The notes under the pieces: model-generated
The model's input: only the letters and a program-made list of their open reading frames with translations
Database searches by the model: none
What the model was told of the DNA's origin: nothing
NCBI GenBank assembly: GCA_045643965.1
Contig: JAZRGB010000065.1
Location: 1 to 51,305, forward strand
From: Candidatus Enterousia sp.
GTDB taxonomy: Bacteria; Pseudomonadota; Alphaproteobacteria; Rs-D84
Reading direction: 5' to 3'
Length of the DNA: 51,305 nucleotides
Made by a program: the position numbers and the translations under genes
Shown here: positions 1 through 51,305 of the stretch, one piece after another
How positions within the stretch are numbered: position 1 is the stretch's first letter
Layout: each line of letters opens with the position of its first letter

Positions 1-1
1 T

Positions 2-163
2 ATCGCCGTACAATCTGTTTATCGCAGAAAAGAAAAATAAAAATACAACTTGCAGAATATAAAATATCCAATTACTACGTTTATTTAACATTACCAAGAA
101 ACCCTGTAACAAACCTGATATCGTGGCAAAAATTTCTAAAACAAAACTAATATTTTGCATCAT
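2..163 (-). CDS. pnuC: PnuC-family nicotinamide riboside transporter, N-terminal part (runs off the window start)
   Basis: Manual translation from ATG 163: MMQNISFVLEIFATISGLLQGFLVMLNKRSNWIFYILQVVFLFFFSAINRLYGD, matching the PnuC N-terminal pattern (LE..A...G......L.....NW.......LYxD); SD AGGGA upstream; not in the ORF track. Confidence 0.75.
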   Translation of the reverse strand, partial: MMQNISFVLEIFATISGLLQGFLVMLNKRSNWIFYILQVVFLFFFSAINRLYGD

Positions 164-180
164 CTTCCCTAACAATACAC

Positions 181-201
181 TTATAGTGTATTATACCATA
201 A
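181..201. promoter_or_regulatory. Probable NrtR operator overlapping the pnuC promoter
   Basis: Imperfect palindrome TTATAGT-GTATTAT-ACCATAA with the GT-N7-AC core of NrtR boxes; overlaps the -10 of minus-strand TTGACT(213-208)-17-TACACT(190-185); upstream of an NAD-salvage transporter. Confidence 0.6.
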
Positions 202-286
202 GCGTAAAGTCAAGACTTTTTTTATTTTTTTACTTCAGAAAAAAACACAGTAATAATATACAGTTAAACTTAAACACGCAGATTTT

Positions 287-1483
287 TTATACTTCAAAAT
301 TATAATTTTTAACAGAACGGACGATGGCGTTTACAATCTTGTCCTGGTGTGCGTCGGTTTTTAATAATTTTTCTTCTGATGAATTGGACAAGTGCCCTAT
401 TTCCAACAATGCCCCAGGTACCGTGGAACGCAATACTGCAAATGGTGCATGACGAACATCCGGTCCAGGTTGTTGTGTAATCGATGCCTTTTTAAACGAT
501 TTTGCACAGCCCGTAGCGTATTCTTCACTCATTTCAGCAACTGCATGCTGTTGTAATGACGACAATGCAATACGAATATTTTCTTCGAATTCTGTAAATC
601 CTTCGACCCCGATTTTATCGGCAGCATTTTCAGCATCTGCTAATTTTTTTGCTTCTTCGTCAGATGCTTTTTCAGACAATGTATAAATCGAGAACCCCTT
701 CATTTCACGCTTTGGATTTGCATTAGCATGTAACGAAATAAACAAATCTGCTTTCTTTTTTTCTGCGATTGATGCACGTTCTGCCAATTTCAGATATGTA
801 TCACCGCTGCGTGTCATATATGTCTTGAAACCGTTTGTATCCAATTTAGACTTTAATTTCTTTGCAACAGACAAAACAATATCTTTTTCACGTGTACCAC
901 CACGACCGATACAGCCCGGGTCCTTGCCCCCGTGGCCAGCATCAATCACAATAACATATTTACGTGCCGCTGTTATCGCAGTTGTTGGCACTGCAGACGC
1001 AGTCGTATATTCAGGAACAGTACCGTATTCAGATGCTGCACTTTTCTTTTGAACAGACGGTGTACCAGGTGCAAAATCCAATACTAAACGATAATCACTG
1101 TCACCATTTGGTGATAGTATCATTATATTATTTTTTGGAATTTCTGATATCGCACTACGTAAATTAACAACAATTTGTAGCGTATCACCATTTTGCGTTT
1201 GTGTAATAGCAGAAACCAATGCCCCAGACGCCAACTTTGGCGATATGGAATTATTTGCAGATGTATTAGACAAATTAATAATCAACTGATTTGTTGGATA
1301 CGACAAACTGTACGACGGACGATTTGCAGTTTCAATCACAAGACGCGTTTTATTGTTTGGCTGAACCCCTGTACGCAAAGACTGTAATGAATTACGTGCA
1401 GCAAACGCAACACGTGGCAATAATGACATTGCCAACGCAGAAAAACCAGTAATTTTTAATGCGTCACGTCTGTTGAATTTCAT
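287..1483 (-). CDS. amiC: N-acetylmuramoyl-L-alanine amidase (AMIN + Amidase_3), Tat-exported
   Basis: IDAGHGGKDPG, FISLHANA and LLEIGHLSN motifs; twin-arginine signal MKFNRRDALK defines the start at 1483. Confidence 0.92.
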   Translation of the reverse strand: MKFNRRDALKITGFSALAMSLLPRVAFAARNSLQSLRTGVQPNNKTRLVIETANRPSYSLSYPTNQLIINLSNTSANNSISPKLASGALVSAITQTQNGDTLQIVVNLRSAISEIPKNNIMILSPNGDSDYRLVLDFAPGTPSVQKKSAASEYGTVPEYTTASAVPTTAITAARKYVIVIDAGHGGKDPGCIGRGGTREKDIVLSVAKKLKSKLDTNGFKTYMTRSGDTYLKLAERASIAEKKKADLFISLHANANPKREMKGFSIYTLSEKASDEEAKKLADAENAADKIGVEGFTEFEENIRIALSSLQQHAVAEMSEEYATGCAKSFKKASITQQPGPDVRHAPFAVLRSTVPGALLEIGHLSNSSEEKLLKTDAHQDKIVNAIVRSVKNYNFEV

Positions 1484-1490
1484 ACCGATT

Positions 1491-1519
1491 ATTATATCAA
1501 AAAATGCACCTGCGTTCAA
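1491..1519 (-). promoter_or_regulatory. sigma70 promoter of amiC (leaderless geometry)
   Basis: TTGAAC-17-TATAAT, then 7 nt to the ATG; no SD. Confidence 0.7.
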
Positions 1520-1535
1520 GTGCATTTCAGGAAAG

Positions 1536-1556
1536 AAAACCGCCATCTGGCGGTTT
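1536..1556. terminator. Intrinsic terminator hairpin
   Basis: AAACCGCC-ATCT-GGCGGTTT just downstream of the 1560..2801 stop. Confidence 0.75.
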
Positions 1557-1559
1557 ATT

Positions 1560-2801
1560 TTATTTGTTTACACAATTAGCAAACGACTGTGCGACCAACG
1601 ATTGTTCTTGCTGTGTCATTTGTGCAACCGGCACAACATAACATCTGGCACTGTCACGCAAAATAAATACTTTTGTACCACGCGTATATGCACGTTGCAT
1701 ATCGTCCATTTGTGCACTGGTTAAAAACGCATTTTGTGTTGTAGATGCATTACTTAAACCAGCCATAACAACCTGATACGCATCGTTTGCATTATAAACT
1801 TCGGATCTGGATGTCAATTCCATCCAAATAGATTGATTTTCATATGGATTTGGGGCGTTTTGATTTGTCGTTGGGAACGCAGTACCAATTGCAATCGCAG
1901 CCACAGTTTGTAATGTCGAAGGTTCATTTGACACACTGTGTGCAACAGTATTCAACTGCAAGTTATCACCACATGCCAAATTCATACGATTTGTATAACC
2001 TGCCAGCACAGCATCAACAGCAGCCTGCCAATCAGCACCTTTGTTATTCATGTCCAGATTAACAATCTTTTCTGCCCATCCCCAAATATTAGCACCGACA
2101 TTACCAGCATTAGAGAAACGAGTTACCATTTCTGCACTGCCACCAGGAACACCAGCACCACAATAATCTGTTAACTGTGTTGTTAACATACTGCTGGTTT
2201 CATTACCATACGCCAACGCAACAGAATGACACGCCATCGCCGCTTCCAGTTCTTGACGTCGTTGCAAACACAAATCAGAGTGAGATTTTGACAACTGTTC
2301 TGCCATATTTGCCATCGACAGATAAGACATCAATTCTTGCTGAACATATGATGGGCACAGACGTGCAGCAGTATTCATACCACCCATGCCATTACGAGTA
2401 TTGGCACCATACTGTGGCAACAAGACTTCTGTATCTTTCTGCAAACACAGCAATGCATAGTTGTACAATTCGCTTTCTGTTGCATATTTACATTTTGATG
2501 TTGTCTGTCCTGGGACAACCGTAACATCACCACAATATTCAGACAAACATGCAAAAATCTTTTCACGACACGCCGTATCAACATCGGGCTGAGTCACCAT
2601 ATAGTAAGTATTGCGTTGGTTTGTTTTATAAGCATTTGCAAGCCCTGCATTACCACGCAACCCATTAGTTGTTGTAGGTGTTTGAATCACAATACCACGT
2701 GCAGCATCCGCACCACCAACAGTACCAGCAGTCAGTGCATCAGCAGTATTTCCAACAAAACACGCACCAATCAGTCCAAAAACATACAGAAATTTATTCA
2801 T
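1560..2801 (-). CDS. Secreted cysteine-rich hypothetical protein (413 aa)
   Basis: Long ORF with N-terminal signal peptide, SD GAGGGA and many spaced Cys; no family recognised. Confidence 0.8.
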   Translation of the reverse strand: MNKFLYVFGLIGACFVGNTADALTAGTVGGADAARGIVIQTPTTTNGLRGNAGLANAYKTNQRNTYYMVTQPDVDTACREKIFACLSEYCGDVTVVPGQTTSKCKYATESELYNYALLCLQKDTEVLLPQYGANTRNGMGGMNTAARLCPSYVQQELMSYLSMANMAEQLSKSHSDLCLQRRQELEAAMACHSVALAYGNETSSMLTTQLTDYCGAGVPGGSAEMVTRFSNAGNVGANIWGWAEKIVNLDMNNKGADWQAAVDAVLAGYTNRMNLACGDNLQLNTVAHSVSNEPSTLQTVAAIAIGTAFPTTNQNAPNPYENQSIWMELTSRSEVYNANDAYQVVMAGLSNASTTQNAFLTSAQMDDMQRAYTRGTKVFILRDSARCYVVPVAQMTQQEQSLVAQSFANCVNK

Positions 2802-2895
2802 TAAAATCCCTCTCGTTATGATGATTTTATCATATTAACAAACAAAAGGCAAACATTCATTTGATTTAATAAAATAAACTGATATTATACTTAAC

Positions 2896-3967
2896 ATGGT
2901 TATAACAAGTGAATTTTTACAACAAATCTTTGACGACATTTCTGCCGTCAGGGGGTTTCTTTGACCCTGAAAAATTAAAATCACAGATTTCACAACTGGA
3001 CGAACAGGTAAACGCCCCTGATTTATGGGACAACCCAGATGTTGCACGTGGGATTTTACAAAAAAAATCATCACTTGAAAAAACACTAAACGAACTGATG
3101 TCGTTGGAATCAGAATATAAAAACCTGTCAGAATTGTTCGAGATTGCACCAGAAGACCCTGAAATAACTGATGCAATTGAAAAACTGGCTGAAAACGCAC
3201 ATCGTGCTAAATTTATCACATTATTTCGAGAACCTGCCGATAACGACGGTGCCTTTTTGTTTATCCAAGCGGGTGCAGGCGGAACCGAAGCCCAAGATTG
3301 GGCACAAATGATGTCACGTATGTACACCAGATGGGCGGAACGCCATGGTTTTTCTGTCGAAGTTATCGAAGAACACGAAGGCGACACAGCAGGTATAAAA
3401 AATATTACTTTTCAAATATCTGGCGAACGTGCATATGGTTGGCTGAAAAATGAAATTGGTGTTCACAGACTGGTTCGCATATCACCTTTTAACGCCAACG
3501 GTAAACGCCAAACCAGTTTTGCATCTGTTGATGTATGGCCAGATATTGACGACGCAATTGAAATCGAAATTAATGAAAAAGACCTGCGTATTGATACATA
3601 TCGTGCATCTGGTGCAGGTGGTCAACACGTTAACAAGACAGACAGTGCCGTTCGTATAACACACATACCAACAAATACTGTCGTAACATGCCAAAACGAA
3701 CGCAGCCAGATACAAAACCGCGAAATGGCAATGAAAATGCTACGCAGTAAATTGTACGAATTGGAAATGCAAAAACGTGCCGAGGCTGAAGATGCCGCAA
3801 AGGCGGCCCAGAAAAAGATTGAATGGGGCAGTCAAATCAGAAATTATGTATTATACCCATATCAACTGGTCAAAGACGTTCGTACAAACGTTGAAAAAAC
3901 AGATTCAGACGCTGTACTGGATGGCGATCTGGACGATTTTATGCTGGCTTCGTTACAACAAGGCTAA
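2896..3967 (+). CDS. prfB: Peptide chain release factor 2, with programmed +1 frameshift
   Basis: ATG 2896 reads MVITSEFLQQIFDDISAVRGFL then TGA (2962); +1 frame continues DPEKLK...; SPF anticodon-mimic and GGQ motifs. Confidence 0.95.
2950..2965 (+). promoter_or_regulatory. RF2 autoregulatory frameshift cassette
   Basis: AGGGGG-TTT-CTT-TGA-C: internal SD, 3-nt spacer and slippery CUU-UGA-C, the canonical prfB motif. Confidence 0.95.
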
Positions 3968-4011
3968 TCTTTACTTGACTTTTAAAATTGTTGACACTAC
4001 AGTATTTTGTC

Positions 4012-4818
4012 ATGAATAATATACCCTCATCTTTTCGTACAGCAATTTTAGCCAAATACCCCAACGCAAGAAATTTGCGAACTCCTGGTATTTGTGGGTC
4101 TAAGAAAAATGTTGTTTTTGCAGACATCGACAATAAAACACTGGTGTTTAAATTCAGCAACCCAAATACTATTAAAAAGAATTTTGCCGTCAGTCAGATT
4201 TATCGCAACGCTGATATCCCTGCCCCACATATAACAATGGGACAATACAAAGATATATTTTTCGAAGAATACGAAATTTTGAACGTGAAAACTTTATTCG
4301 AAGCAATAAACGACGGAATGTCCGCAGATAAAATCAAACAGGTATATCGTGAAATTTTACACAATATTGCCAAGATGCAGAAACTGCAACCACAGTTACT
4401 TGAAAAACATCAACATAAACACGTACACACAATTACAAACGAACAAGTAACCAATGTTAACAATGCTGTTCTGGGCAAGATATGCACAGCATTGGTATAT
4501 ATGGCAAATTATGGCAACCCAAAAGATATTGCAATATTTCATTCTGACATAACACCCAAAAATACAGTTGTTTCAACAGACGGACATCTGGTTGGTTTCT
4601 TGGATTTGGATTCTGCAGCAATTTCAAATATCAATTATGCTTTTGGAACAATGGCTGCAAAATATCAACAATTAGGGTTTAATATATCAGAATTATACGA
4701 TTACTTTGAAGGTATCAGTGACACAAAATTAAACCGCACACGAATTAACGCACTTGCAAACATAAACAATATCGCCAAGAAGATGTTGTGGCAACATTCG
4801 CAATCAAAACACAAATAA
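4012..4818 (+). CDS. APH/choline-kinase-like phosphotransferase
   Basis: HSDITPKNTVV (HxDxxxxN) and LDLDS motifs; VFKF lysine strand; start trimmed to ATG 4012. Confidence 0.75.
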   Translation: MNNIPSSFRTAILAKYPNARNLRTPGICGSKKNVVFADIDNKTLVFKFSNPNTIKKNFAVSQIYRNADIPAPHITMGQYKDIFFEEYEILNVKTLFEAINDGMSADKIKQVYREILHNIAKMQKLQPQLLEKHQHKHVHTITNEQVTNVNNAVLGKICTALVYMANYGNPKDIAIFHSDITPKNTVVSTDGHLVGFLDLDSAAISNINYAFGTMAAKYQQLGFNISELYDYFEGISDTKLNRTRINALANINNIAKKMLWQHSQSKHK

Positions 4819-4823
4819 CCTGT

Positions 4824-5609
4824 ATGAGCAAACACGACGATAATTTTTATCACGCTATTATAAAACGCACCTTTCCGGATGCACATAACATTCGTAAACC
4901 ACACGTTTTGGGATGGGTTGCACCTGCCATATATATCGTTGACACACAAGACCAAACAATAATATGCAAATTTAATCAACAAGAAATAATCCTGCACAAC
5001 AAGCATATCAGCGACTTATTAACAGCACACAACATCGACGTTCCAAAAACAACTGCACATAATTTATTTGGCACATGGTTTGAAACATATCAATACAACC
5101 CTGAAAAAACACTGCACGAATTAATCGAAAACGGGATTTCTGACGAGCATATTTTTATCGCATATAAAAAAGCATTAGAAATCCAACAGAAAATATCACA
5201 AATCAACATATCTGATTTATCAATTCCGCACTGTCCAAGATTCTTTGACATTGTAAATTGTTGTAAAACAACATCTTTATACAGAAAAATATTTTATCTG
5301 TCTTCGTTGTTCGGCAAACAACACCTGTTACACAACGACATATACCCAAGAAACATTTTATATTCGCCAGAAACACACGAAGTACATTTGATCGACTTGG
5401 ATTCTATCGCCATCAGCAATATGGGCGTACAAGCGATAAGTTTCTTTCGCAATTATCCATGTCAAGACACAGAAAAATTAATGCAAGAATACCAACACTT
5501 AACAGGCCATAAACCTAACCATAAAATATTATGGTGTGCCGACAAAATATTACACGCACCAGGTGCCATCAAACGCAAAATCAAAGACATAATTGACCGG
5601 TGCAAATAG
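4824..5609 (+). CDS. APH/choline-kinase-like phosphotransferase (paralog of the upstream gene)
   Basis: HNDIYPRNILY and IDLDSIAISN; shares KTLxE.I..G.S and LDSxAISN with 4012..4818. Confidence 0.75.
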   Translation: MSKHDDNFYHAIIKRTFPDAHNIRKPHVLGWVAPAIYIVDTQDQTIICKFNQQEIILHNKHISDLLTAHNIDVPKTTAHNLFGTWFETYQYNPEKTLHELIENGISDEHIFIAYKKALEIQQKISQINISDLSIPHCPRFFDIVNCCKTTSLYRKIFYLSSLFGKQHLLHNDIYPRNILYSPETHEVHLIDLDSIAISNMGVQAISFFRNYPCQDTEKLMQEYQHLTGHKPNHKILWCADKILHAPGAIKRKIKDIIDRCK

Positions 5610-5660
5610 CCATTTGCCTATCTTGCAATTTCACATAAATATTATATAATATAAGGTGCA

Positions 5661-5737
5661 GTGCCCATAGCAGAACTGGATAATGCGTCACCCTCCGAAG
5701 GTGAAGATTGTGGGTTCGAATCCCGCTGGGCACGCCA
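5661..5737 (+). tRNA. tRNA-Arg(CCG)
   Basis: Acceptor GTGCCCA/TGGGCAC, anticodon arm TCACC-CTCCGAA-GGTGA, GGTTCGAATCC T-arm, encoded CCA. Confidence 0.95.
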
Positions 5738-5742
5738 TTTTT

Positions 5743-6603
5743 TTAATATCTTAATTTTAAAATCGGTATAAAATCAAACAAATAAACATAGTTGTTTTTT
5801 ATTTTATATATTGGAACAATACCAAACAAACGAACACGATTCACATGTCTATATCGATATAAAAAACCAAGGATTTCTCTTTGAAGAACAAAAGCATTTA
5901 TCTCTGGATACTTTAATTTACAATAATCTGACAACTGTGCGTGTTTGTCTGCACTCGATAAATTTCTTGATCCCTGTTCTGCTGTCCTTATTCTGTACCG
6001 ATATAGACATTCTGGTATTCTATATACTCTTTTTTTTAAGTTATATACAAAATTCAACCACAAATCATAATCTTCTAAACCTTCATTAAAATTACTATCA
6101 TAACCACCACCAGGCAACTGCAAAAAATCACTTTTCTTAAATAACGCAGAATTAATAATACAATTCTGTACTGCGAAGTTTGCTATCGTAGGTGCGGGTA
6201 ATTCCAATATACCACATCTAGCACCAAACATAGCCGCATCGCAAGACACAATATCACCAAGTCCACATTGGATCGCACTGTATAATTTCTGTAACGTTTC
6301 TGGTAAAATAATATCATCACTATCCAACGGATAAATATATTCTCCTTGTGACTTACTGATTGCTTTGTTTTTAGTTGCAACGCAACCAATGTTACTATGA
6401 TTTTTAAAAATTTTTATTCTCGAATCTTTCTTGGCATATTTTTCCAAAATAAGATATGAATTATCTGTACTACCATCATCAATACAAATCACTTCAAAAT
6501 CTGCAAACGTTTGATTTAAAACAGAATCTAAACATTCTTGCAAATATTGTTCTGTATTATACACTGGAATTATTATGGATATTTTTGGTTGATTTTGTTT
6601 CAT
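5743..6603 (-). CDS. Glycosyltransferase family 2
   Basis: ISIIIPVYN, IDDGSTD, LDSDD and EDYDLW motifs; SD AGGAG before ATG 6603. Confidence 0.92.
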   Translation of the reverse strand: MKQNQPKISIIIPVYNTEQYLQECLDSVLNQTFADFEVICIDDGSTDNSYLILEKYAKKDSRIKIFKNHSNIGCVATKNKAISKSQGEYIYPLDSDDIILPETLQKLYSAIQCGLGDIVSCDAAMFGARCGILELPAPTIANFAVQNCIINSALFKKSDFLQLPGGGYDSNFNEGLEDYDLWLNFVYNLKKRVYRIPECLYRYRIRTAEQGSRNLSSADKHAQLSDYCKLKYPEINAFVLQREILGFLYRYRHVNRVRLFGIVPIYKIKNNYVYLFDFIPILKLRY

Positions 6604-6604
6604 A

Positions 6605-7777
6605 TCAAATCTCCTGTAATACATCTTTGACAGTTTGTAACTCTTTATACCCATATCTAGTTGTAGGCTCTAAAATTGCACCTTCCCCCCACTCATTCCA
6701 AGCATTAATGTACACATATCTTTTTTTTGCATTATGTTTCTTTATAGTCCAATTTACAATCCCAGATAACCATTGTTTAAAATCACCATCTTTCAAACAA
6801 TACATTTCAGCTTCACTGTACAGTTTTCTGGCCGAATTATCCCATCCAGGACATGCACATTTATATAAATCATAATCTACATCAAACAGATACAATTGAC
6901 GTTTTATAAACTTATGCAAATCATATAACGTCAACTTCATTTTTTTTGACAATGTTCTTGCTGATTTTTTTTTCAGTTTTTTTTGCAAATTAGCCGGGAA
7001 AAATTCTGTCAATCCATTTAATTTATATTGTTGCAAAAAGTTGTTGTCTTTAACAAAATCAAACACCGTCGTTAAATACATTCCGTCAAAACCATTTTCT
7101 TGTGCTAATCTATTTAACGTATCGACAAACTGAACAAACAAATCTTGCCCCATATCTTCTGGATGATAAATCATCAACATTGGTTTATTGTCTATTTTCT
7201 CATACCTTTCATCTTTTAAATAAGGCAGCATGTCATAGAAGAATTGCTCAAACTTTTCCGGGCTATATTTTTGTTCTAATATTATTTCTTTATTTCCGCC
7301 ATGCCATCTACGTGACCATGTTTCATTAGCCCAAAAGAAATGAAAATGAAACTCTATATCAGACTTTAAAAAATACTCCAATGGTTTTTCTAAAATTCTC
7401 TTACCATCAAACCAATAATAATAAAAACAGAAACCATACACTCCATACTTTTTTGCAATTTCTACTTGCCTTTCAATAACCCCAGGCATAAGCAAATTAT
7501 AGAACCCCATATCGTATGGTAACTTTGGCTGATAATGTCCTGCAAATGCCGGGACACAGGAAGCCACATTATCCCACTCAGTAAATCCTTTGCCATGATT
7601 TTTGTCATTTTCTGGCACAGCATGAAACTGAGACAAATAATAAGCAAACACTTTTATATTTTTTGCAACACTTTGGCACTTTTCATCCGTAATTGCTACA
7701 AAATGACTTTTGTCGTTTTTTAAATCATCACGCCACCTTATGTATCGTGATAATGAAATATTTTTGATTACACACAT
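6605..7777 (-). CDS. WbsX-like glycosyltransferase / GH99-like domain protein
   Basis: YYLSQFHAVPEND..GKGFTEW, FCFYYYWF, WANETW, PGWDN and INAWNEWGEG motifs; SD AAGGAG before ATG 7777. Confidence 0.88.
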   Translation of the reverse strand: MCVIKNISLSRYIRWRDDLKNDKSHFVAITDEKCQSVAKNIKVFAYYLSQFHAVPENDKNHGKGFTEWDNVASCVPAFAGHYQPKLPYDMGFYNLLMPGVIERQVEIAKKYGVYGFCFYYYWFDGKRILEKPLEYFLKSDIEFHFHFFWANETWSRRWHGGNKEIILEQKYSPEKFEQFFYDMLPYLKDERYEKIDNKPMLMIYHPEDMGQDLFVQFVDTLNRLAQENGFDGMYLTTVFDFVKDNNFLQQYKLNGLTEFFPANLQKKLKKKSARTLSKKMKLTLYDLHKFIKRQLYLFDVDYDLYKCACPGWDNSARKLYSEAEMYCLKDGDFKQWLSGIVNWTIKKHNAKKRYVYINAWNEWGEGAILEPTTRYGYKELQTVKDVLQEI

Positions 7778-7792
7778 ACTTTTCTCCTTAAG

Positions 7793-7817
7793 AAAAAACC
7801 ACCAAATCCTTGGTGGT
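7793..7817 (-). terminator. Leader terminator immediately before the WbsX SD
   Basis: Minus strand ACCACCAA-GGAT-TTGGTGGT followed by a U-tract. Confidence 0.7.
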
Positions 7818-7900
7818 CGGGAAGTTAAGACAATCATATACGCAAAATGATCCCACTGGCTTTCGGTTTATGCCTGTTGTATGACCAGCGGCTTCCCGAC
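7816..7900 (-). ncRNA. Putative C4/CI-like antisense RNA (multi-stem)
   Basis: Closing stem GTCGGGAAG/CTTCCCGAC, inner stems CCGCTGG/CCAGTGG and ATCAT/ATGAT; exposed UGCGUA and UGUCUUA are complementary to upstream TACGCA and TAAGACA in the same leader. Confidence 0.55.
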
Positions 7901-7912
7901 ATATTTATCGAG

Positions 7913-7968
7913 AAACAAAAAGGCGCAATCGCGCCGCACTATATTTGCGGATTACGACGCATTGCGCC
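7913..7968 (-). terminator. First leader terminator / attenuator hairpin
   Basis: GGCGCAAT...ATTGCGCC stem with inner CCGCA/TGCGG stem, followed by TTTTTGTTT on the minus strand. Confidence 0.6.
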
Positions 7969-8028
7969 GTGCGTACAAAGGATGTCTTACGTCCCCGAAC
8001 TCTATCCCTAGGGTTCTAATAAAAACAT

Positions 8029-8057
8029 ATCGTATATTACCGTATTTTTCAAGGCAA
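8029..8057 (-). promoter_or_regulatory. sigma70 promoter of the structured leader / WbsX-GT2 operon
   Basis: TTGCCT-17-TACGAT. Confidence 0.6.
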
Positions 8058-8122
8058 TTTTTGTTACCCATCAATAAAAACACCTAAAATATAAACGAAT
8101 TTGTTTATAATGCAACTATACA

Positions 8123-8950
8123 TCAGTACTTATAAGGAAAAACTCGTATAAGTTCTTTGCAAATCTCTTGTACTTTATTTTGTGACACCTTGTAATTATC
8201 ACTAATAAATTTCGTATCTGTGATTTTTGTATCTTGCGTCATAAGTATCTTATCTGGCAAGTCCATATCTAAGGCAGAATAATAATCACGAAATTTGTAA
8301 TCCCCACCCGTAATTTTATCCGACAAAACCATTCTCACATTTGGAATACCAAAAGAATCTGCCACTATCAACCCATGCATCGCACTAGATATTACATGCT
8401 TACATTGTGCTATTTGCAACAACGTCTGTTCTACAGGAGCAGTAACATCAATAACAATTGAATTTGCAACTTGTATATTTTTTAACAATGGATTATTTGC
8501 ATCAACATAATGTGGAATTATTCCTAATTCGTATTTCTTTTCTATTTTTGACACATCTAACAGTTTGGAAGCCAGCAATCCAGGATCTCCTAATACAACA
8601 TTCGATAAATTATTTCCTGTATATTTTTGTAATCTGTTCAAACTAAGCTTTCCACGAACTGCACATACGTCCAATCTTCGTATCATAAAACCATCATCTG
8701 CTAAATTATCGTCAATAAAACCACTGCCCCATACCTTTACTGGCCTCTTAAATATTTTTAAAATCCATCTTCCTAATGACAACTTGTTTTTTTGCAAACT
8801 ACCAAGAACACTGCCCACCGCCATACAATCTGCTTTTGAAGCTTTACTTCGCTTAACAGGCACACCAAAAAATTCATTGAACAACAAAGGATTTAAAACA
8901 TCGCCTAAATTATATATCGCTCTGTACCAGTAAAGCCTTATTCTTCTCAT
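8123..8950 (-). CDS. Polysaccharide pyruvyl transferase family protein
   Basis: NLGD, VWGSG, AVRG, GDPGLL, IIPHYVD and SSAMHGLIVADSFGIP motifs. Confidence 0.88.
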   Translation of the reverse strand: MRRIRLYWYRAIYNLGDVLNPLLFNEFFGVPVKRSKASKADCMAVGSVLGSLQKNKLSLGRWILKIFKRPVKVWGSGFIDDNLADDGFMIRRLDVCAVRGKLSLNRLQKYTGNNLSNVVLGDPGLLASKLLDVSKIEKKYELGIIPHYVDANNPLLKNIQVANSIVIDVTAPVEQTLLQIAQCKHVISSAMHGLIVADSFGIPNVRMVLSDKITGGDYKFRDYYSALDMDLPDKILMTQDTKITDTKFISDNYKVSQNKVQEICKELIRVFPYKY

Positions 8951-9111
8951 ATCTTAACTCTTTGTTATATATTCAATAAATATGTGTTATATTATGTTAT
9001 AACACAAAATACCAGCACATAAAACAAAAAACTTACACGCCCCTATTATGGATAATAATTCTTGAAAAGAATAAACCAATTAAATACACTAACTGTTAAA
9101 AGAGCATATTC

Positions 9112-9585
9112 ATGGACAGGTTTAAACTATTTTTTATTACAATCATAATATTGACTGGTTGCAACAGTGTTTATATGAAACCAAATACACTGGACGCATC
9201 ACAGGTGTTTTATGTCGATTCTGGTGGTCACTTGATGCAACTTGGCACAAAAGAACACATGGAAGAACGCGGGTATAAACTAACTGTTGGTCACAAGCGT
9301 GCAAGCCTAAAAACAACATATATTACATCAGAAAGTGTTGATTCTATTATATCTAATGCAGATATTGGCAAGGCACGTTATATCATTAATATTTCAGAAA
9401 CAACAAATAAATTTAGACCTTTTTGGTGTTCATTAAACGGATTCTGGTGGACGCGTTTTAATATGTCTATTGCAGATAATGTTACCGGCCAAGAGTTATT
9501 ACATTGGACGGGACGCGGTTGTGTAAACAGTTCTGTCAGAAAATTAGATAAAATTCTTGATAAATTAGAAATATCTGAAAATTAA
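9112..9585 (+). CDS. Hypothetical lipoprotein (157 aa)
   Basis: Lipobox ILTGC after a hydrophobic stretch; upstream TTGAAA-17-TACACT. Confidence 0.75.
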   Translation: MDRFKLFFITIIILTGCNSVYMKPNTLDASQVFYVDSGGHLMQLGTKEHMEERGYKLTVGHKRASLKTTYITSESVDSIISNADIGKARYIINISETTNKFRPFWCSLNGFWWTRFNMSIADNVTGQELLHWTGRGCVNSSVRKLDKILDKLEISEN

Positions 9586-9611
9586 AAATCCCCCAAACGG
9601 GGGATTTTTTT
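9584..9611. terminator. Bidirectional terminator (ATCCCCC family)
   Basis: AAAAATCCCCC-AAAC-GGGGGATTTTT between convergent genes. Confidence 0.85.
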
Positions 9612-10230
9612 AGTCGATAATTGTATATTCACAAAAACCTTCGTTCGTGTCACAACGTGATGTTGTACCTTCGCTGATAAAGTAGCCTTGTTCATGCAAG
9701 CATGCTGGGCATACTGTTGGTGCTTCGGTTCCGATGTGCCACATACCACAGTTTGTGCAACGCCACATAACAATTTTATCTTGTTTGAACAATGTGCCGT
9801 CTTCGATTGCTTCGGCCAAGGCACGGAAACGTGATTCATGATAACGTTCTGCCAAACCGATATTTTTCAAAATTTCTGCAATTGCTGGAAAACCTTCTTG
9901 GGCAGCAATCTGTGCAAACTTTGGATACATTTCTGTATTTTCTTCGTGTTCACCGTATGCAGCAGCCTGCAAGTTTTCCAAAGTTGTGCCGATTTTACCC
10001 GCTGGGAAAGATGCTGTGATTTCAATATCACCGCCTTCTAAGAATTTAAACAAGCGAGAAGCATGTTCTTTTTCTTGATCTGCTGTTTCCAGGAAAATTT
10101 TTGAAATTGCTTGGAAGCCTTCTTTCTTTGCGGCAGAAGCATACATTGTATAACGATTACGTGCCTGAGATTCACCAGCAAACGCAATCAACAGATTTTT
10201 TTCTGTCTGTGTACCTTTTAATGATACCAT
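9610..10230 (-). CDS. rbr: Rubrerythrin
   Basis: AFAGESQARNRY, EKEHA and ERYHE diiron motifs; C-terminal CxxC...CPxC rubredoxin-like domain. Confidence 0.93.
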   Translation of the reverse strand: MVSLKGTQTEKNLLIAFAGESQARNRYTMYASAAKKEGFQAISKIFLETADQEKEHASRLFKFLEGGDIEITASFPAGKIGTTLENLQAAAYGEHEENTEMYPKFAQIAAQEGFPAIAEILKNIGLAERYHESRFRALAEAIEDGTLFKQDKIVMWRCTNCGMWHIGTEAPTVCPACLHEQGYFISEGTTSRCDTNEGFCEYTIID

Positions 10231-10300
10231 GGCTTGTTTTCTCCTTTATGTTTTTTTGTTTATGACGAAATTCTACCAGAGAAAACTATAAAAATCAAAA

Positions 10301-11323
<1,023 letters not shown>

Positions 11324-11341
11324 CTATTATAACTTAAAAAC

Positions 11342-11370
11342 TTGCAATTTCCAGTCCAAAAGACTATAAT
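11342..11370 (+). promoter_or_regulatory. sigma70 promoter of ssrA
   Basis: TTGCAA-17-TATAAT. Confidence 0.75.
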
Positions 11371-11376
11371 TAGTGG

Positions 11377-11720
11377 GTCACACAAGTGATGATGATTCTG
11401 AAGCCGTTGTGCAATAGTCATTTTGGACTGGGGGGCGGTACCCCACAGCTCCACCATTACTTGATATGATTTTTGGGTCATATTTGGTTATGGGGCTGAC
11501 ATAGTTTCGACAGATGATGAAAGACAAATTGGTTGAATCCGACATGGCGTCGTTAAAAGCCGACTAAAAACTGAATGGCGATAGAATCGCTGCTAACGAT
11601 AACGTTAGCCTTGCAATGGCTGCCTAAGATGGCGTTTGAACATGGTTGGCGATTGTTGACCACGTTCGTTTAAGTTATTGCGGGGTCGGTCGGGTACCTG
11701 GCACCAGAAACCCGATACAC
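11377..11720 (+). ncRNA. ssrA: Circularly permuted two-piece tmRNA (alphaproteobacterial type); outer ends approximate
   Basis: Acceptor piece ends CAGCTCC-A-CCA (11456) with T-arm TGGGG-GGCGGTA-CCCCA; intervening hairpin 11457-11491; coding piece starts GGGGCTG (11492) giving a G3.U70 pair; tag frame ANDNVSLAMAA* at 11592-11627. Confidence 0.93.
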
Positions 11721-11760
11721 AATTTAAATAATGTTATATAAACCGTAGGGGAAGAATAAA

Positions 11761-11985
11761 ATGTTTGGAAAAATTAAAAAAGTATTCTTTACAGGCGTAT
11801 TTGGCATCTTGTATGTTTCATTTGTCGCACAATTGGTATATGTATTGGGTTGGGTTTCCGGCACAGAAAATAAACTGGTTGCATTGGCCGTATTATCATT
11901 GGAATGGTTGGTGTTGATTGCAGCACGTTATTTATCAAAACGTTCCAGCAACAGTGCACAACACAACGGTTTCCGTCGTCGTTAA
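11761..11985 (+). CDS. Small membrane protein (74 aa, 2 predicted TM)
   Basis: SD AGGGGA, two hydrophobic helices, followed by a terminator. Confidence 0.7.
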   Translation: MFGKIKKVFFTGVFGILYVSFVAQLVYVLGWVSGTENKLVALAVLSLEWLVLIAARYLSKRSSNSAQHNGFRRR

Positions 11986-12010
11986 TTTTTAATTTTGAAA
12001 ATTCATTATT

Positions 12011-12038
12011 AAAAAACCGCCATTTGGCGGTTCTTTTT
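12011..12038. terminator. Bidirectional terminator
   Basis: AAAAAACCGCC-ATTT-GGCGGTTCTTTTT. Confidence 0.8.
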
Positions 12039-12046
12039 ATTGTTCT

Positions 12047-15019
12047 TTATTTTACTGTGTAATCATGCATCCAGTACGGGGTATCACCATCCAATATACG
12101 GAATTGTTTGTCTGTGTTCTTGTTGATTGATTTTGGTGTATCAGACAATCCGCCATAATACAATTCACCCAATACATCAAACACCATTACACGGGCAGTT
12201 TGTGGCTTTACCGTTGTCAGATTCATCTGGATATCATCACCGATATATAATGACTTTGGGCCTGTACATTGTTCAATACCACTGGCACCAGCAAATGAAG
12301 TTGTGCCAGCTGGGCATGGGCTACATGCAACCTTATCAGACCAATCTACTTCGAACCCTGTCTTATATTGATACATATTTTCAGGACATTGTTCAGCAAG
12401 GTTTGTTCCATAAAATATTGCACTCATTGGTCCAGATTCATAATCAACACTATCCATATTTTCAAACATATTTGCTGGCACATAACCTTGTAAATCATTA
12501 ACAGCAGCAAACGTGCTTCGGAACATGTTTGGTTCTGGCTTTCCTGTTATATTTTTAAACATCCCAGATGGCAACGATGTTAACCCAGAACTTGCAAATG
12601 TTACATTGAACATATCTGGTGCAGCCGTCGTTATACTATCAAACAAACCTTCTGGTATTTCTTTCAACGAATATGTAGACGCAAAGGTAGAATTAAACAT
12701 TTGTTTTGTTCCCCCGTTATATCCAGCAAACAAATCCTTTGAAATTTTGGAAAGGTTGCCGCAACTAGCAAAACTGGACGTAAATTTCGGGTTTGTACCA
12801 TCTGACAAAATGCCAAACACGTCAATCAACGAACCATCAACCTCATTGACATATTGATTTCCCATAAAACCGACACAGTAACTATCAGCATACCCCGTTG
12901 CACTACCAGAAAAGCCAATTTTATAAACCCCGGCCGTTGAATATCTATGACTAAATCTATTTGTTTTTACCGTCGGACGCTCTATTATTTCTATTGTACC
13001 ATCCCCCCAATCAACAAAGAAGGTACCAGATGCAGAAATATAGAACACAAATTCACTATTAGACGGCATTTCTGTTGTGGTAATAATAACTTCTACAGGT
13101 TCTGGCCTCTTACAACTTTCTATACCAACTGACCCTGCAATCGATAACGTGCCATCAGGACACGTTCCACACATAACTTTATTACTCCAGGCCGATTCAA
13201 AACCTGTTATAATTTGATACATATTTGCAGGACAACTTTCTGCCAGTTTTGTACCACTGAATATATTCGACATAGAACTACTATTAAAATCTGTTGCATC
13301 CAGTTTTTCGAACATATCCACAGGTATATAGCCTGACAAATTTGTACACTCGCTAAATACGCTATAAAATTCTTCATACCTTGGCTTACCTGTAATATTT
13401 TTAAACAACCCGTCCGGTATGCTTTGCAAAGAAGAACAATTAGCAAAAGTTCCAAAAAACATACGTTCACTGCTATCTGTAATCGCGGCAAACAATTCTG
13501 ATGGAATGCTTGTTAAATTATTACAATTGCGAAACGTATTATAAAACATATACGATGCACCACCAGATAACGATGCAAATAACCCCTTTGGTATTTCAGC
13601 CAAAGATGCACAATTGTAAAAAGTATACTCAAACATCCCCCATGCATTTCCCGACAAAGAACTAAACAACTCTTCTGGTATACTTCTCAAAGCACTACAA
13701 TATGAGAATGTATAGCTAAACAAATTTAATGCATTACCAGAGATAGTTGCGAACAAATCTTTTGGAATATTTTCTAATGCAGAACATCTTGCGAACGTAG
13801 AATCAAACATATGTTCTGCACTGCCCGTCACACCATCAAACAATGTTTTTGGTACCGTTGTTAAATGAGAACAACCACTGAACGTTTTATAGAACATATT
13901 AGCAGTATTACCACTAAATATCGCCCCAAGACTGCCTTCTATGGTGGAGATATACTTATAAGCATTTCCTTCAACGACTTCGGCAGTATTGTTACCAAAA
14001 TCTATCGCCGCAATAAATGCGACATCCGAATACTTTGTTGCTTGACCTGATAGTCCGATTGTGTATACTCCGCCCTTTTTATATGTATGCCGAATACTTT
14101 CTCTTGTTGTGTCTGTTTTATTTATCAATTCAACATTGCCATCACCCCAATCAATCACATAGTTACCAGCCGCAGACAGAGCAAACATAAACGTGGTATC
14201 ATCCGACATATTAATTGTTGTTATTGTAAATTCTGGTTTAAATTTGCATTCGCCATCGACCAGTTCAAAGTTTTCATTACATTTAAAATTAACTTCACAC
14301 ATTGTTTGTTCGGCATCGCATGTACCACCAACGTACTGTTTACCAGTCGTAACTGTTGTACCGTGTGTGCATGTGGCATTATCTGGACATTCTTGTTGTG
14401 TGCACTGCTGTTCACATGTGGTATAGCATTGCGAAACATCTGTGGCACCAGTTGCATCTGTGGTATAGCCATCATCACATGCTGTTTTGATATTATTTGC
14501 ACAATATGCCCCAACAGGACATACAGTGCATTCATTGCCATTCAGATAATAACCAGATTCACATGTTTTTAATACACAAGCACCACCAATCATTTCATAC
14601 CCTGTGTTACATGTACACTTTGTTGCACCGGATGTGCTGGTTGAATTTTCGGGACATGCTTTGGAACATCCTGATACACCAGGCGTTGCCGTACCAGAAC
14701 CATCGCAATATGATCCTGCGACACACGTTTTATGGGTCGTTCCATCAAAATATTTTCCAGATTGACACGGTTCTGAATAATATGTACAAAAACCAGAACT
14801 TAGACCCGTTGTACAATTCGTAACAGACGTATTCCCAGACATATCAGATAATTTAGTATGACCGGATGGACAACTGGATGCATTTGTAACAACAATACTA
14901 TCTGGTTCCGATATCTTAACATACCCTGTTGGACATGAAACATCAGCATAAACTAATACTGGACATACGCATAAAAATGCAAGACATATTAATAATTTTG
15001 CAAATTTTAAAAATCTCAT
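12047..15019 (-). CDS. Large secreted/surface protein: Cys-rich repeats plus two PKD-like/BspA-type LRR modules
   Basis: Signal peptide; C..CP.G.YC-type Cys repeats; two DWGDG (PKD-like) domains each followed by MF..TF..C..L..IP..LF repeats. Confidence 0.85.
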   Translation of the reverse strand: MRFLKFAKLLICLAFLCVCPVLVYADVSCPTGYVKISEPDSIVVTNASSCPSGHTKLSDMSGNTSVTNCTTGLSSGFCTYYSEPCQSGKYFDGTTHKTCVAGSYCDGSGTATPGVSGCSKACPENSTSTSGATKCTCNTGYEMIGGACVLKTCESGYYLNGNECTVCPVGAYCANNIKTACDDGYTTDATGATDVSQCYTTCEQQCTQQECPDNATCTHGTTVTTGKQYVGGTCDAEQTMCEVNFKCNENFELVDGECKFKPEFTITTINMSDDTTFMFALSAAGNYVIDWGDGNVELINKTDTTRESIRHTYKKGGVYTIGLSGQATKYSDVAFIAAIDFGNNTAEVVEGNAYKYISTIEGSLGAIFSGNTANMFYKTFSGCSHLTTVPKTLFDGVTGSAEHMFDSTFARCSALENIPKDLFATISGNALNLFSYTFSYCSALRSIPEELFSSLSGNAWGMFEYTFYNCASLAEIPKGLFASLSGGASYMFYNTFRNCNNLTSIPSELFAAITDSSERMFFGTFANCSSLQSIPDGLFKNITGKPRYEEFYSVFSECTNLSGYIPVDMFEKLDATDFNSSSMSNIFSGTKLAESCPANMYQIITGFESAWSNKVMCGTCPDGTLSIAGSVGIESCKRPEPVEVIITTTEMPSNSEFVFYISASGTFFVDWGDGTIEIIERPTVKTNRFSHRYSTAGVYKIGFSGSATGYADSYCVGFMGNQYVNEVDGSLIDVFGILSDGTNPKFTSSFASCGNLSKISKDLFAGYNGGTKQMFNSTFASTYSLKEIPEGLFDSITTAAPDMFNVTFASSGLTSLPSGMFKNITGKPEPNMFRSTFAAVNDLQGYVPANMFENMDSVDYESGPMSAIFYGTNLAEQCPENMYQYKTGFEVDWSDKVACSPCPAGTTSFAGASGIEQCTGPKSLYIGDDIQMNLTTVKPQTARVMVFDVLGELYYGGLSDTPKSINKNTDKQFRILDGDTPYWMHDYTVK

Positions 15020-15059
15020 CCTAAAAGTCCCCGTATTAGTTATGTGTTATTATGACATG

Positions 15060-15515
15060 TTATTCGTATAATTCACCCATAACTGCATTAAAGAATTCGG
15101 GATTAGCACTTTTATTACCTAACTTTCCCGCACACGTTGCCGCACAATACTGTGTGCAACGATAACCACTGGTCTGTCCACCTTCGTCAAAAAATTCTTC
15201 GGCAAAAACCCAACGTGAAACAACAGGTTGAACAATTTTACAAAAACAACTGGTATTTCCTGCCGTATTTGAATCAAAATGAACAGATTTTTTATGTAAA
15301 ACACCGTTTAAATCACGTCCTTCGTACCAGGCACCACATACCGCAACACCGTGAATAGACACATCACCACATACAGCACCCCAATCAGTTTGACCATTGT
15401 CTGTGGTCTCAGAAGTACAAGTCGATTCTGTACCCATCGCAATACATTTTGTCGCAGCATGACAAACACATGTCGCAAATACAGCAAACAATGAAAACAT
15501 AATTACTTTCTTCAT
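15060..15515 (-). CDS. Small secreted cysteine-rich protein (151 aa)
   Basis: Signal peptide MKKVIMFSLFAVFATCVCHA, CFCK...SRWVF...CxxxCxxxC; SD AAGGA. Confidence 0.8.
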   Translation of the reverse strand: MKKVIMFSLFAVFATCVCHAATKCIAMGTESTCTSETTDNGQTDWGAVCGDVSIHGVAVCGAWYEGRDLNGVLHKKSVHFDSNTAGNTSCFCKIVQPVVSRWVFAEEFFDEGGQTSGYRCTQYCAATCAGKLGNKSANPEFFNAVMGELYE

Positions 15516-15531
15516 TTTTCCATCCTTTCTT

Positions 15532-15624
15532 TTATATCTTTAACACGTTCAAGAAGTACTTGTGCACACACAAGAAACATACAAACACCGCAAAAATCCA
15601 AGATTTTTTTGTATTTTTGAACAT
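15532..15624 (-). CDS. Possible 30-aa small ORF or signal-peptide-only remnant
   Basis: MFKNTKKSWIFAVFVCFLCVHKYFLNVLKI* with SD-like AAGGGAAG, first ORF after TTGCGT-18-TACACT. Confidence 0.35.
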   Translation of the reverse strand: MFKNTKKSWIFAVFVCFLCVHKYFLNVLKI

Positions 15625-15702
15625 ATTCTTCCCTTCTATCTTGATTGTAGTGTAGAAAAAACTTCAATATCGACGCAAGTATAAAATTTCAAAAAAAATG
15701 TA

Positions 15703-15731
15703 TTGGCAATAGAATTTATTACTGCTAATAT
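15703..15731 (+). promoter_or_regulatory. sigma70 promoter of dacA-holB-tatD (leaderless geometry)
   Basis: TTGGCA-17-TAATAT, then 7 nt to ATG 15739. Confidence 0.6.
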
Positions 15732-15738
15732 CCAAATC

Positions 15739-16911
15739 ATGAAAAAGAAACTGACTGCTTTATTTTTTATATTATTTTCAACTGTTGCATACGCAGACTT
15801 TAACACCAAAGCCAAATCTGCCTTTTTAATTGATTATGATTCTGGGGCTGAAATTGTTGCAAAAAATGCAGATACGTTAATGCCACCATCTTCGATGATA
15901 AAACTGATGACGTTGGCGGTGCTGTTTGATGAAATAAAAAATGGAAATTTAACCCTGGATTCCAGAATTACTGTTGGCGAACACGCAGATTATAATCGCC
16001 CTGAATGGTACCCTGCCAGTAAGATTTGCCTGGTTACGGGTCAAACAATTTCTGTACGTGATTTAATTCTGGGGATTATTGTGCTGTCTGGGGGTGACGC
16101 ATCTGTTGTTGTCGCAGAACATATCGCAGGTTCAGAAAATGCCTTTACTGCAAAAATGACCGCCAAGGCACGTGAAATAGGTATGGAACAATCAACATTT
16201 GGTAATGCCAGTGGACTGCCAGATCCAAATAACCTGATGACCAGTCGTGAACTGGCAACTTTGGCAACACATTTGATTTCTGATTATCCTGATTTGTATC
16301 CTATGTTCGGCACAAAAAGATTTGAATTCAAAGAACATAAAACAGATTGGTGCCGTGATTGGGGACGCACACACACTGTTAATTATAATAAACTGTTGTT
16401 CAATATGCGTGGTGCTGACGGATTGAAAACAGGTCATACATCCGAAGGTGGATATGGCATGGTTGCCAGTGCAAAAATTGGTGGCCGTCGCCTGATTGGT
16501 GTTATCAACGGTTTTAATGGCAAAGGACATGATGCACTGGCAGCAGAAATGAAAAAACTGTTGGAATATGGTTACGCAAATACAACTGGTAAAACTTTCT
16601 TTGTCCCAGGTGATACAATCGCAGAAATACCGGTATGGTATGGCCGTCAGCCAACGGTTATCGCAACAGTTGCAAAACCATTTGCAATTACAGTTGATAA
16701 AAAGGACGGACTGAAAAATATTCGTGTTCTGGTCAGATATAATGAACCTGTTGTTGCACCTGTGCGTACTGGGGACGAAATCGGCGAAATAATCGCACAA
16801 CAAAGTGGTCGTGTTATTGCACGTGCACCAATTGTTGCGAAAAATAAAGTCAGCAAAACACAATTCTTTGGTCGTGTATTTAAAAATATCAAGGTTATGT
16901 TAGGATTATAA
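15739..16911 (+). CDS. dacA: D-alanyl-D-alanine carboxypeptidase (PBP5/6)
   Basis: SMIK (SxxK) and KTG motifs, signal peptide, PBP5 C-terminal domain. Confidence 0.9.
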   Translation: MKKKLTALFFILFSTVAYADFNTKAKSAFLIDYDSGAEIVAKNADTLMPPSSMIKLMTLAVLFDEIKNGNLTLDSRITVGEHADYNRPEWYPASKICLVTGQTISVRDLILGIIVLSGGDASVVVAEHIAGSENAFTAKMTAKAREIGMEQSTFGNASGLPDPNNLMTSRELATLATHLISDYPDLYPMFGTKRFEFKEHKTDWCRDWGRTHTVNYNKLLFNMRGADGLKTGHTSEGGYGMVASAKIGGRRLIGVINGFNGKGHDALAAEMKKLLEYGYANTTGKTFFVPGDTIAEIPVWYGRQPTVIATVAKPFAITVDKKDGLKNIRVLVRYNEPVVAPVRTGDEIGEIIAQQSGRVIARAPIVAKNKVSKTQFFGRVFKNIKVMLGL

Positions 16912-16912
16912 A

Positions 16913-17818
16913 ATGGCACCACGTAAAAAAGAATCTTCTGCATACACTTTTCCGCATCCAATGGAAAACGAATACTTGGTCGGTCACAGCGATACATTAA
17001 ACAACTTTATCAACGCATGGAATAATCGTGACGTTCATCCAATTCACCCTGTATGGATGTTAACTGGCCCAATGGGTATCGGCAAAGCAACATTAGCATA
17101 CAAAATCGCAAAAATGGTTTATGGAAATGTTGGCGACTTTTTCATAATCGACCAAGAAAGAAATATCGACCAACACGGCAAACCAAAACCAGACGGCAAG
17201 GTGATTTCTGTTTATACAGTACGTGCAATGATTGATAAAATGCAAATGTCATCTATGTCTGGGGATTGGCGTGTTGTACTGATTGATTCTGTTGATCAAT
17301 TAAATACTGCCGCGTCAAACGCAATATTAAAGTTATTGGAAGAACCGCCAGCAAAAACATTGTTCTTGTTGGTTGTGCATCAACTGGCAAATGTTTTGCC
17401 AACAGTTCGTTCCCGTGCACGCGTTGAAAAAATGCGACCGCTGACAATATCAAATCTGCGTGAACTGTGTGTCAAATTTATCCCAGACGCAGATGTCAGC
17501 ACTGAAACGTTAAAGTTATCAAACGGCAGTTTTGGCAGAATTGCATCCTTGAAACAATCTGGGGGGGATGAGATATATGCAGAACTGATTGAATTCTTGA
17601 ATAACCCACGTGCAAATAGTGGCGACGCAATGGTGCTGGCAAAAAAAATCGCAGCAGACACAGCATTACATGGTATTTTGCTGGATGCGATTGCGTACTT
17701 TGGATTGGCAGAATTATATCCGCAAGCTACGCATGCAATTAACGATATAAAAACACTGTATCTGGAACCAGAAATTGGAATATTTAAAATCATTATGGAA
17801 ATAAAAAAATGTTTATAG
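16913..17818 (+). CDS. holB: DNA polymerase III delta' subunit
   Basis: GPMGIGKA, NAILKLLEEPP, PTVRSR; located between dacA and tatD. Confidence 0.88.
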   Translation: MAPRKKESSAYTFPHPMENEYLVGHSDTLNNFINAWNNRDVHPIHPVWMLTGPMGIGKATLAYKIAKMVYGNVGDFFIIDQERNIDQHGKPKPDGKVISVYTVRAMIDKMQMSSMSGDWRVVLIDSVDQLNTAASNAILKLLEEPPAKTLFLLVVHQLANVLPTVRSRARVEKMRPLTISNLRELCVKFIPDADVSTETLKLSNGSFGRIASLKQSGGDEIYAELIEFLNNPRANSGDAMVLAKKIAADTALHGILLDAIAYFGLAELYPQATHAINDIKTLYLEPEIGIFKIIMEIKKCL

Positions 17819-18561
17819 ATACACACTGTCACCTGACAGATAAATATACCGATGGTTTGGATGCAGTTATAAAAAATGCACATAATGCAAACGTTCGGGT
17901 TATGATTTGCCCAACTGCCGATCCGAACGATATACAACAGGCACTGAACATCGCAAATTCATACGATAATATTTATTGCACAATCGGAATACATCCAGAA
18001 TATTCAGATTCAGACGCAACAAAATTTATAACTGATGATATTTTGCAAAATCCGCGTGTTGTTGGTGTTGGTGAAATCGGTCTGGATTATCATTACAGCC
18101 CTGACACCAGAAATGCACAAATCAAATTATTTGAACAACAATTGGAAATTGCAAAAAAACACGCCCTGCCCGTTGCAATTCACACACGTGATGCAGAATC
18201 AGATACAGCAGATATATTAACTGGCGATATTCGTGGCGTTATGCACTGTTTTACAAGTTCGTGGGATTTGGCAAGAAAGATGTTGGACCGCGGTTTTTTC
18301 TTTTCTGCCAGTGGCATTCTGACATTTAAGAATTCAGAAGAAATTCGGGAAACGTTTTCCAAGATTCCAATCGACAGAATTGTTATTGAAACAGATGCAC
18401 CATATTGTGCACCGGTACCGCATCGCGGCAAAATATGTGAACCATATATGGTCGTTGAAACAGCGAAAGTATTAGCCCAAATAAAAAATGTTGATATAAA
18501 TGACTTGGAAAAAATATTAATGCAAAATGTAAAAAATCTGTATCCAAAAATACAATTTTAA
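17809..18561 (+). CDS. tatD: TatD-family DNase
   Basis: DTHCHL, GIHP, GEIGLDY, HTRDA, HCF and ETDAPY motifs. Confidence 0.93.
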   Translation: MFIDTHCHLTDKYTDGLDAVIKNAHNANVRVMICPTADPNDIQQALNIANSYDNIYCTIGIHPEYSDSDATKFITDDILQNPRVVGVGEIGLDYHYSPDTRNAQIKLFEQQLEIAKKHALPVAIHTRDAESDTADILTGDIRGVMHCFTSSWDLARKMLDRGFFFSASGILTFKNSEEIRETFSKIPIDRIVIETDAPYCAPVPHRGKICEPYMVVETAKVLAQIKNVDINDLEKILMQNVKNLYPKIQF

Positions 18562-18581
18562 AACCCGCAATTGCGGGTTTT
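18560..18581. terminator. Bidirectional terminator
   Basis: AAAACCCGC-AATT-GCGGGTTTT. Confidence 0.8.
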
Positions 18582-18584
18582 ATT

Positions 18585-19034
18585 TTATCGTTTGTTTTGT
18601 TTAATTGAATCTAAAATCGATTGCGTTAAAACAGGTGTTTCGTATTCAAATTCGAACACATTACCCAACTGCTGTAATCTTTGTTTATTCTTTGGTTCGC
18701 GTAATGATAATGACACAGTTGAACAATAACGTATATCATGAAAAACATACGTATCAAACCCTAAATCATATAACAATTTTTTTACATAATCACGACCATA
18801 TATCGTATTTGCATGACATTGACCTTTCAGAAAACGAGGTTTAAACACAATAACATCTTCTTCTGCCAGAAAAGTTATTTTGCAAATTGAATTAATTTCA
18901 TCAACTATTTTTTTAGTGTTAGTTATTTTATTTATTAATGTTCTTATTGCATTTGGCGAAGTTAATTCACTTTTTGTATGAGGACCGATTAACGGTGTTC
19001 TGCGCACAATATCATCAATATTATATTTTGACAT
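18585..19034 (-). CDS. Hypothetical protein (149 aa)
   Basis: ORF with SD AAGGG that fills the gap between tatD and smpB; no family recognised. Confidence 0.65.
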   Translation of the reverse strand: MSKYNIDDIVRRTPLIGPHTKSELTSPNAIRTLINKITNTKKIVDEINSICKITFLAEEDVIVFKPRFLKGQCHANTIYGRDYVKKLLYDLGFDTYVFHDIRYCSTVSLSLREPKNKQRLQQLGNVFEFEYETPVLTQSILDSIKQNKR

Positions 19035-19122
19035 TTTTACCCTTTGTTAAGTTTCATAAAACAGATTAACACAATCTATTATATTTGCAATTTATTTTTA
19101 TGTGTGTAAAATATACTACGCT

Positions 19123-19593
19123 ATGGCAAGAAACATCATAAAATTTGGTCAGGTTTCTGAAAATCGTAAAGCACGATTTAATTACTCTATTGAAGACACA
19201 ATAGAGGCTGGCATTTCATTGACTGGTGCAGAAATAAAATCAATTCGATATGGATTGGTCACAATTATTGACGGATTCGTCCAAAGACGTGGTGACAATC
19301 TGTTCTTGGCTGGCGTTGAAATTCAAAAATTACCAACTGCGGCACGTATTGTTAACTTTGATGAACGACGCAGTCGTCAATTATTATTGCACCGCAATCA
19401 AATCAATCGACTGATTGGAAAATTACAAGAAAAAGGTGCAACAATTGTACCGTTAAAAATGTACTTTAATAACCGCGGAAAACTAAAGGTGTTATTAGGC
19501 ATTGGTTATGGTAAAAACAAAGTCGATAAACGCGAAACAATAAAACGGCGTGAATGGGACAAAAGCAAAGCACGTATCCTGAAAGACAAATAA
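19123..19593 (+). CDS. smpB: SsrA-binding protein
   Basis: NRKARFNY, EAGISLTGAEIKS, DKRETIKRREW. Confidence 0.96.
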   Translation: MARNIIKFGQVSENRKARFNYSIEDTIEAGISLTGAEIKSIRYGLVTIIDGFVQRRGDNLFLAGVEIQKLPTAARIVNFDERRSRQLLLHRNQINRLIGKLQEKGATIVPLKMYFNNRGKLKVLLGIGYGKNKVDKRETIKRREWDKSKARILKDK

Positions 19594-19604
19594 TTCAAAA
19601 AGCC

Positions 19605-19831
19605 TTGATTTTCAGTATTTTTTGCACTATCATTAAGCGTGTAGTCAGAGAGAATATGGATATACACATAAAGTATCCACACATATTTGCCCATTTGTAT
19701 TTTTATTTACACTGTTGAAATACCATGGGTATAGGTGCATGGTCACAGATTCACTACGGATAAAGACATGGTCTTTATTGGCAATGAATTGGGTGACTGT
19801 GCGAAACATTAACAAAAACAAAGGATTATAA
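19605..19831 (+). promoter_or_regulatory. rnj promoter and ~190-nt structured 5' leader
   Basis: TTGATT-17-TATCAT, then three hairpins (19657-19679, 19689-19730, 19737-19802). Confidence 0.5.
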
Positions 19832-21628
19832 ATGGTAAAAGTAAAAGAAAAAAAAGTCGCACCAAAAAAAGGCGAAAAACCAAAAACACCAAAGGCAATA
19901 AAGGGCCAAAACAAACACGAAACAGACGCAAATGATGACAAAGTCTATTTTATGGCGTTGGGCGGTCTGGAACATATCGGTCAGAATATGTACCTGTATA
20001 AATACAAAGGGAAATATCTGATTGTTGATTGCGGTATGGGATTCTTGGACGAAGAAATTGGTGCTGGGGATGTTCAATACTGCGATACAACATGGTTGGA
20101 AAAACGCAAAAAAGACGTTATCGGTTTTATCATCACACATGGACACGAAGACCATATCGGTGCATTGAAATACATATGGCCAAAGTTTAGAAAACCTATT
20201 TATTGCACACGTTTCCCTGCTGCGATATTGCGTCAGACATTTGCAGGAATTGAAATGGACTTTGATCCAAAGAAAGACATTGTTGAATTTGACCACAATG
20301 GTGCAACATTGGATTTGAACCCATTTGAAGTCGAAACATTTCACGTTACACACAGTATCCCAGAAGCACAAATGCTGATTATTAAAACAGGTGCTGGTAA
20401 AATACTGCATACTGGGGACTGGACATTTAACGATGATATTCCAATCGAAGCACCAACAGATTTTGCACGATTGGCAGAAATTGGTTCTGATCCAAAATTG
20501 TTGGCATGTATGTGCGATTCTACAAATTCTTCACGTCAGACAAAACAAGTCACAGAAACACAGGTTCGTGACACACTGACAGAAATCATGAAAAATGCCC
20601 CAGGTCGTGTAATAGTCACTGGTTATTCACGCAGTTTGGCACGTATCAAAATGTTTGCCGAAGCCGCACGTGCTGCTGGTCGTATCGCTGCAATCAAAGA
20701 ACGCAGTAATCCAAATCCAGTACCATACGTTGGTTTGCCAGAATTCCGTGAATTGGGTATTAAACTGGGATATTTAAACAAAGATGATGTTTACACACAT
20801 GGTGAAATCAAAGATTTGCCAGCAGAAAAACAAGCGATTTTCTTGACCGGTTCACAGGGTGAAAAATTCGCAATGTTGACACGTTTGTGCCACGGCCAGG
20901 TAAAAGAAATGAAACTGATGCCAACAGATACTGTTGTATTCAGTGCAATTATTATTCCAGGTCGCGAACAAGATGTTTCTTATCTGTACAATAAATTGGC
21001 ACGTATGGGCGTAAAAACACATACAATCTTTGATACAGACAATCTGCATGCCAGTGGTCACGCGGGTCGTCCAGAATTGGAAAAATTCTATGATATGGTA
21101 CACCCACAGGTATCTGTTCCAATGCACGGTGATTACATTAATGAAATGTTAAACGGCAAAATGGCAATGGAACGCGGTGGTGCAAAACATATGATGGTTG
21201 TACATAACGGTGAAATGATTGCACTGTCTGATGGTAACGAACCATATGTTGCAGAAACAATCGAAACAAACTATGTCGTTATGGAAGGCGAAACAGAACG
21301 CAGTGCAAACGACCAGGTTTATAAAAACCGTAAAAAGATTGCGTCAAATGGTGCAGTATTTGTTACCCTGCCAATCGATAAACGCGGATTTTTAAAGGGC
21401 GTTCCAGAAGTTTCCAGTGCTGGTATCTTTGAAACAGACGAAACAGGATTCATGAAACGTCAAATTCAAATTGAAATATCCAAAGCAATTGATGGGTTGA
21501 CCAAGGCAGAACGTAAAGACAGAAACAATCTGCATCGTGCCGTTCAAACTGCATCAAACAAGGTTGTACGTGCCGCATTGGGTTCAGACAAAAAACCACA
21601 ATACAGCGTACACTTTATTCAGAAATAA
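19832..21628 (+). CDS. rnj: Ribonuclease J
   Basis: LGGLEHIGQN, THGHEDHIG, HSIPE, TGSQGE, HASGH and PMHGD motifs. Confidence 0.94.
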   Translation: MVKVKEKKVAPKKGEKPKTPKAIKGQNKHETDANDDKVYFMALGGLEHIGQNMYLYKYKGKYLIVDCGMGFLDEEIGAGDVQYCDTTWLEKRKKDVIGFIITHGHEDHIGALKYIWPKFRKPIYCTRFPAAILRQTFAGIEMDFDPKKDIVEFDHNGATLDLNPFEVETFHVTHSIPEAQMLIIKTGAGKILHTGDWTFNDDIPIEAPTDFARLAEIGSDPKLLACMCDSTNSSRQTKQVTETQVRDTLTEIMKNAPGRVIVTGYSRSLARIKMFAEAARAAGRIAAIKERSNPNPVPYVGLPEFRELGIKLGYLNKDDVYTHGEIKDLPAEKQAIFLTGSQGEKFAMLTRLCHGQVKEMKLMPTDTVVFSAIIIPGREQDVSYLYNKLARMGVKTHTIFDTDNLHASGHAGRPELEKFYDMVHPQVSVPMHGDYINEMLNGKMAMERGGAKHMMVVHNGEMIALSDGNEPYVAETIETNYVVMEGETERSANDQVYKNRKKIASNGAVFVTLPIDKRGFLKGVPEVSSAGIFETDETGFMKRQIQIEISKAIDGLTKAERKDRNNLHRAVQTASNKVVRAALGSDKKPQYSVHFIQK

Positions 21629-21657
21629 AAAAATCCCCCAAACGGGGGATTTTTTTT
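21627..21657. terminator. Bidirectional terminator (ATCCCCC family)
   Basis: AAAAAAATCCCCC-AAAC-GGGGGATTTTTTT. Confidence 0.85.
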
Positions 21658-21668
21658 ATAAATGAAAA

Positions 21669-22010
21669 TTATTTTTTCCAAAATGCAAAACCACGACGTG
21701 ATGATTTTTCTTCGCGTTGTTTGCGTTCTTCGGCCGCACGTCTGCGTTCTGCACGACGTTCTTGGAATCGCAATGCAGATTCTTCGTCGCGTTGAATAAC
21801 AGCGATTGTTGTTGCCGACAATTTGCCATTTCGTACTTCTTCTTCGAATTCGACAATGTCGTTTTCGTTTAAAAATCTGATACCAGCGGCCTTTAATGAA
21901 CTGGAATGAACAAATACATCATCTGTGTTGCCGTCTGCGTTTGGTGTATCCGGACTAATAAAGCCGAAACACTTTTTACCATTATACCATTTTACTTTTC
22001 CTTGACGCAT
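21669..22010 (-). CDS. Cold-shock domain protein with charged C-terminal tail
   Basis: GKVKWYN, FGFI and DVFVH (RNP1/RNP2); extra R/E-rich helix. Confidence 0.9.
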   Translation of the reverse strand: MRQGKVKWYNGKKCFGFISPDTPNADGNTDDVFVHSSSLKAAGIRFLNENDIVEFEEEVRNGKLSATTIAVIQRDEESALRFQERRAERRRAAEERKQREEKSSRRGFAFWKK

Positions 22011-22105
22011 AATCGTAATCCTTTGTTATGCTTGTTATGGTTCTGTAAGACAGATAAGAACCTGATACAATTTTTACATTTTTGACCAATTAAAGCAAGG
22101 GGAAT

Positions 22106-22136
22106 AAAAATACCCGCCAAAACTGCGGGCATTTTT
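22106..22136 (-). terminator. Terminator of the lysS operon
   Basis: CCCGC/GCGGG stem with flanking A/T tracts. Confidence 0.65.
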
Positions 22137-23538
22137 AGTCTTTTTTATAATATCGCTGAACTTCATTCATAACAAAGTTAAACAATTTTCCAGCCTGGCT
22201 GGTTGCAGGAACGTTCCAGTCGCGTTGCATATATGGCATTGCAGCAACCAAGATAAAACGTGCCATAAAATGGAAAATATGGCTTTCCTGATGCTTTGAC
22301 AGCTTTACAGGTGCATCTTCAACATGAAACACTTCGTTTTCCAATGCATCGTCCAATTTTTCCAAAATATTATCCAAAACTTTTGCTGGATAATATAAGG
22401 TACATTCTTTTGGAAAACCTTCGAATATAGAAATGTTATTGTTTCTGGAATACAAAATATTCCAACCAACACGTTCAAACAAATCTTCCAAGCACTGACA
22501 AATCATACGATTATAAGATTTTACACCATCTTCCATAAAATCGGCCAATTTCGCTTCGATGTTATCAAATTTTACATTTTTCTTTTTACGTGCAACTTCG
22601 TACGCACCGTGTGTTTGGCGTTCAAACTCAAAAAAGGTTCTAACCTGACAGATAATTTCCATCGGGATAACAACATCCGGATTTGTACTGATATTTAATA
22701 TAACCTTGGCATCACGATAGTTGCGTGGATTCTGCATATTATAGAAATTATCACGAACAGATAAAATTCTGTCAGGCATAATTTCATACAAACGTTCGAT
22801 AAATAAACGTGCCTGAGGTATCAAATCGAACAAACATTTTACACGCCATACATCTTGTAATCTTCTATATGGTGGCACAACCTTGTCAATTGCACGGATT
22901 AAATCCACAGCGATTTTTTCATGACCGCCGCCAATAATAGATAAAACAGTTTCAGATGCAGAAGTGATATATTTTTCAGAAAACTTTTCATGGATTTTAT
23001 CTGAAATTGCACGTGCAGAAGCAGCCCTGTCATGAGAAACCAAAACATCGTGTGCCGCGTTCGCAACATTATTAACATAATCCGAATAATATTTACCTGT
23101 AATCTTATCCAATGCCCTGTCTATCTTCTTTTGAGCAGCAACGATAACCGTCACAATAGACGACACAGACAAGTCAATTTTATGTCCGGCAGAACTGGTA
23201 AAAAACTGGTTACGCATCGGATCTGCGTCCAAACGATGATTTACCAAGTATGGAACCAATGGATTAATATCAGAAATTCTGATTGGTTCATCAATCGCAC
23301 TGTCTGATTCATAGTCATAACGCGTAACAGGTGCCTTGGGTGCACCAAAGGTTTTGCCCAAGACATAGAAAACTTCACGTAACCAAGTCATACTGTCTGA
23401 ATATAAACTGTGTAAGTATTCAGCGGAATCTTTATCAATACGTCCATTTTCCAATGCACGATCAATCGCTGCCAAATTCTTGGCATCGTTATCAAGCGTC
23501 TGTATATTAACGTCTGTAGTCATAACTGTATGTAACAT
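22135..23538 (-). CDS. Divergent RelA/SpoT-like (alarmone synthetase-type) nucleotidyltransferase
   Basis: Ordered motifs KKIDRALDKI..KY, LQDVWRVK, VRDNF....NYRDAKVIL, MEIICQ and THGAYEVAR; SD AGGA; 13 bp after lysS. Confidence 0.6.
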   Translation of the reverse strand: MLHTVMTTDVNIQTLDNDAKNLAAIDRALENGRIDKDSAEYLHSLYSDSMTWLREVFYVLGKTFGAPKAPVTRYDYESDSAIDEPIRISDINPLVPYLVNHRLDADPMRNQFFTSSAGHKIDLSVSSIVTVIVAAQKKIDRALDKITGKYYSDYVNNVANAAHDVLVSHDRAASARAISDKIHEKFSEKYITSASETVLSIIGGGHEKIAVDLIRAIDKVVPPYRRLQDVWRVKCLFDLIPQARLFIERLYEIMPDRILSVRDNFYNMQNPRNYRDAKVILNISTNPDVVIPMEIICQVRTFFEFERQTHGAYEVARKKKNVKFDNIEAKLADFMEDGVKSYNRMICQCLEDLFERVGWNILYSRNNNISIFEGFPKECTLYYPAKVLDNILEKLDDALENEVFHVEDAPVKLSKHQESHIFHFMARFILVAAMPYMQRDWNVPATSQAGKLFNFVMNEVQRYYKKD

Positions 23539-23551
23539 GATTGTCCTGTTA

Positions 23552-25021
23552 TTATTTCATCATCGGGAACAACACAATATCGCGTGCTGTTGGTTGGTCA
23601 AATATTATGCATGCCAATCTGTCAACCCCCATACCAACACCAGAAATAGGAGGGAAACCATGTTCCATCGCACGAACAAAGTCGTTATCTGGGTTAAACG
23701 CTTCGTCATCACCATTGGCAATATTCTTGGCCTGTTCTTCGAACGCTGCCAACTGTTGGATTGGGTTCACAAGTTCTGAATACCCCTTGCAGATTTCTGC
23801 ACCGCACACCAACAACTGATACATATCAATTCTGCGTTCATCTGCATCGTTACGACGTGCCAATGGAACCATATATGATGGATAGTTATACAAGAATGTT
23901 GGGTTTACAATACTGCCACGGATTTTGCGTTTGTAAACATAGTCAACCAATGTTGGAATCGATTTCAAATCTTCCAGTTCATCCATCGGGAACATACCTT
24001 CGTCAACCAGTTTCTGACGCAAAACATCAACATCATCAAAGTCCAAAATATTGCAACCAAAGAATTCGTTCATCTTTGCGGTATAGTCAATCATTTCATA
24101 TTTACTGAAATCCAATGGAGTGCCTTGGTATTCAATCTGTAATGTACCACGGCACTTCATCAATAATTCTTGAATCAGTTCCCATGTGAATTTGATATTG
24201 TCTTTGTAATCCCAGTATGCAACATACCATTCAACCATTGTAAATTCTTGCAAGTGTGTTGCATCCATACCTTCGTTACGGAAGTCTTTGGCCACTTCGT
24301 AAACGCGGTCAAAACCTGCACCGATTGCCTGTTTCAAGAATAATTCTGGTGAAATACGCAACTGAAAGTCTGCATCCAATGCATTATGGTGTGTTGTAAA
24401 TGGGCGTGCAGCCGCACCAGATGCAATATTTTGCAGAATTGGTGTTTCGATTTCCAAGAAACCATTTCTGTTCATATAATCACGCCAATATTGTGTCATC
24501 TTGAAACGACCCAACAATGCATTTCTGGCATCTGGATTAGAAATAATATCCAAATAACGCTGACGATATCTGGTTTCCATATCTGTCAGACCATGATATT
24601 TTTCTGGCAATGGACGTAATGCCTTGGCCAAGATTTCATAATTAGAAACCTTAACCGTTAATTCGCCGGCTGTTGTGTGATATAAAGTACCTGTGATACC
24701 AATAAAATCACCCAAGTCAACATTTGCCTTCATGAATTTGTAATTTTCTTCGCCCAGTTCTTCACGTGACATAGAAAACTGAATTTCGCCGTTAATGTCA
24801 TAAATACGACCAAACATCAATTTACCCAACCAACGCAGTGCAGTTACACGACCCGCCAACTTTACAGGTGTGTCATCTGCCAATTCACGTGCAGATTCAA
24901 TTGTATGTGTACGGTCAAATTTATCTTTCCATACAACGCCATCACGTGCCTTGATATTTTCAGCCTTTTGCAAACGTGCAGTCAGTTCATTTGTTGATAT
25001 TGGTGTTGTATTTTGTGACAT
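23552..25021 (-). CDS. lysS: Lysine--tRNA ligase, class II
   Basis: OB-fold N-terminus, RYRQRYLD, GAAARPF.THHN, FRNEG and motif 3 GMGVDRL. Confidence 0.96.
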   Translation of the reverse strand: MSQNTTPISTNELTARLQKAENIKARDGVVWKDKFDRTHTIESARELADDTPVKLAGRVTALRWLGKLMFGRIYDINGEIQFSMSREELGEENYKFMKANVDLGDFIGITGTLYHTTAGELTVKVSNYEILAKALRPLPEKYHGLTDMETRYRQRYLDIISNPDARNALLGRFKMTQYWRDYMNRNGFLEIETPILQNIASGAAARPFTTHHNALDADFQLRISPELFLKQAIGAGFDRVYEVAKDFRNEGMDATHLQEFTMVEWYVAYWDYKDNIKFTWELIQELLMKCRGTLQIEYQGTPLDFSKYEMIDYTAKMNEFFGCNILDFDDVDVLRQKLVDEGMFPMDELEDLKSIPTLVDYVYKRKIRGSIVNPTFLYNYPSYMVPLARRNDADERRIDMYQLLVCGAEICKGYSELVNPIQQLAAFEEQAKNIANGDDEAFNPDNDFVRAMEHGFPPISGVGMGVDRLACIIFDQPTARDIVLFPMMK

Positions 25022-25047
25022 TTTCTTTTTTCCCTTGTGTTTTTATT

Positions 25048-25134
25048 AAAAAAACGGACGCATAATAGTGCGCCCGCAGTTTATTTTCTGTTGGTCGCAC
25101 TGTATTAATTAAAGCGTTTCAAAGAACATTTCAT
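25048..25134 (-). promoter_or_regulatory. Candidate leader-peptide attenuator of lysS
   Basis: ORF MKCSLKRFN* (25134-25105); antiterminator arm AGTGCG just after its stop; terminator CGGGCGCA/TGCGTCCG + U7 (25076-25048). Confidence 0.5.
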
Positions 25135-25164
25135 AACTTTTATGCACCCTGTTTTTTATACAAT

Positions 25165-25186
25165 AAAACCGTCCATGCGGACGGTC
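25165..25186 (-). terminator. Terminator after tRNA-Gly
   Basis: ACCGTCC-GCAT-GGACGGT-TTT on the minus strand. Confidence 0.75.
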
Positions 25187-25196
25187 TTATGAATTC

Positions 25197-25273
25197 TGGT
25201 GCGAGCAAAGGGGCTCGAACCCTCGACCTCAACCTTGGCAAGGTTGCGCTCTAGCCAACTGAGCTACGCTCGC
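25197..25273 (-). tRNA. tRNA-Gly(GCC)
   Basis: GCGAGCG acceptor, anticodon arm CAACC-TTGCCAA-GGTTG, T-loop TTCGAGC, encoded CCA. Confidence 0.95.
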
Positions 25274-25326
25274 ATTGCGTGGTATATATTGACATATATT
25301 TTTCACAAATGCAAGAACTTTTTTTA

Positions 25327-25674
25327 TTATCTTTTCTTTACGTTCTGTTCTGCAAATTTCAGCACTTTTTCAGACTGCTTTGTCTTTGCACGAATGTCAT
25401 GTCCCAATTCGCGTACAGCCGCATTTAACAAAGAATCTGTCGCCTGTTGCTTGGCGGACGCTTTTAAATATTCTTCTTGGAAACGCAACATATTTTCATA
25501 TTGCAACGAATCCAATGTATATTGTTTTTTCGCCTGTTTTAACTGCTCCTGTTGTGTTTGATGTGTCAATTCTTGGTTTATCATTGACGCACAGGTGTTC
25601 ATCGCAATAAATATCAGCAACAGTGCTGCTATTTTCGGGCTAGTATTTGTGACATCTACTTTTTGCTTTTCCAT
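25327..25674 (-). CDS. Hypothetical protein with N-terminal TM and coiled coil (115 aa)
   Basis: SD AAGGAG, hydrophobic segment, Q/K-rich helix. Confidence 0.7.
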   Translation of the reverse strand: MEKQKVDVTNTSPKIAALLLIFIAMNTCASMINQELTHQTQQEQLKQAKKQYTLDSLQYENMLRFQEEYLKASAKQQATDSLLNAAVRELGHDIRAKTKQSEKVLKFAEQNVKKR

Positions 25675-25690
25675 ATTTTACTCCTTTATC

Positions 25691-26680
25691 TTAAAACCAT
25701 GTCCATGGTTGAAATACTTTTAATAAACCCAGCGCAGTGCGTTTATCTGCATATGTGTGACCACAGCGTGGACATACATTAAATGGCTTTATCATTGCCT
25801 TGACCTTTTTGGACACCAAGAACCACAAATACAATCCAATCGCCCATGTTGCAAATACCAATCCCCACGCAACAAAACCAAAGTATCTATCGACAGTATT
25901 TGTAATAACTGTGATTGTTGTTACATCTGATGCAGACAAATCATTATAAATCTTGGTTGCAACACCCCAACTGGATGGACGCCATGGATATACATGTTCA
26001 ATACCATAATTGGTCAACAATGTTGTACCCAAACCGCCAGACTGTTTATCCAGTGCATTTTTTATTGCGGTATCCATCATCGCATCAATTTCCAGTTGTG
26101 CAGTACGTGTTAAATCTGATTTGATTTTATCTAACTGTTGATTAACCTTGGCTGCGGTATTATCAACCGACGCGATTGTTTTGTTTGCAGTATCCACAGT
26201 TTTATCAACATTTGCAACTGCCTTGTCAACACCATCTGTTTTAACACCAAATTTATTTGCCAAACCAGTCAGTTTTTTTACACCACTGGTCTTTTCAGAT
26301 ACAGCAGCCGTTTTTTCTTTTGCGGTTGCAGTTTTGTCTGTCACTTTATCGACCGCCTGTTCTGCAACTTTTACCTTATCAATTGCAACGGCGATTGGCT
26401 TTTCTAAATTAATTGCACCGGCCACAGAATCTAATAACGCTTCGTACTGCTTTACAATACCCTTTTGCAGGTCAAAGAACATAGAAACAACAATAGATTT
26501 CTTTATTGGTTGGGAATAAGTATTTTTTACATGTAAGGGGAACCACACCAACAACACAAACCATATAAGCGTTATAACTGCAAATGTACGTTTGGTTATC
26601 GTTACAAAAGATTTCTTTTTTGCGACAGTTTTCGCCCCGCCCATATCGATAACTTCGACTTGTTTTTTTGCTTTCTCCAT
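25691..26680 (-). CDS. Membrane protein with an extracytoplasmic VDK/TA-rich coiled coil and C-terminal CPRC motif
   Basis: Two TM segments, heptad-like repeats, CPRCGH; SD AGGGG. Confidence 0.75.
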   Translation of the reverse strand: MEKAKKQVEVIDMGGAKTVAKKKSFVTITKRTFAVITLIWFVLLVWFPLHVKNTYSQPIKKSIVVSMFFDLQKGIVKQYEALLDSVAGAINLEKPIAVAIDKVKVAEQAVDKVTDKTATAKEKTAAVSEKTSGVKKLTGLANKFGVKTDGVDKAVANVDKTVDTANKTIASVDNTAAKVNQQLDKIKSDLTRTAQLEIDAMMDTAIKNALDKQSGGLGTTLLTNYGIEHVYPWRPSSWGVATKIYNDLSASDVTTITVITNTVDRYFGFVAWGLVFATWAIGLYLWFLVSKKVKAMIKPFNVCPRCGHTYADKRTALGLLKVFQPWTWF

Positions 26681-26712
26681 TTTTGCCCCTTTTTCTTCCT
26701 TGTCTGTTTAAT

Positions 26713-27018
26713 TTATTTCTGATGTGACATAAATTTTTCTATTTGACCTTGGTTCACATCAAATAACATTTTATACGCTGGGTTGCTTTCATGTGCTTCG
26801 ACCATTTGTTCAATCGTATCATGATACACGCGTGCGGACGCTTTGTCACGAAATGTATGAATTTGCGGTGTTGCAACCATTTCATATTGGTTTGTTTTTT
26901 TAATCTTGTTACATGCCAATGTATAAACAAAAGATAATGCATCTGTAAAATTCTTGGCAACCGCCAAATATATCTTGTCATCCATATCTAATGTCAAAAT
27001 CGGTTTATTTGCACCCAT
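26713..27018 (-). CDS. Hypothetical protein (101 aa)
   Basis: SD AGGAG within the end of tgt; operonic position. Confidence 0.7.
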   Translation of the reverse strand: MGANKPILTLDMDDKIYLAVAKNFTDALSFVYTLACNKIKKTNQYEMVATPQIHTFRDKASARVYHDTIEQMVEAHESNPAYKMLFDVNQGQIEKFMSHQK

Positions 27019-27023
27019 ATGTT

Positions 27024-28136
<1,113 letters not shown>

Positions 28137-28147
28137 TTATCCCCCTG

Positions 28148-29485
28148 TTATCTATCTGGCCCACTGTTTTGCATTTGATTTGCGATAGTATTTTCTGCAG
28201 TTGCAATATTAGAATTCGGGAAATTCTGTTTCCAAATCGCACCTAAATCCGCATTAAAATCTGGTCCTTTTGTGATAATAGATATCGGCATATCAAAGAA
28301 ACCTTGTATATGCTTTTTAACATCCAAAGCAGTTATATTTTTTAACATTTCCATTGTTCCATAAACATCATACAAATTACCTGTATATCGATATTTTTCT
28401 AATAATTCTTCACTTCTTTCTTTGCTGGAATCAAACCAATCAGCATCACCAAGCAGACAACTGGCTTTATATCTTTTCAACCAATCATCTGTTATTGTTT
28501 CTTTGTTATAAACACGGGCACATGTTTTAGCAATCAATTCTGTCACCTTGGCCACGTTTTCTGGTGCACATTCTGTTTCTATTAAATGAGCCCCTTTTTC
28601 ACCGCCAAATGAACTGATTGACACACCGTACACCAACCCATTTTTCTGGCGAACTTCTTCATAAATTTCTTCACGCAAATATTTCTTGAAAAGTATTTCA
28701 TTTGCACGTTCCAAACGAACAGAATCTTCAAATCCAAAACGTCGCGGTATTGCGATACAAACAGATGTATTTTTTGTGTGTTCTGACGTTTCATGTGATA
28801 TTGTATGATTACGTTTTTGTGCTTTGTTTTCTGGAACATCATGTGTTGGTAGAAATGCAAATCTGTCTTCCAACTGTTTTAACACGGCACCTTTATCTGA
28901 TATTTTTCCAGAAATTACAATTGTGCAATTTTTGGCAGACAAACGTTTTTTGCCCCAGTCAATTAACTGTTCACGCGTGAACGATTGTATATTTTCTTTT
29001 GGTCCAATTGTCTGATAGCAATACAACGAATTACCGAATAATTTATTGGACAACAAGTCCGTCCATTGTTTATCTTTATTGTCTTGTCCGCGACGCAATT
29101 CATCCAAAATAACAATTCTTTCCCGTTCTATACGATCTGGGTCAAAACGCGAATTTTGTAATTGATCGGATAATAAATCTATTAATTTATCTAAATTGTC
29201 CCCTATGATACGACCATGAAACTGCAATTCTGATGACGAAGTAAATGCATTTGATGCCCCACCATTATCTTTCAAGAAATTTTTTATATCTCTTGACTCA
29301 GGAAAGCGTTTTGTACCCTTGCACAACATGTGTTCACAAAAATGTGTTATACCATATTCGTGTGGTAATTCATCACGTGAACCCGTGTTAAAGCTGACTT
29401 TAACAGATGTTGTTTCGATATCCATCGGATCCAGTATAACAGTAACACCGTTTGACAACTTATGTAATTCTGGTTCGTATTTCAT
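28148..29485 (-). CDS. M16 (pitrilysin-family) metallopeptidase
   Basis: HFCEH (HxxEH) motif, LSNG, GSRDE, NAFTS. Confidence 0.9.
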   Translation of the reverse strand: MKYEPELHKLSNGVTVILDPMDIETTSVKVSFNTGSRDELPHEYGITHFCEHMLCKGTKRFPESRDIKNFLKDNGGASNAFTSSSELQFHGRIIGDNLDKLIDLLSDQLQNSRFDPDRIERERIVILDELRRGQDNKDKQWTDLLSNKLFGNSLYCYQTIGPKENIQSFTREQLIDWGKKRLSAKNCTIVISGKISDKGAVLKQLEDRFAFLPTHDVPENKAQKRNHTISHETSEHTKNTSVCIAIPRRFGFEDSVRLERANEILFKKYLREEIYEEVRQKNGLVYGVSISSFGGEKGAHLIETECAPENVAKVTELIAKTCARVYNKETITDDWLKRYKASCLLGDADWFDSSKERSEELLEKYRYTGNLYDVYGTMEMLKNITALDVKKHIQGFFDMPISIITKGPDFNADLGAIWKQNFPNSNIATAENTIANQMQNSGPDR

Positions 29486-30498
29486 TATCCTTCCTTTTTA
29501 AACAATAAACAACAATCACCATAACTGAAAAATCTGTATTTTTCAACAACAGCATGTTTATATGCTGACTTCATTTCTGGTAAACCTGCGAACGCAGAAA
29601 CCAACATAAACAATGTCGATTTCGGCAAATGAAAGTTTGTCAGCAAAACATCAACTGCACGAAATTTATATCCAGGTGTAATAAATATTGATGTTTCAGT
29701 ACAAATTGGTGCAACACGATGCCCTAATGTCGCATTTTGTGCGGCACTTTCCAGTGTTCGCATAGATGTCGTCCCAACCGCAATTACACGTTTTGCATTA
29801 TTAATAATTTCTGCTTGTTCTGGGGTAATACAGCACCATTCACTGTGCATTTTATGTTCTGATAAATTTTCTGTTTTAACAGGCATCCAAGTACCTGCCC
29901 CAACATGTAATGTAACATTTACAATTTGTGCACCACGCTGTTTGATTCCATCTAATAATTCATTAGTAAAATGCAAACCCGCAGTCGGTGCCGCCATTGA
30001 TCCCAAAGGTGATGAATACACCGTCTGATAACGTTCACGATCTTCGGATTGTTCTTCGCGTTTCATATATGGTGGCAAAGGCATCTTGCCAACACGATCA
30101 AGAACGGAAAATACATCATCACATAAAAACTTTATTTTCAGTCCGCTGTCCGTGTTTTCAATAATTTCTATTTGTGTACCATCGTCCAGCGTTAAAAGTG
30201 TGCCGACTTTGATTTTTCCAAATCTTTTACACAAACCCCACCAACATCCATCTGATGTTGCTGTATGTAATGTTATTTCATATTTTCCATCGGCAATAAA
30301 ACGAGCCGGTATAACGCGTGAGTTATTAAACACCACGACGTCACCCGGCTGTAAAAAATCCAAGAAATTACGTACACAACCATCGGATATATCATTACCA
30401 TTAACAATCAGCATACGCGATGCATCACGCTGGGCCAGTGGATGCGAAGCGATTAAATCTTCTGGTAAATCAAAATCAAAATCCGATGTTGTTAACAT
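29485..30498 (-). CDS. queA: S-adenosylmethionine:tRNA ribosyltransferase-isomerase
   Basis: FDFDLP, PLPPY, AAPTAGLHF, TNFHLPKST and FFSYGD motifs. Confidence 0.96.
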   Translation of the reverse strand: MLTTSDFDFDLPEDLIASHPLAQRDASRMLIVNGNDISDGCVRNFLDFLQPGDVVVFNNSRVIPARFIADGKYEITLHTATSDGCWWGLCKRFGKIKVGTLLTLDDGTQIEIIENTDSGLKIKFLCDDVFSVLDRVGKMPLPPYMKREEQSEDRERYQTVYSSPLGSMAAPTAGLHFTNELLDGIKQRGAQIVNVTLHVGAGTWMPVKTENLSEHKMHSEWCCITPEQAEIINNAKRVIAVGTTSMRTLESAAQNATLGHRVAPICTETSIFITPGYKFRAVDVLLTNFHLPKSTLFMLVSAFAGLPEMKSAYKHAVVEKYRFFSYGDCCLLFKKEG

Positions 30499-30504
30499 AT
30501 TCCT

Positions 30505-30903
30505 TTATCTGGTTTTTTCTTGACCAAGCGCAATGCGTATAGAGTTGATGTCATAGATACGTCTTAAATCTTCGACTGATCGATTGTTGACAGAATCCAA
30601 AATAGCATTTCTATACAAATCGGCATCTAAGAGAACAGGTTTATCTGTTGTAGTGCGATATTTTAATGTATCACCCAACGCAATATAATCTTTGAAAAAA
30701 CATTGATTATTCTTTGCGGTCGATCCACTGATATACATACATGCATCAGCCAAACCATCGTTGTTTGAATCTAAATATACATTATATTCATCTTTTTCAA
30801 CAACTTTACCCTGTGCAGGTTGTGTCATTAATGATAATGGTACACAAGATACCATCATACCGGCACTAGATAATGTTAATAATACTTTTTTATAGAATTG
30901 CAT
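30505..30903 (-). CDS. Hypothetical lipoprotein, paralog A2
   Basis: MQFYKKVLLTLSSAGMMVSC lipobox-like; DSNNDG motif; similar to 31485..31865. Confidence 0.75.
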   Translation of the reverse strand: MQFYKKVLLTLSSAGMMVSCVPLSLMTQPAQGKVVEKDEYNVYLDSNNDGLADACMYISGSTAKNNQCFFKDYIALGDTLKYRTTTDKPVLLDADLYRNAILDSVNNRSVEDLRRIYDINSIRIALGQEKTR

Positions 30904-30973
30904 TTTTAATCCTTTTGTTTTGCATTACACATCAAATTATAATACAAAACATAAAATTGTCAAGCCTTGTATC

Positions 30974-31471
30974 TTATTTTGTTTTCTCGTTCAAACTATT
31001 TCTGATTTTCGCAGATTCTAAAATCTGTTCACGTATTTTAGTAAATTCAACTAATGATTTTCCGTTTATTTTACGCACAATATTAAAAGACACCGTATCA
31101 GTATTTGGGCGGATATATGTCAATGTATCACCATTTGCAACATGTGGAAATGCGTGTTTGTCATCAACTGTCATTTTATCATCATATTTAAACGCATTAT
31201 ACAATGATGTATCCTTTAAATTTTGAACAATAATTGAATTAGCCTTACGATCCTTAACAATACCTTGTGTACGTTTGGTTTCTGGTTCTATGACAGTATA
31301 GCATACAAACAAAAACAACAACACACCCAACACAGCAGGGATTGACGAGACTTCATATTTAGTAGGTGTACCTGAACTTTGTGAATCTTTTTGTTGTTTG
31401 ATTTCTTCTAATTTTTTCCCATTATTATCCATAAATTCTTTTGGATCGCCACCTTCATGTAAGACTGCCAT
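30974..31471 (-). CDS. Hypothetical single-TM protein, paralog B2
   Basis: EPET, KDTS.Y.AF..D..MTVD.KHAFP....GDTL shared with 31903..32367. Confidence 0.75.
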   Translation of the reverse strand: MAVLHEGGDPKEFMDNNGKKLEEIKQQKDSQSSGTPTKYEVSSIPAVLGVLLFLFVCYTVIEPETKRTQGIVKDRKANSIIVQNLKDTSLYNAFKYDDKMTVDDKHAFPHVANGDTLTYIRPNTDTVSFNIVRKINGKSLVEFTKIREQILESAKIRNSLNEKTK

Positions 31472-31484
31472 TGATTACTCCTTT

Positions 31485-31865
31485 TTATTTTGTGTTACAC
31501 ATCTGTTTTTCTGTATAAATACGCTTCAAGTCTTCAACTGATTTATTATTCACAGAATCCAATATCACATTTCGTGTTGCGATATCTGCACTTAAATTAA
31601 CCAAGCGCTTGTTTGCTGCACGAAACTTTAATGTATCGCCAATCTGAATATAATCATGAAAATAACATTGGTTATTGTCCTGTTTGCCACCATTAATATA
31701 CAAACAATTATCAACAGCACCATCACCATTTTGGTCCAGATAGTGATATTTTGTTATATTGACAACGCGTGCAGTAACCGGTTTTGTAATATTAGATACG
31801 GGTGCACAAGATGAAATCAATCCCGCACCAGATAAGGTTATTAATACTTTTTTATAAAAATCCAT
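31485..31865 (-). CDS. Hypothetical lipoprotein, paralog A1
   Basis: LISSC lipobox-like; DQNGDG motif; NNQC.F.DYI..GDTLK and ILDSVNN.SVEDL shared with A2. Confidence 0.75.
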   Translation of the reverse strand: MDFYKKVLITLSGAGLISSCAPVSNITKPVTARVVNITKYHYLDQNGDGAVDNCLYINGGKQDNNQCYFHDYIQIGDTLKFRAANKRLVNLSADIATRNVILDSVNNKSVEDLKRIYTEKQMCNTK

Positions 31866-31902
31866 TTTTTATCCCTTGTTATTAATATACCAAAATTAAC
31901 GT

Positions 31903-32367
31903 CTACTTCGTATTTTGGTTTACCGCATTACGCACTTTGGCTGCATTCAGCATTTTTTCACGTTCCGTTGCAAAATCCGCCATATTTTTAGAATTAACTG
32001 TACGCACAGCATTAAATGACGCAGGTGCTTCTTGTGGGCTGACATATTTTAAAGTATCGCCTCTTTTAATCAGCGGGAACGCATGTTTAGAATCAACTGT
32101 CATTGTTTTATCATGTGCAAACGCATAATACATTGATGTATCTTTTATGTCTTGGACATATACAGTGTTTGCATCACGCCATACAACCACACCGTTTGAT
32201 TTTCTGGTTTCTGGTTCAAACACAGAATATGCCAATATTGCACATCCAATCATAATCAAAGTAAACATTACTTTGGCAGCAGCGGCATCGTGTCGCATTG
32301 CATCACGTTTCAACTGATTGTAATCAATCTGTTCTTTATCTAAAAAATCTGTAGTATTCTGAGACAT
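31903..32367 (-). CDS. Hypothetical single-TM protein, paralog B1
   Basis: Similar to 30974..31471. Confidence 0.75.
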   Translation of the reverse strand: MSQNTTDFLDKEQIDYNQLKRDAMRHDAAAAKVMFTLIMIGCAILAYSVFEPETRKSNGVVVWRDANTVYVQDIKDTSMYYAFAHDKTMTVDSKHAFPLIKRGDTLKYVSPQEAPASFNAVRTVNSKNMADFATEREKMLNAAKVRNAVNQNTK

Positions 32368-32392
32368 TTTATCAATCTTTTACTTATACTGT

Positions 32393-33289
32393 TTATTTAC
32401 CAAATTCCAGACCCTGGTCTGTGTAATTTTCTGCCTTATCTTCCCAATCTGGTTCAACACGTACAAACAGGTGCAAGCGTGCATTTACCCCCCACTGATC
32501 TTGTATATCATGACGGGCAGCTGTGCCAATTTGTTTTAATTGTGTACCACCACGGCCAACAACAATCTTTTTATGTCCGTCATTACGAACAGCAATCTTT
32601 TGATATATATCCAATACACCTTCGTCATCAACATCAACACGTTCTGTTACAACGTTAATATGATATGGCAATTCTTGGTGGATATATTTATAAATCTTTT
32701 CACGGGTCAATTCCGCCAGATATAATTCGTCTGGGACATCTGGAGCATCAACTGTATCAAATAAATATGGCGATTCTGGCATAACGTCCGCCAACGATTT
32801 CAGCATTTTTTCAACACCATCGTTTTTCAAGGCGGATACCATAAATATTTCAGACCATGGTGCCATTTGTGAAATTTCAGCCACCATCGGCAACAATTCC
32901 AATTTTGCAATCGCATCAACCTTGTTCAACGCAACAAAGATGTTTTGACGATCTTTAATCTTTTCTGCCAACGCACGGATTGTTTCTGTAATACCCTTGG
33001 TCACATCAACCAACAGCAACACCGCATCAGCATCAGACACCGCGTCCATCGCGGCTGCAACCATCGCCCTGTCTAATCGACGTGAAGGCTTAAAAACCCC
33101 AGGCGTATCAACGAATATTAACTGTTTATCACCCACCATTTTTACCGCACGCAAACGGGTTCGCGTGGTCTGAACCTTGTGCGAAACGATGGAAACCTTT
33201 TGTCCCATTATTTGGTTTAATAATGTACTTTTGCCGGCGTTTGTTGGGCCAATTATCGCCACAAAGCCCGAATATGTTTTGTCTGTCAT
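32393..33289 (-). CDS. era: GTPase Era
   Basis: GPTNAGKS, QTTR, DTPG, NKVD and KH domain; start trimmed to MTDKTYSG. Confidence 0.95.
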   Translation of the reverse strand: MTDKTYSGFVAIIGPTNAGKSTLLNQIMGQKVSIVSHKVQTTRTRLRAVKMVGDKQLIFVDTPGVFKPSRRLDRAMVAAAMDAVSDADAVLLLVDVTKGITETIRALAEKIKDRQNIFVALNKVDAIAKLELLPMVAEISQMAPWSEIFMVSALKNDGVEKMLKSLADVMPESPYLFDTVDAPDVPDELYLAELTREKIYKYIHQELPYHINVVTERVDVDDEGVLDIYQKIAVRNDGHKKIVVGRGGTQLKQIGTAARHDIQDQWGVNARLHLFVRVEPDWEDKAENYTDQGLEFGK

Positions 33290-33387
33290 AAGACAACCAT
33301 AGCACACACATTTCAAAAGTGAACAAAAATCTTGCATATCCGCATGTTTATGCTACAAATAAATTATATGTACAAAGGATATCTAAC

Positions 33388-34110
33388 ATGCAACTGACAG
33401 GCCCTGAAATCTGTAACAGAATGAACGAAAACAAAAATGGTAAACCTGATATTGTTATCAAACCATTTGATATGCGTTGTCTGGGCAGTAACAGTTATGA
33501 TTTACATTTGGACGATACATTGCGTGTGTATATGCATACTATACCACACGGGATGAAACCTGCCATTGAATACAAAGGTAATTTACGTGCACACAAAATG
33601 CGTGACTGGTTCGAAAATTCGTTGGCATATCAACTGTATAAAATCGAACATCATGAATTTGATCTCATGAATCCAAAATATCTGATTGACCCAACAAACC
33701 CAGCACACCACGAAACCATAGATATAAAAATCCCCGAAACAGGTTTAATTTTATCACCGTATATCGGGTATCTGGGGTCAACCGTTGAATACACAGAAAC
33801 AAGAAATTTATTCCCGTACATTGATGGAAAATCCAGTATCGGACGCAACTTTATACTGAATCATCATACTGCTGGTCGTGGCGATGACGGATTCTGCGGA
33901 CAATGGACATTGGAAATCAGAACAATGTATCCAACTGTTGTTTATCCATATATGCGTATCGGGCAAATTTATTACGATGAATTCTTGGGGCAACGTATGC
34001 CATATAACAGAAACGAACGTAGCCATTATAACGGTCAGTTGGGACCAACACCGGCAGCTGTTGTACCTGTGGACACATTCTTAAAAGAATACAAAAATAA
34101 AACAAAATAA
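33388..34110 (+). CDS. dcd: dCTP deaminase with an internal insertion
   Basis: SYDLHL, GKSSIGR, AG..D.GF.GQWTLE, RIGQI and YNGQ; SD AAGGA before ATG 33388. Confidence 0.85.
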   Translation: MQLTGPEICNRMNENKNGKPDIVIKPFDMRCLGSNSYDLHLDDTLRVYMHTIPHGMKPAIEYKGNLRAHKMRDWFENSLAYQLYKIEHHEFDLMNPKYLIDPTNPAHHETIDIKIPETGLILSPYIGYLGSTVEYTETRNLFPYIDGKSSIGRNFILNHHTAGRGDDGFCGQWTLEIRTMYPTVVYPYMRIGQIYYDEFLGQRMPYNRNERSHYNGQLGPTPAAVVPVDTFLKEYKNKTK

Positions 34111-34136
34111 AAAACGCCTCAAAATGAGGCGATTTT
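34109..34136. terminator. Bidirectional terminator
   Basis: CGCCTCA-AAA-TGAGGCG with A/T tails between convergent genes. Confidence 0.75.
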
Positions 34137-34785
34137 ATTTATGAAAATACGGATTATTTTTATGCAACCAATCAATTGTTGTTGCCATGCCGTGACCATG
34201 AACCACTTCTGTATCATCTGACAAATTCAGGTTATACAGATTGTTGATTGATTTAAATAGCATATTCTGGTCACCACCAGGTAAATCATAACGACCAATG
34301 GATTCTTGGAATAATGTATCACCAATTATGATTACTTTTTCATCTGGGAAATAATATGCAACGCCCCCCGGTGTATGTCCAGGTGTTTCAATAACACACA
34401 TATTTAAATTTGGTAAAATTTCAGATTCTGATAATTCCAAAGATGTTGGGCGTGTATCATTAATTGTAATTTGTGGCAAACCAAAATAAGACAACAAATC
34501 ATTTCCCCAGCCAACCAATCTGAAATCAGCATTATGCAAATACCATGGCACATTGTATTTTTCAGCCAATTTTGGTGCTGCAGATATATGGTCCGGATGA
34601 CCATGTGTCACATAAATTGCACGCAACGTCAATCCACGTTCGGCCAAGACATGTTCCCAATCGTCTGCCAATCCCCATGGATCAAAAACAACACAATCGC
34701 CCCCAGATTTCACAATCACAGATTGTGTGTTTTTTGGGGGCATTTGAATTAATTCAAACTTATTATTTTTTAGTTTTTGTTGCAT
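34135..34785 (-). CDS. MBL-fold metallo-hydrolase (glyoxalase II/YcbL-like); start uncertain
   Basis: THGHPDH, TPGHTPG, GDTLF..SIGR.DLPGG and HGHG motifs. Confidence 0.88.
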   Translation of the reverse strand: MQQKLKNNKFELIQMPPKNTQSVIVKSGGDCVVFDPWGLADDWEHVLAERGLTLRAIYVTHGHPDHISAAPKLAEKYNVPWYLHNADFRLVGWGNDLLSYFGLPQITINDTRPTSLELSESEILPNLNMCVIETPGHTPGGVAYYFPDEKVIIIGDTLFQESIGRYDLPGGDQNMLFKSINNLYNLNLSDDTEVVHGHGMATTIDWLHKNNPYFHK

Positions 34786-36676
34786 TTTTGCGTTTAACTG
34801 TTTTTTGTTGTTTTGTTTTTGCTGGCTTTTTTTTACCGAATACAATTTCACGAATTTCTTCGCCTGTTAATGTTTCGCGTTCCAGCAATGCGTTTGCCAA
34901 CTTTTCAACAGTCTTTTTATTTTTAGACAAATGCTTTGTCGCATCATTGTGTGCAGCATCCAACCATGCCTTGATTTCACTGTCAACCAGTTCTGCAGTC
35001 TTTTCAGATGCATTTTCCAATGCACCACGAACACCAAATGTGCCGACTTGATTAATCGCCGCCAAACCAACACGTTTGGACAAGCCCGCCGTTGTAATTG
35101 AATAGCGTGCCATTCTGGTTGCAGCAGCGATATCGCTTTCTGCACCTGTTGTAATTTTATTCGCACCAAAGAACAATTCTTCGGCACAACGACCAGCCAA
35201 GTAAATAGACAGGTTTGCACGGACTTCGTCCAATGTCATAGAAACCTTGTCATCAATCGGCAAATGCTGAACCATACCCAATGCACGACCACGTGGGATA
35301 ATTGTCGCCTTGTGTATTGGATCTGTGATATCTGCATACATCAGACTTACAAACGCATGCCCTGCTTCGTGATATGCAGTCAGTTTAATATCTTCGGGAC
35401 GCATTTTGCGGATTTTACGTGGCCCCATAATGATTTTATCGCGTGCTTCTTCGACATCGTCTGGGGTAATTTCACTGCGTCCATTACGCACAGCATGTAA
35501 CGCCGCCTCATTTAACAGATTTTCCAAATCTGCACCAGAAAAACCTGTTGTGCCACGTGCAATATCTTGCAGGTTTACATCACTGTTAATTTTTACTTTT
35601 TTTGCATATAAATCCAAGATTTCACGGCGACCAGCCATATCAGGCAATTCAATATAAACCTGACGATCAAAACGACCCGGACGCAACAGTGCATTATCCA
35701 ACATATCAGCACGATTTGTCGCACCAATTACAATAATACCTGTATCATTTGCAAAACCATCCATTTCTATCAGCAACTGATTTAATGTTTGTTCACGGTC
35801 TTGATCGTTATATGAATGTGTTGAACGTTTTTGACCAATCGCATCAATTTCATCAATGAATAAGATACATGGTGCATTACGTTTTGCCATTTCAAAGATT
35901 TCTTTTATCTTTGCCACACCCAGTCCAACGATAATACCTGAAAAATCGGAACCAGACGCCGCAAAAAACGGTACGTTTGCTTCACCTGCGATGGCACGTG
36001 CCAACAGTGTTTTACCAGTACCAGGTTGACCCGACAACAAAACCCCACGTGGAACACGGGCACCCAGACTTTTATATTTATCTTTGTTTTTCAAGAAATC
36101 AACAATTTCTGCCAATTCTTGCTTTTCTGAATCAATACCAGCAACATCTTTGAATGTTGTTTTTGGTTTGCCTGTGGCAATTTTTGTCGGATTTTGACCA
36201 ACCAAACTGCGACTGATTCCAGCCGGACCACCACGACGAAATCCACGCAAAATCCAAACAATAAACAATAATGTCAACAACAGTGGTGCAAATGATACAA
36301 CGCCTTCGAAAAATGTTTTAGATGTATCAATCGTGATTGCAGTGCCAGATTCTGCCAGTTTTGCCAACATTTCTGGATCATACGTAATGGTTGCATTATA
36401 TTTTGTGCCATCAGTTAATACACCACTGGCATAATCGCCACGAATTTCCATTGTTTTTATGTCGTCTGCACGTCTGATAACATCTGAAAAAGATAATTCA
36501 ATCGGACGCGATACAGTTGGTATTGTATTCGAAGCCCCCTGCATATTATTCATCATGAACATACGTGCCCCAACAGCAAGCAACAGCACAAAAAACATCG
36601 CCAAATACATAGACGCACGATCACGCTGTTTTGATTTAATTTGATTTGGATTTTTTAAGTCTTTTAATTTTTTCAT
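34763..36676 (-). CDS. ftsH: ATP-dependent zinc metalloprotease FtsH
   Basis: Two TMs, GQPGTGKT, DEIDA, RPGRFDR, HEAGH; SD AGGA before ATG 36676. Confidence 0.96.
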   Translation of the reverse strand: MKKLKDLKNPNQIKSKQRDRASMYLAMFFVLLLAVGARMFMMNNMQGASNTIPTVSRPIELSFSDVIRRADDIKTMEIRGDYASGVLTDGTKYNATITYDPEMLAKLAESGTAITIDTSKTFFEGVVSFAPLLLTLLFIVWILRGFRRGGPAGISRSLVGQNPTKIATGKPKTTFKDVAGIDSEKQELAEIVDFLKNKDKYKSLGARVPRGVLLSGQPGTGKTLLARAIAGEANVPFFAASGSDFSGIIVGLGVAKIKEIFEMAKRNAPCILFIDEIDAIGQKRSTHSYNDQDREQTLNQLLIEMDGFANDTGIIVIGATNRADMLDNALLRPGRFDRQVYIELPDMAGRREILDLYAKKVKINSDVNLQDIARGTTGFSGADLENLLNEAALHAVRNGRSEITPDDVEEARDKIIMGPRKIRKMRPEDIKLTAYHEAGHAFVSLMYADITDPIHKATIIPRGRALGMVQHLPIDDKVSMTLDEVRANLSIYLAGRCAEELFFGANKITTGAESDIAAATRMARYSITTAGLSKRVGLAAINQVGTFGVRGALENASEKTAELVDSEIKAWLDAAHNDATKHLSKNKKTVEKLANALLERETLTGEEIREIVFGKKKPAKTKQQKTVKRKNATKTKK

Positions 36677-37628
36677 TTTTCTTCCTGATACTTGTTTTTG
36701 CACCTTCGGGAACAATCAGAATCTGATTCTTGAAACGTCGTAACGTACAATGCCCCAAAGTAAATTTACAATCTGACTTTAACTTACTTAGTGCAAAGAC
36801 CAACGAATTCAAGCGTGGCTGATAATTATTCCCCCCGATTGTTTGAATTAATACACCGATAAACTTTAAACTAATATCGGGTGGCAGGTCAAATAGAAAA
36901 GAATCAGAAAATAAAGCATAATCATCATATAAAACAGATTGAACCAATGAATCAATATTGCTGTCCAACGCATCACGGGCACGCGACAAATTTTCAATTG
37001 CTAATAATATGCGGCTGTCGCTGATTCCCAATTTGTCTGACATAAGATGTCTGTTCTTGCGGATTTTTACACGCGTATAACTTTCATCTTCGTTCATTTC
37101 GTCATCAAAATATTTAATATCGTTTTCATCACAATATTTTATTAATTCACTGCGAAAGATGCCCAATAACGGCCGAACAATTTTAACACCATTGCGATAT
37201 GATTCTGGCTGCATCGCAGACAGACCAGATACACCGCTGCCCCGCGACAAATTCATTAAAAATGTTTCAATTTGATCATCTGCCTGATGGGCAATCATTA
37301 ATGCATCTATGTTATTTTCCAAACACCAGTCTGTCATAAATTTATAGCGTGCGTCACGGGCGGCCGCCTCTAACCCCGTGGTGGGCTTATCATCCGTCCA
37401 ATAAAAAACCTGATATGGAATTTGTAATTTTTTACACAAATCAACAACATATTGAGTTTCCGTATCCGCAGCATCACGCAGTCCATGATTAACATGCAGT
37501 GCGGTCACATTTAAACCAATTTTTACCGCCCAATGCAATAAACATACAGAATCCACCCCACCGCTGACCGCAACAGCCAAGCGTTTTCCAGAATATTTTT
37601 GTGCAAAATCTAAAAACTTTTCATTCAT
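36636..37628 (-). CDS. tilS: tRNA(Ile)-lysidine synthetase
   Basis: SGGVDS PP-loop, HGLR, AARDARY, HQADDQIET; upstream of ftsH. Confidence 0.95.
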   Translation of the reverse strand: MNEKFLDFAQKYSGKRLAVAVSGGVDSVCLLHWAVKIGLNVTALHVNHGLRDAADTETQYVVDLCKKLQIPYQVFYWTDDKPTTGLEAAARDARYKFMTDWCLENNIDALMIAHQADDQIETFLMNLSRGSGVSGLSAMQPESYRNGVKIVRPLLGIFRSELIKYCDENDIKYFDDEMNEDESYTRVKIRKNRHLMSDKLGISDSRILLAIENLSRARDALDSNIDSLVQSVLYDDYALFSDSFLFDLPPDISLKFIGVLIQTIGGNNYQPRLNSLVFALSKLKSDCKFTLGHCTLRRFKNQILIVPEGAKTSIRKKNEKIKRLKKSKSN

Positions 37629-37675
37629 TGATGCATTATTTTATGCTATAATTTGCAAAAATAAAGGAAAAATAA

Positions 37676-38227
37676 ATGGCAAAAAAATTAAAATCTGTTG
37701 CTGTGTATTGTGGACATCAGTTTGGTACAGACCCACAATTCGCACAGGACGCATATGCAATCGGTGAAATGTTGGCAAAAAATGGTATTCGCATGGTATT
37801 TGGTGGTGGAAATGTCGGTCTGATGGGGACAGTCGCCAATGGTGCATTGGATAATGGCGGTGTGGTCAAAGGCGTATCCACAGATGACGTTATTGCATTA
37901 CAGGAACCTGCCCACGACGGTGCAGATATGCAGGTTGTTGACGGTGTAAATAAACGTAAACAAATTATGTTTGAAATGTCTGATGCGTTTATTATTCTGC
38001 CAGGCGGTATTGGAACATTGAATGAATTGTCAGATATTATGACAATGCAACAAATTGGCGAAACAAATAAACCTTTGTTCTTTTTGAATACAAATCATTT
38101 CTGGGAACCACTGGGTGAATTGATTAAACACATGATGGACAATGGATTTGTAGTTAAAACTGATAACTATAATTTTTATACTGCAAATACTGTTTCAGAA
38201 TTAACAGAACAAATTTTAAACTATTAA
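37676..38227 (+). CDS. LOG-family (TIGR00730) nucleotide phosphoribohydrolase
   Basis: GGGNVGLMG and PGGIGTLNE motifs. Confidence 0.9.
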   Translation: MAKKLKSVAVYCGHQFGTDPQFAQDAYAIGEMLAKNGIRMVFGGGNVGLMGTVANGALDNGGVVKGVSTDDVIALQEPAHDGADMQVVDGVNKRKQIMFEMSDAFIILPGGIGTLNELSDIMTMQQIGETNKPLFFLNTNHFWEPLGELIKHMMDNGFVVKTDNYNFYTANTVSELTEQILNY

Positions 38228-38439
38228 AATTCAAAAATCTTGTCACGGGATGTGGCACCACGAACAAGTTTAATGCTGGTCTTTGGAATATTATAATATT
38301 CCGCCAGCATTTTTATTACGTCTGCGGTTGCCTTGCCATCTGTTGGGGCAGTCGTTGTATGCACACGCACAACGCCATCGGGTTGAACTTCTATCCGATT
38401 TATTTTTGCACGCGGAATAACACGAACTGTTATTTTCAT
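38224..38439 (-). CDS. DUF167/YggU-family protein
   Basis: VRVIPRA, APTDGKA and GATSRDK motifs. Confidence 0.85.
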   Translation of the reverse strand: MKITVRVIPRAKINRIEVQPDGVVRVHTTTAPTDGKATADVIKMLAEYYNIPKTSIKLVRGATSRDKIFEF

Positions 38440-38442
38440 TGA

Positions 38443-38817
38443 TTACAGCCCTGAAACAAATGATTGATATTCTGGACGTTTTGCACCAGAAACCAAATGC
38501 AAATGAAAATGAAATACAGATTGCTTGATAAAAGGTGCATTTGCCCCTGCATTTGCCAAACAATTAAATTCGCATTTTATCCCCAACGCATCCGCAGTCT
38601 GGACAAAACAAGTCCACAAACCTGTCTGTTCATCTGGACTGGCATTTTTTGCAAAGTCCAAAATGTTTTCATATGGTCCCTTTGGTACGACTAAAACATG
38701 ATTTTCAAAAATCGGGTTTACATCATAAAAAGACATTGCGTATTCGTTTTCAAAGACGCGGTCGCATGGTATTTCACCACGGATTATTTTTGCAAAAACA
38801 TTATTTTTATCGTACAT
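38443..38817 (-). CDS. HIT-family nucleotide-binding protein
   Basis: NVFAKIIRGEIPC, HVLVVPK and QSVFHFHLH histidine triad. Confidence 0.92.
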   Translation of the reverse strand: MYDKNNVFAKIIRGEIPCDRVFENEYAMSFYDVNPIFENHVLVVPKGPYENILDFAKNASPDEQTGLWTCFVQTADALGIKCEFNCLANAGANAPFIKQSVFHFHLHLVSGAKRPEYQSFVSGL

Positions 38818-38863
38818 ATTTTTATTCCCCTTGTATTTATGTCACAGCATATTAAAATATGGA

Positions 38864-38892
38864 CTTGAAATCAATCTTTTTTAGACTATATC
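38864..38892 (+). promoter_or_regulatory. Possible RpoH-type heat-shock promoter of groESL
   Basis: CTTGAA-N15-ACTATAT resembles the alphaproteobacterial sigma32 consensus; no CIRCE seen. Confidence 0.4.
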
Positions 38893-38925
38893 AAAGGCAT
38901 AGGTTTCAAATTCAAGGAGATGTAT

Positions 38926-39213
38926 ATGTTTAAACCTTTACACAATTATGTTCTGCTGGAAAGAATCGAAGAAGAAAATATCACAGCAGGCGGAATTATT
39001 ATCCCTGATAACGCCAAGGAAAAACCATCACGCGGACGTGTTATTGCAACTGGCAACGGCACATACAGCGGCGATGATTTAATCCCAATGTCTGTTAAGG
39101 CTGGCGATGTTGTACTGTTCGCAAAATGGGCTGCATCTGCCAACGAAGTTAAAATCGATGGACACGATTATGTATTAATCAAAGAAACAGATATATTGGG
39201 AATCTTGGAATAA
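38926..39213 (+). CDS. groES: Co-chaperonin GroES
   Basis: [20 protein letters not shown]; SD AAGGAG before ATG 38926. Confidence 0.96.
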
Positions 39214-39229
39214 TAAAAGGAATAAAAAA

Positions 39230-40849
39230 ATGGCAAAAGATATTATTTTTGACACAGAAAAAATGGCAGCCGGTGTCGATAAACTGGCAAACGCTGTAAA
39301 AATCACTATGGGACCAAAGGGACGCACTGTTGTTATTGAAAAATCATACGGTGCACCGGTTGCAACAAAAGACGGTGTTACCGTCGCCAAGGCAGTATCA
39401 TTAAAAGATCCACAAGAAAATATTGGTGCACGCATGGTTCAAGAAGTTGCAAAAAAAGCCGGCGACGATGCAGGTGACGGAACAACAACTGCAACTGTAT
39501 TGGCACAAAAATTAATCCGCGAAGGTCGTCGTGTTATCGCAGCAGGTATGAATCCAATGGATGTAAAACGTGGTATCGACATGGCAACTGCGGCTGTAAT
39601 TGCTGATATCGATGCACATGCACGCCCAGTCAAAGACAGCAGTGAAATTGCACAGGTCGCAACAATTTCTGCAAATTCTGATGCAGATATTGGCGAAAAA
39701 ATCGCAAACGCAATGGAACGCGTCGGCAAAGAAGGTGTTATCACTGTCGAAGAAGCCAAGGGACTGGATACAGAAATTGACGTTGTCGAAGGCATGCAAT
39801 TCGACCAAGGATTTATGTCACCATATTTTGTTACAAACAGCGAAAAAATGTTGGCTGAATTGGATGGTGCCCAAGTTTTAGTTTCTGAAAAGAAAATCAC
39901 AGGCCTGCAGGCATTATTGCCTATTCTGGAACCAATCGCACAATCTGGCAAACCATTGTTGATTATTGCCGAAGACGTCGAATCCGAAGCGTTGGCAACA
40001 CTGGTATTAAACCGTCTGCGTGGCGGATTAAAAGTATGTGCAGTAAAAGCACCAGGATTTGGTGACAGACGTAAAGAAATGTTAAAAGATATTGCAATCG
40101 TTACAGGTGCAACTGTTATTTCTGATGATATGGGGATGACATTTGAAAATATCAGCCCGATGGTCTTGGGAACAGCAAAGAAAGTTGTCGTATCCAAAGA
40201 TTCAACCTTGTTGGCACATGGTGGCGGCGACAAGGCAGCAATCGATGCACGTGCCGACGAAATTCGTATGGCAATATCTGCATCAACCAGTGATTATGAC
40301 CGCGAAAAACTGTCTGAAAGATTAGCAAAGTTGGTTGGTGGGGTTGCTGTTATCAAAGTTGGTGGTATGACAGAAATCGAAGTAAAAGAAAAGAAAGACC
40401 GTGTTGACGATGCACTGGCTGCAACCCGTGCTGCAGTTGCCGAAGGTATTGTTGCAGGTGGCGGTATCGCACTGGTACGTGCAGTTAATGCATTGAAAAA
40501 CCTGAACGGTGCAAACACAGATCAAAACGTCGGTATCGATATCGTACGTCGTGCAATTATCGCACCATGTGCACAAATTGCAGAAAACGCAGGTATGTCC
40601 GGCGAAATCGTTGTTGGCAAAGTTATGGAATCAGCAGATTATAATTTTGGTTATAACGCACAAACAAGCGAATACGTTGACATGATGGCAGCAGGTATTA
40701 TTGACCCTGCCAAAGTTGTTAAAACTGCAATATCTGCAGCAGCAAGCACCGCAGGTGTAATGTTAACAACTGGTGCTGTTATGACAGAAATTCCCGAAGA
40801 AAAACCAAACACCCCACAAATGGGTGGTGGTATGCCAGGAATGATGTAA
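39230..40849 (+). CDS. groEL: Chaperonin GroEL
   Basis: [21 protein letters not shown] and GGM tail. Confidence 0.98.
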
Positions 40850-40851
40850 AC

Positions 40852-40882
40852 AAAAAAAATCCCCCAAACGGGGGATTTTTTT
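40852..40882. terminator. Bidirectional terminator (ATCCCCC family)
   Basis: ATCCCCC-AAAC-GGGGGAT with A/T tracts. Confidence 0.85.
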
Positions 40883-40887
40883 ATTTC

Positions 40888-41355
40888 TTATTCCGCAACC
40901 ATTGGGGCTGTTGCCTGTGGTTTTGGGTGTCTTTTCATTTTGCGTTCATGTTTTGGTGCATGTTTTTTTGCAGCCTTGAATTCTTCGACAGTAACGCAAC
41001 CGTTTTTATCTGTATCCATCATTGGAACCATTTTTGCCAATTTTGGACATTTTACAACCAAGCATCCATTATCAAATTCTGGACGTGGCATCATTTTAAA
41101 TGACTTTTTATGGCAGCAGCATAATTTTGCAGATGCAAAACCCAATGCAAAAATAATTACAAACAATACCAATTTCTTGATAAATTTGCCATGGTGACAT
41201 TTGCAGCCACATTTGTGTTCACAGCAGCATGGTGTATGTTCAACAACCGGTGCAGCCACTTTTTTTGTTGTTGTTTTTTTTGTTGCTGGCTTTGCAGCAG
41301 TTTTTTTAGCAACTGTTTTTTTAGGTGCAGTTGTTTTTACAGTTTGTTTTGCCAT
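40888..41355 (-). CDS. Basic membrane protein with a K/A/T-rich N-tail, Cys/His cluster and EF-hand
   Basis: MAKQTVKTTAPKK..., CCCEHKCGCKCHH, one TM, DTDKNGCVTVEEF EF-hand loop; SD AAGGAAGG. Confidence 0.75.
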   Translation of the reverse strand: MAKQTVKTTAPKKTVAKKTAAKPATKKTTTKKVAAPVVEHTPCCCEHKCGCKCHHGKFIKKLVLFVIIFALGFASAKLCCCHKKSFKMMPRPEFDNGCLVVKCPKLAKMVPMMDTDKNGCVTVEEFKAAKKHAPKHERKMKRHPKPQATAPMVAE

Positions 41356-41425
41356 AGGTTCCTTCCTTTGTTTTGTATGACAGTACAATTTTATTTTATA
41401 GAAAAACAGTTGTAAAGAAAAAATT

Positions 41426-41455
41426 AAAAAATCCCCCAATCGGGGGATTTTTTTT
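41426..41455 (-). terminator. Terminator of the HU gene (ATCCCCC family)
   Basis: ATCCCCC-AATC-GGGGGAT. Confidence 0.85.
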
Positions 41456-41475
41456 ATTTACACAAATCAAACGAT

Positions 41476-41748
41476 TTAATTCAAAGCATCTTTCAAAGCT
41501 TTACCAGGTTTGAATTTAGGCTGTGTAGATGCTGGGATTTTAATTGCAGCACCTGTTTGTGGGTTGCGGCCTGTTGTTGCTTTGCGTTTTGCAGATGTGA
41601 ATGTACCAAAGCCAACCAAGCGAACTTCGCCTTTCTTTTTCAAAACTTTTGTAACTGTGTTGATAAATGCATCCAAGCAGCCAGCTGCTGTTGCTTTTGT
41701 AACATTTACTTCGTTTGCGATTGCTTCAATCAATTGTTGTTTGTTCAT
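41476..41748 (-). CDS. hup: DNA-binding protein HU
   Basis: MNKQQLI, GFGTF, GRNPQTG and PKFKPGKALKD. Confidence 0.96.
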   Translation of the reverse strand: MNKQQLIEAIANEVNVTKATAAGCLDAFINTVTKVLKKKGEVRLVGFGTFTSAKRKATTGRNPQTGAAIKIPASTQPKFKPGKALKDALN

Positions 41749-41782
41749 AGTTTTCTCCTTTCATAGATTCTTAAAGGTGTTC

Positions 41783-41910
41783 GCAGTGTCCAAGGCAATG
41801 TCGCTAGAATCCAAGGTTTTTGATATTTATCAATCCTGAATCACAAGTATTCTAAGGACATTGCCTGTACTGCTTGTTCGAATCGTAGAGAAATCTGCCG
41901 TTTAAGTCAA
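41783..41910 (-). promoter_or_regulatory. hup promoter and long 5'-UTR hairpin
   Basis: TTGACT(41910-41905)-17-TACGAT(41887-41882); hairpin 41783-41873 with AGGCAATGTC/GACATTGCCT core. Confidence 0.6.
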
Positions 41911-41962
41911 GCACATAATTAAAAAATCGCAAAAAACTGCATTGTTGACAAATTTTTATATA

Positions 41963-42439
41963 TTATGGATGCACTTTATCTGCGTGTACAGCACGGGCCC
42001 CAGGCGTATTATTATCGCATAAAACCCAATTACCATTTGCACCGTCAATCTGAACCAATCTGAACGAATCAGGTGTACGTACCAACATAAAAATAATGAC
42101 AGCGGCCCAAAACAACAACTTAGTAAATGCCCATGGATTCTTATATGCACCCCTGTCAAATTTATCTTTTAATAAATTCTGATACAATGCCCATGACCAA
42201 ACAGCAGCCAATATCATCGCCGCAAAAACAAATCCGATTACCAATGGACGCTTCGCATGAGCCAGTCCAGCTGCAATTTTAGTCCACACAGAATCCGTCA
42301 CAGGACATACAAACAATGCATTTGGGGCAACCGCATCTTGTAAAACAATTGGTGCATTTGGCGACAATGATATATCAAAAGAAACCATCAGCACAATCGC
42401 TGTTAACATCATTATCGCAAACATCATTGTCGGTTTCAT
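41963..42439 (-). CDS. Hypothetical membrane protein (158 aa)
   Basis: Three hydrophobic segments; SD AGGGG. Confidence 0.75.
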   Translation of the reverse strand: MKPTMMFAIMMLTAIVLMVSFDISLSPNAPIVLQDAVAPNALFVCPVTDSVWTKIAAGLAHAKRPLVIGFVFAAMILAAVWSWALYQNLLKDKFDRGAYKNPWAFTKLLFWAAVIIFMLVRTPDSFRLVQIDGANGNWVLCDNNTPGARAVHADKVHP

Positions 42440-42567
42440 TGTGTTTTCCCCTGCCCTGTACTTTATATTATACCATAAAATACCGGTTGATTTCTATAAC
42501 TAAAAATATAATTGAAACTGTGCAGAAATATATATACAATATCACCGATAATAAAAGGAATAAAACG

Positions 42568-44646
42568 ATGACATATAATGAAATAAGACAGATTTTCTTG
42601 AAATACTTTGAAGAACATGGACATAAAATCGTTCCATCTGCATCATTGATTCCAAACGACCCATCGCTGTTATTCACCGTTGCAGGTATGGTTCCATGGA
42701 AAGGTATATTACAAGGTACAGAACCTGCATTTGCACCACGTGTTGCAGACGTTCAAAAATGTATTCGTGCAGGTGGTAAACATAACGACTTGGAAGACGT
42801 TGGTTTTGATGGCCGTCATCATACTTTCTTTGAAATGCTGGGCAATTGGTCTTTTGGCGATTACTTCAAAGAAGGTGCAATTGAAATGTCTTGGGAATTA
42901 TTGACCAAGGTTTTGGGATTGGATCCAAATCGTATCGTTGTAACAACACACTATTCTGATGAAGAAGCAATTAAAATCTGGAAAAAGGTTGCTGGCAAAG
43001 ACGCAATTTTACTGGGTGACAAAGACAACTGGTGGTCTGCGGGCGATACTGGTCCATGCGGTCCATGTACAGAAATGCATTACGATATGGGCGAAGATGT
43101 TCCAGGTGGATTGCCAGGCACCCCAGACGAAGACGGTGGCAGATTTGTTGAAATCTGGAACGACGTATTTATGCAATTTGACAGGGATGCGAACGGCAAT
43201 TTAACACCACTGCCAAAACAAAATGTTGATACAGGTGCGGGTTTGGAACGCTGGGCGGCAGTATTGCAAAACAAACTGGACAACTATGATACAGATTTGT
43301 TTGCAAACCTGAAAAACGCGGTCAGCGATATTACTGGCGTTGCAGAAACATCTGATAATGTTGCCAGTTTCAAGGTTATCACAGACCATTTGCGTTCTGT
43401 TGGTTTTGCAATTGCTGATGGCGTTATCCCATCAAACACAGATCGCGGTTATGTAATTCGCAGAATCTTGCGTCGTGCAATGCGTCATGGTCAAATTCTG
43501 GGACATCGTGGTGCATTGTTGTCTAAACTGTACCCTGCATTGGTTACTGAAATGGGCGACGCATATCCAGAACTGGCACGCGAACAGAAACGCGTTGTTG
43601 AAATTATTCAAAACGAAGAAAACGCATTCGCAGATATGTTGCAAAATGGCATGAAATTGCTGGAAAGCGAATTGCCAAAATTAAACAACAATGTATTGCC
43701 AGGCGATGTTGCATTTAAACTGTTTGATACATATGGTTTCCCATTGGATTTAACACAAATGATTTTGCGTGACAAAAATATAGATGTCGATGTTGCAGGA
43801 TTTGAAAAATCTATGGCCGAACAGAAAGAACGTTCACGTGCAAACACAAAAGGTACACGTATATTCTGGGAATCACAAACAGAATTGGCTGGCACAGATG
43901 ATATTGCAAAATACGCACCTGTGGATATGCAGTCAACTGTATTATCTATTTTGCGTAATGGCGAATTTGTTCAATCTGCAGACAGCGGTGACGAAGTCGA
44001 AGTTGCATTGGATAAAACAAACTTTTATGGCACCCAGGGCGGTCAGACTGGCGACAGCGGTGAATTAAAAGTTGGCGACACAACCGTTATGACTGTAACA
44101 GAGGCAGGACGCGTTGATAACGTTGTTATTCACAAAGGAACATTGAACGCACCTATTTCTGTGGGTGACGTTGTATCACCTGTGATAAATGCAAATGTAC
44201 GTCAACAGACTGCACGTGCACACACTGCAACACACTTGTTACAGGCGGCATTGCGTTCTGTATTAAACGAAGACGTAGAACAGCGTGGTTCCAAGGTATC
44301 GCCTGATTCTGTTCGTTTTGACTTTTCATTTGGTCGTGCCATGACAGCAGAAGAAAAACAAGCCGTCGAAGATTTGATTAACAAATGGATTGCGGCTGAT
44401 ATGCCTGTCACACACGAAGAAATGTCAATGGATGACGCGGTTAAACGTGGTGCAATGGCATTATTTGGCGAAAAGTATGGTGAAAAAGTACGCGTTATTA
44501 CCGCGGGTGACGTATCATGCGAATTATGCGGTGGAACACATATTCATCATACAGGCGAAATTTTAAAAGCCCGTATAAACAAAGAAAAATCTATCAGCAG
44601 TGGTATCAGACGTATAACAATGTCTGTTGGTACACTGGCAGAATAA
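42568..44646 (+). CDS. alaS: Alanine--tRNA ligase lacking the C-Ala domain (692 aa)
   Basis: DPSLLFTVAGM, HHTFFEMLGN, HTATH and ELCGGTH editing motifs; SD AAGGA before ATG 42568; stops 10 aa after GIRRI start. Confidence 0.95.
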   Translation: MTYNEIRQIFLKYFEEHGHKIVPSASLIPNDPSLLFTVAGMVPWKGILQGTEPAFAPRVADVQKCIRAGGKHNDLEDVGFDGRHHTFFEMLGNWSFGDYFKEGAIEMSWELLTKVLGLDPNRIVVTTHYSDEEAIKIWKKVAGKDAILLGDKDNWWSAGDTGPCGPCTEMHYDMGEDVPGGLPGTPDEDGGRFVEIWNDVFMQFDRDANGNLTPLPKQNVDTGAGLERWAAVLQNKLDNYDTDLFANLKNAVSDITGVAETSDNVASFKVITDHLRSVGFAIADGVIPSNTDRGYVIRRILRRAMRHGQILGHRGALLSKLYPALVTEMGDAYPELAREQKRVVEIIQNEENAFADMLQNGMKLLESELPKLNNNVLPGDVAFKLFDTYGFPLDLTQMILRDKNIDVDVAGFEKSMAEQKERSRANTKGTRIFWESQTELAGTDDIAKYAPVDMQSTVLSILRNGEFVQSADSGDEVEVALDKTNFYGTQGGQTGDSGELKVGDTTVMTVTEAGRVDNVVIHKGTLNAPISVGDVVSPVINANVRQQTARAHTATHLLQAALRSVLNEDVEQRGSKVSPDSVRFDFSFGRAMTAEEKQAVEDLINKWIAADMPVTHEEMSMDDAVKRGAMALFGEKYGEKVRVITAGDVSCELCGGTHIHHTGEILKARINKEKSISSGIRRITMSVGTLAE

Positions 44647-44673
44647 AAAATCCCCCGATTGGGGGATTTTTTT
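44645..44673. terminator. Bidirectional terminator (ATCCCCC family, inverted copy)
   Basis: ATCCCCC-GATT-GGGGGAT. Confidence 0.85.
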
Positions 44674-44736
44674 ATATCATAAAACGGTATATGGGATATT
44701 GTGGAACAAAAATTTTATGGTGCAGATGAATAAGTT

Positions 44737-46807
<2,071 letters not shown>

Positions 46808-46835
46808 ACATATAATATGACGGAGGCATGTAAAA

Positions 46836-47456
46836 ATGGGCACGAAACTTAGATATTCAGAAGCATACAAAATTGCAACATTGGAAGGTGCAAAACGGTT
46901 TGGCATCGTCAAAGCGTCTGAAGATTTCAAGGTTCCTACAAAAACTATTTCACGCTGGAATAAAGAGTATCGTATATATACTGTACAAAAAATGCGTTTT
47001 TTTACAGATGAACAAAAGAAAGAAATTTTAACTTATGCAAATCAACACGGATTAACCAGTACAATGCGTGAATACAATATTGCTATTCACACCATGTTAA
47101 AGTGGAACAGAACGTTTAAAATATATGAAAATACCGGCCGTCGTACAGATGCAACACATTTAAAAAAACACACCAGAAACGATAAAAAATATAAGTTAGA
47201 AGTATTAAATTTTGCAAAAAGATATGGTATCAGCAAAGCAATAAAAAAATATAATATTCCATCTGCAACACTGCAATACTGGAACGCAGAATTAAAGGTA
47301 TATACTGTACGCAAAACACGTACATTTACCCCTGAACAAAAGGCAAAGATTATCCAAGAAGCAAACGAAACATCTGTTGCCGATGCTGCAAAAAAGCATA
47401 AATTATACGGTCATCAAATAAAAACCTGGATGACACAACAACAAAACAACCTGTAA
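46836..47456 (+). CDS. Tandem HTH-repeat protein (4 transposase/Brinker-like HTH units, no catalytic domain)
   Basis: Four ~45-50-aa units of type R.(Y/F)...K..(I/V)L..A...G.......Y.I...T...W; SD GGAGG. Confidence 0.75.
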   Translation: MGTKLRYSEAYKIATLEGAKRFGIVKASEDFKVPTKTISRWNKEYRIYTVQKMRFFTDEQKKEILTYANQHGLTSTMREYNIAIHTMLKWNRTFKIYENTGRRTDATHLKKHTRNDKKYKLEVLNFAKRYGISKAIKKYNIPSATLQYWNAELKVYTVRKTRTFTPEQKAKIIQEANETSVADAAKKHKLYGHQIKTWMTQQQNNL

Positions 47457-47486
47457 AAAAATCCCCAAATCGGGGATTTTTTTTTT
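47455..47486. terminator. Bidirectional terminator (ATCCCC family)
   Basis: ATCCCC-AAATC-GGGGAT with A/T tracts. Confidence 0.8.
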
Positions 47487-49005
47487 AAATCTTCACACCA
47501 TATTTACCACGATTAATTGGTCGATAAGATAGTGCTTCGGCCAAATCGGACATTTCAATAGTGTCTGAACCACGCAAATCTGCAATTGTACGTGCCAGAC
47601 GTTTAATGCGATTATACCCACGTGCAGACATACCCATCTTTTCTGCTGCGTTATTTAAGAACATTGTTAAATTATCATCAAGTGCGGCAAACTGTTCCAG
47701 TTCCACCCCATCTAAATGTGCATTAACCTTGCCCTGACGAGAAATTTGTTTTTCACGGGCCACAACCACACGCTGTCTGATTTGGGCACTTGTTTCACGT
47801 GGTGCGTTATCATTATTCATTTCCCACGGATTTACCGCATCAACGTCAACATGCAAATCAATTCTGTCCAACAACGGCCCAGATATTTTATTCTGGTACG
47901 CTTCGGCACAACGCGGTGCCTTGGAACAAGACAGTGCTGCATTCCCTAAATGTCCGCATGGACATGGATTCATCGCTGCAATCAATTGAAAGCGTGCGGG
48001 ATATGTTGCATTTCTGCGTGCACGCGAAATCAAAATCCGACCAGATTCCATTGGCTGACGCAGGATTTCAAGCGTTGCACGATTAAATTCTGGCAATTCA
48101 TCCAAGAACAAAACCCCATTATGTGCCAATGAAATTTCCCCAGGACGTGCATCAGATCCGCCCCCTGCCAATGCCACAGGGCTGGACGTGTGATGCACAC
48201 TGCGAAATGGACGCGTTGCCATTAATGACTTGTTGTTCAACTGACCTGCAATAGAATAAATTATCGAAGTTTCCAGTATTTCGGACGCCGTCATTTCTGG
48301 CATAATTGTTGGCAAACGTGACGCCAACATTGTTTTCCCAGACCCGGGCGGCCCAACCATCAACATTGCATGCCCGCCAGCAGCCGCAATTTCCAGCGCA
48401 CGTTTTGCAGATTCTTGGCCACGTACTTCTGACATATCCAATGTTGAATTTGTAATACTGTCTGGTGTGGTTAATTCTGGCAGTGGTAATATCTGATTGC
48501 CTTTGAAATGATTTATTAATTGCACAACATGAAATGGTGCCAAGATATTGTTATGTCCAGCCCAGCGTGCTTCGGCCCCCTGGTCGCCAGGACAAATAAT
48601 ACCCAAACCATTATTGTTTGCCCAAACACTGGCCGGTAGAACAGCATCTGTCTTTACAATTGCACCGTCCAATCCAACTTCGCCCAATATGACATATTTT
48701 TCCAGTTCTGTTTCAGGCAATACGCCAATCGCACACAAAATCCCACACAATATTGGCAAATCAAAATGTGAACCACTTTTTTCAACGTCTGCAGGCGATA
48801 AATTTACAGTCAATCGTTTTGGGGGCAAAGATAAATTTAATGCAGACAGCACATTACGTATGCGTTCTGCAGATTCTTTGACCGCCCTGTCCGCCAATCC
48901 AATAATATTAAATTCTGGTTTTGACAGCCCAGATGACAGTTGCACCTGAACATCAATCGGCGTTGCATCCATCCCATTAAATATGATTGAATTCAAAGAT
49001 ATCAT
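47485..49005 (-). CDS. comM: YifB/ComM Mg-chelatase-like AAA+ ATPase
   Basis: VKESAERIR, NLSPAD, GPPGSGKT, PGEISLAHNGVLFLDE and NPCPCG; start trimmed to MISLNS. Confidence 0.92.
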   Translation of the reverse strand: MISLNSIIFNGMDATPIDVQVQLSSGLSKPEFNIIGLADRAVKESAERIRNVLSALNLSLPPKRLTVNLSPADVEKSGSHFDLPILCGILCAIGVLPETELEKYVILGEVGLDGAIVKTDAVLPASVWANNNGLGIICPGDQGAEARWAGHNNILAPFHVVQLINHFKGNQILPLPELTTPDSITNSTLDMSEVRGQESAKRALEIAAAGGHAMLMVGPPGSGKTMLASRLPTIMPEMTASEILETSIIYSIAGQLNNKSLMATRPFRSVHHTSSPVALAGGGSDARPGEISLAHNGVLFLDELPEFNRATLEILRQPMESGRILISRARRNATYPARFQLIAAMNPCPCGHLGNAALSCSKAPRCAEAYQNKISGPLLDRIDLHVDVDAVNPWEMNNDNAPRETSAQIRQRVVVAREKQISRQGKVNAHLDGVELEQFAALDDNLTMFLNNAAEKMGMSARGYNRIKRLARTIADLRGSDTIEMSDLAEALSYRPINRGKYGVKI

Positions 49006-49012
49006 AATCGGT

Positions 49013-49041
49013 ATATTATAACTTGAATTAAATTTGTGCAA
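49013..49041 (-). promoter_or_regulatory. sigma70 promoter of comM (leaderless geometry)
   Basis: TTGCAC-17-TAATAT, then 7 nt to ATG 49005. Confidence 0.6.
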
Positions 49042-49077
49042 GTTATAATATAGCCAGTGTTATACAAAGGATTTTAT

Positions 49078-49956
49078 ATGCCAGCCAAAAATAAAAACGT
49101 TGCACGTGAATGGTTTAACACTATTTTTTATGGTGCATTGATTGCTATTATTTTCCGCAGTTTTCTGCTGGAACCTTTTAATATTCCATCTGGGTCAATG
49201 ATACCAACACTGCATATTGGCGATCACATATTCGTCACAAAATGGACATACGGTTATTCCAGATATTCTTTCCCATTTGGGTCTTGGAAATTATGGAACG
49301 GACGTTTTTGGGCAACAGAACCAACAGTTGGTGATGTTATTGTATTCCGAAACCCTGTTAATCAATCCCAAGATTATGTAAAAAGACTGATTGGTGTGCC
49401 TGGGGATAGAATCCAGATGATTGACGGACGTTTACATATAAACGGTAAAATGGTTGAACGCACAGACGCAAAACCATATATTGTCGCAACACTGCCAAAA
49501 TCAATGCGAAGTGTCGGATATTACAAAGACAATATGTCGATTAAAGGAAATAAAATTTGGATTGATAACCAGCCTGCCCCATTTAATTATACGATTGAAT
49601 ATAAATCAGATAATTTCTGTAATATGTATAATGGTGCATGTGGCGTATTCAAGGCAACAGAATACACAGAAACATTGCCAAATGGTGTAAAACACAGCAT
49701 TGTTGAATTTTCTGATAATGCACCACTGGATAATACGCCTGTGTTTACGGTACCTGATGGTCACTTGTTCTTTATGGGCGACAACCGTGACAACAGTAAT
49801 GACAGCCGTGCAGACGTCAGCTTTGTTTCACGCGATAATGTATTGGGACGTGTTTGGGGCATTTGGTATTCACATAACTACTATGCACCAATGTTGTCTG
49901 TTTGGACATGGGGCAACAAGATGCGTTGGGACAGATTTGGGATGGGTATAGATTAA
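49078..49956 (+). CDS. lepB: Signal peptidase I
   Basis: IPSGSMIPTL, YVKRLIG and MGDNRDNSNDSR; SD AAGGA. Confidence 0.95.
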   Translation: MPAKNKNVAREWFNTIFYGALIAIIFRSFLLEPFNIPSGSMIPTLHIGDHIFVTKWTYGYSRYSFPFGSWKLWNGRFWATEPTVGDVIVFRNPVNQSQDYVKRLIGVPGDRIQMIDGRLHINGKMVERTDAKPYIVATLPKSMRSVGYYKDNMSIKGNKIWIDNQPAPFNYTIEYKSDNFCNMYNGACGVFKATEYTETLPNGVKHSIVEFSDNAPLDNTPVFTVPDGHLFFMGDNRDNSNDSRADVSFVSRDNVLGRVWGIWYSHNYYAPMLSVWTWGNKMRWDRFGMGID

Positions 49957-49957
49957 G

Positions 49958-50605
49958 ATGAAAAAAATAAACTATGATTTTAAAAATGCCGAATTACTGG
50001 ATTTAGCACTAACACAAAGCGGTGCAAATGCAGTACAGAACAATGAACGCTTGGAATTTATTGGGGACCGTGTATTGGGCCTTAGTGTGGCAGGTTTGTT
50101 GTACGAAATGTATCCAAACGAAAGCGAAGGTGAACTGGCACGCCGTCATGCAATATTAGTATCAACAGAAACATTGGCCAAAGTCGCAACAGAATTTGGT
50201 CTGGACAAGCAAATTAAGCACGGGCATATGACCGCTGGTCGCACTATGCATATCTTGGCAGATGCGATGGAGGCTGTATTCGGTGCAATATATCTGGATG
50301 GTGGATTTGATGCTGCACGTGCAATCATTATTGAAATATGGCATGATTTGGCAACAGCCGACGTTGTGGCACCAAAAGACCCAAAAACAACATTACAAGA
50401 ATTTGTTCAACGGTCAGATTCAGGAAACTTGCCTGTATATGAATATCTGGAACCAACAGGTGCATCCCACAATCCGACATTTAATGTTCGTGTCAGTGCG
50501 ATGGGCAAGACCGCAACTGGCAGTGGAACATCAAAAAAATCTGCAAGTATTGCAGCAGCAGAAGCATTGTTGAAAATCCTTGCAATTCAGGGTTTTCAGA
50601 ATTAA
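49958..50605 (+). CDS. rnc: Ribonuclease III
   Basis: NERLEFIGDRVL signature, DAMEA and dsRBD (KTTLQE). Confidence 0.96.
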   Translation: MKKINYDFKNAELLDLALTQSGANAVQNNERLEFIGDRVLGLSVAGLLYEMYPNESEGELARRHAILVSTETLAKVATEFGLDKQIKHGHMTAGRTMHILADAMEAVFGAIYLDGGFDAARAIIIEIWHDLATADVVAPKDPKTTLQEFVQRSDSGNLPVYEYLEPTGASHNPTFNVRVSAMGKTATGSGTSKKSASIAAAEALLKILAIQGFQN

Positions 50606-50636
50606 GATTTAAACAAAGTAAAACAAAGGAAAAAAA

Positions 50637-50978
50637 ATGTTCTCTATCTTATTAGTTTTGTTAATTATCGTTGCCGTGTTAATGATTGGTATTATTTTAT
50701 TACAAAAATCCGAAGGTTCTGGCATGTCTGGTTCATCTGCAGCATCAATGTTTGGTGGTGCGTTAACTGGGGCTGCGGCTGGAAACTTTTTAACACGTAC
50801 AACCGCATGGTTGGCAACAATATTCTTTGTTCTGTGTGCTGCATTGGCACTGATTGCATCAAAATCAGATATGGGCAATCAACAAAGTGACCTGCGTCAA
50901 GAAATCGTTCACCAGGCAGACGCATCTGCACCAGCAGACGCAACGCCAGTTGAACCAGCACCAGCAGAAACAAAATAA
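50637..50978 (+). CDS. secG: Preprotein translocase subunit SecG
   Basis: ILLQKSEGSG, NFLTRTTAWLA and two TMs. Confidence 0.92.
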   Translation: MFSILLVLLIIVAVLMIGIILLQKSEGSGMSGSSAASMFGGALTGAAAGNFLTRTTAWLATIFFVLCAALALIASKSDMGNQQSDLRQEIVHQADASAPADATPVEPAPAETK

Positions 50979-50997
50979 TCAAAACAATATGTAAAAG

Positions 50998-51022
50998 AAT
51001 CCCCAAATTGGGGATTTTTTTT
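50998..51022 (+). terminator. Terminator of lepB-rnc-secG (ATCCCC family)
   Basis: AATCCCCA-AAT-TGGGGATT plus T-tract. Confidence 0.8.
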
Positions 51023-51119
51023 ATTAATTCTGATTAATTGTTAATTCCCAACACTTTGTGATGGGCCCCTTTCGCCTGCGGCTCGAACCTGGGGTTCGAA
51101 TATCCACGTTACACGTGGC

Positions 51120-51158
51120 TTAACAAAAAACACCGCACAAGGCGGTGTCTTTTGTTAA
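51120..51158. terminator. Terminator downstream of the tRNA 3' fragment
   Basis: TTAACAAAA.ACACCGC-ACAAG-GCGGTGT.TTTTGTTAA. Confidence 0.75.
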
Positions 51159-51161
51159 TTC

Positions 51162-51181
51162 TGGCGCATCCAGAAGGATTC
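51162..51181 (-). pseudogene. Isolated tRNA 3'-end fragment (probably of tRNA-Arg(ACG))
   Basis: GAATCCTTC-TGGATGC-G-CCA: half T-loop, T-stem, acceptor strand and CCA, with no tRNA body upstream. Confidence 0.6.
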
Positions 51182-51305
51182 CCTCGGTATAAAAATACCT
51201 GCGGGGCATTCGTTAGTGCTCGAACTGCATTTTATTTGTTCTCGCTTACTCATTGTCGAACCCTGGGTTCGAACTCCATGTTACACATGGATTAATAAAA
51301 AATGC

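Follow-up and report, generated by a model that had tools for sequence, protein, structure and literature searches.

The minus strand at positions 7793-8057 of the window (the whole stretch of DNA analysed, 51,305 nucleotides from Candidatus Enterousia sp.) raises the question of whether an antisense RNA module of a type known from phages can serve as the leader of a chromosomal surface-glycan gene. The C4, CI and IsrK RNAs are immunity devices of phages, satellites and prophages, in which they gate antirepressor or lytic genes. A first-pass annotation had taken the locus for a phage-type antisense module; in our analysis the a/b pairing logic and the layout behind that reading stood, and membership of the Rfam families did not.

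Anatomy of the leader

Every feature that had been described for the minus strand is present in the sequence, base for base (Table 1), and the whole module makes up a leader RNA of roughly 225 nt. The G+C-rich region annotated as a single terminator at 7968-7913 does contain a terminator-like site, and consists of two hairpins, P2 (7969-7955) and T1 (7939-7922). The second terminator, T2, overlaps the 3' end of the multi-stem RNA as had been proposed, with 2-3 bases in common with the P1 3' strand (GAC, at the start of T2). The gene behind the Shine-Dalgarno sequence and ATG had been called WbsX-like, and it encodes a 390-aa WbsX glycosyltransferase (PF14307, E 5.8e-103 in Pfam). The leader copy itself sits within a glycan gene cluster, with a pyruvyl transferase gene on one side and a glycosyltransferase gene on the other. 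Contigs from four of the eight metatranscriptome runs that share words with positions 7500-11800 were compared with 7000-12000, where they cover the region of rubrerythrin, obg and tmRNA as well as a short segment, 7467-7707; none from these four runs covers 7793-8057, a result that carries nothing on expression, ends or processing. A candidate internal promoter made up of the T1 3' half and the Pz loop (TTGCRC ... WTTAT) was rejected, having a poor -35, variable spacing and no listing by the scanner.

Table 1. Elements of the leader in the window and the positions that they occupy
Element	Position	Strand	Basis or remark
Promoter, sigma-70-like	TTGCCT 8057-8052, 17-nt spacer, TACGAT 8034-8029	minus	sequence
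Alternative overlapping promoter	TTGAAA 8052-8047, 17 nt, TATGTT 8029-8024	minus	variant given by scanner
P0, promoter-proximal hairpin, GAAC..CUAGGGAUAG..GUUC	7997-8016	minus	helix in 29-copy alignment
Pa hairpin, GGGGA / UCCUU	7978-7996	minus	9-nt loop presents target a
Target a, GTAAGACA	7990-7983 (TAAGACA 7989-7983)	minus	in Pa loop
Target b, TGTACGCA	7970-7977 (TACGCA 7975-7970)	minus	unpaired in predicted open fold; partner 7844-7837
P2 hairpin, CGGCGC-AAU-GCGUCG	7955-7969	minus	sequence and consensus
T1, terminator-like hairpin, GGCGC-GAUU-GCGCC + UUUUUGUUUC	7912-7939	minus	terminator scanner, listed as stem 7935-7922 + TTTTTGTTTC
Pz hairpin	7892-7916	minus	UUUCUCGA (7915-7908) pairs with P1 5' strand UCGGGAAG (7899-7892)
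Three-stem domain, C4-like / sRNA-Xcc1-like	7816-7900	minus	10-copy consensus fold
P1, closing stem, GUCGGGAAG (= GTCGGGAAG) with CUUCCCGAC (= CTTCCCGAC)	7900-7892 with 7824-7816	minus	
P2' stem of the three-stem domain	7891-7853	minus	
P3 stem	7852-7832	minus	b' mostly in its loop
b', TGCGTATA	7844-7837 (TGCGTA 7844-7839)	minus	mostly P3 loop
a', TGTCTTAA	7832-7825 (TGTCTTA 7832-7826)	minus	junction ahead of P1 3' strand
T2, intrinsic-terminator-like hairpin, GACCACCAA-GGAU-UUGGUGGUU + U run	7787-7818	minus	terminator scanner, listed as site 7818-7797 + TTTTCTTAAG
Shine-Dalgarno AAGGAG; ATG	7789-7784; 7777-7775	minus	WbsX-family glycosyltransferase gene, 7777-6605

Copies and cargo

The leader occurs in 10 full copies in this 1.1-Mb genome, and about 490 matches were found in 53 of 61 genomes of the order Rs-D84, at 1-49 per genome; within the genus 35 of 36 genomes have matches. 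By eye, a promoter-like pair lies 10-20 nt before P0 in all ten paralogues, mostly behind the terminator of the previous gene, and in the 10 copies the downstream gene starts 16-105 nt past T2. The proposed gating of a polysaccharide operon holds for the window copy only; most copies head genes for secreted proteins or lipoproteins (signal peptides in 6 of 10 downstream proteins, by eye), and the other nine downstream proteins gave no Pfam match above the cut-off. Judged on the genes downstream of the 10 copies, the family stands outside a phage or mobile context with antirepressor or lytic cargo, and no antirepressor-type or phage-type gene follows the window copy or the other nine, in line with the non-phage cargo that had been suggested.

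A private pairing code

Each copy has its own a and b sequences, together with matching b' and a'. Over the ten paralogues of the genome the duplex between the 5' half and its cognate 3' half averages -16.0 kcal/mol, compared with -7.6 for the 90 non-cognate combinations, and the cognate partner ranks first in every one of the 10 rows; with 21 copies from relatives added, the values are -17.3 and -7.9 kcal/mol and the cognate is best in 28 of 31 rows. The a/b site itself is kept in 28 of the 31 copies tested. Covariation of loop and target among homologues, which had been named as a check on the annotation, was assessed in a structure-blind MAFFT alignment of 29 copies with 500 shuffles. It is present: 4 of 6 pairs of the a.a' helix and 9 of 11 of the b.b' helix have changed on both sides, with up to four Watson-Crick pair types per column, and 0 of 500 shuffles matched the observed scores. 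By these cognate duplexes and this alignment, the claimed complementarity of the two targets with b' and a' is above chance, conserved and covarying.

The other helices of the leader were assessed in the 29 copies as well. P0 is paired in 97.5% of cells, and three of its seven pairs show changes in both strands; P1 is paired in 99.6%, with three compensated pairs (columns such as GC24/AU3/CG1 and GU15/AU7/UA5/GC2). P2, paired in 95.8%, reads in most paralogues as a GNRA-looped CGGUGC-GAAA-GCAUCG, and Pa is paired in 90.4%; a hairpin with a in its loop occurs in 31 of 31 copies, and its loop-closing pair varies (CG 14, UA 6, UG 6, AU 4, GU 1). The T1 hairpin is conserved (87.7% paired) and is missing from copy C58 and from the minimal copy L027:692-791; its U run reaches at least 5 in 5 of 10 paralogues by eye and is weak in about half. 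In an alignment of 42 copies of the 3' domain, which was fitted to the covariance model, 95.9% of cells are paired (87.5% in shuffles) and 18 of 24 pairs have changed on both sides, values that 0 of 500 shuffles reached. In the six closest paralogue pairs the addresses evolve 2-3 times faster than the remaining positions (0.25-0.39 against 0.10-0.13).

Sites other than the upstream a/b were also sought. Over 200 nt downstream the cognate energy was -9.9 and the non-cognate -10.9 kcal/mol, no row having the cognate as its best, and no bipartite site with at most one substitution per half was found downstream of the 10 copies; from this permissive search, which gave many chance matches elsewhere in the genome, only the downstream absence is used. 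A genome-wide seed scan for targets of b'/a' gave many sites near -20 kcal/mol and none outstanding except the own antisense strand, and this crowd of matches makes the scan non-discriminating.

Closed and open folds

The 281-nt stretch folds at -96.3 kcal/mol; shuffled versions, 200 in all, gave -70.8 +/- 4.7, and none of them folded as well (z -5.4). In the closed fold predicted for the leader, GGGG, a and b of the 5' half are paired with b', a' and CCCC of the 3' half, the P1 5' strand is held by Pz and T2 forms at full length. In the predicted open fold a lies in the Pa loop, the stems P1, P2' and P3 close a C4-like three-stem RNA with b' and a' exposed, and P1 draws 2-3 bases away from T2. 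P1 and Pz are mutually exclusive. The closed fold, which is also given by the consensus, has the lowest energy for the full leader in all ten copies, with a margin of 7-19 kcal/mol and with targets and loops paired in cis; given this stability, the 3' RNA may never build up as a free species acting in trans.

The potential to form Pz is present in 34 of 34 copies at a mean of -13.0 kcal/mol, a value that non-cognate strands nearly reach (-12.7) because the P1 strand is almost invariant; the helix is 93.4% paired in the MAFFT alignment, with one pair changed on both sides and hence little covariation. T2, 96.9% paired in the same alignment, averages -10.3 kcal/mol (7.2 bp) over 32 copies as a full hairpin and -4.0 kcal/mol (4.2 bp) without GACC, bases that are shared with P1 and used by the hairpin in 30 of these 32 copies, although the P1/T2 overlap is only 2-3 nt and part of the T2 hairpin persists in both folds. 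Since the self-paired and the C4-like folds both covary, the leader appears as a two-state RNA switch, and on alignment and predicted folding it has two mutually exclusive, evolutionarily maintained folds.

Such folds could also belong to a purely cis-acting structured leader, riboswitch-like or a sensor for a bound protein, in which a.a' and b.b' are long-range helices and a ligand or protein sets T2. This explanation, which we consider somewhat unlikely, agrees with the closed state being of lowest energy in every copy and in the consensus, with the only complement of b'/a' that was found lying in the same leader, and with conserved unpaired motifs and GNRA loops in P2' that could make a binding pocket. 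A terminating riboswitch would have a conserved ligand-binding core and a platform in which an antiterminator competes with the terminator; the leader has two exclusive folds and a P1/T2 overlap, its variable helices are unlike the expectation for a ligand pocket, and no Rfam riboswitch matches. A structural helix, moreover, needs neither a paralogue-specific sequence nor the faster change seen at the addresses, and P1 and Pa, both incompatible with the closed fold, are kept by compensatory changes. The cis-acting explanation is further weakened by the homologous sRNA-Xcc1 being a discrete RNA and by an equal layout in P1, P4 and IsrK that works by RNA-RNA pairing.

Relation to phage immunity modules

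Judged by its sequence and predicted structure, the module has the architecture of the P1/P7, P4 and Gifsy-1 immunity leaders. With the immI region of P1/P7 (c4-a1b1, RF03163, and C4, RF01695, of clan CL00128) it shares the order promoter, hairpin, a-loop hairpin, b at a distance of a few bases and terminator hairpin, then a spacer of about 65-70 nt and a three-stem RNA. In this RNA the P3 loop holds b', the 3' junction holds a', and the bases behind the closing stem read R-Y-C; in both modules the addresses are the variable part. The a-hairpin has 4-5 bp and an 8-9-nt loop overall, and 4 bp with an 8-nt loop holding a1 in P1 and P4. Further features that define the C4/CI RNAs were found as well, namely a three-stem RNA of about 77-90 nt whose b' occupies a hairpin loop and whose a' lies in the junction ahead of the closing stem, the order a-b ... 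b'-a' upstream in the same transcript, and a in a hairpin loop. The proposed likeness to P1/P4 holds feature by feature, and extends to points that had gone unlisted: the promoter-proximal hairpin P0, which corresponds to the first hairpin of the c4-a1b1 motif; a second hairpin, of 4-5 bp, that presents a in its loop; and, behind b, the terminator hairpin T1, which is IsrK-like and corresponds to the IsrK/SeqA terminator that the isrK model finds in P1 and P4.

The covariance models do not match either way. The Rfam models C4, c4-2, c4-a1b1 and isrK gave no match at E<=10 in 7650-8200 or in the 10 copies, contrary to what the proposed Rfam check had led one to expect of the first three, and C4 matched nowhere in the genome. 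The positive controls were recovered, P1 at 68.8 and 51 bits and P4 at 60.8 (isrK), 44.1 (c4-a1b1) and 74.9 bits (C4); in phage P1, with its annotated a1, b1, c4, a2 and b2, the models c4-a1b1, isrK and C4 match in that order, and the P4 matches follow the order isrK, c4-a1b1, C4. Our own model of the 3' domain gave 7.6 bits on P1 c4 (E 0.44), which is not significant. The module differs from P1/P7 also in having no second target like a2/b2 at the ribosome-binding site, a closing stem of 9 bp instead of 17, its own terminator T2 overlapping the P1 stem, surface or glycan genes instead of icd/ant as cargo, and 10-49 chromosomal copies. The added Pz, a hairpin against P1, gives a self-paired ground state, whereas the C4 stem of phage P1 stays closed in the lowest-energy fold.

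P4, with SeqA and CI, shares with the present copies a regulator RNA that forms part of the leader of its own target operon, the complementary site lying upstream on that transcript. Passages of PMC4825925 describe CI as pairing with seqA and seqC, leading to premature termination. The seqC site lies downstream and no such site was found here, and the models that match P4 miss the present copies. By analogy, the best worked model for the closed and open leader of such a layout is IsrK of Gifsy-1 (STnc1160; isrK, RF01394). According to the same passages, two isoforms arise from one promoter at this Salmonella locus. The short one ends at an intrinsic terminator and acts in trans on the longer one, a read-through product that adopts a stable inactive fold; a processed RNA of about 80 nt, complementary to IsrK, lies downstream (PMC4825925). 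The 5' half here gives no isrK match, yet has by structure the same layout of P0, Pa, b and T1. IsrK governs how orf45-anrP is translated and is listed as binding Hfq; in the present genome (94.5% complete) Hfq was not found, and the output is probably termination at T2.

The Group 1 C4-like RNAs of Acinetobacter baumannii are, in passages of PMC5320573, a many-copy chromosomal family apparently processed from longer transcripts, with variation concentrated in the a' region. They differ from the present family in matching Rfam C4, and the passages describe neither a place as leaders of surface-protein operons nor upstream cognate a/b sites (PMC5320573).

Relation to sRNA-Xcc1

The nearest curated family for the 3' domain is sRNA-Xcc1 (RF02221), through matches that are sub-threshold and reciprocal, and on these profile matches and the shared architecture the two are distantly related. 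The sRNA-Xcc1 model aligns at full length (1-87 of 87) with 3 of 10 paralogues, at 43.8, 39.4 and 32.3 bits (E 9e-6 to 5e-3, all under the 53-bit cut-off), and gave no match to the window copy. In the other direction, our 3'-domain model finds 10 of 12 bona fide sRNA-Xcc1 RNAs at the annotated site (E<=0.42), 7 of 12 at E<0.05. Both have an AUACAA motif, a GNRA-capped inner hairpin and GAAA. Of the 12 bona fide loci, 9 carry upstream a cognate 6-mer of a together with one of b, compared with 3 of 132 non-cognate combinations, and these loci have a GGGG-loop-CCCC hairpin and a terminator upstream. The isrK, c4-a1b1 and C4 models found nothing in the upstream parts of the 12 loci at E<=0.01 (34 kb) or E<=5 (3.9 kb), so that the case for common descent with the C4 modules is one of architecture only.

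The two families differ in that sRNA-Xcc1 is G+C-rich and found on integrons, islands and phages in 1-7 copies, whereas the present family is A+T-rich, chromosomal and large, with the extra elements P0, P2 and Pz. sRNA-Xcc1 also precedes genes, symE in Xanthomonas integrons and an ORF6N protein in the APSE phage, and was above the cut-off in 24 of 151 sampled Pseudomonadota genomes.

The title of Chen et al. 2011 reportedly calls sRNA-Xcc1 trans-acting, which fits a further explanation: that the locus is an independent gene of sRNA-Xcc1 type acting on unlinked mRNAs, with its position before WbsX incidental and a/b an aid to folding or maturation. The module has its own promoter and terminator, and one orphan 3' domain occurs without a/b in a relative, G022. 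The explanation seems quite improbable nevertheless. The downstream gene follows T2 closely in the ten copies and the window copy leaves no room for a further promoter; the seed search brought up no outstanding second target, a/b is retained in nearly all copies, and a pattern search of the G022 genome for an a/b site of the orphan found its own antisense strand only. As to the form of the family's RNA, passages of PMC2996969 describe sRNA-Xcc1 as a discrete RNA of 88 nt.

Proposed function

We hold it to be modestly probable that the locus is a leader module of phage-immunity architecture that operates outside the phage context and gives copy-specific feedback or ON/OFF control of its operon. 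By default the nascent leader would zip into the closed fold and end at T2, which in this proposal leaves the gene off. A stop at T1 would release a short RNA bearing a/b, analogous to IsrK/SeqA, and a freed or processed 3' domain would be the analogue of C4/CI. In trans, each of these two RNAs may titrate the other as well as the nascent leader, within its own address only, and thereby shift the balance of closed and open folds and, with it, read-through at T1 and T2; the outcome would be feedback or ON/OFF control per operon, copy by copy. A stronger version, which strikes us as unlikely, is that in Rs-D84 a phage immunity RNA has become a bistable switch, address-coded and working by RNA only, with operons flipping independently and heritably without change in the DNA, as a form of surface phase variation.

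EAR, an RNA of processive antitermination, resides in eps operons, and the place of the window copy inside a glycan gene cluster, with terminator-like sites immediately downstream, recalls it; an RNA of the put or EAR kind by which polymerase reads through terminators in long surface or glycan operons is nevertheless highly improbable: neither EAR/epsC nor any other Rfam family matches at E<=10, hypervariable paired addresses have no role in such a mechanism, and the layout fits antisense modules instead.

In the reading as an antisense module, a known device is found in new surroundings: in bacteria with genomes of about 1 Mb it makes up a large paralogous family, with a non-phage cargo and a private pairing code per copy, ahead of genes for the make-up of the cell surface. 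If the mechanism is true, a gut symbiont of reduced genome, poor in protein regulators, would use RNA alone to control or vary its surface, and the leaders would form a natural set of orthogonal RNA switches. The poorly understood, widespread sRNA-Xcc1 family would then be tied to the C4/IsrK mechanism through its upstream target sites, of which the literature passages on the family make no mention. Were the bistable switch also true, sRNA-Xcc1, the C4/CI RNAs and the IsrK modules would be one widespread superfamily of self-targeting leader switches, each of the 10-49 leaders per genome would have a private code by which the cognate RNA acts on its own nascent leader only, and the surface repertoire would be varied entirely through self-recognising small RNAs.

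P4 CI RNA is processed by RNase P and PNPase. In the present family 25 of 34 copies have C-R-Y-C-A behind P1, which is suggestive only for a cut of RNase P type at the 5' end of the closing stem, as in the maturation of C4/CI RNAs, and the genome encodes a type-A RNase P RNA (171.7 bits), Rho and RNase E/G.

Anatomy of the leader

The element lies on the minus strand, in front of an ATG (7777) that starts a 390-aa WbsX-family glycosyltransferase (PF14307, E 5.8e-103). Upstream this gene is flanked by one for a polysaccharide pyruvyl transferase, downstream by one for a family-2 glycosyltransferase. All parts named in the first-pass annotation were found on this strand where it had placed them, and are listed in the table. 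The 281-nt stretch folds to -96.3 kcal/mol, compared with -70.8 +/- 4.7 kcal/mol in shuffled sequences (z -5.4), and in this lowest-energy fold the supposed targets are paired in cis with the loop and bulge. Unlike most paralogues, the window copy lacks a terminator-like hairpin in the interval from the upstream stop (8123) to its promoter (8058-8122, minus strand), so that transcripts of the pyruvyl transferase gene may also run on into the leader.

Features of the leader copy in the window
Feature	Sequence and position	Strand	Basis
Promoter	TTGCCT 8057-8052, 17 nt, TACGAT 8034-8029	minus	sequence
Hairpin (P0)	8016-7997	minus	sequence
Targets a, b	TAAGACA 7989-7983; TACGCA 7975-7970	minus	sequence
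G+C-rich hairpins, then U run	scanner stem 7935-7922 + TTTTTGTTTC	minus	terminator scanner
Closing stem P1	GTCGGGAAG 7900-7892 with CTTCCCGAC 7824-7816	minus	sequence
Loop and bulge complements	TGCGTA 7844-7839; TGTCTTA 7832-7826	minus	sequence
Second terminator-like hairpin (T2) + U run	7818-7797	minus	scanner
AAGGAG; ATG	7789-7784; 7777	minus	sequence

A family of copies with private pairing codes

Searched at the DNA level, the genome that contains the window (1.10 Mb, 66 contigs, 38% G+C, 94.5% complete) gave two paralogues, and a profile built from the three copies gave ten full-length copies. Each has a promoter-like site, mostly directly after the terminator of the preceding gene, and a terminator-like hairpin at its end. 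The following gene starts with a signal peptide or lipobox in 6/10 cases (by eye), and Pfam gave nothing above cut-off for nine of the ten proteins. In a census confined to the order, a covariance model of the 3' domain (R1, E<=0.001) matched 53 of the 61 genomes, with ~490 matches in total and 1 to 49 per genome; these comprise 35/36 genomes of the same genus and 3/4, 12/14, 2/3, 0/1 and 0/2 genomes of other families. The available parts of the literature on Enterousia describe no RNA element there.

The target sites a and b and their complements b' and a' in the 3' domain are distinct in sequence in every copy, with complementarity retained. Among the ten copies of this genome the cognate duplex has a mean of -16.0 kcal/mol vs -7.6 kcal/mol for non-cognate combinations, the cognate partner being best in its row in 10/10 and in its column in 9/10. 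Of 38 full-length copies in a larger set, 31 could be used, 10 of them belonging to this genome and 21 to relatives (the other seven, in which motif anchors failed, were left out), and here the values are -17.3 vs -7.9 kcal/mol with the cognate best in 28/31. Covariation of loop and targets in homologs, which had been set beforehand as a check, is present: in a MAFFT alignment of 29 copies built without structure, double-sided changes occur in 4/6 pairs of the a.a' helix and 9/11 pairs of the b.b' helix, and all four Watson-Crick pairs are present in several of these columns. In the same alignment 87% of cells are paired, compared with 37-54% when the partner is shifted by 1-3 columns, and the observed covariation scores were reached by 0/500 shuffles.

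In the six closest paralogue pairs, the difference rate at positions of this a/b : b'/a' address is 2-3 times that in the remainder of the element (0.25-0.39 vs 0.10-0.13). Two pairs in the genome, C40:348-640 with C11:17125-17430 and C33:22794-23060 with C31:19117-19380, have near-identical flanks (~75 nt downstream identical, by eye) and differing, compensated codes, a pattern suggestive of a recent duplication or gene conversion after which the codes changed. Fast change of the address, and addresses that differ even where paralogues are otherwise near-identical, would be expected if cross-talk among the copies is of consequence, and for this reason the comparison speaks for an intermolecular step of some kind rather than for a helix with a structural role only.

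Two mutually exclusive folds

In each of the ten copies the full leader has the closed form as its fold of lowest energy. Here GGGG, a and b are paired with b', a' and CCCC, the hairpin Pz holds the 5' strand of helix P1, and T2 has its full length; forcing helix P1 costs 7-19 kcal/mol (ten copies). The elements of the open fold that exclude the closed form are also maintained by compensatory change. Helix P1 is 99.6% paired, with columns of GC24/AU3/CG1/GU1 and GU15/AU7/UA5/GC2, and double changes occur in 18/24 pairs of the 3' domain, equalled by 0/500 shuffles (42 copies, alignment fitted to the model). Hairpin Pa, with a in its loop, is found in 31/31 copies with CG, AU or UA as loop-closing pair. 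Pz is formable in 34/34 copies; its partner strand hardly varies, which accounts for the near absence of covariation.

P1 ends in GACC, and the last three of these bases (ACC) are also part of the T2 hairpin, which without the four bases falls from -10.3 to -4.0 kcal/mol and from 7.2 to 4.2 bp (means of 32 copies, of which 30 use these bases). Helix P1 and full T2 therefore compete for bases, and the overlap is short (2-3 bases). About half of the copies have only a weak U run at T1, the first terminator-like hairpin. The 3' flank of the closing stem (7816-7811 in the window copy) reads C-R-Y-C-A in 25/34 copies (CGTCA 10, CGCCA 8, CACCA 7), and resembles the RCCA end recognised by RNase P; the same bases form the 5' strand of T2.

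Relation to phage immunity modules

The record of phage P1 is annotated with promoter P1c4, a1, b1, the 77-nt c4 RNA, a2, b2 and icd. In this phage the Rfam c4-a1b1 family covers a 7-bp hairpin and then a 4-bp hairpin with a1 in its 8-nt loop, isrK covers these hairpins plus an intrinsic terminator, and C4 covers a closing stem and two hairpins, with b' in the second loop and a' in the junction. The P4 leader is read alike by these models and scores 60.8 bits with isrK, 44.1 bits with c4-a1b1 and 74.9 bits with C4. These parts recur in the element, in unchanged order and with similar spacing (b to closing stem ~69 nt, 66 nt in phage P1), and the pairing logic and layout proposed in the first-pass annotation were right. 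Its suggested assignment through the Rfam C4 models did not hold: the element region gave nothing at gathering scores, C4, c4-2, c4-a1b1 and isrK have no match at E<=10 in this region or in any of the ten copies, and the C4 model has none across the genome.

Another Rfam family, sRNA-Xcc1 (RF02221), matches the 3' domain over its full length in 3/10 paralogues (43.8, 39.4 and 32.3 bits; E 9e-6 to 5e-3), all below the cut-off of 53 bits. Reciprocally, R1 matches bona fide sRNA-Xcc1 loci where they are annotated, 10/12 with E<=0.42 and 7/12 with E<0.05; these loci were drawn from the 24 of 151 sampled Pseudomonadota genomes above cut-off. At 72-128 nt upstream of the sRNA they have a GGGG-loop-CCCC hairpin whose loop holds a, then b and an intrinsic terminator, the layout of our element, where a is the complement of the 3' junction of the sRNA and b a second complementary site. 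An exact 6-mer + 6-mer test of this upstream region was positive for 9/12 cognate vs 3/132 non-cognate combinations. The Rfam isrK and c4-a1b1 models do not detect these upstream parts, which may have been described in print earlier. Rfam lists no clan for sRNA-Xcc1, and the data suggest that it belongs with the C4/c4-a1b1/isrK modules. From the available parts of the reports, sRNA-Xcc1 is a discrete 88-nt RNA (PMC2996969) and precedes symE in Xanthomonas integrons (bioRxiv 10.1101/2025.06.18.660453); in APSE phages it precedes an ORF6N protein. A putative common descent of the element with C4 modules rests on architecture and on this sub-threshold link.

The element also differs from the phage modules. 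In phage P1 the 17-bp C4 stem is closed and a1/b1 are free in the lowest-energy fold, whereas the 9-bp helix P1 of the element loses to the cis pairing and Pz. Unlike the phage modules, the element has its own terminator T2, overlapping helix P1, and it stands in high copy number before surface or glycan genes, with no phage-type cargo after the copies. The idea of a target at the gene found no support, as over the 200 nt that follow T2 cognate duplexes have no advantage over non-cognate ones (-9.9 vs -10.9 kcal/mol) and no bipartite a/b-type site lies downstream at any of the ten copies; the same crude test gave no enrichment at sRNA-Xcc1 loci. The genome has genes for Rho, RNase E/G and a type-A RNase P RNA, and Hfq was not found in it (at 94.5% completeness), so that antisense control, if any, would be Hfq-independent.

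Proposed mechanism

We class the element as a leader switch of the C4/CI/IsrK type, related to sRNA-Xcc1, that has been domesticated and has multiplied in front of surface genes; processing and trans action are put forward as a proposal. New here are the link of this leader family to phage immunity architecture and the covariation of two folds. The mechanism is inferred by analogy with published modules of the same layout. According to the available part of one report (PMC4825925), the isrK promoter of Gifsy-1 produces two RNAs, a short one that ends at a terminator and a read-through transcript held in an inactive and stable fold, which the short IsrK RNA opens in trans; an ~80-nt RNA complementary to IsrK, processed from the read-through, is likened there to P4 CI, which causes premature termination via pairing with seqA and seqC. 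For A. baumannii, the available part of PMC5320573 describes a C4-like family with many copies on the chromosome.

By this analogy the nascent leader would zip from b.b' through a.a' to GGGG.CCCC and end at full T2, a default off state. A short a/b RNA would come from transcripts that stop at T1 and a C4-like RNA from liberated 3' domains, and the two would compete in trans within a single address only. This competition would shift the balance towards the P1-closed fold, in which T2 is weakened, or towards termination at T1. A net negative loop, like that of P4, and a positive, bistable one are both compatible with the sequence.

Variant copies and other RNA genes

A minimal copy in relative G006 (L027:692-791) has Pa with a, b, Pz and the 3' domain without P0, P2 and T1, so the pairing scheme can do without the middle hairpins; copy C58 of the window's genome likewise lacks T1. 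In relative G022 an orphan 3' domain (L051:1515-1609, minus strand) directly follows the end of an ORF, with no a/b upstream or elsewhere in that genome, where the sole match is its own antisense strand. The window also carries a two-piece (permuted) alpha-type tmRNA (11338-11719, plus strand, 155 bits) and tRNA genes at 5661-5734 (plus) and 25200-25273 (minus), and metatranscriptome contigs, none of which lies over the leader (7793-8057), cover its tmRNA, obg and rubrerythrin genes.
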